This document shows positions 1-64,000 of a stretch of 64,000 nt of DNA, piece by piece. The stretch is from assembly GCF_963921235.1 (NCBI RefSeq), contig NC_086097.1, forward strand, positions 175,958,001 to 176,022,000, in the 5' to 3' direction. This DNA comes from Mobula hypostoma. Its lineage: Eukaryota. The notes below the pieces were generated by a model. That model had not been told where the DNA came from. It saw only the letters and a program-made list of their open reading frames with translations, and did not search any database. Position numbers and translations under genes: made by a program. Positions within the stretch are counted from its first letter, which is position 1. Every line of letters starts with the position of its first letter.

Positions 1-380
1 TTAGGGAACAGTGTCTCAGAAAGGCAGTGCCCATTATTAAGGACCTCCAGCACCCAGGGCATGCCCTTTTCTCACTGTTACCATCAGGTAGGAGGTACAG
101 AAGCCTGAAGGCACACAGCAACTCAGGAACAGCTTCTTCCCCTCTGCCATCCAATTCTTAAATGGACATTGAAGCTTTGGACACTACCTCACTGTTTTTT
201 TTTTAAATATACAGTATTTCTGTTCATGCACTTTTTGAATCTATTCAATATACGTAATTGATTTACTATGTTTTATTTATTGTTATTTTTTTCTCTGCTA
301 GATTACGTATTGCATTGAACTGCTGCTGCTAAGTTAACAAATTTCACGTCACATGCCGGTGATAATAAACCTGATTCTGG
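1..380 (+). mobile_element. Rex1/Babar-like LINE 3' end remnant
   Basis: caggtaggaggtacagaagcctgaag...aggaacagcttcttccc...gataataaacctgattctg tail shared with many copies. Confidence 0.65.
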
Positions 381-384
381 TCAT

Positions 385-1495
385 CTGCATGGATCTATGG
401 AGTTACAGGGCAGATACTGGCATGGATAGAAGAATGACTGACAGGCAGGAGGCAGCAAATGGGAATAAAGGGGGCTTTTTCTGGTTGGCTACCAGTGACT
501 AGTGGTGTTCCTCAGGGGTCAGTTTTGGACAACTACTTTTCACATCGTTTGTCAATGATTTAGATCATGGAATTGATGACTTTGTGGCAAAGTTTGTGGA
601 GGATACAAAGATAGGCAGAGGGGTAGGTAGTGCTAAGGAAGCAATGCAATTGCAGCAGGACTTTGACAAATTGGAAGAATGGGCAAAAATGTGGCAGATG
701 GAATACAGTGTTGGGAAATGTATAATAATGGATTTTGGTTGAAAAAAAAAGTGCAGACTATATCTAAATATGGAGAAAATTCAAACAAAGGTGCGAGGGG
801 ACTTGGGAGTCCTCGTGCAAGACTCCCAGGTTAATTTACAGGTTGACCCTGTGGTAAAGGTGGCAAATGCAATGTTGGCATTTATTTCAAGGAGAATAGA
901 ATATAAAAGAAAGGAGATAATGCTGAGGCTTTTATAAGGCATTAGTCAGACCACACTTGGAATATTATCAACAGTTTTGTGCCCCATATCTCAGAAAGGA
1001 TACGTTGTCATTGGAGAGAGTCCAGAGGAGGTTCACGAGGATGACTGACAAGAGGAGCATTTGATAGCTTTGAGCCTTGACTCACAGGAATTTAGAAGAA
1101 TGTGGGGGGGGGGGGAAGGGGTGAATCTCACTGAAGCATACTGAATGTTGAAAGGACTAGATAAGGTGGATGTTGAGAGGTGGTTTCCTATGGTGGGGGG
1201 GGGGTATTATGGTGGAGGGCACAGCGTCAAAATCGAGGGATGACCTGTTAGAACAGAGGCGAGGAGGAATATTTTCAGTCAGAGTAGTGAATCTGTAAAA
1301 TGCTCTACCACAGGCTGCAGTGGAGACCAAATTGGTGGGTATACTTAAAGCAAAAATTGATAGTTTCCTGATTGGTCAGGGCTTCAAAGGGTATGGCAAG
1401 AAGGCAGGTGTATGGGGTTGAGTGCGATCTAGAATCAGGGAATGGTGGAGCAGACTTGATGAGCTGAATGGCCTAATTCTGCTCCTATGTTTTAT
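385..1495 (+). mobile_element. Degenerate CR1 LINE (RT to 3' end)
   Basis: Remnants of VTSGVPQGSV, KFxDDTK and PHLEY; CR1 3' UTR. Confidence 0.8.
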
Positions 1496-2014
1496 GGATG
1501 GCATTGTGTTTGGCAGACATTTTGAGCCGAAGGATCTGACCCTGTCCGGTACTGCTTTATGTTCTTTCTTCTGTGTTATTGTGCATGTAAATAAGTTTGC
1601 ATAGATTTTGAAGGTCACCAAAATCTTTCACAAACTTCGATAGATGCACAGTGGAGAGCAACTTAACTGGTTTCATCATGGCTTATTAAGGAAATGCCTA
1701 TGCCTAGGAATGGAAAAGGTTACAGAATGTGATGGACAGCTTAGTCCATCACAAAGCCCTCCCTATGTGAGTACATTTACATGGAGAATTGCTATAATAG
1801 AGCAGTATCCATCAAAAACCACTGAAGACTCTCACCTTCCAGGTCATGCTCTCTTCTCACACCATTGAGAAAGTACAGATGCCTCAGGTCCCACACCATC
1901 AGGTCCAGGAACAGTTATTAACCTACAACCATCAGGTTCCTGAATCGATCTGGATAAATTCATTCACCACAACTCTTAACTGTGTCTATGACCTACTGAC
2001 TTACTTTCAAGGAC

Positions 2015-3016
2015 TCAAGTCAAGTCACTTTTTATTGTCATTTTGACCATAACTGCTAGTACAGTACACAGTAAAAACAAGACAATGTTTTTCAGGACCA
2101 TGATGCTACATGAACAATACAAAAACTACACTGAACTACGTAAAACAACACAAAACTACACCAGACTACGCACCTACCCAGGACTGCATCAAGTGCACAA
2201 AACAGTGCAGGCATTACAATAAATAATAAACAAGACAATAGGCACAGTAGAGGGCAGTAGGTTGGTGTCAGTCCAGGCTCTGATGGCTTGGGGGAAGAAA
2301 CTGTTAAATAGTCTGGTCGTGAGGGCCCGAATACTTCGGTGCCTTTTGCCAGATGGCAGGAAGGAGAGAGTTTGTATGAGGGGTGCGTGGGGTTCTTCAT
2401 AATGTTGTTTGCTTTACGGATGCAGTTGTGTGGTGTAAATATCTGTAATGGTGGGTAGAGAGACCCCGATGATCTTCTCAGCTGACCTCACTATCCGCTG
2501 CAGGGTCTTGCGATCCGAGATGGTGCAATTTCCAAACCAGGCAGTGATGCAGCTGCTCAGGATGCTCTCGATACATTCTCTGTAGAATGTGGTGAGGATG
2601 GGGGGTGGGAGATGGACTTTTCTCAGACTTTGCAGAAAGTAGAGACGCTGTTGGGCTTTCTTGGCTATGGAGCTGGTGTTGAGGGACCAGGTAAGATTCT
2701 CCGCCAGGTGAACACCAAGAAGTTTGGTGCTCTTAACGATCTCAACGGAGGAGCCGTCAATGTTCAGCGGAGAGTGGTCGTCCCGTGCCCTCGTGAAGTC
2801 AACAACCATCTCTTTTGTTTTGTTCACATTCAGAGACAGGTTGTTGGCTCTGCACCAGTCCGTTAGCCGCTGCACCGCCTCTCTGTATGCTGACTCATCG
2901 TTCTTGCTGATGAGACCCACCACGGTCGTGTCATCGGTGAACTTGATGATGTGGTTTGAGCTGTGTGTTGCAGCACAGTCGTGGGTCAGCAGAGTGAACA
3001 GCAGTGGACTGAGCAC
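2015..3016 (-). mobile_element. Young 5'-truncated Rex1/Babar-like LINE nested in an older + strand copy (about 1590-3168)
   Basis: ORF 2414-3016 LSPLLF...KFTDDTT...WCRANNLSLNVNKTKEM...KKAQQRLYFL; tail aataaaaagtgacttgacttga. Confidence 0.88.
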
Positions 3017-3225
3017 TCTTTACTACTTACGTTCTCAATATTATTTTTTATATTTGCAGTCTGTCTTCTTATACACATTGGTAAGTTTTTGTTTATATAT
3101 AGTTTTTTTTGGTAAACTCTATTGTATTTCTTTATTTTTCCTGTAAATGTCTGCAAGAAAATGAATCACTAGGACTCACACATTTGGTCCAGACCAATAA
3201 ATACCTGGACTCTTTCATCTCTCAC

Positions 3226-3419
3226 CTTTGTCTTTAACAGGATATTGACCGCCCATATTTCTCCACTGTTGACATCAGTCATCCACACTGTAAACTTGCG
3301 TGTTGAATCAATATTTTCAGCCCGAGTGGCAGTTACGGATCCATCTAGATGAACTTCAAAGCTGCCGTCACTGGTGTTTAGCCTGATGTTTCTCTCCAAA
3401 CTGCAGTCATGAAGTGGTA
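3226..3419 (-). CDS. Desmocollin-like exon 3 (cadherin prodomain): VPLHDCSLERNIRLNTSDGSFEVHLDGSV...EIWAVNILLKTK
   Basis: gtccag| acceptor, AAG|gtgaga donor, 194 nt, phase 1 to 0; SDxxFxVxxDGSV motif; ends ...TK like DSC exon 3. Confidence 0.88.
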
Positions 3420-3818
3420 CTGGACATGGGGAAACAAAGCAAATTCGCCATCAGTCATGCACACAATCATCCAACACACCAAACAAAGGAGAACCTCTCA
3501 AGCTGGGTTAAGTTCACCAACAGCTCGTTCTGGTACAATCACATCGACACAGCAGTCAAGGAGGCACATTGGTACTGGCATTCAGTATTGTTCCCAGTGT
3601 TCCTCACTGATTTTCACAGATGCACTGGAGGAAGCATCCGCAGAAGGCTACAGAAATTTAGCATACTCCCTCTGACACTTACAACTTTTATCAAGGCACC
3701 ATGCAAAGTATTCTACCTGGACTGCTAACTGCTTGGTATGACAACTGCTCTGCACGTGACCACAGGAAACTGTGGACACAACTCAGCACATCACAGAAAG
3801 CAGTCTCCCCTCCAAGCA

Positions 3819-3912
3819 ACACACATCAAAGTTGCTGGTGAACGCAGCAGGCTAGGCAGCATCTATAGGAAGAGGCGCAGTCGATGTTTCAGGCCGAGAC
3901 CCTTCGTCAGGA
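3819..3912 (-). mobile_element. Short Penelope-derived element with hammerhead ribozyme, copy 1
   Basis: Direct repeat CTCCAAGCA at 3810-3818 and 3913-3921; near-identical to the copies at 10735 and 55267. Confidence 0.85.
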
Positions 3913-4254
3913 CTCCAAGCACTCAATCTATACATCTCACTACCTCAGTAAAGCAGCCAGCATAATCAAAGACCTCACCCACCCTGGATAATCCCTCCTC
4001 CCTCCCTCTTCCATTGAGAAGACAATACAAAGCACACACTATTAGGCTCAAGGACAGCTTCCATCTCACTGTTACCACACTCTTGAACGGATCTCTGGTA
4101 TAGCAAGACGGACACTTGGCCTCACAATCTATATTGTTAAGGTCTTGCAATTTATTGTTTATCTGCATTGCCTTTTTCTCAATAGCTTTTTCACTTTATT
4201 CTATGTTGTTACTGCTTTACTGTGCTCTAGCTCAGTGCACTGTGTGCTTTACCC

Positions 4255-4790
4255 AAGACTGCAAGATACTACAGCAGACACACACACACACACAAAAACT
4301 CAGCAGGTCAGGCAGCATCCATGGAAATGAATGGACAGCTAACATTTTGGGCCAAGACCTTTCTTCAGGACTGAGAAAGAAGGGGGAAGATGCCAGAATG
4401 AAAAGGTGGGCAAGGGGAAGGAGACTAGCTGGAAGGTGACAGGCCAGGCCAGGTGGGTGCAAAAGGTCAAGAGCTGAGAAGAAGTGATCTGGTAGGAAAG
4501 TAGAATGGACCATAGGTGAAAAGAAAGAAAGAAGAGACCCAGGGGAAGTAATAGGCAGGTGAGAAGAGGTAAAAGGTTGGAGTGGGGAATGGGGGTGGGG
4601 GGTGGGGCGCAGAGAGGAGAAATCAATATACATGCCATCAGGTTGGAGCCTGCCCAGATGGAATATAAGGCTTTGCTTCTCCATCCTGAGGGTGACCTCA
4701 TCTTGGTACAAGAGGAGGCCATGGACCGACACATCAGAACAGAAATGGAAAAAAAAAATCAGAATTCCCATACTACAGGGAGTTGTGGAA
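4255..4790 (-). mobile_element. Penelope-like element remnant: GIY-YIG endonuclease C-terminus plus terminal repeat
   Basis: ...RMEKQSLIFHLGRLQPDGMYIDFS followed by a decayed hammerhead (gtcctgaagaaaggtcttggcccaaaatgtt) and the gatgctgcctgacctgctgag block. Confidence 0.8.
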
Positions 4791-6058
4791 GCAGACTGTC
4801 TACTGCATACATCAATCTCCCATTTATTATCTGTCTACACTTTCTGCTACTCCAGGAAAGCAGCCAACATACTCAAAGGCACCACCCACCTTCGTCATTC
4901 TCTCTTCTCCCGTCAGGTAGAAAATGCAAATATTTGAAAACACACTACCAGGTTCAAGGACAGCTTCTACTCTGCTGTTAAAGACTTGAACAGATATCTT
5001 GTATGCAAAAGATGTGCACCCAATCTCTCAATTTACGTTGCCCCTGTTGTCTGCCTCAATTGTACTTACTCTGTAATCATAACACCATATCCCAATATTG
5101 CTTTTCTCACAGTACTAAAGCAGCTGGCAAACCCATCCCCACCCATGCTGCTGATATCCCAACCATTCATTCATTCATCATGCTCAGGATGTCCAGAGTC
5201 AGATGTTTGTAACCCAAGGAGAACCTGTGAAATTATTTCTCTTCTTGTTACTAACTGAGCACTTCCTGAAGCTCTGCTCATGTCTTCATACATCCCTTTC
5301 CACATGGCTCCCTGACACTGTGGGTAATACTTTTATTTATGTTTGTACAAGTGGAAACCTTCACAGATTCACACAGCCTGGAAACTGGGCCCTTTGGGCC
5401 AACTGGCCCACGCCAATATAGGTGTCCCATCAAAGCCAACTCCATTGCCAGCATTTGGCCCATAACCTTCTCTTCTTTTCAAATCTGTGTGCCTATTGAA
5501 ATGCAATTTAAATGTTGTAATCACACCTGCCTCAGTCACCTCATCTTACATACATTTGAGTAAAAATGTTGCTTAAGTTCCTATTAAATTTCTCCCCTTT
5601 TAAAATTATGCCTTAAGTCTATGTCCTCTAGAACCTATGTTGTCTAGCACTTGATTCCCTAAACTTGAGAGAAAGACAAAGTGCATTCACCCTATCTAGG
5701 AACTTGGTGATTTAATGCACCTCTACAAGATTTTTTCAGGGTCTCCGACACCCCAAAGAACAAATTCCAAGCCTGTACAACTTCTTCCATTACTCAGTCT
5801 CACAAGTCCTGGCAACCTGCTTGTTAATTTTTTTCTGCACTTTTTCCAGTTTAATAACATTTTCCTGCGGCAGGGTAAACACCACTGAACACAGTACTCT
5901 AAGTGAACTTCTCCATCTTCTCTGAAGATCACAAGCACGAGAATAGGGCAATTTAAAATCTAACCACAATATCAGGACCTGTGTCATCAGCATTTTATCA
6001 GAGGGTGGAGAGGCACAAATTCCATAGAAAGACAAAGAAGTCAGCATGAGTTACTCAC

Positions 6059-6161
6059 CTGTCAGAATCACTTGTCCCTTGTTAACCTGTGGCGTGACTA
6101 ATGCTTCAACATCACTTCCGAGAAAACCGCTTTGGCAACACTGTCCACCTCCATAGCATGT
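6059..6161 (-). CDS. Desmocollin-like exon 2 (cadherin prodomain): TCYGGGQCCQSGFLGSDVEALVTPQVNKGQVILT
   Basis: ttacag| acceptor, G|gtgagt donor, 103 nt, phase 0 to 1; CxxGF...GQV prodomain pattern; not in ORF track. Confidence 0.87.
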
Positions 6162-6168
6162 CTGTAAT

Positions 6169-7047
6169 AGAAACATAGAAACTTAGAAAACCTGCAGCAC
6201 AATACAGGCCCTTCGGCCCACAGAGCTGTGCCAAACATGTCCTTACCTTAGAAATTACCTAGGGTTACCCATAGCCCTCTATTTTTCTGAGCTCCATATA
6301 CCTGTCCAGGAATCTCTTGAAAGACGCTACTGTATCCGCCTCCACCACCATTGCCCGCAGCCCATTCCATGCACTCACCACTCCCTGTGTAAAAAAAACT
6401 TACCCCTGATATCTCTTCTGTACTTACTTCCAAGCACCTTAAAACTGTGCCCTCTCATGCTAGCCATTTCAGCCCTGGGAAAAAGCCTCTGACTATCCAC
6501 ACGATCAATGCCTCTCATCATCTTACACACCTCTATCAGGTCTCCTCTCATCCTCCGTCACTCCAAGGAGAAAAGGCTGAGTTCACTCAACCTATTCTCA
6601 TAAGGCATGCTCCCCAATCCAAGCAACATCCTTGTAAATCTCCTCTGCACCCTTTCTATGGTTTCCACATCCTTCATATTGTGAGGTGACCAGAACTGAG
6701 CACAGTACTCCAAGTGGAGTCTGACCAGGGTCCTATATAGCTGCAACATTACCTCTTGGCTCTTAAACTCAATCCCACAATTGATGAAGGACAATGCACC
6801 GTATGCCTCCTTAACCACAGAGTCAACCTGCACAGCAGATTCGAGTGTCCTATGTACTCGGACCCCAAGATCCCTCTGATCCTCCATACTGCCAAGAGTC
6901 TTACCATTAATACTATATTCTGTCATCATATTTGACCTACCAAAATGAACCACCCCACACTTATCTGGGTTGAACTCCACCTACCATTTCTCAGCCCAGT
7001 TCTGCATTCTATCAATGTCCCACTGTAACCTCTGACACTATCCACAC
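6169..7047 (-). mobile_element. Young 5'-truncated CR1 LINE inserted at the exon-2 acceptor
   Basis: ORF 6558-6980 MEFNPDKC..VHFGRSN...HLEYCAQFWSP; TTTCTA(A/T)G tail; TAAT at 6165-6168 and 7048-7051. Confidence 0.9.
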
Positions 7048-7069
7048 TAATGAGAGAAGACGTAAAGGA

Positions 7070-7266
7070 GACTGCAGATGCTGGAAATCTGGAGCAACAC
7101 ACAAATTCCTGGAGGAACTCAGTGGGCCAGGCAGCATCTGTGGAGGGAAATGGACAATCAATGCTTCTGGTTGAGGCCCTTTATTTAAAAAAAATATTGA
7201 CTGTCCATTTCCCTCTAAAGATGCTGCCTGACCTGTTGAGTTCCTTCAGCATCTTGTGTGTTGCTC
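7070..7266. mobile_element. Inverted pair of Penelope terminal-repeat fragments (hairpin, arms about 70 bp)
   Basis: 7092-7162 is the approximate reverse complement of 7197-7266. Confidence 0.8.
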
Positions 7267-7557
7267 AAAGTTTATGCATGCCAATATTCAAAGCCTTGAA
7301 TATTCTCAGTCACTGAACATCAACTGTTCTCTGAAGTCAACGCTTTGTCACTTCAGCCAGGAGAGAGTTAAGTGAGAATCTTTTCCCCATGGTAGACATA
7401 ACAAAAACAAAATTGAGTAGGTTTAAGGTGAGGAGAGAGTTTCAAAGGGGATCCTTTACATAGAGAGTAGTTGATATTTAGTGCGTCCTGCCAGAGGAGG
7501 TGGTAGAACCAGAAACTATTATAGCTGCAAAGCATTTACATTAATACTTGTAAATAA

Positions 7558-8236
7558 GGAGGAGAAGATGGCGGCACGACGCAGTGCGCGCGGCCACTTC
7601 GGTGGTGATGTCTGTTATTTGTCAAGTAGGGGACCGTGCACACTTCTGATTTGATGGAGACAGACATGAGAGTACGGAGGAAAATCTGGAGAAACTTCTG
7701 AAATGCCCGCTTCGCTGCCGCTGCTACCATGTGGTAACCGGAATCTCCGGAGGAGAAGGCCCTGAATCCTCGGCTTTTCTTGTTTCGGTGGCTGGGCGAG
7801 GTTGAAGGCGCTCGGCAGAGGATGGCGCTCAGGAGGCTGTATCGGAGAGGCTGGTCGGAGGCTCGAAGTTTTTGGACGGATGGACTCTGTGTCGGCTGTG
7901 GTCAGGTGCTTCCAATGCATCGGCAGTTGTTGGTGCTTGGAGGTTTATGGCAGGGAGTTTCTCCCTTTGTCACCTGCTATCGGGGACTCGGGAATCGATC
8001 GACTCGGGACTTTGAGAGTCTGTTTTTACCGTGCCCATAGTCTGTTCTTTATCAAATTATGGAATTGTTTTGCACTGCTGTAACTATATGTTATAATTAT
8101 GTAGTTCTGTCAGTGTTAGTCTTTGGTTTGTCCTGTTTTTCTGTTATATCACTCTGGAGGAACATTGTATCATTTCTTAATGCATGCATGCATTTCTAAA
8201 TGACAATAAACGAGGACTGAGTGTTCTCATAATCTA
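7558..8236 (+). mobile_element. Non-coding ~680-bp retroelement with CpG-rich AAGATGGCGG head and Rex1-like tail
   Basis: Interrupts a CR1 remnant; 3' ~220 bp shared with 19212-19435; ends atgacaataaa...cataatctaa. Confidence 0.7.
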
Positions 8237-10734
8237 AAAAAAAATAGGCAAGGCATGGAACTATACGATCCTAATGCAGGAAATGAGACTACTGTAGATA
8301 GCCAAAAAGATTGGCATGGATGTGATGGCCAGAAGGGCCTCTTTCTGTGCTGTTCATCTCCACGACTATTTGCCCTCACCCTTAGAATATGTTCAGTACT
8401 GATTCTAATAAAACAAATCTTTCTTTTAATTTGGAAGATCAGAACTGTACACAGTAGATGGGTGTGGCATCTCCAGGGCTGATAACACACTCGTAAAAGT
8501 TGTCTGGGCTTGTGTTCAAAGGCTTGGACTACAGATCCATTATACAAATTCTGCCCAACCAACTGGGGGATATTCAGAAGGCTGGTTTGAGACTGACCTC
8601 CATTACTATCTGGCACATTCTCCACACCATCTTCTCATTACCACCATTAGGGAGGTGGTGCAGGAGCCTGAAGACTCATACTCGATGATTCAGGAACAGC
8701 TTTTTCCCCTCCACCACCAAATTTCTGAATGGCCCATGAACACTGCTTTGCTATTCCTCTTTTGCACTATTTATCTGTAATTAAAACTTACAATTTTATT
8801 TTTATATCTTGCACAGTACTGCTGCCACAAAACGACACATCTCACAACACGTCAGTGATAATAAACAGGATTCCAATTCACAGTACGGGTTTCTTCTTGG
8901 TGCTCTGGTTTCCTCCCACATACCAAAGACTTGCTGATTGGTAGCTAAACTGGCTAATGCAGTTGGGTGCCAGGAGGGAGTTGACAGGCATTAGAAGATC
9001 CAGAAAGTCGTACAACATAGAAATAGGCCCATCTGCCCAAGATGCATATACAAGATAGTCTCATCTGTCAGGATTTGGCCCAGATCTCCCCAAATCTTTC
9101 CTGTCCATGTACTTGTCCAAGTGCCTTTCAAATATTATTAATGTACTTGTCTCAAGCACTTCCTCAGGTAACTCCATACACTCACCAGCCGCTGTGTGAA
9201 GAAGATGCCCCTCAGGTCTATTTTAAATCTTTCTGCGATACCAATTTAAACAGCACATCTGCCTGCACATGGTCTATATCATTCCATTCCTTGTCCGTCT
9301 GTGTGTCTGAGTAAATGCCATTTAAATGTTGCCATCATATATGTTTCTTACACCTCCCCTAGAAGGGTGTTCCAGACACCTACCACTCTGTATTTCTATG
9401 TGAGTCTCTTCTGAAGTTTCCACTGTCAACTTATAGCTCTGCCCTGTCCAATGTTCTTAAAATATTGTTATTGTACCCACCTCAAATACTTCCTTTGATT
9501 GCTTGAAGTTGCCCCTTCAGGTCCCTTTTAAATCATTCCCCTCTCAGCTCAAACTTTGCCCTCTTAAGCTTGATTCCCTACCCTTGGGGAAAAAAAAGAC
9601 TATGTGCAAGTTGTATCAGTATTGTAGTGGAATAAAGGGAATTACAGAGGCATGAGAGAGGAGCTGGCCAAAATTGATTGGAAAGGAACATCGGCAGGGC
9701 TGACAGCAGAGCAGCAATGGCTAGAATTTCTGGGAGCAATTCAGAAGGTGGAGGATATATACCTCCTCTACCAAATAAAGTGGCCATTGAATGTTTCCAA
9801 GGGCTAACAGCCAAGCAACAGAGGAAAAATGGTTATGAAGGCAGACTTAAAACATTCTTGAAGCAATGCAATTTCCAGATTTTTTTTTAACAATGGTAGT
9901 GCTTGATAATAAAGGATAGAACCATAGAACCATAGAAACTACAGCACAGAAACAGGCCCTTTGGCCCTTCTTGGTTGTGCCGAACCATTTTCTGCCTAGT
10001 CCCACTGACCTGCACACGGACCATATCCCTCCATACACCTCCCATCCATGTATCTGTCCAATTTATTCTTAAATGTTAAAAAAGAACCCGCATTTACCAC
10101 CTCGTCTGGCAGCTCATTCCATACTCCCACCACTCTCTGTGTGAAGAAGCCCCCCCTAATGTTCCCTTTAAACTTTTCCCCCCTAACCCTTAACCCATGT
10201 CCTCTGGTTTTTTTCTCCCCTTGCCTCAGCGGAAAAAGCCTGCTTGCATTCACTCTATCTATACCCATCATAATTTTATATACCTCTATCAAATCTCCCC
10301 TCATTCTTCTATGCTCCAGGGAATAAAGTCCTAACCTATTCAATCTTTCTCTGTAACTGAGTTTCTCAAGTCCCGGCAACATCCTTGTAAACCTTCTCTG
10401 CACTCTTTCAACCTTATTTATATCCTTCCTGTAATTTGGTGACCAAAACTGAACACAATACTCCAGATTCGGCCTCACTAATGCCTTATACAACCTCATC
10501 ATAACATTCCAGCTCTTATACTCAATACTTTGATTAATAAAGGCCAACGTACCAAAAGCTCTCTTTATGACCCTATCTACTTGTGTCGCCACTTTTAGGG
10601 AATTTTGTATCTGTATTCCCAGATCTACTGCACTCCTCAGTGACTTACCATTAACCCTGTATGTTCTACCTTGGTTTGACCTTCCAACGTGCAATACCTC
10701 ACACTTGTCTGTATTAAACTCCATCTGCCATTTT

Positions 10735-10876
10735 CCTTCAGTTAGTCCTGACGAAGGGTCTCGGCCTGAAACGTCGACTGCGCCTCTTCCTATAGATGCT
10801 GCTTGGCCTGCTGCGTTCACCAGCAACTTTGATGTGTGTTGCTTGAATTTCCAGCATCTGCAGAATTCCTGTTGTT
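10735..10876 (+). mobile_element. Short Penelope-derived element with hammerhead ribozyme, copy 2, nested in CR1
   Basis: Target-site duplication TGCCATTTT at 10726-10734 and 10877-10885; the CR1 frame KWQMEFN is restored on removal. Confidence 0.92.
10744..10779 (+). ncRNA. Minimal type I hammerhead ribozyme
   Basis: AGTC-CTGACGA-AGG(GTCTCGG)CCT-GAAA-CG-TC^GACT: intact CUGANGA and GAAA core, stem I AGTC/GACT, stem II AGG/CCT, palindromic ACGT stem III. Confidence 0.85.
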
Positions 10877-12689
10877 TGCCATTTTTCAGCCCATTTTTCC
10901 AGCTGGTCCAAGTCCCTCTGCAGGCTCTGAAAACCTTCCTCACTGTCTACTACACCTCCAATCTTTGTATCATCAGCAAACTTGCTGATCCAATTTACCA
11001 CATTATCATCCAGATCATTAATATAAATGACAAATAACAATGGACCCAGCACTGATCCCTGTGGCATACCACTAGTCACAGGCCTCCACTCAGAGAAGCA
11101 ATTCTCTACCACCGCTCTCTGGCTTCTTCCATCGAGCCAATGTCTAATCCAATTTACCACCTCTCCATGTATACCTAGTGACTGAATTTTCCTAACTAAC
11201 CTCCCATGCGGGACCTTGTTAAAGGCCTTACTGAAGTCCATGCAGACAATATCCACTGCCTTCCCTTCATCCACTTTCCTGGTAACCTCCTCGAAAAACT
11301 CCAACAGATTGGTCAAACATGACCTACCACGCACAAAGCCATGTTGACTCTCCCTAATAAGCCCCTGTCTATCCAAATGCTTGTAGATTCTGTCTCTTAG
11401 TACTCCCTCCAATAACTTACCTACTACTGACGTTAAACTCACCGGCCTATAATTTCCCGGATTACTTTTCGATCCTTTTTTAAACAACGGAACAACATGA
11501 GCCACTCTCCAATCCTCCGGCACTTCACCCGTAGACAGAGACATTTTAAATATTTCTGCCAGGGCCCCCGCAATTTCAGCACTAGTCTCCTTCAAGGTCC
11601 GAGGGAACACTCTGTCAGGTCCCGGGGATTTATCCACTTTAATTTTCCTCAAGACAGCAAGCACCTCCTCCTTTTCAATCTGTACAGTTTCCATGGTCTC
11701 ACTACTTGATTCCCTCAATTCCACAGATTTCATGCCAGCTTCCTTAGTAAATACAGACGCAAAAAACCTATTTAAGATCTCCCCCATTTCCTTTGGTTCC
11801 ACACAAAGTCGACCACTCTGATCTTCAAAGAGGACCAATTTTATCCCTTACAATCCTTTTGCTCTTAATATACTTGTAAAAGCTCTTTGGATTATCCTTC
11901 ACTTTGACTGCCAAGGCAACCTCATGTCTTCTTTTTGCCCTCCTGATTTCTTCCTTAAGTATTTTCTTGCACTTCTTATACTCCTCAAGCACCTGATTTA
12001 CCCCCTGTTTCCTATACATTTCATACAACTCCCTCTTCTTATCAGAGTTGCAATATCCCTTGAGAACCAAGGTTCCTTATTCCTATTCAATTTGCCTTTA
12101 ATCCTGACAGGAACATACGAACTCTGCACTCTCAAAATTTCCCCTTTGAAGGCTTCCCACCTACCAATCACATCTTTGCCAGAGAACAACCTGTCCCAAT
12201 CCACGCTTTTTAGATCCTTTCTCATTTCTTCAAATTTGGCCTTCTTCCAGTTCAGAACCTCAACCCTAGGACCAGATCTATCCTCGTCCATGATCAAATT
12301 GAAACTAATGGTGTTATGATCACTGGAACCAAAGTGCTCCCCTACACAGACTTCTGTCACTTGCCCTAATTCGTTTCCTAACAGGAGATCCAATATTGCA
12401 TCCCTTCACAGACAAACAAATCACTGAAGATGCTCCACAAGAATCACAGATTCACAACACTGAATGGCAAACGGCATTCAATGCAGAAAAGAGTGAGGTC
12501 AAGTTCAATAAAAATATTTAAAAAACACTTGGACAAGCACATGGGTAGGGAAGTGCTAAAGGCATATAAGCCATGTGAGCACCTAGGTTACAGGGATGGG
12601 TTTGTCAGGTTAAGGAGTTTTCTTCCTTGGAGAATGAAGGATGACCCTTTGGAGGAGGATAAAATCATGAGTGTTATAGATAGGGTAGT

Positions 12690-14575
12690 CACCTTAAGAT
12701 ACAGGAGCAGAATTAGGCCATTCGGACCATTTCGTCAAGGTTAATACATTTTCCCTCTCAGCTCCAATCTCCGTCCTTTTCCCTGTATCCTTTCATGTTC
12801 TGACTACTCAAAAATCTATCCATTTCTGCCTTAAATATACCAAATGACTTGGCTTCCACGGCTGCCTGTGGCAGCAGACTCCATAAATTCACCGTTCTCT
12901 GGCTAAAGAAGATCTTCTGCATCTCAATTCTAAATGGCCATACCACTATTCATTCTAAGTCTGTGTCTTCTGGTATTACTCTCCCGACATAGGAAACATC
13001 CTCTCCACATCCACTCTATCAAGGCCTTTCAACATTTGATAGGTTCCAATAAGATCCTCCCTCATCCTTCAGAATTTCAGAGTACAGGCCTAGAGCTATC
13101 AAAAACTCCTCATATTATCACAGAATCATTTTTGTGAGCATCCTTTTAACCTTCTCCAATGTCAGCACATCCTTTCTTAGATAAGGGCTCCAAAACTGCT
13201 TGCAGTGCTCCAAGTGAGGCCTCACCGCTGTTTTATAAAGCCTCGACATATATTCTTTTATATTCTAGTCCTCTTGAAATGAACACTAACATTGCATTTG
13301 CCTTCATCACCACCTGATTCAACCTGTAAATTAGCATTCAGGAAATCCTACAAGAGGACTCCCAAGTCCCTTTGCGCATTGGAATTTTTAATTTTCTCTC
13401 CATTTAGAAAATAGTCTAACCTTTTATTTCTTCTATCAAAGTGCATGACCATACACTTACCATATATTTCATCTGCCACTTCTTTGCCCATTCCCCTAAT
13501 TTAAGTCCTTCTGTAGCCTCACTACTTCCTCAAAACTATCTGCCCCTCCAATCTTCGTATTGTCTGCAAACTTGGCCACAAAACCATCAATTCTGTCATC
13601 TAAATCAATGACATAGAATGTAAAAAGCAGTCTCAACACGCACTATGTGGAACACCACTAGTCACCAGCAGACAACCAGGAAAGGGTCCCTTTATTCCTA
13701 CGCTTTGCCTTCTGCCAACCAGCCAATGCTCTGTCCATGCTAGTATCTTTCCTTTAACACCATTGACACTTCAGTTGTTAACCAGCCTCATGTATGACAC
13801 CTTGTCAAACGCCTTCTGAAAACCCAGATTCTCCTTTGTCTATCCTGCTTGTTATTTCCTGAAAGAATTCCAACAGATTTGTCAGGCAAGATTTTCCCTC
13901 AAGGAAACCATGCCTATTTTATCATAAGCCTCCAAGTACCCCAGATCCTTAATAATTGTCTCCAATATCGTCCCAACCAGTGAGAACTGGCCTATAATTT
14001 CCTTTCTTATGTCTCTCTCCCTTTTTAAGGAATGGAGTGCATTTAAATCTTTCCAGTCCTCCAGAACCATGCCAGAATCTAGTGATTTTTGAAAGATCAT
14101 TACTAATGCCTCCACAACCTTTCAGCTGCCTCTTTTAGTACCCTGGGGTGTATACTATCTGACTTATTTTCCCTCAGACCTTTTAGTTTCCCAAGAACCT
14201 TCTGTCATGTAATGACATCTTCACACTCCTGTCCCCTGGTATTCTTGAACTTCTGGCACACCACTAGTGTCTTCCACAGTGAAGACTGACACAAAATACT
14301 TATTTAGTTTGTCTGCCATTTCCTTATCCCCTATTACTATCTCTTTAGCAACATCTTTCAGTGGCCATTATCTTCTCTCACCTCTCTTTTACACTTTATA
14401 TACCTGAAGAAACTTCTGGTATCTTCTTTAATATTATTGGCTAGCTTACCTTTGTATTCCACCTTTTCCTTCTTTACGATTTGTTTCTAGTTGCCTTATG
14501 TTGGTTTTTAAAAAGATTCCCAATCCTCTAAGTTCCCACTCAGTTTTTTTTTTGCTTCTGTTATGTGCTTTCTCT
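12690..14575 (-). mobile_element. Degenerate CR1 LINE ORF2
   Basis: EALVMIFQKSLDSG..EDWK remnant; CR1 3' UTR. Confidence 0.8.
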
Positions 14576-16340
14576 TACCAAGATGCTGCCTGGATTAGAT
14601 AGAATGAGCTAAAATAACAGATTGAATTGTTTTCTATTGAGGTCGAGGGGAGACCCGATTGAAGGTTATAAAATCATGAGAGGCATTAATAGGGTAGAAA
14701 AAAAGCTCCATCTTGCTCAACCTTGCAGTCAGAATCTCTTTTCTTCCTCCCCACACCCAGAGTAGAAAGTATTTATGGCAAGAAGATATGCAGTTAAGGT
14801 GAGAGGGGAAATTGAGGGAAAAGCTTTTTTTAAAAAATACAACACACACGCACACGCATGATGGGTGCCTGGAATGGGCAATAGTAGAAGCAGAACAATA
14901 GTTGTGTTTAAGATAATGTTAGACACTTGAAAATGCAAGGAATGGGATGATATGCATCATGTACAAATAGAAAAAAATTAGTTTAATTCAGCATTGCATT
15001 CAAGACCATAAGATATTGGAGCAGAATTAGACCATTTGGCCCATCGAGTCCATACATTTGGCCCATACATTGTTGGCTGAAGGCCAAGTTCCTGTGCTGT
15101 ACTATTCTATGCAAAGTTGAGCTGAGGTTTGAAAATGGCAGATCAGAATAGAGGGGCTGAATGATCTCATCTCTGAATGGTGATTTTTATTTAGTCCCAT
15201 GCGTCAGCTATCAAACGTCAAAAGGCAAGTCAAAGCTGTCAGAACATGCTTCAAGATGTAGTAATCACACAAATACAGGTGGTACAGGCTGCTGTCTTCA
15301 TGGTACGTCAGGGATCTTTCTGATGGTATTGTACATGTAAGTACACTGAGGCCAGGAGCAAAATACCATGCAGGTGTTAGCTGATAGCTACACGAAGAAA
15401 AGCAGCCAGTCAGCAGAGTGCAAGAACAAAGAGGAAGGTTTAAGGACCAACTCCCATACCAATAATGAAAGAAAAATGTTGCCAAGTGGGTGAGCATATA
15501 CAGGTAGTTGGCAGCCAGCACACATGCAAAAACTCTGAAGTTCACCCACTCTGCCTACAGTTTCATTTGGCTAACACACTAATTGGGAAAATGGTGAAGG
15601 GATACACTTCGGAAGGTTGAACTTGAAGGTGGAGTAATGGCAGGATTCCTATCAGTGTGGAGGAATAGAGGGATCTTGGGGTCCAAGTTCATAGCTTCCC
15701 TCAAATTTGCCAGCAGATTGATAGGGTGGTTAAGAGGGTGTATCGTGGATAAAGGAAGGCCTTTATTAGTCAGGGTACTAAGTTCAAGAGCTGGTGCTGT
15801 GAGGTAAAGTTGCACTTAAAAACTCTGGCTAGACCAAACTTGGAATAGTGTGTTCAGATCTATTTGCCTCTTTGTAGGAAGATGTGGAAGCTTTAGTGAG
15901 GGTGCAGAGGAGATTCACCAGGATACTGCTCAGAGTAGAGAGCATGGCTTATGAGGAACTTTCAGAATGGAGGAGGATGAGAGGTGACTTGATAGAGGTG
16001 TATAAGATAACAAGCCGCATTGGTAGAGTGGACAGCCAGTTCCTTTTTCAACCCCAGGGTGGAAATGGTTAAAATAAGAGGGCATAATTTTAAGTTTGGG
16101 GGGGTGGGGAGATGTGGGGAAGACTTGGGAGGTAGTTTTTTTTTTAAAAGCACAGAGTGGTGCATGCATAGAACACACTGCTGGGGTTTTGTAGTGGTAG
16201 ATACATTGGGGACATTTACGAGACTCTTGGGTACACGAATAAAAGAAAATGAGTGGGCTAAGCAAGAGGGAAGGCTTAGATTAATCATGGAATAGGATAA
16301 AAGATGCATCGTGGGCCAAAGTGCCTGCATTGTTCTATGT
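14576..16340 (+). mobile_element. Two CR1 3' remnants (about 14576-15110 and 15580-16340) around an unassigned segment
   Basis: RVQRRFTR and RGDLIEVYKI remnants. Confidence 0.65.
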
Positions 16341-17554
16341 TCAGGTGCTTGTTTCGATTAATGTTGAGAGAGTACCTGTCTCCACGATTGCATCAGACAG
16401 GGCATTTATGTCAAGTCAAGTCGAATTTATTGTCATATGCACAAATATGGTGAGGTACAGGTACAATGAAAAATTTGCCAGCAGCAACATCAAAGCACAG
16501 ACAACACACAAAACACGAATTATACCAGACAGTGAAGATAAAAAGGGGCAGTACGGAAAGACATGCAATCAGAACCAAGTCCACAGCCGTGCGAAAGATG
16601 GCTCATGGTGTCCTGTGACTGTGGTAGAGTTAGATTCTGCAGATCAGTCCAGATTACAACCACCATCTGGGTGAAAATTTTCATTTCTCCTCTGGGCCTT
16701 TAACTCCTTACTGTAAACCTGTGCTTTCTAGATTTTCCACTCCTGCTCAGGGAAAAAGTTTCCTACCCTTCCTGTACCCTTCATAATTTGTGTACATCAA
16801 TTTGGCATCACAATCTCTTTGAACTTCATCAATTTTTAAATTGATGCACCATAGGAAGCATAACGACGTGGAATGGCATCACGGAAGCCTGCCTCCCTTC
16901 CACAGACTGTACACTTCTCTCTGCTGCAATAAAGCAGTCAGCATAATCAAAGACCACACACCCTGGACATTCTTTCTTATTCATCCTCCATCAAGCAGAA
17001 GGCACAAGAGCCTGAAGGTATGGACCACCAAGCTCAAGAACAGCTTCTATCCCACTGTTAAGACTAGTGAACAGTTCTTCTGTACAGACTCTTGACTTCA
17101 CAATTCGTCTAGTTATGACATCGTATCTTATGGTCTTTATGCACTGCACTTTCTCTGTAACTAACATTTTCATTCTGCATTCTATTATTGTTTTACCTCA
17201 AAGTATCTGCATGGACAACATGCAGGAAAAAAAATTCACTGTATCTTAGTACGTGACAATAATAAACTGATTTATCCATTTGTAAACATAATTATACCCA
17301 CCTCTATCACTTCCTCTGGTAGCTTGTTCCAAACATGCACCACCACCTACATAAAAGCCTTGCCCATTTACCTTAAACCCATTTCCGCCAGTTTTAAACT
17401 TCTTTACCCTGGGAAAAAGACTTCATTTTACCCTGGGTAAGGGAGTCTAGAACTGGACAGAAAAAGAGGATAAGAGAGCATGTCTGGGGTGGGTGAGGGC
17501 TTTGATTACATTGGCTGCTTTACCAGCAGCAAGTGTGAACAGAGCTCAACTAAA

Positions 17555-19210
17555 TTTATTATCAAAGCACGTACATGTCACTATATACAACCCCAAGATT
17601 CAATTTCTTGCAGGCATACTCAATAAATCCAAAACAGAATAATAATAACAATAATAGAATAGACTGCACCAACTAGGCATTCAACCTGCCTGCAAAAGAC
17701 AACAAACTCATATACAAAAAAAGAGAGAAAACGAGATGAAGAGTCCTTCAAAGTGAGTTCATTGGTTGTGGGAACATTTCAATGACAGACAAGTGAAGTT
17801 ATCCCCTTTGGTTAAAGAGCCTGATGGTTGAGGGGTAATAACTATTCCTGATCCTGGTGGTGTGAGTCCTGAGGCTCCCGTATTTTCTTCCTGATGGCAG
17901 CAGTGAGAAGAGAGCACGTCCTGGGTGGTGGGGGTCCCTGATGATGGATGCTGTTTTCCTGCAACAGCATTTCATGTAGATGTGCAGGGAGTTCCTTATT
18001 TGTGATGGACTGAGCTGTATCCACTACTTTTTATAGGATTTTCCGTTCAAGGGCAATGGTGCACCCATACCAGGCTGTGATACAGCCAGTCAATATACTC
18101 TCACTACAATCTATAGAAGCATGTCAAAATTTTAGATGTCATACCAAACCTTCGCAGACTTATAAAGGAAGGAGAGGCATTGCTGTGCTTTCTCTGTAAA
18201 GGCACTTGTGTGCTGGGCCCAGGGGAGGTCTTCTGAAATTACATCACAGAGGCACTTAAAATTGCTGACACTCTCCACCTCTGAAACGCCAGTGGGAACT
18301 AACTCATGGTCCTCTGGTTTCCTCAAGTCAATAATCAGCTCCCTGGTCTTGCTGAGATTAGGAGGTTGTTGTTATGGTACCACTCAGCCAGATTTTCATT
18401 CTCCCTGCTATATTCTGATTTATGACCACCTTTGATTCAGCCTATGACAGTGATATTGTTAGCAAACTTGAATATGGCATTGGAGCTGTGCCTAGCCACA
18501 CAGTCACAAGTGTAAAGTGAGTTAATCAGGGGGCGAAATACAGTCTTGTGGCGTACCTGTGCTGATGGAGATTGTGGTGGAGATCTTGTTGCCAATCTGA
18601 ACTGACTGGGGTCTGCAGGCGAGGAAATGGAAGAACCAATTGCACAAGGAGGTATTGAGGTCAAGGTCTTGAATCTTATTGATTAGTTTTGAGGGGATGA
18701 TGGTATTGAATTCCAAGCTGAAATCAATAAAGAGCATCCCGATGTATGCTTGAAGCAGGTGGATACCTCAGACAGCCGAAGCGAGAGGTTAAGGATCTGA
18801 GTGAATACTCCAGCCAATTGATCAGCACAGATTTTTGGTACTTAGTCAGATACCCAGTCTTGGTCAAATGCTTTTTGTGAATTCACTCTCCTGAAAGCTG
18901 CTTGTACATCAGCCTCAGACGCTACAAACATCGGATCATCAGCAGCTGTGGGAGTTTGTGATGATTCGTCCATGTTTTGTTGGTCAAAGTGAGCATAAAA
19001 GACACTGAGCTCATCTGGAAGCAAATTCCTGTTGTCACCCACGTCGTTATGCCATTGAAAGGGAGGCTGGTTGTACGATGTGACAAATTGAACTACAAAC
19101 CCATACACCTTTGGAATTGTGAAGAAACTGTAGCACATGAAGGAAACTGTGCAGAGCTTTTCTGAGGAGAGTTTTTCTTCCTTCTCCCGTCTGCATGAGA
19201 TGTGGGACAT
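17555..19210 (-). mobile_element. Degenerate Rex1/Babar-like LINE
   Basis: [28 protein letters not shown] and KFANNITVIG remnants. Confidence 0.8.
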
Positions 19211-19211
19211 C

Positions 19212-19435
19212 TGAGAAACTTTGAACTCTACTGTGCTCATGGACGTCTTCATCAACTTATGGTATTGTGCACTGTTGTAACTGTATGTTATAATTATGTG
19301 GTTTTGTCAGTTCTTCCAGTCTTGGTCTGTCCTGTGTTTTGTGATGTCACACCGGAGGAAATAATGTATCATTTCTTAATGCATGCATTACTAAATGACA
19401 ATAAAAGAGGACTGCGTGCCTTCTCCATAATCTAA
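19212..19435 (+). mobile_element. 5'-truncated relative of the 7558-8236 element
   Basis: Aligns by eye with 8009-8236. Confidence 0.75.
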
Positions 19436-19741
19436 ACTCACATTGTCCCTCACAGGCAGTGGTGGAATAGAGTCTCTGGTGCTGTGACAGTGTTAAGCTA
19501 TCTGACATGATACTGTGCTGCACCATATTATTAACCTGCACTGCACTCTTGGCAGCTTTTTCACTTTGTTCTGCATTGTTATTGTTTTATCTTATTTTAC
19601 CTCAAAGCACTATAGTTAATTGATCTGTATACACAGTATCCAAGGCAAGTTTTTCTTGGTATATTTGTCAATAATAAGCCTATAGCTACCACAGTTGAAA
19701 AGTAATTTGAACCCAGTGACTGCCTCAAGTCCCATCCCCCA

Positions 19742-21569
19742 CCCTGGAAAGCCATTAAGGGTGCCAAGAGGCAATATTGAGCCGAGCTGGAAGCCCAGGC
19801 TCACCAGAGGGATGCTGGTAGACTATGGCAGGGTCTAAATGAGATCACTGGGCGCAAAGAAAAGGCTGGGAGTATCAATAACTGTGGCGCATCTCTTCCT
19901 GATGAACTTAACATATTCTACGCAAGATTCAAACAGAAGAGGAGCGTCCCACTCCCTCCAGATGAACTGGACCCGGTGGCATCGAGATTCATTGTCACCG
20001 AGGACGTTAGAAGGGCTTTCCTGAAGATAAATCCAAGGAAGGCGACGGGCCCAGATGGCGTCTCAGGACGGGTTCTCCGGGCCTGTGCAAGCAAGCTAGC
20101 TGGAGTGTTTGCTGACATCTTCAACTGCTCCTTGCTTCACTCTAAGATCCCCTTGTGTTTTAAGAAGGTAACAATAATCCCGATGCCGAAGAAGAGCAAA
20201 GTGGCATGCCTGAATGACTATCGACCTGTGGCTCTGACATCGATTGGTATGAAGTGCTTCGAGAGATTGGTTATGGCACACATCAACCACAGCCTACTGG
20301 TCAACCTCGATGCTTTGCAATTCGCCTACCAGAGCAACAGGTCAATGGCAGATGCCATCTCTCTGGCCCTATATTCCTCCTTAGAAAACCCTGGAGAATA
20401 AAGACGCATATGTAAGGCTCCTTTTCATTAACTACAGCTCTGCCTTTAATACCATCATTCCAAATAATCTGATTCCTAAACTCCAGAACCTGGGCCTTAG
20501 CACTCAGATCTGCAGCTGGAACTTCCCCACAGACAGGACCCAGGCTGTAAAAATAGGGGACAAGCTCTCCTCTACAATCACTCTGAGCACCGGTACCCCA
20601 CAAGGCTGTGTACTCAGCCCCATGCTGTACTCACTGTACACCCATGATTGTGTAGCCAAGTTTCCATCAAACTCAATATACAAGTTTTCTGATGACACAA
20701 CAATTGTAGGCTGTATCTCAGGTAATGATGAGTTTGAGTACAGAGAGGAAATTAAGCACCTGGTGGCATGGTGCGAAGACAATAACCTATCCCTCAACGT
20801 CAGCAAGACGAAGGAATTGGTTGTTGACTTCAGAAGGAGTAGCGGACCGCACGGCCCCATTTACATCGGTGCTGCGCAAGTGGAACAGGTCAAAAGCTTT
20901 AAGTTCCTCGGGGTCAATATCACAAATGACCTGACTTGGTCCAACCAAGCAGAGTCCACTGCCAAGAAGGCCCACCAGCGCTTTTACTTCCTGAGAAAGC
21001 TAAAGAAATTTGGCCTGTCCCCTAAAACCCTCACTAATTTTTATAGATGCACCGTAGAAAGCATTCTTCTAGGGTGCATCACAAAATGGTATGGAAGTTG
21101 TCCTGTCCAAGACCGGAAGGAGCTGCAGAAGATCGTGAACAAGGCCCAGCACATCACACAAACCAATCTTCCGTCCTTGGACTCACTTTACACTGCACGC
21201 TGTCAGAGCAGTGCTGCCAGGATAATCAAGGACACAACCCACCCAGCCAACACACATTTCGTCCCTCTTCCCTCCAGGAGAAGGCTCAGGAGCTTGAAGA
21301 CTCGGACGGCCAGATTTGGGAACAGCTTCTTTCCAACTGTGATAAGACTGCTGAACAGATCCTGACCATGATCTGGACCTGCCTCTGTTTTTTTTTCCAC
21401 TACCTTACCTTCCCTTTTCTATTTTCTATTTCTGATTTGTTATTTTTATTTTTCAATATTTACTATCGATTTGTAATCCACGGAGCGCGAAGCGCAGAAT
21501 TAAATATCGCTGTGATGATTGTACGCTCTAGTATCAATTGTTTGGCAACAATAAAGTAAAATAAAGTAC
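19742..21569 (+). mobile_element. Young Rex1/Babar-like LINE (RT region, frameshifted)
   Basis: ORFs 19976-20401 (KATGPDG, NDYRPVALTS) and 20622-21365 (KFSDDTT); aataaagtaaaataaagta tail. Confidence 0.92.
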
Positions 21570-22123
21570 TGACTAATGCCAATGATAAAACTTTGACTTT
21601 CAACAACCTTTGCTTCCAAGCCTCTGCCGTCACGTCTTTTCCTCGCCCCATTCTGATATTCTGGAAATCCAACAATCCTGACAGCTCCCCATTTAAAAAA
21701 AAATGTAGCATGGCCCCAATCATCAGTCCAAGCCTTTATTGACCCCTCTCTCTCTCTCATCGGGTGAGGTAGCCCTGGAAACCATCAGTTTCACCCTAGA
21801 AAACGTCACGTCTATCGCATTAGTCAGATGCAGGCTGAGTGTCCAAAATACAACCTTCCATTGGAAAGTTAAGGTTTGATTGTTAAAACAACCCCAGGAA
21901 CTTTAGAAAAAAAGGTACAAGCAGCAGGAAACCGATTTAATCTAATCGCTATAAAAGCAAAAGGTCCACTCACAAACTGGGAGATGTAGAGAAGGAAGTT
22001 GTGGGAAAGAGGGAGCTGTAGGAATTCAGTGTAGATGCCATAGATTAGAACACAGGCATAACCACAAACTCTAATCTTATACTAAAGGACACTTCAGAAA
22101 CTTTTGGATAAGTCTGTACTCGC

Positions 22124-22183
22124 CAGTAAAAGTAGTACGCTGATAAGAACCGCTCGTCTCCAGCAGGGTAGCCCGAACATCAT
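22124..22183 (-). CDS. Desmocollin-like gene exon 1, signal peptide MMFGLPCWRRAVLISVLLLL
   Basis: Inside a CpG-rich island; basic then hydrophobic signal-peptide pattern; ends phase 0 at CTG|GCGAGT (GC donor), matching the phase-0 acceptor of exon 2. Confidence 0.78.
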
Positions 22184-22430
22184 CCCAGCACGGTGTTCGC
22201 GTCCACCGCCCGCTACTCTGCGCAAGCACGTACAGCGCAGCCAGGCCTTACCTGCGCGACTGCTCCACCCCATGAGTCAGATGGGCGGAGACGCGAGGTG
22301 CTGAAAGGGGATCGGGGAGAGGCAGGGAGGCGGAGGCGGGCGGGAGAGTGACGTGAGAGGAAGGAGGCTCGAGGAATCGGGAAGATGGAAGAGGAGGAGC
22401 AGAGTGTGGGAGTGCGGGCGGGGAGTGGAA
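22140..22430 (-). promoter_or_regulatory. CpG-rich promoter/5' region of the desmocollin-like gene
   Basis: Local CpG enrichment not explained by a repeat; AP-1 site TGAGTCA 22273-22279; GGGCGG boxes near 22283, 22338 and 22416; TGACGT near 22349. Confidence 0.65.
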
Positions 22431-24130
22431 TGAGGGGTCAAGTTAGGGGAGAGGCTGGGACGCTGGGGGATGAATGAGGGGAGTTGGGGTGGACGAATGG
22501 GGAAGGGAGGGGTGAAGGTGAAAAGTCGTCGAGGGGTGGGGAAGGGGAGTGCAGAGTGGGGGAATCTAACCCTCATCAAGTGCTGGAGGAACTCGGAAAG
22601 ACTGCGGGGGGGGGGAGAGGTGTAGTTGGAGTTGTAGGGGGTGGGGAAGGGTAGTGGGAAAGGGTTGAGGGGTAGTGTGGGGAAGTGGAGATGGAGAGGG
22701 TGGGGATAGGGACGAGCGCGGGGAGGGAGCAGGAGGAAGGACATGGAAAGGAGTAAGTGAAATTTATTATTATTGAACTATATGCATGTATATAACATAA
22801 CCATATAATGTATATAGAAAGGAGACAAATTTTCTTTGAACCAGGGTGTGAAGCATAGTAGTACACAGAACACACAATAACTTATGAAGGCAAGGATAAC
22901 ATCCACAGATGAATCACACATAAATAACTAAAGTACCTTCATTTTAAATATTGGAAGGTGTGGATCAGATTAACCAGTGACACTTCGAATACAATGGAGT
23001 AGGCAGTAGGGAGTTTTGGGGAAGAAACTGCTTCCCATCCTGACAGTTTTTGTTTTTATGCATCGTATCTTTTGCCTGATGGTAGAAAGTCCAAGAGCAT
23101 TGAGTAAAGATCCTACTCATCAAAAGGGCCCCATGCGGGCAGCGCTCCTGAGAAATGTCTGATGGATGGAATTGAGACCCCTGTGATCCTCCCAGCTGTT
23201 CTCAGTCCGTTGTACAGTGTTCTGGTCCAATGGTCGACTGCTCCCATAGCAGATGGAGATGCAACTTGTCAGGACACTCTCAATGGTGCTCCTGTACAAC
23301 GCAGTTAAGAATGGGGGGTGGGGGAGATCTACTTGCCTCAATCTTCTTAGGGAGTGGGGGCACTACTGTGCCTTCTTGTTCAGGGAGTTGATTATAAGGA
23401 CCAAGGCAGGTCATCAGTGATGTGAACTCCCAGGAACGTGGTGCACTTAATTCTCTCTATGGAGGTGCCATGTATTTGCAGAGGATACAGAAAGAAGACA
23501 GGGAGGAGGAGAGACTATGGAAGAGGGTGGGGTTGAGGAGAGTTAAGATGGCCAATGAAGGGGGATGTGGGAGTAAGGTGGGGATGTTGGGGAAAGATGG
23601 CATTGAGGAGGGTGGAGGAACTGGCAAGAAGGGAGGCAAAGGGGAGAGTGGTGGCAAGTGAGGAGGAGAGTTGAGTGAGATGAGAGATACATTAGTAATG
23701 AGGAGAATTTGACAGCAGAATAGGGAGAGAAGGGCTTTTATTGGTGGGAGGGAGGGAGTGGGTTGAGGGCTGGGTGGAGTGAGGGTGTGTGTGTCTGGAA
23801 CAGGGATTCGTTGTGGGGTGGTATTGGAAGGAAGTGAACAAAGGATTGGGGAAGGAGGGGAGGAGGAAAGATGAAATGGAGATGGCAGGGGAGAAGGATG
23901 TGGGTAGGGAACAGGGAAAGGAGTGAAAGAGGAGGTGAAGGGGTTGGTGACAGGGGAGAGGGTGGGGAGGGGACGCGACAGAGGGGAGAGGGTAGGGAGG
24001 GTTTGTGGGATGGGGTGAGCAAAGTACTGGTTATGATTTCAGAGATTGAGGTGATGGGAGGGGGACAGGATGAAAGGGTGCAAGAGGGAAAAAGAGGGAA
24101 GAGCGAGTAATGGAGAGAGGAAGGCAAAGA
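22300..24130. repeat. G/purine-rich low-complexity tract (22300-22750 and 23480-24130) split by a Rex1 remnant
   Basis: Dense GGG/GGA runs on the + strand. Confidence 0.75.
22760..23480 (-). mobile_element. Degenerate Rex1/Babar-like 3' fragment
   Basis: LPHPPFLTALYRSTIESVLTSCI remnant. Confidence 0.75.
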
Positions 24131-24344
24131 TGATTGAAGTGAAGAGATTTAGTGTTGTAAGTAGTTTAGTGCAGAAAGGAGGCCAGATGAGTATTAGAAA
24201 CTGAAATTATAACCTTTTCAGTCAATACTAGATGTTCAATACTGAATACACAAAATAATTCTCATATTTCAGTAACTAATGTTTTGATAACTTTATTTTT
24301 ATCTGTAGATTATACATACATGCTTCAAAATATTTTGAAGGATC

Positions 24345-24805
24345 ACCATAAGACCACAAGATACAAGAGTACATTTAGGCCATTTGGCCCAGAGTAATGG
24401 CTGATCCAATTTTCCTCTCAGTGAATATCTCCTGCCTTACCCCAATATCCCTTCATGCCCTGACCAATCAAGAATCTATCAACCTCTGCCTTAAATATAC
24501 ATAAAGACTTGGCCTCCACAGCTGCCTGTGGCAAAGAATTCCACAGATTCACCACTCTCTGGCTAAATAAATTCCTTCTCATCTCCGTTCTAAAAGGACT
24601 CCCCTCTATCCTGTGTCCTCTGGTCTTAGACCCTCCTGCCATAGGAAACATCCTCTTCACATCCACTCTATCAAGGCCTTTCACCATTCAATAGTTTTCA
24701 ATGAGGTCACCCTCATACTTCTGAATTCCAGTGAATACAGGCCCAGAGCCATCAAATGCTCTTCATATGACAAGCCATTCAATCTTGGAGTCATTTTCGT
24801 GAATC
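24345..24805 (-). mobile_element. CR1 3' fragment
   Basis: KGLDRVD...FSQRVVNLWNSLP. Confidence 0.85.
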
Positions 24806-25432
24806 AGGCAGTTATATCATAAAATGCCAACTGTTTGGGTCTAAACTAAATGGTCTGTTATAACAGGTCTGTACTAATGAAACCTCTCTTATTAAACAAT
24901 ATGGCACATTGGAGCCATCACAATAAGGAACCTTAATGACAAACAAGCAAAAGTTCATTAAGTCTTGGAAATGCATTTGTAGAAAAAAATGTCCTGGCTT
25001 TCTCTCTCTCAATCATTTCCCCTTATTTATACCTGCTGTGATTAACAAGTCACTGCTACCACTATTCATCATCATTCTCTTGAGTGTCATCCTATCAGAA
25101 CCCTTTGTTCTCTTCATTCCCCCCCCTCAAAAATTCTACTTCTAATTTTTCCCAGCTCCAATGGTGAATCTTCAGTCTCAGACAGTATTTCCACCACATT
25201 TCTGTCTCTATGCTTTTGGCATTTTATATAGATTAAAAACTGCTGCTGTGAGTATGATTTGTATCTAATAACTGCAGAATAGCCTTATTGTCCTTCCCCA
25301 CATGCAATATTCTGTTGAAAATCAGTTTCATACAAAGCAGATAAAACAGATGTGTATTTGCACATTCTTCTATTGTTAATACATTTTGTTGCTGTAAATA
25401 TTTACACTGTTTAATAGTATTTGATCTGAGGA

Positions 25433-26567
25433 TTTATTAAATCTCCATCGCTATCAATTTAAGTGAATCAGTAGTTGCTTACATTCAGTATGGGAATACC
25501 TCACTGCTCATTTAAATAACATTACTGTACTTACTCCACTTTCAAAGGTTTAGTTTAAAACATTTTCAGTGCTTTTCCGCATGTGACAACATTTCGGACT
25601 TCACAAACCTTTAAGGCAGTGAGTTCCAGAACTCTGTCACATTCTTAACTAGTATTTTTTCCCCCATTGAGTCCTCTTTCAAAATTGCTGATCACAAAAT
25701 TAAATGGTGATACACTACACACTTTGGCCCATCATTTGGGTCTTAGCTCTTGAGTGAAAGTCCAAATTAATCAATCTCCAGTGTTTCTTCCTTTCAACCT
25801 GGGAAAACCGGCATTAACCATTTCCTTGAATCCCTGAATTTTCAATCCGTGAAAAATGGATACAGTTCTCCCTCAGAAAGTGACAATTTTAAACATAACT
25901 AGGGCTGACTTAATTAAAAAGTAACTCCGGAATGCTTCATTTAATTTGGAAGAAACACAATTTTGTTGAAACCTGCTAAATTCTTCTACAAATATACACA
26001 AGACAGTTTTCTTTTCATGGCACAAACTACTTAAAATTTCCCTCAGGAATTTATACTCTTGCTTTTGTGAATATCAACATGAGCAAATAAGAGAACTGAA
26101 ATTTCTCTTTAAGAATTGAAGTGGTTCATATAATGCAGAAGCAAACCTAGAAAGCAAGCAGTTACATGATGTTTTAATGTTCCCAGTGAAGTGCAGTTGT
26201 ATTCATAGAATTGTAGAGTCGTACAGCCCATCCATAGTCATGATTTTTTTAATCTTCAAGGAAAATTTCTCACTTTTGAACTTTTCCAACAATTCAGACA
26301 TTATTGGTCTTATTTTTTTTGCACATCCGACACCTTGTCCAGCTTCTGAATATGATGATCCACAGGCTAATAGTTTGTGTAGATATAAAATGTGTTAATC
26401 CAAATATATTGTTTGAGCTTCCATTTTGAAGCTTTTTAATTTCACCTTTGGGAAAATAGTATAGCTGTTGTTAGAATTGTGCATCAACAGCCGCATCCGG
26501 ATATTTTCAAATCCCAGAACTTTCTCTGTATTTTGAAACTCGTCACCTGGATGTGGAGAATTGCCTA
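25433..26567 (-). other. Probable desmoglein 3' UTR ending near an AATAAA at 25438-25433 (alternative AATAAA at 24297-24292)
   Basis: AT-rich sequence with no repeat I recognise directly after the stop; TTTATT on the + strand. Confidence 0.5.
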
Positions 26568-27569
26568 TTATTGCATTACCTGCACAACTTTTGTTACCTT
26601 CGTCACTGACGTGTGGACGTCATTGTCAGAGGAGGTAACGGATCTGCGGGACACCCTGGTTTTCTGGACCACTTCTTCATTGGGAAGAGTACTGCTCTGC
26701 ATCCCTTCCATGCCATACTTAACCGACTTCTTCAGTGTGACATTTTTGTGGATGGTGGGGATGTGGTCCAACGATGAATCAGAGAGTGTGCTCTGGGAGT
26801 CTCCTTTATGAATAGACTTGGTCAGCATTACATTCTTCTCGACTGCGTGTGGCTGGAGGATCATTCCTTGCATGCCTCCTGCGCCACCTTCAATGACGTT
26901 GGTCACTACAGCATTATGGTGAGTGACAGACGGGTTGAAAATCATTGCTGGGTTCCCTCTGGGGCTGTTGCTGAACTCCTCAGTTACTATAACATTTTGG
27001 TGGGCAACAGAAGGGTCAATGATCATATTTGGAATCACTTCAGCTCCACCATTCACCATCTTGGTCATGACAATGTTTTGGTGGGCAATGTTAGGATCCT
27101 CTATGATGCTAATCCTTCTTGGGATAGTATTAACTTGATTAGTCACTACAATATTTTGATGGTCAAAAGCTTGATTGGCAGTGAGAGGCACCATGTCTAC
27201 CACAGGATTTATTGTGGTTGTCACAACATAATTCTTCCTCCTTAGAGTCGAATCGGGAATTATATTCATTGCTTGCAATCCCACTGAACTGGAGGAGACG
27301 GACTGTCCCTTCACGATTTCTTGATGAACTGGAGCATCAACAGACACAGTTGATTCTTGGATCTTCAATTTGTCTGTGCAGATATCAGCCAGTGTCTTGA
27401 ATTTCATGTCCAGGTTGTCCAAGTAGGAATCTCCAGTTTCAAATCCACCCTCGATGATGTTGCAGCTGTCGATCGATCCAGCTAGAGAGCCATCTCCTTC
27501 ATAATTGTAGATCAATAAAGTGTCATGGCCAGGGGAGGTCTGGTCTTCTAAATTATGCGTGTCAACTTT
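26568..27569 (-). CDS. dsg2: Desmoglein last exon: catenin-binding segment, repeat-unit domain and terminal domain (333 aa)
   Basis: tttttttccag| acceptor; LLIYNYEG..S.AGSI.SC...YLDNL..KFKTLADIC; 7-8 NxxVT-type repeats; TAA stop. Confidence 0.95.
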   Translation of the reverse strand, partial: KVDTHNLEDQTSPGHDTLLIYNYEGDGSLAGSIDSCNIIEGGFETGDSYLDNLDMKFKTLADICTDKLKIQESTVSVDAPVHQEIVKGQSVSSSSVGLQAMNIIPDSTLRRKNYVVTTTINPVVDMVPLTANQAFDHQNIVVTNQVNTIPRRISIIEDPNIAHQNIVMTKMVNGGAEVIPNMIIDPSVAHQNVIVTEEFSNSPRGNPAMIFNPSVTHHNAVVTNVIEGGAGGMQGMILQPHAVEKNVMLTKSIHKGDSQSTLSDSSLDHIPTIHKNVTLKKSVKYGMEGMQSSTLPNEEVVQKTRVSRRSVTSSDNDVHTSVTKVTKVVQVMQ

Positions 27570-28495
27570 CTGGAAAAAAAAATCATCTTTGTAACATACT
27601 ACAACAGAAAATAAACTTGCATATAAATCAGAAGGCAAGAATTGAGAGCAGGAGCTGCAAGGCTAATCTTAAATCTGTGCCACTACACAATGGGATTTCA
27701 GATGATCTGGTAAATTGGTTTATTGTCACATGTATTGAGGCACAGTGAAAAACCACCCACAGAGCAATTTGCGAGAAGAATGCGTGGAAGTAATACAAGA
27801 ACAAACAATAACAGAGTGCAGAATAAAGTGTTACAGTTATAGAGGAAGTGCAAGGCCATAATGAGGTAGATTGTGAGGTCTCAACTTTATTACCCTTGAA
27901 TTTGCTCTAGGTCAAAAATCAGTCTGTCATAGAACAACACAGCACAGAACAAGTCCTTCAGCCTGCAATGTCCGTACCATACATGATGCTAAATAAAATT
28001 AAATCACTCCTGGTGCACATGGTCCATATACCTCCATTCCCCGTGTCTAAAAGCCTCTTAAACAGCACTGTTATATCTATTTCCACCAACTCCTTCACTG
28101 GCTGCCCACTCATGCACCCCACTACTGTTAAAAAGAAACTTGGCTCACACATTTCCTTTAATCTTTCCCTTTTTGCCTTAGATACATGGCTTTAGTATTC
28201 GATATTTCTACCCCAGGGAATAGGTCCCGACTTACACCTTCTATAATTTTATAAGCTTTTATCAGGCCTCTTCTCAGACTGTGATGCTCTAGAGAAAACA
28301 GTTTGTCCAATCTCCCCTCATAGCTCATATACTCTAAATCAAGCAGCATCCTGATAAGCAGTTTCTGTACCCTCTCCAAAGACTCCACGTACTTCCTGTA
28401 ATGGCTGTGAAGATCTTTAATGACTGTTTCATGGATCTCTGGGGAAGAGACAGCCAAGGTTTTGGGTCAAGAGCATTCAGTGATCTGAAATATAG

Positions 28496-29358
28496 TGTTA
28501 CGAGAATACACATAAAATTAAGATGTTTGCTGGCCTGGGTTAGCATCAGTGATATCAGCAGTTGGTCTGCCACCTGCCCTCAGGGGAAGGAGAGATAAGG
28601 AACAATGGAGCAGCGTCTGGAGATGTGTAATGAAGGGACGTGGGAGAGAGAGAGCTGTCTGGAGCGGCTCCCCCTTTGAACCCTGAGCTGTTTGAAGTGA
28701 TGGACAGGCGATACCCCAGCAGGGGGATAAAAAGGGACAGGTTCGCTAAGACAGACACACGCCACCCGAGGTAACGAGACCCTGGAAGCGGTGCGCCTCT
28801 CACGAGTGGGTGAGAAGTATCAGACAACGACCAGGGTGGAAAGGTACGATCAGCGGGAACCCGGTGTGTGTCCGCCCTTGCCTGGGTGCCGGGTTCACTG
28901 CAGAGGATCGACCGCATCTGGAGGAGGGGTCACAGTCGGTGACCTCAGGTGACATCACCAAGGACCCGCCCAAAAGTTGCTTGTGAGCAATCTCGCCGGT
29001 CTGTGAGTGAAGCTGTGCTGAATGATCAGTTGTTCCTGTTCTCTCTGTCTCTCTTCCCCCCCACCTTGTCCATCGCCATGGCAACGATTACTGCGAACTG
29101 AACTACTAACTGGACTGAACTTTGAGTCATTTTGAAATTTGGTCATTTACCCCTAGACAACGATAGAGCTTGATTGATGCTGTTATCTTAATTCTGTGCA
29201 CATGTGTGGTTATCATTGTTGAACTGTTGCATTTATTATCCTTTCGATTACTGTGTTGCTTGTTTCTTTAATAAAACTTTCTTAGTTCTAGTAATCCAGA
29301 CTCCAACTGAGTGATCCATTTCTGCTGGTTTGGCAACCCAGTTACGGGGTACGTAACA
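28496..29358 (+). mobile_element. Solo LTR (863 bp), probably Gypsy-type
   Basis: TGTTACG...CGTAACA termini; 4-bp duplication ATAG (28492-28495 and 29359-29362); GATAAAAA at 28726; AATAAA at 29270; CpG-rich. Confidence 0.9.
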
Positions 29359-30744
29359 ATAGACAGATCATTTCTCTCCATTGATGCTGCCTGACACACT
29401 GAGCTCTTCCAGATTTTTGTATGTTGCTCTAGTTCCCTTACCAGGCTGAAATATAACCCATCAGGATTCATTATATGGTGTAGAAGTTTGAGAGAATCTT
29501 GTGAATTTTCTCGGATGCTTGAGAAAGTACAGATTGATGTGCTTTCTTGATCACTACCAGGACCAGGAGAGGCTACATGGATGCCAAGCAACCTGAAAAT
29601 GTTGACAATCTCTAGAGCAGCTCTCAGCACCACAGCATCACCTCAGTTTCTAGGTCAACAACTAGCGCTTTCAGCTTTATGTTAATGTATACTTTGTAGT
29701 GCTAAACTGCCTCCACGCTGTATACTCTGCTTTAATCTGCAAAATCTAAACAATATGCAATAGATTAAGGAGATAGTGGAAATCTGGAGTAACATACAAA
29801 ACACTGGGGGAACTCAATGGGTCAGACAGGGTGCAGAGACACAGATACACGGAAACACAGGACAGTACTTGCTATAATTCAGAAAAATTAGATGGAATCT
29901 CAGAAATATAAAATTATGACAAGATGGAGGCAGGAACACTATTTCCGCTGGTACACAAGACTTGAACTAGGTGATACACTATAGCCTAAAATTTGGGGAA
30001 TAGATTTAGGATGGTGAAGTATTAAGACAGTAAAATTTCCCAGAAAATAGTCTGTGAAATTCTTTGGCAGAGAAGTATTGGCTACCTCATTGAATACATT
30101 TAAGACACAGTAAGATAGATTTTTGCATAGCAGGATTGTGGGGAAAAGGTAGATGAATGGAGCCGAGTCCAGGGACAGATCAGCATGATTTCATCAAATG
30201 GCGGAGCAGGCTTCATGGGCTAGGTTGCCTCCCTCTGCTCCTAGTTCTTGTGTTTATAGAGAGTATCATTAATGATACTTAGTCACAATTTAATGAATTA
30301 ACTGGATTTATATTGGTTAATAGGCAGAAGATCAAATGCAAGGAGAATCAGGTTGAGGGTCTGCATTTGGTGGATATCATATTTATTAGTGTTGTGACTA
30401 CAGCTGTGGTTAATCTATTACAATGGCTTGGTTGAAGTGATCAAGTGAAATGAATCCACATTTGCCAACGATGAACACTAGATGGCAGTGTAGGCAGGGA
30501 AAAGACTACAGACTGATTCCTGGGAGGTGTATGTAGACAGATGATTTGACAAGGAGATGACAGATGGAAAACAGTCATAAAGTCTAAGGCTAGAGTCAGA
30601 GTCCCTGTCAGATATAGTACAAGCTAAAACATAACAGAATATAGATTGTTATTTGTCTTTTACACTATTTTTGTAACTTAATGCAATTTTTATTTTTTAA
30701 CTGTACTGCCTCCACAAAACAAATTTCATGACATCTAAATAGGT

Positions 30745-30975
30745 CCTTCCAGCCCTTCAAGCCAATTCTCCCAGCAATCCCACGATTTGATCCTAGCCTG
30801 GTCACAGGACAATTTACAATATTGGTATGTCTTTGGACTTTGAGAAGAAACCAGAGGATCTGGAGAAAACCCACGCAGTTACAGTGAGAACATATAAATT
30901 TCTTGCAGGCAGTGGTGGAAATTAAACTCTCGTCTCCTGCACTGTAATGTGTTGTGCGAACCACTATGCTGTTGG
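30745..30975 (-). mobile_element. tRNA-derived V-SINE-like element (HE1-like)
   Basis: Core ctgcgtgggttttctcc...ctctggtttcttctc..agtccaaagac; related copies at about 36085-36290 (+) and 8885-8960 (+). Confidence 0.65.
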
Positions 30976-32077
30976 CCTGAAGCATTCACTATTTCCATAG
31001 ATGCTGCCTCACCTGCCCTCCAGCATTGTTGTGTGCGTTGCGCAGAGAATAAAGTCTGACTGCTGCAGAGAACATCCAGTCAAGTAGACTATAAGGTGCA
31101 AGGTCATGATGAGGTAGATCCTGACATGGATGAGGGGGGTTTGGAGGGATATGGTGCAGGTAGATGAGACTCAGCAGAAGATCAGGTTGGAATGGACCAG
31201 GTGGGCTGAAGGGCTTGCTTCTGCACTGTAGTGCTCTATGAGTATTCCCACCGAACCCTGATAACTTTTAACCATGTACTTACTGAGACTCTGCTTCCAT
31301 TGCTCTGAGGAAGTCAGTTTCAAAGATACATAATATACTGAGAGGAAACAATCAACTCTACTTAAATAGGTCATCCTCCATTTTAAACTGTAGCTTAGTT
31401 TGTCAATTCACTGGATTTACATTTAAATATTAGTATAAATCAGCAAAGCTATTAGCAATAGACTTACAATTTTTTTTTACAAACTGGTCAGTGATTGGAC
31501 TAGAATCAGAAGTTGGTTGCAGATTCTCACTCAGATTACTAATGCCCGATTTGTGCATAGCCTGTACATACAGTACATGCAAGTGTTTGGGAGAATGATG
31601 GAATGGATTTGATGGCTGTCATTGGGCTGTGTGGGAACTGGGTTTGCAGCTGGATTTCTGAGTTGTGGACTATCCAAGTTACAAACAGTTCACAGGAACA
31701 GAGCCTTGTCAGAACCCAGGGTGTTCCTGTACACCACTCTTGAGCTTATTCCAAAACCAGAGTTGGTCCTGTACATTATCCATCAAATCTCTATCCTTTA
31801 TTCCCAGATAACCATCATATTCAAAAGTTACCTGATATTTGCCAAGGACCTGCATGATACCTAGATTAGAGGGCATGTGTTAGGAGGAAAGGTTGAGTGA
31901 ACCAGGGCTTCTCTTTGGACCAAAGGTGGTAGAGAAGTGAATTGATAGATGTCTGAAGATGATAAGAGGCAAAGATAGAGTGGACATCCAGCACATCTTT
32001 CTCAGGTCACAAATGGTTAATGCAAGAGGGCATAATTTTAAGGTAATTGGAGGGGAGTATATTGGGGGGGGGGCGAG

Positions 32078-32418
32078 AATGTATGACGGTGGTGTCTGAA
32101 AAGAGGAGGCTGTCCAAGTTGCATGCAATCTTGGACAATGTCTCCCATCCACTACATAATGTACTGGGTGGGCACAGGAGTACATTCAGCCAGAGACTCA
32201 TTCCATCGAGATGCAACACAGAGCGTCATAGGAAGTCATTCCTGCCTGTGGCCATCAAACTTTATAACTCCTGCCTTGGAGGGTCAGATACCCTGAGCCA
32301 ATAGGCTGGTCCTGGACTTATTTCCTGGCATAATTTACATATTACTATTTAATTATTTATGGTGCAACTGTAGCGAAAACCAATTTCCCCCGGGATCAAT
32401 AAAGTATGACTATGACTA
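32078..32418 (+). mobile_element. Young LINE 3' fragment (Rex1/Babar-related) inside a CR1 remnant
   Basis: ILDNVSHPLH...TERHRKSFLPVAIKLYNS; gggatcaataaagtatgactatgacta tail. Confidence 0.75.
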
Positions 32419-32809
32419 ATATACACGTGCGCGCATACACACACACACACCCCACCAGGGTGGTGGTAGTTGCTGATAGATTAGAGACATTTAAGAGACT
32501 TAAATGTCTTTAAGGGCAGGAGGGAAAGGCTAGATTGATCTTGGGAGTATATTAAAACTGCTAGTTTCTGCTGTACTGTACTGTGACTGAAGTACATTGC
32601 TAATTGTATAAGCAAGGTTGGATGAGGGAGAATGCCTTCCTTCAGAGTCATATAGCAATGAAGCTGGCCTTTCGGTTTAACTCATCACTGCTAAGCAAGG
32701 TTCCCATTTCTCACATTTGGTCAATATTCCTCTAAACCTTTCTTATCCACTCTCCTTTAAAGGTTAGATCTGTCTCAACCACTTCCTCTGGCAGCTCACT
32801 CCATAGATT

Positions 32810-34180
32810 TCATTATGAGTTTGAGGAGATTTGGCTTGTCAACAAAGACTCGAGCAAATTTCCATAGATGCTTCCTGACTGGTTGCATTACTGTCTGGTA
32901 TGGAGACGACAATATGCAGGATCACAAGAGACTCAGCCAGATCCATCATGGTACAACCCTCCCCACCAACAAGGACATTTTCCAAAGGCGGTGCCTCAAG
33001 AAGATGGTGTCCTTCATTAATGACCCTCACCATCTAGGACATGACCTATTCTCATTACTACCATCAGGGAGGAGGTACAGAGACTCAATGTTTTAGAAAC
33101 TGCTTCTTACCTTCCGTCATCAAATTTCTGACCAGTCCCCAAAACCATGAAGACCAACTCATTATTCCTCTTTTGCACTACTTAAATATTACATCAAAAC
33201 TAATCAATAAGCTTCAAGATCTTGGCCTCAATACCCCCCTGTGCAATTGGTTCCTCCATTTCCTCACTTGCAGATCCCTGTCGGTTGGGATTGGCAACAT
33301 CTCCTCTACAATCTCCATCAACACAGGTGCACCACAAGGCTGCATGCTCAGTCCCCTGCTGTACTCACTTTACACTTATGTTGCTCAGCAATACCAATAC
33401 CATATTTAAATTGGCTGATGACATCACTGTCATTGGCTGAATCAAAGGTGATGGTGAATCAGCATATAGGAGGGAGATCGAAAATCTGGCTGAGAGGTGC
33501 CACAGCAACTCAATGTCATCAAGATCAAGGAGCTGATTATTAACTTCAGGAGTAGAAAACCAGAGGTCCACGAGCCAGTCCTCATCAGAGGATCGGAGGT
33601 GGAGAGGGTCAGCAACTTTAAATTCCTCAGTGTTATCATTTCAGAGAATCTGTCCTGAGCCCAGAACACAAGTACAATTATGAAGAAAGCACGACATCAC
33701 CTCTACTTCCTTACAAGTTTGCGAATATTCAACATGACATCTAAAACTTTGACAAACGTCTGTAGATGTGTAGTGGAGAGTATATTGACTGGCTGCAGCA
33801 CAACCTGCTGTGGAAATGCCAATAACCTTGAATGGAAAATCCTACAGAAAGTAGTGGATTTGGCCCAGTCCATCATGGATAAAGCCCTTCCCACCATTAT
33901 GCAATGAGAGTTGTTGCAGGAAAGCAGCATCCATCATCAGGGATCTCGCCACCCAGTTCGTGCTCTTACTGCTGCCATCAAGGTGGTACAGGAGCCTCAG
34001 GACTCACACCACGAGGTTCAGGAACAGTTATTATCCCTCAACCATCAGTCTCCTGAATCAGAGGGGATAACTTCACTCAACTTCCCTGACCCATCACTGA
34101 ACTGTTTGCACAACTTATGGTCTCACTTTCAAGGACTCATCTCATGTTCAATATTTGTTGCTTATTATATTTTTTTCTGA
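32810..34180 (+). mobile_element. Degenerate Rex1/Babar-like fragments
   Basis: [24 protein letters not shown] and KKARHHLYFL remnants. Confidence 0.8.
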
Positions 34181-34509
34181 GCTCAAGTTGGTAAAACCTG
34201 AGGTACAGGCATACCCAAGCACACTCACTTCTCAATTACCAATCTCGTCTGACCTCTCTTATTAACAAGGGATCTTCACCTATAGGACTACCACATGATT
34301 GGTTGATTAGATATTTGCATTAACAAGGTGTACAGCTGTACCTAATAAAGTGGACACTCTGTATGTGCTGTTCTTGATGTTTATTGTGTATTCATTTATT
34401 ATTACTTTTTGTATTTGCACAGTTTGCGCACTGGTTGACTGCCCTGTTGGGTACGGTCTTTCATTAATTCTATTATGGCCATTAGATTTATTGTGTATGC
34501 CTGCAAGAA

Positions 34510-35345
34510 AATAGGAAGATAGGTGGAGGGGCAAGTACTGATGAGGAAGCAGAGAGGCTACGGAAAGACCAAGACAGATTAGGAGAAGTGGCAGATGAAA
34601 TACAGTGTTGAGAAGTGTATGGTCATGTACTCTGTTAAAAGAAATAAAAGCACAAATTTTCTAAATTTTCAAAAATCTGAGGTGCAGAGGGACTTGACAG
34701 TCTTTGTGCAGGTCTCCCTAAAGGTTAATTTGCATGTTAAGTCAGTGGTGAGGAAGGCATATGCAATGTTAGTGTTAATTTTGAGAGGACTAGAATATAA
34801 AAGCAAGGAAATAATGTTGATGCTTTATAAGACCTCACTTGGAGTATTATGAGCAGTTCTGGGCTGACAGGATGTGCTGACATTGTAGTGGGTTCAACGT
34901 AAATTCACAAAAATGATTCCAGGATTGAGATTCTTGTCATATGAGGAGCATTGGATGGTTTTGCTGGGTCTGTACTCCATGGAATTCAGAAAAATGAGGG
35001 GAGAATCTTATTGAAACCCATCAAATGCAGAAAGGCCACAATAGAGTGGATGTGGAGAGTTTGTTTCCCATGGTGGAGGAGTCTAAGACTTGAGGACACA
35101 GCCTCAAAAGAGGGAATCCATTTAGAACGAAGATGAGGAGGAAATTCGTTAGCCAGAGAGTGGTCAATCTGTGGAATTCATTGCTACAGGCGGCTGGGGA
35201 GGCCAAGTGGTATACTTAAGACAGAGGTTGATAGATTCTTGATTAGTCAGGGCATGAAGGGATATGGGGAGAAGGCAGGAGACTGGGTCAGCCATGATGA
35301 ATCAGTGGGTCAAGTGGCTCGATCCTACTCCTACATCTTATGGTC
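34510..35345 (+). mobile_element. Degenerate CR1 3' half
   Basis: RGLEYKSKEIML; SQRVVNLWNSL. Confidence 0.8.
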
Positions 35346-36517
35346 TAAAACAAATCTAATGGTTGGACTATATATGGTGACACATGTACTTTGATAATAA
35401 ATTCACTTTGAATTTGTTAAAAAATGTCTTGCACTGTATTGTCACAAAAGGACAAATTTCACAACATCTGTCAGCGATAATAAACTTGATTCTGGTTATA
35501 GAAGTTCTCTGGAGCAGGTATTACATCAAGGAACTCCTACACCAGGTTAGGTACTAACCAGAGTCTTTCTCCCAGGATAGACACATTGAATACAATCAAG
35601 GTGGCACGAGTTTTACTTTAAAAGTGTGGGACAAGATTTTTTTTTTAATAGAGAAATTGGTAGATGGCTGCCCTACATTGCCAGAAGTGAAAATGGGAAT
35701 GGTGTATTCTCATTTTATCATATATTTAACAATGAATTGTTGAAGATTACAAAAGTATTATTTAATGTAATAATTGGAATTGGTTTACTATTGTCACGTG
35801 TACAGAGATACTGAAAAGCTTGCCTTGCAGACAGTTCATAAATCAATTCATTACAGTGCATTGAGGTAGAACAAGGCGAAACTATAACAACACACAATAA
35901 AGTGTAATAACTATAGAGAACGTGCAGTGCAGAGAGACAATAAACTGCAAGGCCATGACGAGAGACTGAGGTCAATAGCTCCATTCAGCATTGCCTCAAG
36001 CATTCAGAAAATGTTTCTGCAAACAAATAAAAGTTTCTCTGTAATGCAAGAGCAACAAAAATTGGGGATATGTGATGGGAATGCGGAAATGAGTTTGTAT
36101 GTTCTCCCCATGAACACATGGGTCTCTTCTGGGTGCTCCCATTCCCTCCCACAGTCCAAAGGCACGCCAGTTGGTAGGGTAACTGGCCATTGTAAATTGT
36201 CCTGTGATTAAGCTAGGATTAAATCAGGGATCGCAGGGTGGTGGGGCTGCAAGGGCCTATTCCATGCTGTATCTCAATAAATAAATGATAAATCTGGCTT
36301 TGGAGAAGTTTGCAGAGAAAAGAGCATGAAGTTTTGAAATTAAGGATGAGAATTTTAAAATCCAGGTGTTTCTGGACCAGAAGTCAGTGTAACTAGCAAG
36401 CACAAGGCTACTTGGTGTTTATAGTGTAAATGGTTAACAACGTGATAGGTCACAGTATTCACTCTAAATAAGTAGCTAATACCATGTTGCTTAAAATAAT
36501 ATAAAGTTCCAAAGTAC

Positions 36518-36811
36518 CTCATTGATGTAGGAGTCCATGAAGCCCAAAAGGGCACCTTCAGACATCGTTTCAATCCTGCCATTATGCATCGCACCCGCAT
36601 TCATATTTGGATCCATGTTGGAATAGTAATAATCTCCTCTTTGATGCATTGCAGCATTGTCCATGTAATTGATAGGCGGCACTTCTCTGGACATCACGTT
36701 TAGAGGAAGCAGTACCGTGGCACCATCTCCTCTTTCCCTCCCATCCATCTCACTCATGCAAACTCCTGCTGCTGCAGTACTGGGTTCATTGACTGGAAGC
36801 AATGGCATGTG
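36518..36811 (-). CDS. dsg2: Desmoglein exon ~14 (cytoplasmic): HMPLLPVNE...MSEMDGR...FMDSYINE
   Basis: ttttcctcccaaacag| acceptor, GAG|gtactt donor, 294 nt, phase 0 to 0; MSEMDGR as I recall it in human DSG2. Confidence 0.88.
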
Positions 36812-38873
36812 CTGTTTGGGAGGAAAAGCACCAGTCAGTGACCATCCTGGCAAATCCATTCAGCTCCCTGCTCTACATTGCGCCAAGTACATACTTGCTG
36901 AGTGGTGAGAGCATCCAGGTCTGAATGCAGAGAACTGGATGAGCTCACCCACAACATCCAAGACAGAGTGGAGACCTCAGCTGACAGATCCCTGGTGCTG
37001 TGCCCTGATGGCCTCAAGTCTCACTACCAACATTGTGGAGGTACAGGATTCTGAAGTCCTACACTCAACGATTCAGGAACAGCTTCTCCTCCACCACCAG
37101 ATTTCTGAATGACCCGTGAACACCATCTCATTATTCCTCTTTTATTTTTTGCGCTGTTTAATAATTTATAGTCATTTTTATGTTTTTGCACTGTACTGCT
37201 GCAACAAAACAAGTTTTCATGACATGCCAATAATAATAAACCTGATTCTGATAGTTATTTCTGATATTCATGGTCTATTATAGACTTATGAAAAATAATT
37301 GCTATTGATAAAATACAATGAAATATTAGAGTCACAAAATAACTCCAAGATGCCAAATTCCATGCCAAATGAACAGGTTTGCCACCAGTGCACTTCAAAG
37401 TCCTCACTATCAGAAGAACATTAGAGAATCCGAGAAGATGTCAAAACAAACTTGTAGTTTTAACTTGCGTCTGATGAAGGACCAGGGATATTAACCATTT
37501 TTCTCTCTGCAGATACTGCCTGAGTGTTTTTAGCATTCTCTGTTTAGATTTCCAGCACCAGTACTTTTTATTTTGGATACTTTTTCATTTATTATTTTAT
37601 ACACACCATGACTGACACTAGCTTTCTTTTTAAAGTTTCAGGTTTAATCAATCATTAGAATGTAAAATTGTCAGGTGGGATTTGCATCAGTGTCTTCCTT
37701 CCTTTCTCACTAATCTTCTTGGACCTTTTGATCCCTGTATTCCCTCAATTCTAATGTTATGCTTCCAGAATACTGGCTGCCTTTCCAGTAACTTTAAAAC
37801 CATCATGAAAAATCAAAATATGCTCAGTCTTTTTCAGAAATGGTATTGAGAACTTCAAGATCTTAAGATTCAGGAACATGCAGAGGCTTGGTTGAAGTGG
37901 TGGATGAATCTACACCATCTCACAAACTCTTGTTCCTGTCTGTGGAATAGTCTGCAATTCTGATATTAACCATCTCAGAGTCCACAGAAATAGAATGGAA
38001 GCAAGTTATCCTAGATCCTTAGGGAAATGTCTATGAAGACTGTACTGATTAATACCAGTACTTTAGAACATACACAGGAACAGGTCATTCAACCCATGAT
38101 GTCTGTGTGGAGCATTTATGCCAAATTAAACTAATCCATTCTGCCTGCACATAGTCTATATCCCTCCATTTTCTGCACATTCAGGGTGTCCATCTTAAAA
38201 GACTTTGAATACCGTTATTGTGTCTGATTCCAGCACCACCCCTGTCTGCCTATTCCAGGCACCCACCACTTCAAAATAACTTGTTCTGCACATCTCCCTC
38301 AAACTTTCTCACCTTAAATGCACGTCCTCTAGTATTTGATGTTTCTACCAAGGGAAAAAGATACTGACTGTCTACCTGCACCTCTCATAGTTTTATAAAC
38401 TTCTATCAGGTCTCCTCTCAGCCGCTGATGTTCTAGAGAAAACAATCAAGTTTGGCCAACTGCTTTTTCTAGCTTATATGCACTAATCCTGGCAAATCTC
38501 TTCCGCACTCTTTCCACATCCTTCCTACAATGAGGCGACCAGAATTGCATGCAATACTCCAAGTGTGGCTTAACCAAAGTTTTAGACCCGAGACATGAGA
38601 TTCTGCAGCTGCTGGAAATATGGAGTAACACAAAATGTTGGAGGAACTCAGCAGATGAGGCAGCACCCATGGAAGGAAGTAACAAAATGAGACTCTTTCT
38701 GATAAAGGTTCTATCAGAATCGTCAACTGTTGTTTTCTCTCCATACATGCTGCCTGACCTGCCAAGTTCCTCCAGAATTCTGTGAGATGTGCTGAAGTTT
38801 TATACTTCCTATTTTATTTAAAATGGTTTGACTAATGACATACAAATACAAAACATAGTTAATAAATACAGAC

Positions 38874-39010
38874 CGTGTCCTTCTCTCCTCCGCCCTCGAT
38901 GTTCTTTTGTTCCACAGTTCCAAATGGTTCAACAGGTATTTGTCTGAAACCACCAGCTCCACCTATTCCTCCAAAACCAGAGTTGCAAAACAGTAACAGC
39001 AGAGGTACAA
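38874..39010 (-). CDS. dsg2: Desmoglein exon ~13 (end of TM, juxtamembrane): LVPLLLLFCNSGFGGIGGAGGFRQIPVEPFGTVEQKNIEGGGEKDT
   Basis: Correct frame not in ORF track; read manually. ccttag| acceptor, ACG|gtctgt donor (weak), 137 nt, phase 1 to 0. Confidence 0.9.
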
Positions 39011-39204
39011 CTAAGGATAAACAAGTTGTTCAGGGTTAGTTATGAAATTTCATAAATTGCATACAATTTCAGCTGCTGAAGCAGATAGAACAGAGAATAA
39101 AGAACACAGAACAGTACAACACTGGACAGGCACTAGCTCACAGTGTTGTACTCATCTTGATGCCAATTTATAATAAATGCCCCCTTTCTATACACACACG
39201 TAAC

Positions 39205-42200
39205 AGGACCACAAGGCATAGGAGCAGAATTAGGCCACTCGATCCGTCAAGTATGGTCCACTATTCCATCATGGCTGATTTATTATCCTTCTCGGCCTCA
39301 TTGTTTTGTCTTCTCCCATAACTGTTGAGGTCCTGACTAACCAAGAACCTATCAACCTCTGCTTTAAATATACTCAGTTACCTGACCTCCATAGGTGCCC
39401 GTGGCAACGAGTTCCATAGATTCACTACACCCTGGCTCAAGAAATTCCTTCTCATCTCTGTTCTAAATAGATGTCCCTCTATTCTGAGGCTGTGCCCTCT
39501 AGTCCTAAACTCATGCACTATAGGAAACATCCTCTTCTCATCCATTCTATCTAGATCTTTCAATATTCCATAGGTTTCAATGAGATCTGCCCCCCACCCC
39601 CATTTTTCTCAACTCCAGTGAGAACAGGCCTAGAGCCAAACACTCCTCATACGTTTACCATTTCATTCCCAGAATCATTTGTGAACTTCCTCTGGACCTT
39701 CTCTACCACCAGCACATCTTTTCTTAGATAAGGGGCCCAAACCTGCTCAGAATACTCCAAGTGCAGTCTGACCAGTGCCTCAAAGACTCAGCATCACATT
39801 GCTGCTCTTGTACTGTAATCCTCCCAGTCCTTACCACCAATTCAACCCGCAAGTTACCCTTTAGGGAATCCTGCACATGGACTCCCAAGTCCCTTTGTAC
39901 TATCGATTTTCGAATTTTCTCCCCATTTAGAAAATAGTCCACATCTCTTCCTTCTACCAAAGTTCATGACCATACACTTCACCACAGAACATTCCATCAG
40001 CCACATCTTTGCCCATTCTCTCAATCTTCCAAGGCCTTCTGCAGACTCCCTGCTTCCTCAACACCACCTGCCATTCCACCTGTCTTCGTATTGTCTGCAA
40101 GCTTGGCCATAAAGCCATCAATTCTATGATCCAAATGATTCACATATAACGTGAAAAGAAGCGATCTCAATACTGACCCCTGTGGAATACCACTAATCAC
40201 CAGCAGCCAACCAGAAAAAGCTTCCTTTCTCCCCCCACACTGCCTCCTGCCAGTCAGCCAATCTTCTATCTATGCTAATATATTTCCTATAATACCATGG
40301 GCTTTTATCTTGTTAAGCAGCCTTATGAGCAGAAGACTTCTGAACATCCAAATAAACAACATTCACTGACTCTCCTTTGTCTAACCTGCTGGTTATTTCC
40401 TCAAAGAATTCCAACAGATTTGCCAAACAAGATTTCCTCTTAAGGAAGCCATGCTGAATTGCTTTAACATGTGCCTCCAAGTACCCGGAAAATGTCTCCT
40501 TAATAATGGACTCCAACATCTTCCCACACTGAGGTCAGTCTAACTGGCCTAGGATTTCCCTTCTTCTGTCTCTCTCCCTTCTTGAAGAGAAGAGTGACAT
40601 TTACAGTTTTCCAGTCTGCTGAAGCCATTCTAAATCTAGTGATTGAAAGATTATTACTAATGCCTCCACAATCTCTTCAAGCTACCTCTTTCAGAGCCCT
40701 AGGGTATAATTCATCTGGTCCAGGTGACCAATCTACCTTCAGACCTTTCAGCTTCCCAACCACCTTCTCCTTAGTCATAGCAATTACGGTCTCTTCTGCC
40801 CACTGACTCTTGAACTTCCAGTGTTGTCCACAATGAAGACTGCAACAAAATAGTCAAGTTCGTCTGCCCTCTGCGTCTGTCATTGCTACCTCTCCAGCAT
40901 CATTTTCCAGCTGTCTGATATCCATTCTCACCGCTCTTTTATTGGAAAATTCTTTTGGTATCCTCTTCTATATTATTGGCTAGCTTACCGTCAAACTTCA
41001 TCTTTTCCCTCATGTTTTTTCTTTAAGTTGCTTTTTGGTGGTTTTTAAAAACATCCTAATGCTCTAACTTGCCACCATTTTTTGCTATATTATATGTCCC
41101 CTCTTTTGCTTTTCTGCTAACTTCCACTTCCCATGTCAGCCACAGTTGCCATATCCTTCCTTAGAATGCTGCTGCTTCTTTGGGATGAATTAATTCTGCA
41201 TCTTCTGAATTGCTCCTAGAAGCTGCAGCCAGTGCTGCTGTAACTCATCCACCTAGTTTGTCTTGCAATCAACTTTGGCCGGCTCCTCTCTCTCATGCCT
41301 CTGTAGCTCCTTTTACTCCACTGTAATACTGATATATCTGATGAACTTCTCAAATTGCAGGGTGAATTTTATCACATGATCACAGTCTCCTAAGAGTTCC
41401 TTTACCTTAAGTTCTCTAATCAAATCAGGTCCATTACACAACACCCAATCCAGAATTGCATTTCCCTTATGCGCTCAATGACAAGCTGCTCCAAAAAGTC
41501 ATCATTAGCATTCTCCTTGGATCCAGTGCTGATTTCCCCCCAATCTACCTGCATATTGAAATCCTCCACATTCATCATAACGTTGCCCTTACTACATTCC
41601 TTTATTTCCCATTTAAACTTATATCCCACAACTTGGCTGCTGTTTAGGGCTTGTCTACAACTCTCATCAGTCTTTTTACCCTTGCAGTTTATTAATTCTA
41701 CCAACAAGGATTCTACATCATCTGATTCCATGCCATTTCTTTCCAAGGGTTTGATTTCATTTTTTTTAAATAACAGAGCCACACCATCCTTTCTGCCCAC
41801 TTGCCTGTCCTTTTGATACAAGGTGCATCCTTGGATGTTAACCTTCCAAATATGATTTTCTTTCAGCCACGACCCAGTAATGCCAACATCATACCTGCCA
41901 ATCTGGAACTGCACTACAAGATCACGTACCTTATTCAGCCCTGTATTCATCACCCTTTATGATTTTGCCCCCGTGTTACAGTTCAGCTCAAGTTTGCCCT
42001 GACATCTGCCTGTCCTTCCTCAGTCTCACAATGCACTGTACCAACTTGTATCCCACCTGCCACATCCCATTCCTCTGCCAACTTAGTTTAAACCCTCCCC
42101 AACAGCTCTAGCAAACTTGTCCACAAAGATATTAGTGCCCCTAGGGTTCAGGTGTAACCTGTCCTTTTTGCACAGGTCATACCTTCTCCAGAGAGATCCC

Positions 42201-42680
42201 AGTGGTTTAGAGGAATCTGAAACTGTTCCCCCTGCACCACTCCCTCAGCCACTTATTCATTTGCACTATCATCCTATTCCTGCACTGACTAGCACATTGT
42301 ACTGAGAGTAATCCTGAGATTACTACCTTGAAAATCCTGCTCTTCAACCTCTTCCCTAACTCCCTATACTCACTACACAGGACTTTCTCCCCTTTTCCAC
42401 CCATGTCATTGGTACTAATCTGCACCACAGCCTCTGGCTGCTCACCCTCCCTCTCGAGAATATTCTGCAAATGCTCTGAGATGTCCCGGACCTTAGAAAC
42501 CAGAATGGTGTGTTGTCTCCCAGGTGCTCTTTTGCAGCCACAGAACCTGCTGCCTGTCCACCCCCCAACTATCCAGTCTTCTCACACTATCGCTCTGCCT
42601 GACTTTACCTTTCCTTGCTGAGCCTCAGAGCTGGCCACAGTGCCACTAGTCTGGTGGTGTTTGGATACTGTTGCAGAGGT
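39205..42680 (-). mobile_element. Near full-length degenerate CR1 with ORF1 (SGNH esterase-like) and ORF2 (endonuclease and RT)
   Basis: 42207-42470 EQPEAVVQISTNDM...VVISGLL...NKWLREWCR; 41420-41953 YDVGITGSWL...[14 protein letters not shown]. Confidence 0.85.
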
Positions 42681-43029
42681 GACCCAAGTGTATACTTGTA
42701 GCTAAGTGGAATGGCATATTACCATCGTGGCATATGGCAATACACAGACACATATATACAGGCACATACAGTACTGTGCTGAAGTCCTAGGCACCCTAGA
42801 TATTTTATATGGCTTTCATAGAATACTGATCTCGATATCGAAGCTGTCTGCGATTACCTGGAGAGATAGAAGCAAGCAAGACAGTCAAGGTCTGCAGAAG
42901 AACTGCAGCAAGTTCTCCAAGATAGTTGAACAAGCTACCAGTTGATTTTCATCTAAAACTGCAAGACCGAGTACTAAGAGAATTGATGCAGTTTCAAAGG
43001 CAAAAGGTTTTCACCCCAAAACATGCTTG

Positions 43030-44380
43030 GGATGCTGAAAGGTCTGAAGGTAAATAAATCACTAGATGGACTACACCCAGTGTTCTGAAAGAGATAGCTG
43101 AAGAGATTGTGGAGGCATTAGTAATGATCTTTCAGGCATTAATAGATTCTGGAATTGTTGAAATGTCACTCCAATTCTCAAAAAGGGAGGGAGACAGTAG
43201 AAACAAAATTACAGGCCAGTTAACCTGACTCAGTGATTGGTATGATGTTGGAGTCTACTATTACGGTTGTGTTTTCAGGATACTTGGAGGCACATGATGA
43301 AATAGATCAAAGTCAGTATGTTTTCCTTAAGGGGAAAACTTGCCTGACAAATCTGTTGGAATTCTTGGAGGAAATAACAGGCGGGATGGACAAAGGAGAG
43401 TCAATGGACATGGTTTATTTAGATCTTGTCAATGACTTGGATGATGGAATTGTGGACAAGCTTGCCGATGGTATGACACTAAGCTGAGAGGCGGTTGGTT
43501 TTGAGGAATCAGGGAGTCTACAGAAGGACTTAGACAGATTGGGAGAAAGGACAAAGTAGTATCAGATGGAATATATTGTAGAGAAGTGTGTGGTCATGCA
43601 TTTTGGTAGAAGGACTAAAGACCTAGATTATTTTCTAAGTGGTGAGAAAATTCAACAGAGTGCAAGGGGACTGGAGTCCTAGTGCAGAATTCCCCAAACG
43701 TTGACGTGCATGGTTAGTCAGTGGCAAGGAGAGCAAATGCAATTGTAGCGTTCATTTCGAGAGAACTAGAATACAAAAACAAGGATGTAATGCTGAAGTT
43801 TTACAAGGCATTAGTTAGACTGCACTTGGAGCATTAGAGTAGTTTTGGTCCCTTATGTAAGAAAAGAAATGCTGGCATTGGAGAGGGTCCAGAGGAGGTT
43901 CATGATAATAATTTCAGGAATGAATGGGTTAATGTATGAGGAGAGTTTTATGGCTCTGGACTTTCACTGGAATCTAGAAGAATGGGTGGGGGAAATCTCA
44001 TTGAAACATATTTAATACTGAAAGGCCTAGATGGGGAGAGGATGTTTTGCATAGTGGGGGAGTCTAGTACCAGAGTCACAGCCTCAGAATAGAAAGACAT
44101 GCATTTAGAACAGAGTTAAGGAAGAATTTCTTTAGCCAGAATCTGTGGTGAATCTGTGGAATTCATTGCTTCAGATGGCTGTGTCATTGCTTCAGGAGGT
44201 CAAGTCATTGGGTACATTTAAAACAGATCGATAGATTCTTGATTAGTCTGGGCATCAAAGGTTACAGGGAGAAGGTAGGAGAATAGGGTTGAGAGGGTTA
44301 ATAAATCAGTCATGATGGAATGGCAGAGCAGACTTGATGGGCTGAATAGTCTAATTTTTCTCCATATCTTATGATCTATT
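43030..44380 (+). mobile_element. Degenerate CR1 ORF2 with internal deletions
   Basis: [14 protein letters not shown]...VYLD; CR1 3' UTR. Confidence 0.8.
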
Positions 44381-44666
44381 GTCCAAGTATTGTATTCAAA
44401 CCAGTCTCAATCACTTCCTCTGACAGTCCATTCAATATACAGACAACCTTCTGCATGAAGAAGTTTCTCCTCTGATCCCTGTTAAATCTTTCCCCTCTGA
44501 CCAGAAACCTACACTCTCTAGTTCTTTACTTCCCAGTCCTGAGAAAAAGACAATGCACCCACACTATGCCCTTCATGATTTTACACACCACTCCTCCATC
44601 TCCTGTGCTCTAGGGAATAAAGTCCTAGCCTGTTCAAGCTCTATCTTCTGAAACAGTTGAACTTAC

Positions 44667-44903
44667 GTAGCAACAGCAAGGCCCCAAAAGCCATGAGCCC
44701 GATGGCGGCTGCACCCAAGTGGGCATTGTTGCCTCTGATAGCATTCGCCTTTTCGGAGCAGGAGGGTGAGTTGTTGGTGCACTCGACGACATGAACCTCT
44801 ACGTCCTGGACCTTTCCAGACCCTTGGTGGTCCTCTACCTTCAAAGGCACTGTGAATGTTCCTGGCCACAGCTCCTGCCGAGGCTGCAGTTCAACGCTGG
44901 TGT
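44667..44903 (-). CDS. dsg2: Desmoglein exon ~12 (extracellular anchor and start of TM): DTSVELQP...LGAAAIGLMAFGALLLL
   Basis: ccatag| acceptor, C|gtaagt donor, 237 nt, phase 1 to 1; TM start resembles DSG2 LGPAAIALM. Confidence 0.93.
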
Positions 44904-46851
44904 CTATGGGAGACGAAGACAGTAAAACAAAGGTGTTACATTTTATTTTAGTGAAGGCACTTTGCTGGGACTGTTTTCTCTGAAATGCTGAGACGATTGG
45001 CCATTTTCCCTGGAGTGTAAGAGACAGTAGGTGCTCTTATTGAGGCTTATAAAATTATGAGGGGCATAGGCAAGATGAATAGACATGGTCTTTCTCTCCC
45101 TGCCCCCCAGGGTAGGGAAATCTAAAATTAGAGAGTTTAAAGTGAAACAAAGGGTTTGAAGTGGTTTCCTCCACTCAGATCAATATTTGGAACAAGCTGC
45201 CACAGGAAGGGTAGAGGTCCATGCAATTATGCAAGTTAAAAGGACACGTATAGACCCCTGGATAGGAAAGTGGCCTGGGTGAACCATCTGACCTGGTCCA
45301 GGGGCATAGATACTGACCCAGACCAGGGGATGTGCAGAGGGACTTAAAGGGATCTGAATAAAGATGGCAGAGACAATTATTGCAGGAAAACTATTAATGC
45401 CATGGAAGAAGTTACCTCTGCACAGAGCCATCAGTTAACTGAGGTTCCCAGTATATAGTTGAAGTCAAATGCTGTAAATTTAAAAGGCTGGCCAAAGGAT
45501 ATTGTGTGTATTTGGGTTTTTAGTGGGTTTCCCTGTGTGGTAAGTGGATGCTATTCATCAGTGTGAGAAATAGGTTTGTTACAGATACATTCTCAAAAAG
45601 AGAATTATAGCACAAATCCACAACAGAAGTACAGAAACAAATTAGAAGCAGGAGTAGGCCACTCAGCCCCTCAAACCTGTCCCATCATTCAATACGATTT
45701 GGCCAGAACTAACCCAGACTCCTGTGCCAACTCCTCAGATCCCCAATTTTTCCTATCTTCTCAATTATTATCTACCACCTTAAATATATCCAATGATCCA
45801 CTAGCCTCGGGAGGTGAGGGATGGGGTGAGGGTGGTAAGTGAATTTCAGAGGGTCGCCACCTTTATAAAGAAGGGATTTCTGTGTACCTCACTTTAAGTG
45901 ACCAGCTCTATATTTTGTAGCTAGTTCCCCGTATGTGACCTTCCAGCAACTCGTTGAGTGGGGTGGGGAGGGTGGGTGGAAATGGGGGCACCAGCATTCA
46001 GGAACATTCTTTTGCCAGTCCAATATCTGGCCTGGCCTGTAGATGTACCACATCTGCATTGTTGGCCTTCGAGTGAGGAGCGGAGACACAAGACTCCGCC
46101 CTGTGCTCCAATACCCCACATCCCTGCACCCTGCACATAAACAATAACCTGACAACGAACTCCACCCCCCGTCCCCAAAGCCAATCCCAAAAACTTCCTC
46201 CCAAAATAAGAAAACTAAAAGTGAAACTCAAACAGAAGCTTGACCTCAACAAGTCACATGGTCACATTGTTAAGTTGCATGAACAAGTTGGGCAAAAGAT
46301 GGTTCTATAGTTCTTTGATTCCACAGAAACCCTTAAAAGCATTCCAAAGGACTTCCCCCAAGCCAATTCCTGGAATGGGTGGAGTCTCCCATCAAGAGAC
46401 GTGTTTTAGTGTGTTTTTATTTTGTGAGGTTCAGGAAAATGAGGAATGACCTACAAGATTCTATGAGGGTTTGACTAGGTTAGGTTAGTGTTAAGATGCA
46501 GGGATGTGGGGTGATCCACATGTGGGATGTGTGATGTCACTTTCAGGGAACTATGTACCTGTGCTCTTAGATCCCACTGCTCTATGACACTCCCCAGGGT
46601 CTATCATTCACTTTGAATGTCCTAGCCTGATCTGACGTCACAAATTAGAACAATTCTCATTTACCTGGTTTGAGCACCATTTGCATTCCTCAGCCCATTT
46701 ACTCAGCCAATCGAGAACCCCCATGTAATTTTTTTTTTTTTTTTTAAAAAAAGGGACCAAGACTGCACAGTATTCCAGGTGTAACCTCATTATCACCCAG
46801 AATACTTGTAAACTGAGGACCAATTCCAACTAGCTATGAAATAATTCTTAC

Positions 46852-47076
46852 CATCTTTGCGTAAAATCTTCCATTTATCAGCAACCTCAGGTACATCATC
46901 GAACTTAAAGGTAAAGGGAGCACCATTTGGATAGGAGTCCAGGTCTTCTGCAGTGACAATCAATGATTTGGCTGTGTCACACATGCAGGGCTGTAGGTTT
47001 TTAATGATGGGGATGTTATCGTTTTCGTCATCTACCTCAATAACCACTGTCCCAGTGGAGGTCTTCGGTTTGGGGC
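46852..47076 (-). CDS. dsg2: Desmoglein exon ~11: GPKPKTSTGTVVIEVDDENDNIP...AEDLDSYPNGAPF...KWKILRKD
   Basis: tcacag| acceptor, G|gtaaga donor, 225 nt, phase 1 to 1. Confidence 0.94.
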
Positions 47077-48223
47077 CTGTGAGACAGAAAAGAAAGAAAT
47101 TTTAATTAACAATCTGTAGATATGCTGAAGTATAGAGTCATACAGCATGGAAACAACCCCCTCAGCCTAACCTGTCTGTGTCGACAAAGATACCTACCTG
47201 AACTAGTCCCATATCTCTCCAAATCTTTCACATGTACATATCTAAATGTCTTTTACACTTTGTAATTATACCCTTCCACAGGCAACTCATACCACACACC
47301 CAGCACCCTCTGTGAAAAACTTCCTCTTCAGATACCCTTTAAATCTTTCTCCTCTTATTTTAAACCTACCCCCCACCCCAGTTCTTGATCCCCTAGTCCT
47401 GGTGGAAACAGACCGTGTGCATTTACTCTCATGTCCTTCATCTTATACACTTCCATAAGATCGTATCTCGGTTTTCTACCCTCCAGGGAAAACAGTCCCA
47501 GCCTTCCAGTCTCTCCACATAACTCAAGTCCTCCAGTCCCGGTAACGTCCTTGTGGAACCTTTCTGCAGCCTCCCTCGTTTAATCACATCTTTACTGTGA
47601 TTAAGTTAAGAGGATGTAGAGGGTACAGTATGGTGACCAGAATTACATACAATATTCAGTGTAGTCTCACCAATGTCCTTTATAAGTGTCACAGGATGTC
47701 CCGACTTATGCACTCAACGCCCCTCCTAATGAAGACAACCATGCCATATGCTTGCTTCACCACTTTGTCGATGCACATCACCATGTTTTGGGAAATAGGT
47801 ATGCGGATCCCCTCTTCTACAACATTTCCCAGGGTTCTGTTAGCTACTGTGCAAGTCCTGCTAAACTTCCCAAATTGCATCACTTGCCCGAGTTAAATTG
47901 CATTTACCATTCCTTTGCCCACTTTCTCAGTTGACCTTGAGTTTCCAGTTGACATGGGCATCATGGAGTTAAATCAGCAGAGAAACAGGACCTTTGATTC
48001 ATCATAGCCAAGCTGACCATTATCAATACTGCTTATATTTACCTACCTTCAGTTCTTCTAGGCATTGGCAATTCAATTACTAGTTAAAGGTTCTGATGTT
48101 CTACAGACTAGATACTTTTTAAAATGTCTTGGAAGTACCTGATCCACCACCTCAACCTTCCTAGCAGGAAACCTTGGGAGAGCATCAGTAAATGACACTG
48201 AACATATATCACCAGTCACTCAC

Positions 48224-48369
48224 CATTGTTACTTATGGCCAATACTGTTGCTGTGTACTTCCCATCGACTATATGCTCAGCTTCACGATCGGGCACCTTA
48301 GCAAGTGTTATTTCTGACGTTTCGGGGTTGATGTTGAAGAAGTTGGCTGGGTCGAAACCCTTTGCATAC
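48224..48369 (-). CDS. dsg2: Desmoglein exon ~10 (EC4): RYAKGFDPANFFNINPETSEITLAKVPDRE...LAISNN
   Basis: ctgtag| acceptor, G|gtgagt donor, 146 nt, phase 2 to 1. Confidence 0.94.
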
Positions 48370-48426
48370 CTACAGGAAAAGGCACCATTGATTTTTCTTT
48401 CTGTGACTGGGATCTTGCGAGTGCAT

Positions 48427-48428
<2 letters not shown>

Positions 48429-48474
<46 letters not shown>
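48429..48474. repeat. (AC)23 microsatellite
   Basis: Perfect dinucleotide run. Confidence 0.97.
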
Positions 48475-48477
<3 letters not shown>

Positions 48478-49301
48478 ATTGCCACAAGTGCACTCACACC
48501 ACCAGTAGATAACAGCTCAGCACATCACAGAAAACCAGCCTCCCTTCCATGGACTCTGTCTATACTCCTCGCTGCCTCAGTAAAACACCTAACATAAAGA
48601 CCCTGCCCAGCACAGACATCCTCTCTTTTCCTCCCTCCCATTGGACAGGAGATACAAAATCCTGGAAGGGATGTATAACCAGGCTCAAGAACAGCTTCTG
48701 TCAGCTCGTACAAGACTATTGAACCCTCCTCTAGAATGATAAAATGGACTCAACTTCAATCTATATTGTCATGGCCACTGCATCTCAGTGTCTGCCTGCA
48801 CTATACTTTCTCTGTAACTAACACATCATTCTGCATTCAATTATTACTTTTCCCCTGTATTACCTCAATGCACCTTTGTAATGAAATGATTGGTATGGAT
48901 AGCATGCAAAACAGTTTCACTCTGCTTGGTAGATGCGTGAATAATCTAAGGAGAGATATTTTCACAGAGGGTGTTGTGAGTGAGGAGCGAGCTTCCAACT
49001 GAAGTGGTTGATTGCAGGCTCAATTAGAACATTTAAGAGAAATTTGGATAGGTACATAGACAAGAGGGGTATGGAGGGCTATGGTTCAGGTGTAAATAGT
49101 TGAGACTAGGCAGGCCAGGCCAATGTAAACTAGATGGGCTGAAGGGCCTGTTCTTGTGCTGTAGTGCTCTATGACTATGTGATAATAATAAACCAATTTT
49201 CCCTTGACACACACAGGTGTAAACACACAAGCAACGCTTTCAAGCACACCAGCCACACAGGGACACCACATCACAGGTTATGACGGGCAGGAACCCTTTA
49301 C

Positions 49302-49648
49302 CTGACTCCCTCACTCTCTTTCCCAGTATCCACACTGATGGCTGGGTATCTTCCAAGCTTCTGACCCAAATGGAACTTTTTCTTGTCTTCACCGACAATG
49401 ATTCGTTTCTTAGTCGGCTTGAATGAAAATCCTTCCTTCTGATCCTTCACATTAACTTTTAATTTGATTGGTTTAAGTCCCCCGCTTCCACCAGCCCCGC
49501 CACCTCCGCCAGCCCCACCACCTCCGCCAGCCCCGCCACCTCCGCCAGCCCCGCCACCTCCGCCAGCAAGGACTGAAGCATGGTAAGCTGCTTTGTTGGA
49601 AACCGTCAGGAGCAAGTTTCTGGTTGATGATTCCTCGTAGTCCAGTTC
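49302..49648 (-). CDS. dsg2: Desmoglein exon ~9 (EC3/EC4) with poly-Gly insert
   Basis: ccacag| acceptor, AG|gtaaag donor, 347 nt, phase 0 to 2; ELDYEE...NKAAYH...(AGGGGG)4...KVNVKDQKEG. Confidence 0.94.
49491..49567 (-). repeat. Coding 18-bp tandem repeat, about 4.3 copies (AGGGGG)
   Basis: ccagccccgccacctccg at 49491, 49509 (one mismatch), 49527 and 49545. Confidence 0.95.
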
Positions 49649-52600
49649 CTGTGGAGTATGAGAAAACACAAGTGTTAATAGGTAAACTGAGGGGCACTGC
49701 CAACCACAACTCAAGGCAAAATTTGAAAAAGATGTATTGACTTTGGAGACCGTGCAGAGGAGGTTCACAGTATCGATTCCAGAGTTGAAGGGGCTAGTCT
49801 AAAAAGGAGACATTGACTTGCTTGGGACCATACTTGCTTGCATTCAGAGAATGGGACAGAATCTTATAGAAACACACAAAACCACAAAAGGGATACACAA
49901 AAGAGGCTCCATTGGTTCCAAGTTGGTTCCATTGTTAGGTGAGACTGGGGGGCATAGCTTTAAGATTCGGGGGAATAAATTTAGGGTGGAGATGAGGAGA
50001 AACTGCTTTTCCAGGAGAATGGAAAATCTGTGGAATTGTCTGCACAGCAAATCAGTAGACGCTGCCTCATTAGATATATTTAAGACACAGTTCAATATTT
50101 TATTGCATAGAAGGGGAATTAAGGGTTATTATGGGAGGTAGGTGGAGCTGAGTTCACAGTCATACCAGCTATTATCTTACTGAATGGTGGAACAGACTTG
50201 ACAGGCCAGGTAACCAACTCCTATTCCTTACATACATTCCTTTGCTGTCAGACAAAATTAAACCCCACAATATTCAGTCAGTGAATAAAAGAAAAAAAAC
50301 TCATTTCTATGATGCCTTCTACATCCCAGTCAAATCACCTCAATAAAGAGCAATGCTGAAAATCCGACATAAAGTTGGGGTTGTTGGAAACCTGCAGCAA
50401 ATCAGCCAGCAACGATTAGAATCAGGTTTATTGCTGACATACAGTACACCATGAAATGTGTAGCTCCGTGGCAGCAGCACTGTGCAAGACAAAACATGCT
50501 GTACGTTACAAGCAAAAAAAGTGCGAAAGCAGAATAGTGAGTTAGTGCTCACAGTTTGGTGTACTGTTCTGAAATCTAATTTTGGAGGGGAAGAAGCTGT
50601 TCCTAATGTGAGTGTGGGCATTCAGGCTCCTGTTCCTCCTTCCTGATGGCAATGCTGACAAGAGGGATATCGAGTAAGTAGAGGTTACATTTCAAAGTTC
50701 AGCTATTTACCCTCAGGTCTGGATCATTTACAACATGGCAGCAGGATTTTCAAGTATACTGCACCTCCTCTGTCCCATTCTCTCCCTCTCCTGATCCACC
50801 TCAGACTTCTCTCACAATCCATACTTCACAAACCTATTGCCCTGTTTTTATTTGTCCCCTTAGCCATTCCATCTGCCCATCACCCACACACTCCCCTCCC
50901 CCATCCACTGGGTCCCCTCCCCCCAATGTTCCCATCAGCCCTCCCCACCTTCCTATCTGCTTCAATGCTCCACCTTTACTATCCGATTCTATCAGTCACA
51001 GCCCTTTCACTATCGCCTCCTAGCCTTGGTCATCATCACCAGCCTTCTATCCCTAAAATGACTATCAGAGTGCATCATGACTGGTTGCATCAAGGTCTCT
51101 TACAGAAATTCAGATGCACAGGAATACAAGCAGCTACAGAGAGTAGTGCACTCTGGCCAACACATCACACTCTTCCCCTCTATTGGTAGTATCTACACGA
51201 GGTGGGGCTTCAAGAAGGCAAGATCCGTCAAAAATCTCCACCATCCAGGCCATGCCATCTTCTTGCAGACACCATCAAGAAAGAGGCACAGAAGCCTGAA
51301 GTCCCACATCACCAGGCTCAAGAACAGCTACTATCCTTCGACCACCTGTTTCTTGAACCAACTGGCACAATCCTAATCATAGCCAATAGCAATACTAACT
51401 ATTTTGCACTAAAATGGACTTTTGTTTTTGTTTTGGTTGCATTCTTTCTGGTAGGAATTGTACATAATTTATATTTTCTTTGTGAATGCTGCTTCCATGT
51501 TGCTCTGTGCCTCTGATGCTGTTGCAAGTGGGTTTTTCATTGCACCTGTTCAGACACGTACTTGTGCACACGATAATAAACTCAACTTTCAGCCACTCCT
51601 CACGTGGATCCACTCACTTTCCAGCTCTTGCCTCACCACCTCCCCCCCTCCTCACCCCTTTACACTGGTGATTCCTTCTCTATTCATTCAGTCCGGGTGA
51701 AAACATCAACTGACAACTTCCCTCCACAGATACTGCCTGACCTGCTGAGTTCCTCCAGCAGATTACTTGTTGTTCCAGATTCCAGTATCCGCAGTCCCTT
51801 GTCTTTTCGTTGTTTTCTCCAGACCTTCTTGACCTGCTGATTGCTTTTAGTATTTAACTTTTCATCTCAATAGAGTTGAACGTTGCTGCAAGCACATAAT
51901 TGCAGGTAATCTGTGCACAGCAAGGTCCAACAAACAGCAATGTGCAACTATGACTAGAAAATCATATAGGGACCAACTGGCACAGAAACTGATCCGGAAC
52001 CCCTTCCTTATTTAAGATAACGGCCTCCCAAGGAAGCAGACTAGACTTGAGCTCTCTGGGCATGAACGTCAGCCAATGCTATTAAATTTGGGCTGCATTC
52101 CAAAGGTCCTTATGCCACTGTTTAATTGCACGATGAAAAAAAATTAACAACTCTTAAATCATTTAGCAGGTAAAAAAAAAGACAGTTTTTGTTTTAAAAT
52201 GTCCCTTTTACTGCTATCTTTCCCTTACCAGTTCCTAGTACATATATTAAAACACATGGTTGAGAACACATTCCAGTTTGTACCAATTGTGCTGAGATGA
52301 GAATGGTTGAGGGCTCCAGTTTCTGAGGTGTGAATAACCGAATGCCTGTTCTACTCCAATCACATGAGCACTATGCCAAAAATGCACACTAGTGCTTCTA
52401 CTTCCTTAGCCTACTGAGGAAATTTGATATGTCCCCATTGACTTTCCTTTCCTAATGCATGGAAATACAGGAGACTACAGATGCTGAAATCAGGAGCAAG
52501 TTTCTGCTAGAAGAATTCCGTGTGTTGATCAACACCAGGACTAGGAAAGGAATCATTGATGCTTCAGGTCAAAACCCTGGATCTGCACTGCAACAACCTT

Positions 52601-53834
52601 GCATGCTGATGCAGAGTTTCAACCCGACACAAGTGATTCCTTAACACCCACAGACGCTGCTCAACTTGCTCAGTTCTTCCAGCAAATTGTTGGTTGTTTA
52701 CCTAACTGGATGTGTCATGGTTTGTTACAGCAAGTGCTCTGCCCAAAACTGGAAGGCCATGACAATAGGAGCAGAGTTAGGCAATTCAGCCCATCGTCTG
52801 CTCTACCATTTCATCATGGCTGATTTATTATTCCTTTCAACCCCATTCCCTTTGATGCCATGACTAATCAAGAATCTATCAATCTCTGTTTTACAGGTGC
52901 CACAAATTCACTGTCCTCTGGCTAAAGAAATTCCTCATCTCTGTTCTAAATGGACGTCACTCTATTCTGAAGTTGTGCCCTCTGGTCCTAGACTCCCCCA
53001 CTATTGGAAATACTCTTTCCACATCCTCTCTATCTAGGCCTTTCAATGAGCTTCAACAGGTTTCAATGAGCTTCTCCCATCCAGACAGTACAAGTCCAGA
53101 GCCATCCAATGCTCCAGAGATACAATGCAGGAGATTGTGGACACAGCCCAGTCTGACAAAAACAAGCCTCTCCTCCATGGACTCTGTATCCTCTGCCTGA
53201 TGGGAAGGGTTTTTTATTACATTGGCTGTTTTCCTGAGGCAGCAAAAAGTGTAGACAAAAGTTTGAAAACGTGCACCAACCTCAAGGACAGCTTTTATTT
53301 TGCTATTATCAGACTCTTGAACAGACCTCCCAGGACATATGAACTCACGATCCTTCAATCTATTGCATCATAGCCCTTGCAGTTTATGTGTCTGTCTGCA
53401 CTTCTTCCATAAATAATATTCTGTTATTGCTTTTCATTTTGTACTATCTCAGAGTACTTCTGTATGGAATGACATGTTGGATAGCACACAAGAAGTTTTT
53501 CTACAGTATCTTGGTGCAAGTGACAATAATAAATCAGTTACCAACAGTGACAGCTCACTGCCAGAGTTTCTCCAGCTGAGTTGTTTGCTGCTTCAAATTC
53601 TAGATTCTGCAGTCGCCCAGTCCTTTTTTACTTCCAACTCTCATCAATTCTAAATTGACAACTGGTCTGAGATACCAACTGGTCCTTCAAGAGCACTGAA
53701 GTATAGGCTAATCATCCTGAACCTTCCCTCATGGGACAATCCCCTCAACCCTTGCATCAGCCTCGCACTCCTAAAGAACATACTCCTTCCGTTATAACAG
53801 AATAAGTACGACGTCTCTGGATTTTCAACATTAC

Positions 53835-54020
53835 CTTCTGAAGTATCAAAATTCCTTCATTAGTTTGCTCATCCATTTCGAACCTGAAGTGTCCGTCCTC
53901 ATTCCCCTCAATAATTTCAAAGTTCCCCAGCCAGTTGTCAGTAAATTCTTGATCCTTATCGAACACTTTGATCCGTATGACATCATCACTCAACGTATTC
54001 TCTAGAACAGATACCTCATA
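53835..54020 (-). CDS. dsg2: Desmoglein exon ~8 (EC3): YEVSVLENTL...DNWLGNFEIIEGNEDGHF...TNEGILILQK
   Basis: cttcag| acceptor, AAG|gtaatg donor, 186 nt; DNWL and TNEGI motifs typical of desmogleins. Confidence 0.95.
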
Positions 54021-54356
54021 CTGAAGAAAAAAAGGAAACAAAGTTGTGAATTAAATTTCACTCATCCAACAGAAATCTTTTCCACTTAAGACGGCAGAGG
54101 TACAAAGATTGAAGAGATATTGACAACTCTTCTAAAAACCACAGCATTTATCATCCTGTCTTGGAAATATGTCCCCATTCCTTTCTCAGTGGGTCTAAGT
54201 TTTGCAAATCCCTCCCCTACAGCTTGGATCACTTCATCAAAATATCTTCTTATATACAAGAAACTGTTAAAGTGTTCAGTTTTCCTTTAAAAATAAAAAA
54301 AAGTGTGCATGATAGTGGTAGCACAAAATTTTTATGGAAATTTTCAGGATTCCTAC

Positions 54357-54491
54357 CTCTTCTTTTTCAGTTGTAGGAATATTATCATTGACATCCAGGA
54401 TCTGGATTTGGGCATTTGCTGTAGTGAACAATCCTTCTGCTTTTCCATTTAGGTCACGGGCTTCCACAAGAAGAGTGTACAAGTCTTGGGT
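54357..54491 (-). CDS. dsg2: Desmoglein exon ~7: TQDLYTLLVEARDLNG...QILDVNDNIPTTEKEE
   Basis: ttcag| acceptor, GAG|gtagga donor, 135 nt, phase 0 to 0; DVNDN motif. Confidence 0.94.
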
Positions 54492-55266
54492 CTGAATCAA
54501 AATAAGGCAAAAAATGATTGTAACATTATTCGTTTTAAGAACTACTTTCTGAATACCCAGAAAACTACCCAATTGCTAATTTCCTTGACTATTCCTGAGA
54601 ACTCAGCTGCCCTTCTGGAATTTTAAGGATAGAAATTATTGTAACAGCTCTGCCTGTTACCACAAGAAACTGCAGAGTTGTGGGCGCAGCTCAGAACATC
54701 ATGAAAACCAGCCTCCCTTTTATGGACTATCTACACTAGCTGCCTCAGTAATGAAGTTATCACATGTACATGGAAACATAGTGAAATGTGTTGCATGCAT
54801 TAACAACCAACTCACCCAAGGGTGTGCTGGGGGCACTTACAAGTGTCATCACACATTCCAGTACCAGCACAGCATACCCACATTGCTTGGTAGAACACAA
54901 TAAGCAATCAATATAAACAGACACCACCCACACCGAATATTCTCTCTTCTCATCCCTCTTTCTCACCAGGTAGAAGATATAAAAGCCTGGTAGCACATAT
55001 CACTAGACTCAACTACAGCTTCTACCCTGCTCTTACAAGAGCATCAAATGGTTCCCTAGTACACTAAGATGGCCTTGACCTCATAACCTACCTCGCGCCA
55101 TGTTGTGTACCTGCACTGCACTTTCTCTGTAGCTGTTGCACTTTATTTTGCATTCTGTTATTGTTTTACCTTGCAGCAACCAACTCAATACACTGTGTAA
55201 CGAATTGATCCATGAACAGAATGCAAGACAAGCCTTTTTCCTTTATCCTGATACATGTGACAATAA

Positions 55267-55399
55267 ACAACAGGAATTCTGCAGATGCTGGAAATTCAAG
55301 CAACATACATCAAAGTTGCTGGTGAACGCAGCAGGCCAGGCAGCATCTATAGGAAGAGGCGCAGTCGACATTTCAGGCCGAGACCCTTCGTCAGGACTA
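55267..55399 (-). mobile_element. Short Penelope-derived element with hammerhead ribozyme, copy 3
   Basis: 14-bp target-site duplication ACATGTGACAATAA at 55253-55266 and 55400-55413. Confidence 0.92.
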
Positions 55400-56504
55400 A
55401 CATGTGACAATAACTAATTCCAATTCATAGCCTTATACCTTATTGGCTGCCTACACTGTACTTTCTCTGTAAATATTCTGCATTTTTATTGCTTTTTGTA
55501 CTACCTTAATCCACTGATAAAATTAAATAAATATAATGAAGTTTTTCACTGTACCTCTGTACAGGTGACAGCAATAAACCAATTCTAATTCCAAATGGGG
55601 ACCAAACACAGGCAAATTGGACTAGTTATATCAGAATCAGGTTTATTACCACTGGCAAATTACATGGTTTGTTGTTTTATGGCATCAGTACAATACAAAG
55701 ACAGTAGCTTCCCTATCACTGATACAAGACAAACTGGTCTATAGCAACACGCTGGAGGAACTCAGCAGGTCGGGCAGCATCCGTGGAAACGATCAGTCAA
55801 CGTTTTGGGCCGGAACCCTTCGTCAGGACTGAAGAGGGAAGGGGCAGAGGCCCTATAAAGAAGGTAGGGGGAGGGTGGGACAGAGAAACTGATGCAAAAT
55901 ACCACACCTTCTGCCTCCAAGCACATATTCGCTCAGTCTTTGGGTGGTCCTACCTTCACCCTAGCCTCCTTCTTTCACTCAAATGCCTTACAGTTCTTAG
56001 TCCTACTTGCCAAGGTTATGTCATGCTAACTCCAGACTCTCCTAATTCCCTTCCTGAGTTCTTTTATGGCCTTTTTAAAAAAAAAAAAATCCACGGGGCC
56101 GTGAATTGATCTTATCTTTTAAAAACTTAGAATTGTTTCCTTTTCCCTTCTTGACTAAATTCCCCACCTCTTTGTCCAATGTTTCTTTACCTTGGCATCT
56201 TTGTCCTTCCTTCTTACTGTGTAGTTGCTCTTCAAACACCCTCCACATCAGGTGTTGACTTGCCCAAAAACATCAGTTCCCAGTTAACACTTCCCAGTTC
56301 CTACCTAACACTTTTGTAACTTTCCCTGCTCCTTCTTGTGCAAAATCCATAATGGCCCTCATTCATAGCTACTTAAAACTTAAGGAGTTGTGATCACTGT
56401 TCCGGCAATACTTTCCACAGAAATGCCTGTTATCTGACCAGACTCTTTTCTCAGGACCAAGTTGAGTATGGCCCATTTTATAGTTGGACTATTTCCATAC
56501 TTTT

Positions 56505-57610
56505 AAGACTATAAGATACAGGAGCAGAATTAGGCCATTTGGCCCATCGAGTCTGCTCCACTATTTCATCTTGCTTGATCCAATTTTCTCCTCAGCCCCA
56601 GTCTCCTGCCTTCTCCCCACATTCTTCATGCCCTGACCAATCAAGAATCTATCAACCTCTGCCTTAAATATACATATAGACTTGGCCTCCACAGCTGCCT
56701 GCGGCAAAGAATTCCACAGATTCACCACCCTCTGGCTAAAGAAATTCTTCATCTCCATTGTATAAGAATGCCCCTCTATTCTGAGGCTGTGTTCACTCAT
56801 CTTAGATTCTCCCACTATGGGAAACATCGTCTCCACAACCACTATCAAACCATTCAATGGGTTTCAATGAGACAACCCCTCATTTTTCTGAATTCTAGTG
56901 AATAAAGGTCCAGAGTCATCACTCTTCATACAACAAGCCACTTAATCCTGGAATCATTTTTGTGAACCTCCTTTGAACCCTCTCCAGTTTCAGCACATCC
57001 TTTCCAAGATAGCGGACCTAAAACTGCTCACAATACTCCAAGTGAGGACTTTCCAGTACTTTATAAAGTCTCAACATTACATCTTTGCTTTTATATGTTA
57101 GTCCTCTTGAAATGAATGCTAACATTGCATTTGTCTTCTTCACCAAAAACTCATCCTGCAAATTATCCTTCAGTGCCTCAAGTTTTTGTAATTTCTCTCC
57201 ATTTAGAAAATAGTCAACCCTTTCATTTCTTCTACCAAAGTGCATGATCATACACCTCAAAACACTTTCTATCTGCTATTTTTTTGCCCATTCTCCTAAT
57301 CTGGCCAAAACCTTCGGTAACTTTTCTACTTCCTCAAAACTACATGCCCCTCTCCCCTTCTCCACATCATCTGCAAACTTTGCAACAAAAGCCATCAACT
57401 CCATCATCTAAATTATTGACGTATAACATTAAAAAAATAGTCCCAACACTGACCCCTGTAGAACACTAGTCACCCACAGCCAACCAGAAAAGGTTCCCTT
57501 TGTTCCCCACTATTTGCGTCTTGCCAATCAGCCACTGCTTAATCCAAGCTAGAATCTTTCCCTTGTAGCTTGATAAGCAGCCTGATGCTTGGCATCTTGT
57601 CAAAGGTCTG
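56505..57610 (-). mobile_element. Degenerate CR1 RT to 3' end
   Basis: PHLEYCEQF; FFSQRVVNLWNSLP. Confidence 0.82.
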
Positions 57611-58367
57611 GGTGTCAATACCTCCAAGGACCTAATCTAGACCCAACATATTGATGGAGCCATAAAGAAGGCAAAGCTGCAACTATATTTCATTAGGAGT
57701 TTGAGGAGATTTGGTATGTCACCAAAAACATTTGCAAATGTACCATGTAGAGCGACCTAACTGGCTGCATCACCGTCTGGTATGGGGCTGCTGGGGGTGG
57801 TGGGGGGGCTATTGAAGAGAGTTGTAAAATTAGCCAGCTCCATCATGGGCACTGGCCTCCTTAATATCCAGGATATCTTCAAGGAGCGGTGCTTCAGAAG
57901 GATAGTGTCCATCATTAAGGACCCCCCATCACTCAGGACATGCCCTCTTCTCATTGCTACCATCAAGGAGGTACAGCTTCTTCCCCTTTACCATCCAATT
58001 TCTAAATGGACATTGAATTCATGAGCATTACCTTACTACATTTCTTTTTTTGCACTACTTATTTAATTATTTAATACATCTACATTACACACATTTAATA
58101 TAATTCATTCCCCCCCATATTATGTATTGCATTGTAGTGCTGCCACAAAGTTAATAAATTTCTCAACATATGTCAGTGATATTAAACACAATTATGAAAC
58201 GCTCATTAAGAAACCAGGCAAAGGATTTTCTCCCAAAACATTGCCTGTCAATCTCCCTCCACGATGTTGCTTGAGTTTGTGTGTGTACCTGTGCATGTGT
58301 GCATTGCTTGAGATTTGTCAGTTAGCTTAAAACACGTCTTAGATTGTTAGTGAATTACGGAACTCAC

Positions 58368-58519
58368 CTCTCTGTCCAAGTTATTTGTCAGTGTTCTAAT
58401 TTCTCCAAAGGAGTTTGAAGCGAACATCTCTTTGCCCCCCTGATACAAAATTCTGTAGTGAATTACAGCATTCTCTCCTTCGTCTTTATCTGTTGCATTT
58501 AATGACAATACCGGTGTAC
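58368..58519 (-). CDS. dsg2: Desmoglein exon ~6 (EC2): GTPVLSLNATDKDEGENAVIHYRILYQGGKEMFASNSFGEIRTLTNNLDRE
   Basis: Not in ORF track; read manually. ttccag| acceptor, GAG|gtgagt donor, 152 nt, phase 1 to 0; ATDxD and LDRE motifs. Confidence 0.93.
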
Positions 58520-59224
58520 CTGGAATAAAACAATGAAAAATTCACTACCTTACACAAGATCACATACGCTGCCAAACCCCAATTTTCATGGCATTTATGT
58601 TCTATGCATGGATGGCTATGACGACAGGCTTGAACTTGAAATGCAGAACAAAAATGCTGCTTCCTACCAGGCTCACTGGTTTAAATGCATTTTAAATGCT
58701 TAAGAGGTGATTTGAGAAACTGGAAACTGCAAATTATATTTCCAGAGTATCTTTATGCCTTTCCTGCTTTGCTTTACAAGGATGTTGTTGAACAAATTTT
58801 ACCTCAGAGCTTGGCCAAATAAAGGATATTCAAAGTCATCTTTTAAAATCAATTAAAGAATTGAATAAAGGGGTCAAAACTGCCTTTCTGATGCTTGATG
58901 AGCTCCTAGTCTGGTTCCCTTTGATTCTTCTTCAACTTTGAACCTAGATGTTGATTTTTTAATAATGCTTCTGTTAAACTTAACTAGGCCACAAGATTGC
59001 TTTCTCTGTGAACTCAATTGGATCTCAGTTCATGTGTAGGATATGGTTCACACTGAGACTATCATTTAATAATCACCTTTTTGAACATCATGCTAAACCC
59101 CTTTGTTGGTTTATTTTTTCACATGTACCAAGATACAATAAAAAGCTGTGTATACATGCCATCTAGGTGGAACATTCTGTATACAAATACATCGCGGTAG
59201 TACAAAAGGGAAAAGCAATGCAGA

Positions 59225-60030
59225 TATTGATGAGCTGGTAAAATAATAAGACAGACAGATGCAATTTCAATCCTGATAAGTGCAAGGCGATGCACTAAGG
59301 GAGGACTAACACAGGGAGATATAGACAGTAGATGGCAGGACGCCAGGGTGTATTCAGGAACAGATGGACCTTGGTCTACAAGCCTACAGATCCCTGAAAG
59401 CGGTAGAACAGGTAGTTAAGGTGGTGAAGTAGTCATACGAGATCCTTCCCTTCATTTGCAGGGATACAGTATACAAGAGCAGGAAGATCATCATACAACT
59501 TAAAAACTCATCGATTAGATCACAGCTGAAGTATTGTGTATAGTTTTCGTCAGCACATTACAGAGAGGATGTGATTGCACTGAAGAAGGTGCAGTGGAAA
59601 TTCATCTGGATGTTGCCTGGAATGGAATATTTCAGATGTGTGGAGAGACTGGTTAGCTATGTTTATTTTCCTTGGAAAAAATGGAGAGAATCATTTTATT
59701 GGTGCGCAAAGTTAGGAGGCACATTAAAAGGATAGACAGGAAGAACGTTTTTCCCCATAACATGGGTATCTATAACAAGGAGGCAAAGGTTTAAGGTAAG
59801 TGCTGTGAGGTTTAGGAAGAACTATTTCATTCAGAGGGTGGTTGGATTCTGGAACAGACTGCCTAAAGAGGTGCTGGAGGCAGAGACTCTCACTACATTT
59901 ACAAGTTATATGGATGAGCACTTGAATCAAAGCGGAGAAAGACTACGGAGCAAACTTCAGAAAATTCTATTAGTATAGATAGGTATGAAATGGTTGGTAA
60001 ATATATATAGACTTTGTGCTCTCTGGTCCA
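59225..60030 (+). mobile_element. Old CR1 remnant
   Basis: QMQFNPDKC-like and FIQRVVGFWN remnants. Confidence 0.65.
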
Positions 60031-60139
60031 TCAAGTTTTTGGCCTGGAGTCAAATGTAGAATAGTGGATTTCCTGAAGGGCAAGCTTAAAATTCGAGGGG
60101 TAAGGGTTAATAGGGATTTGAGGGACAAGGTACAAAAAA

Positions 60140-60300
60140 AATTTGGAGGAACATGGCAGGTCAGGCAGCATGGAGGGAAATAAAGAGTTCAGGGCAAAAT
60201 GATGAAGGGTCTCTGCCTGAAACGTCAACTGTTTTTTTCCCCTTCACTGATGCTGCCTGACCTGCTGAGTTCCCCTAGCATTCTGTGCGCATTGCTCAAA
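60140..60300. mobile_element. Inverted Penelope terminal-repeat pair with decayed hammerhead (tgatgaagggtctctgcctgaaacgtc)
   Basis: gcaggtcaggcagcat...atgctgcctgacctgc inverted arms; further decayed copies near 38600-38790, 52470-52690, 55745-55880 and 61245-61383. Confidence 0.72.
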
Positions 60301-60732
60301 GATCTCCAGAATCTCATGTATCTGAGGGACAACTTTTTCAACAAGGAATGGTGGGTATTTTTTAAGTGAACTGCCAGAGGAAGTGACAGAGGCAGTTACA
60401 ATTACAATGTCTAAAAAACACTGGACGGGAAAGGTTTCAAGGGACATGGACCAAATGTGGACAAATGAGATGAGCTTCAAATGGGGATTAACAACATTTC
60501 ATTATCATTGTAAGGCCATTTTTTGAGACAAGGTTATTAACAAAATTTAAATTCCTCAACTGGTGAGTTGGGACTTGGATCAGAATGTCTGGATTAGTGG
60601 TCTCAGAGCCTGTGCATTACAGGACCATGGACTTAACCACTGCATCACCACAACACAGTGGGAAGTTTAATTTCTAACTGAACAGGGAGCAAATTTCCTT
60701 TATTATCTTTGAACAAAATGCATAGTTCTTAC

Positions 60733-60877
60733 CAAATTGGGATAATTCTTCAACACTTCCTTCAAACACTTCTGTTACGAATTCCGGACGATTATCATTA
60801 ATATCTACAACTTTGATCTCAAGTACAAGAGGACTCTCAACAGATTGACCACGAGAATTCCAGGCTTGTCCTGTCAA
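60733..60877 (-). CDS. dsg2: Desmoglein exon ~5 (end of EC1): [48 protein letters not shown]
   Basis: ttcag| acceptor, G|gtaaga donor, 145 nt, phase 0 to 1; resembles DSG2 LTGYAL...DINDNEP...GSVEELS. Confidence 0.95.
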
Positions 60878-62261
60878 CTGAATCAGGAATAAAATAAATC
60901 TCAAATCAAGGAAAATGCAAGAAATATACTCATTCAACTTCGCAAAATAGGTAATTTTTAATTGTTGCCAGATGCACTAGGGTACAGTGAAAAATTTCAT
61001 TTGCACACCATTGACACAGATCATTTATTCACATCAGTACATCCAGGTAGTACAGAAGGGAAAACAATTACAGAATGCAGAAATTAGTGTTAAATAGCAA
61101 GTGCAATGAGGCAGACGGTAAGGTGCAAGATCATGATGAGGTAGATTATGAAGGTAAGAGTCCATTTGATTGTACAAGAGGACCATTCAATAGTCTTACA
61201 AAACTGGGGTACAAACTGTCCCTGAGCCTAGTTCTTTTTTTCTCCAGTCCTACAGAAGGGTCTTGGCCCGAAACGTCAACCATACTTTTTTCTCTCTTCC
61301 CCTGCCCCCCCACCCCCAGTGATGGTGCCTGGCCTGCTGAGTTCCTCCAGCATTTTGTGTACGTTGCTTGGATTTCCTGCATCTGAGATTTTCACTTATT
61401 TGAGCCTGGTGATATATACTTGCAGACTTTTGCACCTTCTGCCTGATGGGAGGGGAGAGAAAAGAGAATGCCCAGCGTGTTTGATTATGTTGGTGGCTTT
61501 ACCAAAGCTGCGAGAAATGTAGACAGAGTCTGTGGATGGAGGTGTAGTTTTCATGATATGCTGAGCAGTGTCAACAAATCTCTGCAGTTTCTGAAGTCTT
61601 GGGCAGAGTAGTCACCATACCAAGTGATGACCAATTATTATAGTATCTTAGAGGAGTTTGAGGCATTGGTTAGCTTTCTTGGTGTGATATTTGTGTGGCT
61701 GGGTCAGTACAGGCTTTCGATGATATTCACTCCTGGGAACTTTCAGCCTTTAGACCTCTGGAGATAGGAGCTCCTGCACTAACCTCCTTTCTGAAGTCAA
61801 AGACCACCTCTCATTTCGCTGACATTGAGGAGAAGATTGTTATCATGACACTGTTTACTAATCCTTCTACCTCCCTCTTGTTCTCTGGCTCATTGTGTCA
61901 TTTTGTTATTTGCAAACTTGTAGATAGTGTTAAAGCTGAATCTGGCCTTGCAGTTGTGAATGCAAGGCTTATCTTAATATAATTATATTGCTATTAGGGG
62001 GAGCTTGCAATGTGCTGAATGCCCTACAACACAACCTAATATGGTGCTGCTAGTCACCAAGCCACAGTTCATTATTTTCACACCCATGGATTCCTGATTT
62101 ACCATTATACTCAGTCTTCTCCATTATAATAGCAGCCTCATGAGTGGTAATAAGACCATAAGATATAGGAACAGAATTAGGCCATTTGGCCCATCGAGAC
62201 TGCTCTGCCATTTCATCATGGTGGATTCATTTTTTCCCCTCAGCCCCAGTCTCCCCCTCCC

Positions 62262-62710
62262 CCCCATATGACAATACTACAATACTTCTCCCCATGTGAC
62301 AATACCTTCCCATATGACAATATCACAATATCTCCCCCATGTGACAATACTACAATACCTCCCCCATGTGACAATACTGCAATACCTCCCCCATGTGACA
62401 ATACTACAATATCTCCCCCATGTGACAATAATGCAATACCTCCCCCATGTGACAATACTACAATATCTCCCCCATGTGACAATACTACAATACCTCCCCT
62501 ATGTGACAATACTGCAATACCTCCCCCATGTGACAATACTACAATACCTCCCCCATGTGACAATACTACAATATCTCCCCCATGTGACAATACTACAATA
62601 CCTCCCCTATGTGACAATACTACAATACCTCTCCCCATGTGACAATACTGCAATACCTCCCCCCATGTGACAATATTACAATATCTCCCCACACACGTGA
62701 CAATATTAAA
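62262..62710. repeat. 27-bp minisatellite, about 16-17 units (cccccatgtgacaatactacaatacct)
   Basis: Directly visible tandem array; explains the repetitive ORFs at 62240-62713. Confidence 0.96.
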
Positions 62711-64000
62711 CAAATACTATATTTTCTTCAAGTTTTTCCTCCATGAACCTCAGATACAAAGAAAAGGCAAAACAAGACAGAAGAACTGGTCATTAACTTC
62801 AGGAGGCAGGACTGAGTACTGATCCCATCTGTGTCATTAATGCTGAGACAGAGCTGGTTGTGAGCTGCAGTTTCGAAGGTGTAAATATCACCAATAGCTT
62901 CCCTTGGCCCAACCCTGCAGATTCTATAACTAAGAAAGTGCACGAGTGTCACTATTTCCTCAGGAAGCCAAGGGAAGTTAGTATGTCCCTAATGACCCAA
63001 CGATTACAGATATACCATGGAAAGCATCCTATCCAGATGCATCACAGCTTGGTACGGCATCTGTCCTGCCCAAGACTGCAAGAAATTGCAGATATAACCC
63101 AGTCCATCATGAACACCGACCACTGATTGTCTATATTTCTCACTGCCTTTCGAAAGTAGCTAACATAATCATAGACTTTTCCCTACCCCATCAGACAGGA
63201 GATCCAAATGCATGAGAACAAACAGGACAGCTTTTTACCCGTTATCAAACTCTTGAATGGATTCCCAGTATAATAAAGATGAACTCTTGATCTCAATCTG
63301 CCTTGTCAAGGCCCCTGCCACCTTATTGTATACCTGTAATGCACTTTATAATTGTCACATCGTATTCTGCATTCTCTTTTCTCTTTGTTTTATGGATGTC
63401 TGTGAAGAGTAAGAATTTCAGGTTGTATACTGCTTACACTCTGATATTAAATTGAACCATTTTGTATTACCTCAATATATTATATATTGAATGATCCACC
63501 TGAATGGCATGCCAAGCAAAAATATTCATCTTACCTTGGTACACGTGACAATAATAAACCAAGTACTAATCCCCGTTGCCAAATTTAGAACATTGCTGTT
63601 TCACTTCTCATCCATTTCTACAAGATAAATGCAACTTGCACTTGTATAAAATTGTACTATGCAAAGGCATTTCCCATTGGGCTAGCTGATGCTAGGAATA
63701 GTAACAACAATAAAATTCTCTTTCTAAAGTCCATTTTCATCTGGACAAAAGTGAACCATGATCCAGGATTCTTGATTTTATGAAATGGCGTGGCTAGCCA
63801 GTGAGAATTGTTAATCATTGACATTATGTGACACATTAAAGAGGTTTTACAGGCAGGCACCTTTACTTTCTTAGAAGGTTTCTTGCGGCCATTATGCAGG
63901 AGGTACAAGAGCATGAGGTTCCACAGCAACAGGTTCAGGAGCAATAATTTCTCTTAAACCATTTGCTTCTTGAACCAATGAGCACAACCCTAATCGTATT

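Follow-up and report, generated by a model that had tools for sequence, protein, structure and literature searches.

Structure of the desmoglein-2-like gene

We analysed a window of 64,000 nucleotides from the ray Mobula hypostoma, which carries the first exons of a desmoglein-2-like gene on its minus strand. The parts of the gene that concern us here are the following:

22124–22183, minus strand: signal-peptide exon 1 (coding part), followed by a GC donor
6162–6164, minus strand: CAG acceptor of intron 1, a boundary that the protein models P0001–P0005 keep without an indel
6059–6161, minus strand: exon 2, 103 bases, phase 0 to 1, seen in protein models and in spliced contigs of the runs X6 and X13
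3226–3419, minus strand: exon 3, covered edge to edge (3225–3419) by contig pieces of X6, X8 and X13

The evidence for the boundaries comes from five RefSeq protein models (P0001–P0005) of four species, which are gene models and not reads. The translation of exons 1–3 agreed with XP_062916270.1 and XP_062916261.1 of M. hypostoma at 119 of 119 residues, with XP_072113932.1 of M. birostris at 115 of 118, and with the orthologues of the stingrays Hypanus and Hemitrygon at 97 of 118 each, in all cases without gaps. Since the orthologues align gap-free, the exon-2 boundary is old and has not moved. The initial annotation had the acceptor at 6161 in use, and this is borne out by the models of four species that span the boundary and, indirectly, by contigs.

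Exon 2 encodes the end of the signal peptide and the start of the cadherin prodomain, and its donor matches the consensus at 9 of 9 positions. The exon-2 peptide had no match in Pfam or PDB. P0004, which is identical to the window over 119 residues, carries Cadherin_pro, four Cadherin stretches and CADH_Y-type_LIR. The signal peptide, prodomain, four cadherin repeats and cytoplasmic cadherin motif of a desmoglein-like cadherin are all present, and the name is RefSeq's; a first identification as a desmocollin was dropped for this label.

Intron 1 is a 16-kb GC-AG intron, in which the non-canonical donor (22124–22116, minus strand) is paired with the LINE-made acceptor of exon 2. In RefSeq gene models, transcripts usually underlie a GC-AG join. 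For coding exon 1 we rejected a GT donor at 22252, whose phase is wrong. An upstream ATG followed by this strong-looking GT donor (22275–22244, minus strand; exon end 22252) is out of phase with exon 2 and is possibly an alternative first exon or an upstream reading frame.

A CR1-type LINE upstream of exon 2

The sequence directly upstream of the exon-2 acceptor belongs to a retrotransposon:

6169–7047, minus strand: 5'-truncated, decayed CR1-type LINE in sense orientation, with the end of ORF2, then a 3' UTR with a predicted hairpin and the tail
6167–6189, minus strand: octamer tail, now the pyrimidine tract, with 13 pyrimidines, 11 of them T, among the 16 bases at -20 to -5

The coding part of the LINE runs from just past the reverse transcriptase (RT) catalytic motif to the end of ORF2 and is damaged by stops, a frameshift and a short deletion near the 5' end. 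The closest protein was an RT-domain protein of M. hypostoma (78% amino-acid identity over 212 residues), followed by three full-length proteins with endonuclease and RT domains (PF14529/PF03372 and PF00078; 64–67% identity); the matches also included bird and lizard LINE proteins at 39–51% identity, none with a clade label. A Pfam search with the ORF2 fragment itself gave no match. The 3' structure of CR1, a hairpin followed by an octamer microsatellite, is described in PMC8665684. At the ray locus the octamer microsatellite consists of two whole units (6189–6182 and 6181–6174, minus strand) and one partial unit (6173–6167), and upstream of it a 3' UTR hairpin is predicted, with a stability no better than that of shuffles (z 0.38; 128 of 200 fold as well). 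We would thus class the element as CR1-type, a clade label that rests on the hairpin and octamer 3' structure and not on RT phylogeny. The 5'-truncated CR1 copies described in PMC8665684 are alike in having a truncated ORF2 with RT similarity, an octamer tail, a short direct repeat and a 3' UTR hairpin, which at the ray locus is a prediction; the ray unit differs from the avian ATTCTRTG in its first base, which makes it more T-rich.

Pattern scans for further copies of the element found nothing in viral contigs or metagenomes. Three LINE proteins that are 61–71% identical to the ray element (P0008, P0015 and P0019) are filed under Klebsiella, Carnobacterium and Proteus on short contigs, and are probably animal DNA in bacterial records. 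A different, longer CR1-type copy lies in intron 1 (9924–12400) and has a copy of the inverted-repeat element described below (7072–7266) nested in its RT region (10754–10864).

The insertion site and the displaced signals

The following features mark the two junctions of the LINE:

6165–6168, minus strand: 3' ATTA copy, candidate target-site duplication, whose first two letters overlap the tail repeat
7048–7051, minus strand: 5' ATTA copy
7047–7049, minus strand: potential decoy TAG acceptor at the 5' junction, formed by ATTA and a G behind the displaced tract
7052–7071, minus strand: displaced pyrimidine tract and yUnA core (A at 7063), the presumed former tract and branch point
7072–7266, no strand assigned: dispersed inverted-repeat element, immediately next to the displaced tract

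On the minus strand the AG of the acceptor occupies 6163–6162 and exon 2 begins at 6161, so that seven bases separate the LINE from the exon. The two ATTA copies (6168–6165 and 7051–7048; TAAT on the plus strand) are spaced 883 bases apart and enclose 879 bases of element (7047–6169) in the gene's own, sense orientation. The initial annotation had placed the landing of the element about 7 nt before exon 2; its coordinates and the flanking TAAT were reproduced, and its displacement of about 880 bp came out at 883 bases.

The octamer unit would itself be expected to continue with AT, as the 3' ATTA begins. Among random pairs, a 4-base direct repeat at two junctions was found in 0.4% in exact register, in 3.7% with one base of slack and in 9% with two, and the ATTA repeat alone is weak evidence for a target-site duplication. 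CR1 target duplications are often present and short (13 of 16 in PMC4255032), and absent or under 6 bp in PMC3265382. ATTA on both sides is compatible with such a short (<6 bp) duplication, with a chance level of 0.4–9%.

Removal of the element in silico, joining 7052 to 6168, gave 13 pyrimidines of 16 at -20 to -5 and a pyrimidine run of 9 bases; the yUnA core of this join lies at -19, and the stretch from -29 to -2 is free of AG. The earlier claim that excision restores a normal acceptor therefore stands as far as appearance goes (pyrimidines, core and AG-free zone). Its ancestral status does not stand in the same way: the displaced tract abuts another repeat, and the sole related DNA run compared carries the insertion.

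The inverted-repeat element gave sub-threshold hairpin matches only in Rfam. It belongs to a dispersed hairpin repeat family with further copies near 3840, 10794, 29771, 38603, 51726, 55279, 60246 and 61321, possibly of Penelope-like origin.

Contigs from sequencing runs

We compared contigs of 4 of the 23 listed runs over 19.2 kb. None of the listed runs is registered as RNA, and the RNA nature of those treated as such was guessed, though their pieces cover exon 3 edge to edge. Because repeats swamp the region, the comparison covers 15 joints (of about 7,017), 24 loose ends (of about 17,500) and 40 differences (of 540); neither the joint 22124–6161 nor a joint to 7047 is among those 15 joints.

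In organism A, the X6 contig 17 (1,098 letters, depth 8.73) holds exon 3 at 182–376. The depth at 6119, within exon 2, is the same value of 8.73, which indicates that exon 2 is joined to exon 3; 78 letters of the contig upstream of exon 2 have no placement. In organism B, the X13 contig 9 (472 letters, depth 252.7) holds exon 3 at 173–367, and the piece over 6119 ends at 6162 with one letter unaligned, which fits the last two letters of exon 1 and not the intron. X13 has zero depth in the bin with exon 1 and the X8 contig stops short of 6119; neither was counted as evidence. Through one letter and one depth value, these data indirectly place exon 2 in RNA contigs of two organisms, A and B.

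The DNA run of organism B, X11, has a single contig over 6119, and its nearer end is 95 letters off, so that it reaches at least 6213, 45 bases into the tail. Since this contig extends into the LINE tail, organism B shares the insertion, and the insertion predates the split from organism B. X11 is the only related DNA run compared, and it carries the insertion rather than an empty site. If the nearer end is the upper one, it lies at 6213, exactly 6183 + 30; had the tail been the same as in other copies, the contig would be expected to stop at 6198. With 31-letter words, an end at 6213 would fit a base at 6183 that is private to this copy and common to both organisms. If the nearer end is instead 6025, the shared insertion stays and the pointer to 6183 is lost.

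Splice signals in the LINE tail

As the initial annotation had held, everything upstream of attacag is LINE tail: positions -8 to beyond -37 are LINE sequence. The pyrimidine tract, and any branch point in the usual zone of 19–37 bases, is necessarily LINE-derived since the whole zone is LINE. The exon-2 acceptor has the pyrimidine tract (about -5 to -20) and the YAG of a major-spliceosome 3' splice site. Its pyrimidine content at -20 to -5 (13 of 16) compares with 10–15 of 16 at nine other acceptors in the window, and its longest pure pyrimidine run of 5 is at the low end of the 5–15 found at those nine.

One candidate for the branch point lies within the tail:

6182–6186, minus strand: CTAAG, candidate branch core (branch A at 6183, position -22); no other yUnA core lies within 60 bases of the acceptor

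Base 6183 is the sole base at which tail unit 1 differs from unit 2, and when unit 1 was made equal to unit 2 no yUnA core was left from -45 to -15. Of 69 single substitutions, 7 create a yUnA core and 2 create a CURA core; the actual change in unit 1 is one of the latter two. The base after the branch A in CTAAG is a G, not a pyrimidine. One of the nine control acceptors lacks a yUnA core from -45 to -15 altogether, so such a core is dispensable; in two others the only core is at -15 or beyond -43. According to PMC4315302, 90% of human branch points fall 19–37 bases upstream, with a median of 25. Judged by the motif and its position, branching at 6183 has about an even chance, and selection on this base is rather doubtful. 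Two other AGs lie in the tail: one would lengthen the exon by 30 bases and bring in an in-frame stop, the other would lengthen it by 20 bases and shift the frame. Three features had escaped the earlier reading of the locus: the base change that gives the core at -22, the potential decoy at 7047 and the GC at the donor of intron 1.

Proposed mechanism and alternatives

We propose that a CR1-type LINE inserted in sense orientation 7 bases upstream of the acceptor, presumably by target-primed reverse transcription. In doing so it would have duplicated ATTA and moved the former tract and branch point 883 bases upstream. The AG stayed in place and is still used, as the protein models and, indirectly, the contigs show. 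U2AF would read the U-rich octamer tail, in keeping with its pyrimidine counts, and U2 would most likely pair at CTAAG, with 6183 (-22) as the branch A, a core that owes its existence to this one-base difference between tail units 1 and 2. Through exon definition, the short exon 2 (103 bases) and its perfect donor would favour 6161 over the decoy at 7047 and over the two other AGs of the tail, all of which would lead to early stops. The insertion may have been tolerated because the T-rich tail substitutes for the native tract. The overall account, that LINE-made upstream signals serve the old exon-2 acceptor, is probably correct. A stronger version appears unlikely to us: a sense LINE tail would have taken the place of everything upstream in a constitutive 3' splice site at a single stroke, a point mutation under selection would then have supplied the branch point, the evicted signals would have turned into a decoy or poison acceptor, and CR1 tails would act generally as portable tracts.

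Several other explanations have to be weighed, not all of which exclude the account preferred here. The most serious, which we regard as quite possible though less probable than our own, is that the insertion was tolerated passively: exon 2 is mainly defined through its perfect donor and short length, almost any U-rich sequence serves, branching is spread over weak adenosines (-23, -22 and -15), and the change at 6183 is neutral or a copying error. The 9 of 9 donor matches fit this well, as do the control acceptors with no yUnA core or with poorly placed ones, and splicing resists mutations of the branch motif according to PMC4315302. With a copy this decayed (78% identity to the closest protein), some change within a 23-base zone is to be expected, and a yUnA core results from 7 of 69 substitutions. 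What argues against mere tolerance is that the one visible change in the tail is one of the 2 of 69 that give a CURA core, that -22 is near the median branch distance of 25, that the change seems common to organism B, and that intron 1 has a GC donor, which is intrinsically weak (see also PMC3167603). It is rather improbable, in our judgement, that the reconstructed empty site is not ancestral, with ATTA due to chance or microhomology, the tract at 7071–7052 largely the tail of the inverted repeat, and the host's own tract removed by one or the other insertion. The inverted-repeat alignments do extend to 7065–7063, and six of the seven other copies have 9–13 pyrimidines in the next 15 bases, one of them aligning closely with small gaps; yet the displaced tract resembles the repeat tails no more than shuffled sequences do (1075 and 1091 of 3000 score at least as high). 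ATTGG stands just upstream of the truncation point in two distant CR1 copies of the window, whereas the closest ORF2 protein has KVGG there and not KIGG, so that ATT is not expected. A chance repeat, at up to 9% with two bases of slack, stands against the often present and short duplications of CR1 (PMC4255032 and PMC3265382), and in the joined sequence (7052 to 6168) the branch core at -19 lies within a stretch free of AG.

Still less probable is that tolerance is partial, which would be compatible with the preferred account. The decoy at 7047 would then open a cryptic exon of 62 or 142 bases or a long extension, and part of the transcripts would decay, lowering or tuning desmoglein; any exon opened there meets a stop at codon 3. 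The sites 7047 and 6162 are the two top-scoring YAG sites between 7110 and 6100, with 13 of 16 pyrimidines each, and for 7047 a yUnA core is found at -17, while donor-like sites, each with 7 of 9 matches, follow after 62 and 142 bases (6985 and 6905). In mammals, elements near exons give more chimeric transcripts (PMC3088655). On the other hand, the branch-to-AG distance of 17 is below the 19–37 range of 90% of human branch points, the five protein models show the direct join only, and the 15 listed joints (of about 7,017) include none to 7047.

Relation to known insertions

The account of a LINE-supplied acceptor resembles the canine merle insertion, in which SINEC_Cf lies at the intron 10/exon 11 border of PMEL. 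Both cases share a retroposon in a 3' splice site, a target duplication, which at the ray locus is a candidate one, a branch point split from the AG and a tail that reads as T-rich. In merle (PMC7349775) the SINE is antisense, its poly(A) tail is read as poly(T), a cryptic acceptor is activated and a mutant phenotype results. At the ray locus, by contrast, a sense LINE brings its own octamer tail, the original AG and the frame are unchanged, and the insertion appears common to two organisms. Exonised inverted Alus (PMC4315302) and the MIR/AluSp exon of BLOC1S2 (PMC6822395) likewise take both tract and branch point from a transposon, with signals that a single mutation can complete; in those cases antisense SINEs give rise to new and mostly alternative exons. 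At the ray locus the AG of an old coding exon that stingrays also have is retained, and only the signals upstream of it are replaced. The protein models hold no element sequence, whereas exonisation of the Alu type would bring transposon sequence into the mature exon. What is new here is thus a sense LINE that probably supplies splice signals to an old exon, while signals donated by transposons, mostly by antisense SINEs making new exons, are known. Among the titles and abstract beginnings covered, with most subscription journals outside this coverage, none described the locus itself or a case in which the tail of a sense CR1 serves an acceptor that was already there.

Transposons are under-represented near exons, and only 10% of the full-length AluY within 20 bp of exons lie at acceptors (PMC3088655). 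The ray LINE, within 20 bases of an acceptor, falls in the most depleted class of that paper, which measures loss in human and mouse and whose passages covered here describe no survivors that supply signals. A surviving case is notable, as acceptor-proximal insertions (<20 bases) are the most depleted class of intronic transposons in mammals. The locus offers a natural before-and-after case, since the old and the new signals can both be read 883 bases apart, and one base gives a sharp prediction. It allows a test of how a constitutive exon copes once its tract and branch point are gone, and of whether sense LINE tails often take over in the repeat-rich genomes of sharks and rays. If this were general, elasmobranch CR1s would carry, in their T-rich octamer tails, pyrimidine tracts that travel with them and allow them to persist inside acceptors, and LINE-made signals would serve in the splicing of many exons of rays and sharks. 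As one locus, it is a good example and not yet a new principle.

Other features of the window

A second desmoglein-like gene lies in tandem upstream (60877–26568, minus strand), with 29–68% identity by exon to P0001–P0005, and holds a Gly-Ala-rich repeat at 49487–49567. A 27-base minisatellite of 14.5 copies occupies 62299–62690. By eye, another CR1-like tail was seen at about 47170–47128 (minus strand), where it ends about 50 bases upstream of the acceptor of this paralogue at 47077, which keeps its own tract intact despite the nearby tail.

Follow-up and report, generated by a model that had tools for sequence, protein, structure and literature searches.

The window, a 64,000-nucleotide stretch of the Mobula hypostoma genome (contig NC_086097.1), contains three short, near-identical insertions of 95-140 bases that carry a hammerhead motif (Table 1). 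We are highly confident that these inserts are by-products of an autonomous 3.5-kb Penelope-like element (PLE). Its copies form two populations, one short, bounded and with the entire ribozyme motif, the other long and truncated at a constant rate. The short copies were probably made from the end of this Neptune-type PLE by run-off at the RNA 5' end near stem I of the hammerhead. They belong to a young and very common PLE family; the idea of an independent element is not supported and is largely refuted.

Table 1. Coordinates of the short Penelope-like insertions, their parts and the host LINE in the window.
Feature	Position	Strand	Remarks
Short Penelope-like insertion: pLTR end, hammerhead motif and 37-bp tail	10735..10876	+	-41..+100
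Left TSD, 9 bp	10726..10734	+	Exact by script; single copy in 15/15 LINE paralogues
Right TSD, 9 bp	10877..10885	+	Exact by script; single copy in 15/15 LINE paralogues
Minimal type I hammerhead motif, predicted cut after C10775	10743..10780	+	Sequence compared with the min-HHR description in the available text of PMC4209133
Optional tail, about 37 bp, between 3' end sites +64 and +101	10840..10876	+	3' ends of short copies
Second short copy, without tail, 9-bp TSD (3913-3921/3810-3818)	3819..3912	-	G to A at -3
Third short copy, with tail, 14-bp TSD (55400-55413/55253-55266)	55267..55399	-	C to T at -4
Young host LINE: 3' part of its RT gene, split by the insertion	9996..11847	-	RVT_1, E 1e-31

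Positions within the element are given relative to the predicted ribozyme cut, with 0 at G10776, the base after C10775. In these terms the inserts span -41..+100 (copy at 10735), -30..+63 (3819) and -33..+99 (55267), the 5' end of each being blurred by 1-2 bases of microhomology. The initial annotation had listed three near-identical copies at these places, which is borne out by 97-98% identity: the two other copies matched the 10735 copy at 97.8% over 137 bp and 97.1% over 102 bp (E 4e-64 and 4e-45). The target-site duplications (TSDs) of 9, 9 and 14 bp that it gave were all recovered as exact by script, and the single-CpG change that it saw in both other copies is real, each having lost the CpG in the palindrome; the one at -3 in the 3819 copy disrupts the stem III palindrome. 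The 10735 copy differs from a natural complete copy of the element (L126) only at the polymorphic sites +27 and +60.

The LINE that hosts the 10735 copy is, from motif likeness, a putative CR1. An empty site with one TSD copy was found in all 15 LINE paralogues fetched (of 5,008 matches; flank identity 92-98%). The insertion is therefore younger than the young LINE that it interrupts, as had been proposed. Empty-site joints in sequencing contigs may stem from any LINE paralogue, and no polymorphism can be inferred from them. At least eight weaker matches (70-84%) to older relatives inside the window indicate that the family has more than three members. Such older relatives of the pLTR end lie at 4297-4392, 7072-7265, 38600-38784, 51700-51800, 55758-55830, 60138-60287 and 61246-61402, with a head-to-head pair at about 7065-7266. 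The window also contains a tandem repeat with a period of about 50 bp (62258-62708; 79-90% between copies) and, at 397-1497, 12695-14548, 34506-35287, 39207-41083, 43442-44372 and 56504-57564, members of a different interspersed repeat family that are old (65-77%). The three short copies themselves are predicted to be ordinary dead insertions.

Judged from its sequence, the motif in the 10735 copy is a predicted ribozyme of the minimal type I class (min-HHR). It comprises stem I (10743-10747/10776-10780), the core CUGACGA (10748-10754), a bulged A, a 4-bp stem II, GAAA and a palindromic ACGU with no loop III; the first stem II pair is G-U instead of the conserved G10.1-C11.1. The minimal PLE-type hammerhead named in the initial annotation is thus present in its core boxes, stems I and II and the palindrome that replaces stem III. 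The covariance-model scan that had been suggested as a check gave no such agreement: Rfam returned no hammerhead match in the window at E<=1, and three chance matches elsewhere. When imposed on the sequence, the hammerhead fold reached -7.0 kcal/mol, and the MFE fold was not the hammerhead (z -0.42). The exact window motif made up 97 of 214 regex matches. Stem I pairs in 38 of 71 distinct variants (shuffle mean 32.6, maximum 38), with no compensatory pairs; the family is very young, too young for a usable covariation signal. Lunse et al. are said to have described dimer cleavage of PLE hammerheads in 2016. As a lone short copy has a single predicted ribozyme without a stem III partner, it is predicted to be a dead end.

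The parent element was traced with an anchor, a 26-mer starting at the predicted cut, by exact-pattern search of the 3.48-Gb genome. It had 19,138 exact matches, and the reversed control had none. Our unbiased sample consisted of the first 100 places listed on contig C1 and held 101 anchors, one extra having been found alongside. Of these anchors, 41 continued upstream for 72-2,986 nt at about 92-100% pairwise identity, via a pyrimidine-rich 3' region into an ORF. Since anchors run upstream into a 3.5-kb element, the 140-bp unit is the last part of the parental pLTR plus the tail. A motif just downstream of the tail had 377 matches, and 20 of the first 30 reach far into the ORF. Among 18 copies picked for their complete look and fetched whole, five had an open frame of 1,041-1,043 codons between hammerheads about 3.5 kb apart, with a putative ATG about 138 nt downstream of the predicted cut.

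The protein of 1,043 codons gives RVT_1 (558-696) and GIY-YIG (946-1020) hits, both under Pfam curated cut-offs, together with DKG and YIDD motifs, a CX4CXXC linker and two Cys inside GIY-YIG. Among 7,994 scored sequences, 844 were homologues at E<=1e-50, and the best named relative came from a cartilaginous fish (72%); a PDB sequence search gave 0 matches. The parent element also displays a pLTR-ORF-pLTR partial tandem, inverted 5' copies, an optional tail and variable TSDs. On its motifs, it is classed as an EN+ PLE with a predicted C-terminal GIY-YIG domain, of Neptune or Nematis type and not Poseidon. Its CX2-5CXXC linker and CCHH motif, read against the available text of PMC8557442, agree with Neptune membership, although Nematis also has the linker.

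Two or more sister subfamilies are told apart by positions +4..+6 and +15..+17, with some inversion or truncation points exactly at the predicted cut. A 26-mer from the ORF end (18,347 matches) is common to sister subfamilies and was hence kept out of the length profile; the 11,783 matches of the -70..-45 26-mer may be partly common to other subfamilies. One locus (L031) that resembled a full tandem with 3,151-bp spacing was rejected, as it consists of two neighbouring insertions. At another (L033), the two short copies at G000:C1:13257548 and 13261505 are identical, as is 469 bp of their flank, and lie 3,957 bp apart, representing either a local duplication or an assembly duplicate.

The 5' ends separate the two populations. 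In 60 of the 101 anchors the 5' end lay within 60 nt upstream of the predicted cut. Per 10 nt, the rate of 5' ends was 0.035 at 0..-19, 0.16 at -20..-29, 0.44 at -30..-33, 0.21 at -34..-47 and 0.08 at -48..-60. Beyond this, from -61 to -3,000, it was flat and 20-60 times lower (0.007, 0.009, 0.008 and 0.006). Inverted pairs are counted twice in these rates: at L001-L088, 39 of 100 anchors belong to head-to-head inversions, whose two arms meet near stem I and usually differ in that one has the tail and the other lacks it. A separate count covered 53 short copies that are not part of inversions: 19 belong to the unbiased sample, 31 passed a filter for short copies and three lie in the window. 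Their 5' ends ranged from 0 to -46; 23 of them start at -30..-33, 11 of these at -31. This peak is the 5' edge of stem I, 31 nt from the predicted cut. Genome-wide, patterns built alike found 715 ends at -31, against 172 at -37 and 107 at -46, which served as controls; on inspection by eye, the listed rows were genuine ends in 94 of 100 cases for -31 and in about 36 of 100 for -37. The filter for copies broken before -55 gave 5,385 matches. Allowing for chance matches, we estimate that the short class makes up about half of all anchors; it is spread over about 40 nt, and by our estimate ends at exactly -31 occur in about 5% of all anchors. The 5' ends thus do cluster at stem I, as the initial annotation had noticed, and the short class does not have the smooth distribution of ends that it had named as the mark of ordinary truncation. 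In open-licence literature, we found no description of a 5' end peak at stem I.

A second start at -46/-47, suggested by 4 of the 53 sampled ends, was rejected given only 107 such ends genome-wide. In L126, positions -53..-31 comprise a branch-point-like motif, a pyrimidine tract and an AG at the 5' edge of stem I, like the intron end of Drosophila virilis Penelope. For the DNA copies we reject a splice acceptor as the source of the -31 end, because a TSD or unrelated flank abuts it and no common upstream exon exists. No spliced form was seen, and in contigs from sequencing runs not recorded as RNA no joint landed at the -31 site among the 15 of 18 listed.

At the 3' side, two ends 37 bp apart are common to short and long copies. 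Of the 53 non-inverted short copies, 28 end at +60..+70, 22 at +100..+104 and three elsewhere, and an exact TSD of 7-16 bp flanks 35. The initial annotation was right about a young insertion, here of TPRT type, into a young LINE.

The initial annotation had gone further, proposing a ribozyme unit recently mobilised on its own, like a retrozyme or SINE. It is very unlikely that the unit has source copies of its own and is moved in trans in the manner of a SINE or a monomeric retrozyme. The short class is distinct and amounts to about half of the anchors, TSDs are frequent, and retrozymes are proposed as pLTR-derived in the accessible part of bioRxiv 10.64898/2026.07.22.740005. But 41 of the 101 anchors continue upstream, both ends vary, and the two polymorphic sites give the same four haplotypes in 145 short arms as in 41 long copies, at similar frequencies (Fisher p 0.33 and 0.48) and with similar divergence (short 1.0%, long 0.6%). 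In the short copies we found neither fixed ends nor private variants, although a SINE or retrozyme with a source copy of its own would be expected to carry the latter, and the loci examined contained no tandem 140-bp units or tRNA. Thus, neither the own source lineage nor the fixed 5' end of a SINE-like family was found. Likewise, the window copies are monomeric, whereas a non-LTR retrozyme has tandem units each with a hammerhead; these occur only at separate rare loci such as L137 and L138, with units of 262-443 bp and their own junction at each locus. The shared haplotypes, the varying ends and the monomeric state all speak against an independent unit.

Other insertions are permuted. From 30 loci (of 552 matches) we obtained 28 distinct insertions with the ORF-start 26-mer. 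In ten of them, a short 3' piece ending in the tail was preceded by sequence from downstream of the tail, joined at +237..+297 in eight of the ten; the upstream join lay at -32..-331, five times at -146..-160. The exact junction is repeated twice in L244, L257 and L138 and four times in L137. The latter (G000:C2:157815000-157819500, minus strand, about 1474-2740) has a 310-bp unit of hammerhead, tail and first part of the ORF within one TSD of about 13 bp, and two of its four cores carry a CpG change. L138, L244, L257, L247, L248, L250, L259 and L267 are permuted mini-units of 262-630 bp with junctions of their own, most leaving the ORF at +235..+297.

In the mechanism that we favour, the RT of the element would prime inside uncut element RNA at one of the two tail sites and then run off at the 5' terminus of the RNA, where the hammerhead starts. 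RNA of a complete element would contain hammerhead and tail twice, with only the upstream set preceding the ORF-start sequence, a requirement of the Anolis protein (PMC11167929). If the RNA begins near stem I, the template left after priming at the upstream tail would measure only some 95-150 nt, and we infer that the short class was primed at this upstream (5') pLTR. Position -31 may be the RNA end either as a transcription start (an initiator-like motif A lies at -32) or as an edge protected by protein or structure. The hammerhead junctions are intact and uncut in the inserts, and the permuted units lend support, as ORF-start sequence lay downstream of the priming site in their templates. 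Known from PMC11167929 are nicking by GIY-YIG and two internal priming sites that define the tail, though internal priming was demonstrated for an element of the Poseidon clade, not Neptune. We give the run-off step itself slightly better than even odds. Against it, the short class is spread over about 40 nt with few ends at exactly -31, the predicted second peak at the next initiator-like motif (-46) is missing genome-wide, and the contigs used derive from sequencing runs not recorded as RNA. Moreover, many templates must start well upstream of -31, since permuted joins reach from -32 back to -331 and, in a sample of 30 loci, the 5' pLTRs of complete copies have many lengths, from +85 to beyond -1,300. 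In the available text of PMC2377424 and PMC4209133, Drosophila Penelope has its start site 46 nt ahead of an intron of 75 nt, the end of which falls at helix I; that start is thus upstream of helix I, not at it.

Alternatively, on long templates primed at the 3' pLTR, an RT stop or a cDNA fold-back after the hammerhead was copied could have made -31 a break set by structure. We regard this as rather unlikely, even though the switch points of the head-to-head inversions also peak at -28..-32, the 4-5 nt copied from the opposite strand of stem I are complementary to the end of the finished cDNA, and self-priming palindromic junctions appear in the accessible part of PMC3846280. The same peak is present in the non-inverted copies with clean TSDs, and the permuted units require template downstream of the tail. 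In addition, an RT moving 3' to 5' should halt where it runs into a helix, not once it is through, and the hammerhead fold is weak. Self-cleavage of the ribozyme as the step that sets the ends of the mobile unit is extremely unlikely. A few copies start exactly at the predicted cut (for example L014, with a TSD), but this holds for only one of the 53 non-inverted short copies. The copies run across the scissile bond; most breaks downstream of the cut, and of -6 generally, are by eye inversions or sister subfamilies; and ribozyme-dead mutants of the Anolis element still insert (PMC11167929).

Run-off at the RNA start at stem I after tail priming in the 5' pLTR would resemble a strong-stop product, yielding thousands of ribozyme-sized inserts. 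The exactly repeated junctions imply that short templates were circular or re-entered, and four identical junctions in one TSD make L137 apparently one insertion event. We tentatively extend the run-off reading to these loci: a short 5' RNA (about -30..-160 to about +260), closed or re-entered, might have produced tandem hammerheads within one TSD, and with them a retrozyme in a single step. The rare 262-443-bp tandems look like retrozymes being born.

About 19,000 near-identical young copies give a genomic read-out of the PLE copying reaction. It records the uncut state of the template, priming at two sites, an abrupt end where the ribozyme begins, and permuted multimers. The end peak at stem I and the permuted multimers are handles on the PLE cycle. 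Natural tandems could serve as substrates for dimer-cleavage and retrozyme-origin ideas, L137 being a natural substrate for the dimer-cleavage test.

Much of this has precedents. The available texts of PMC4209133, PMC8557442, PMC7229834 and bioRxiv 10.64898/2026.07.22.740005 already describe the tails, the inversions, retrozymes derived from pLTRs, and the view that dispersed single min-HHRs are truncated PLEs. According to the accessible part of PMC4209133, the metazoan PLE min-HHR has a short helix I, a bulged base before stem II, no helix III and a palindromic 15.2-16.2, and mostly occurs as dispersed single motifs interpreted as truncated PLEs. The window motif is alike in its short helix I, bulged base, palindrome and lack of helix III, but its subfamily has a 4-bp stem II with G-U replacing the conserved G10.1-C11.1. 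The family is very homogeneous and resembles the young Drosophila virilis case in that text.

Neptune-clade EN+ PLEs have 5'-truncated insertions and pLTRs (available text of PMC8557442 and PMC3846280). Our parent element shares with them one ORF with RT and C-terminal GIY-YIG, partial-tandem pLTRs, an adjoining inverted truncated copy, an optional tail of 30-40 bp, variable TSDs and the CX2-5CXXC linker. That text describes truncation as frequent, and not as a split into two populations of which one peaks at the edge of the hammerhead. Unlike those elements as portrayed there, the flanks printed here have, by inspection, no evident microsatellite target bias.

The Anolis Poseidon element PAc likewise has a tail bounded by two internal RT priming sites downstream of the hammerhead and uses uncut RNA as template, with no requirement for ribozyme activity (PMC11167929). 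It belongs to another clade, and its ORF starts within the hammerhead, in contrast to the start well past the cut in our element; the accessible part of that paper contains no analysis of the 5' ends of short genomic copies. Animal non-LTR retrozymes, as described in the available text of PMC7229834 and bioRxiv 10.64898/2026.07.22.740005, share the type I hammerhead and pLTR homology, and the rare tandems fit them in size and layout, while the window copies are monomers with one ribozyme motif and no source lineage. For such tandems the accessible part of the preprint proposes local amplification, whereas L137 points to one insertion event.
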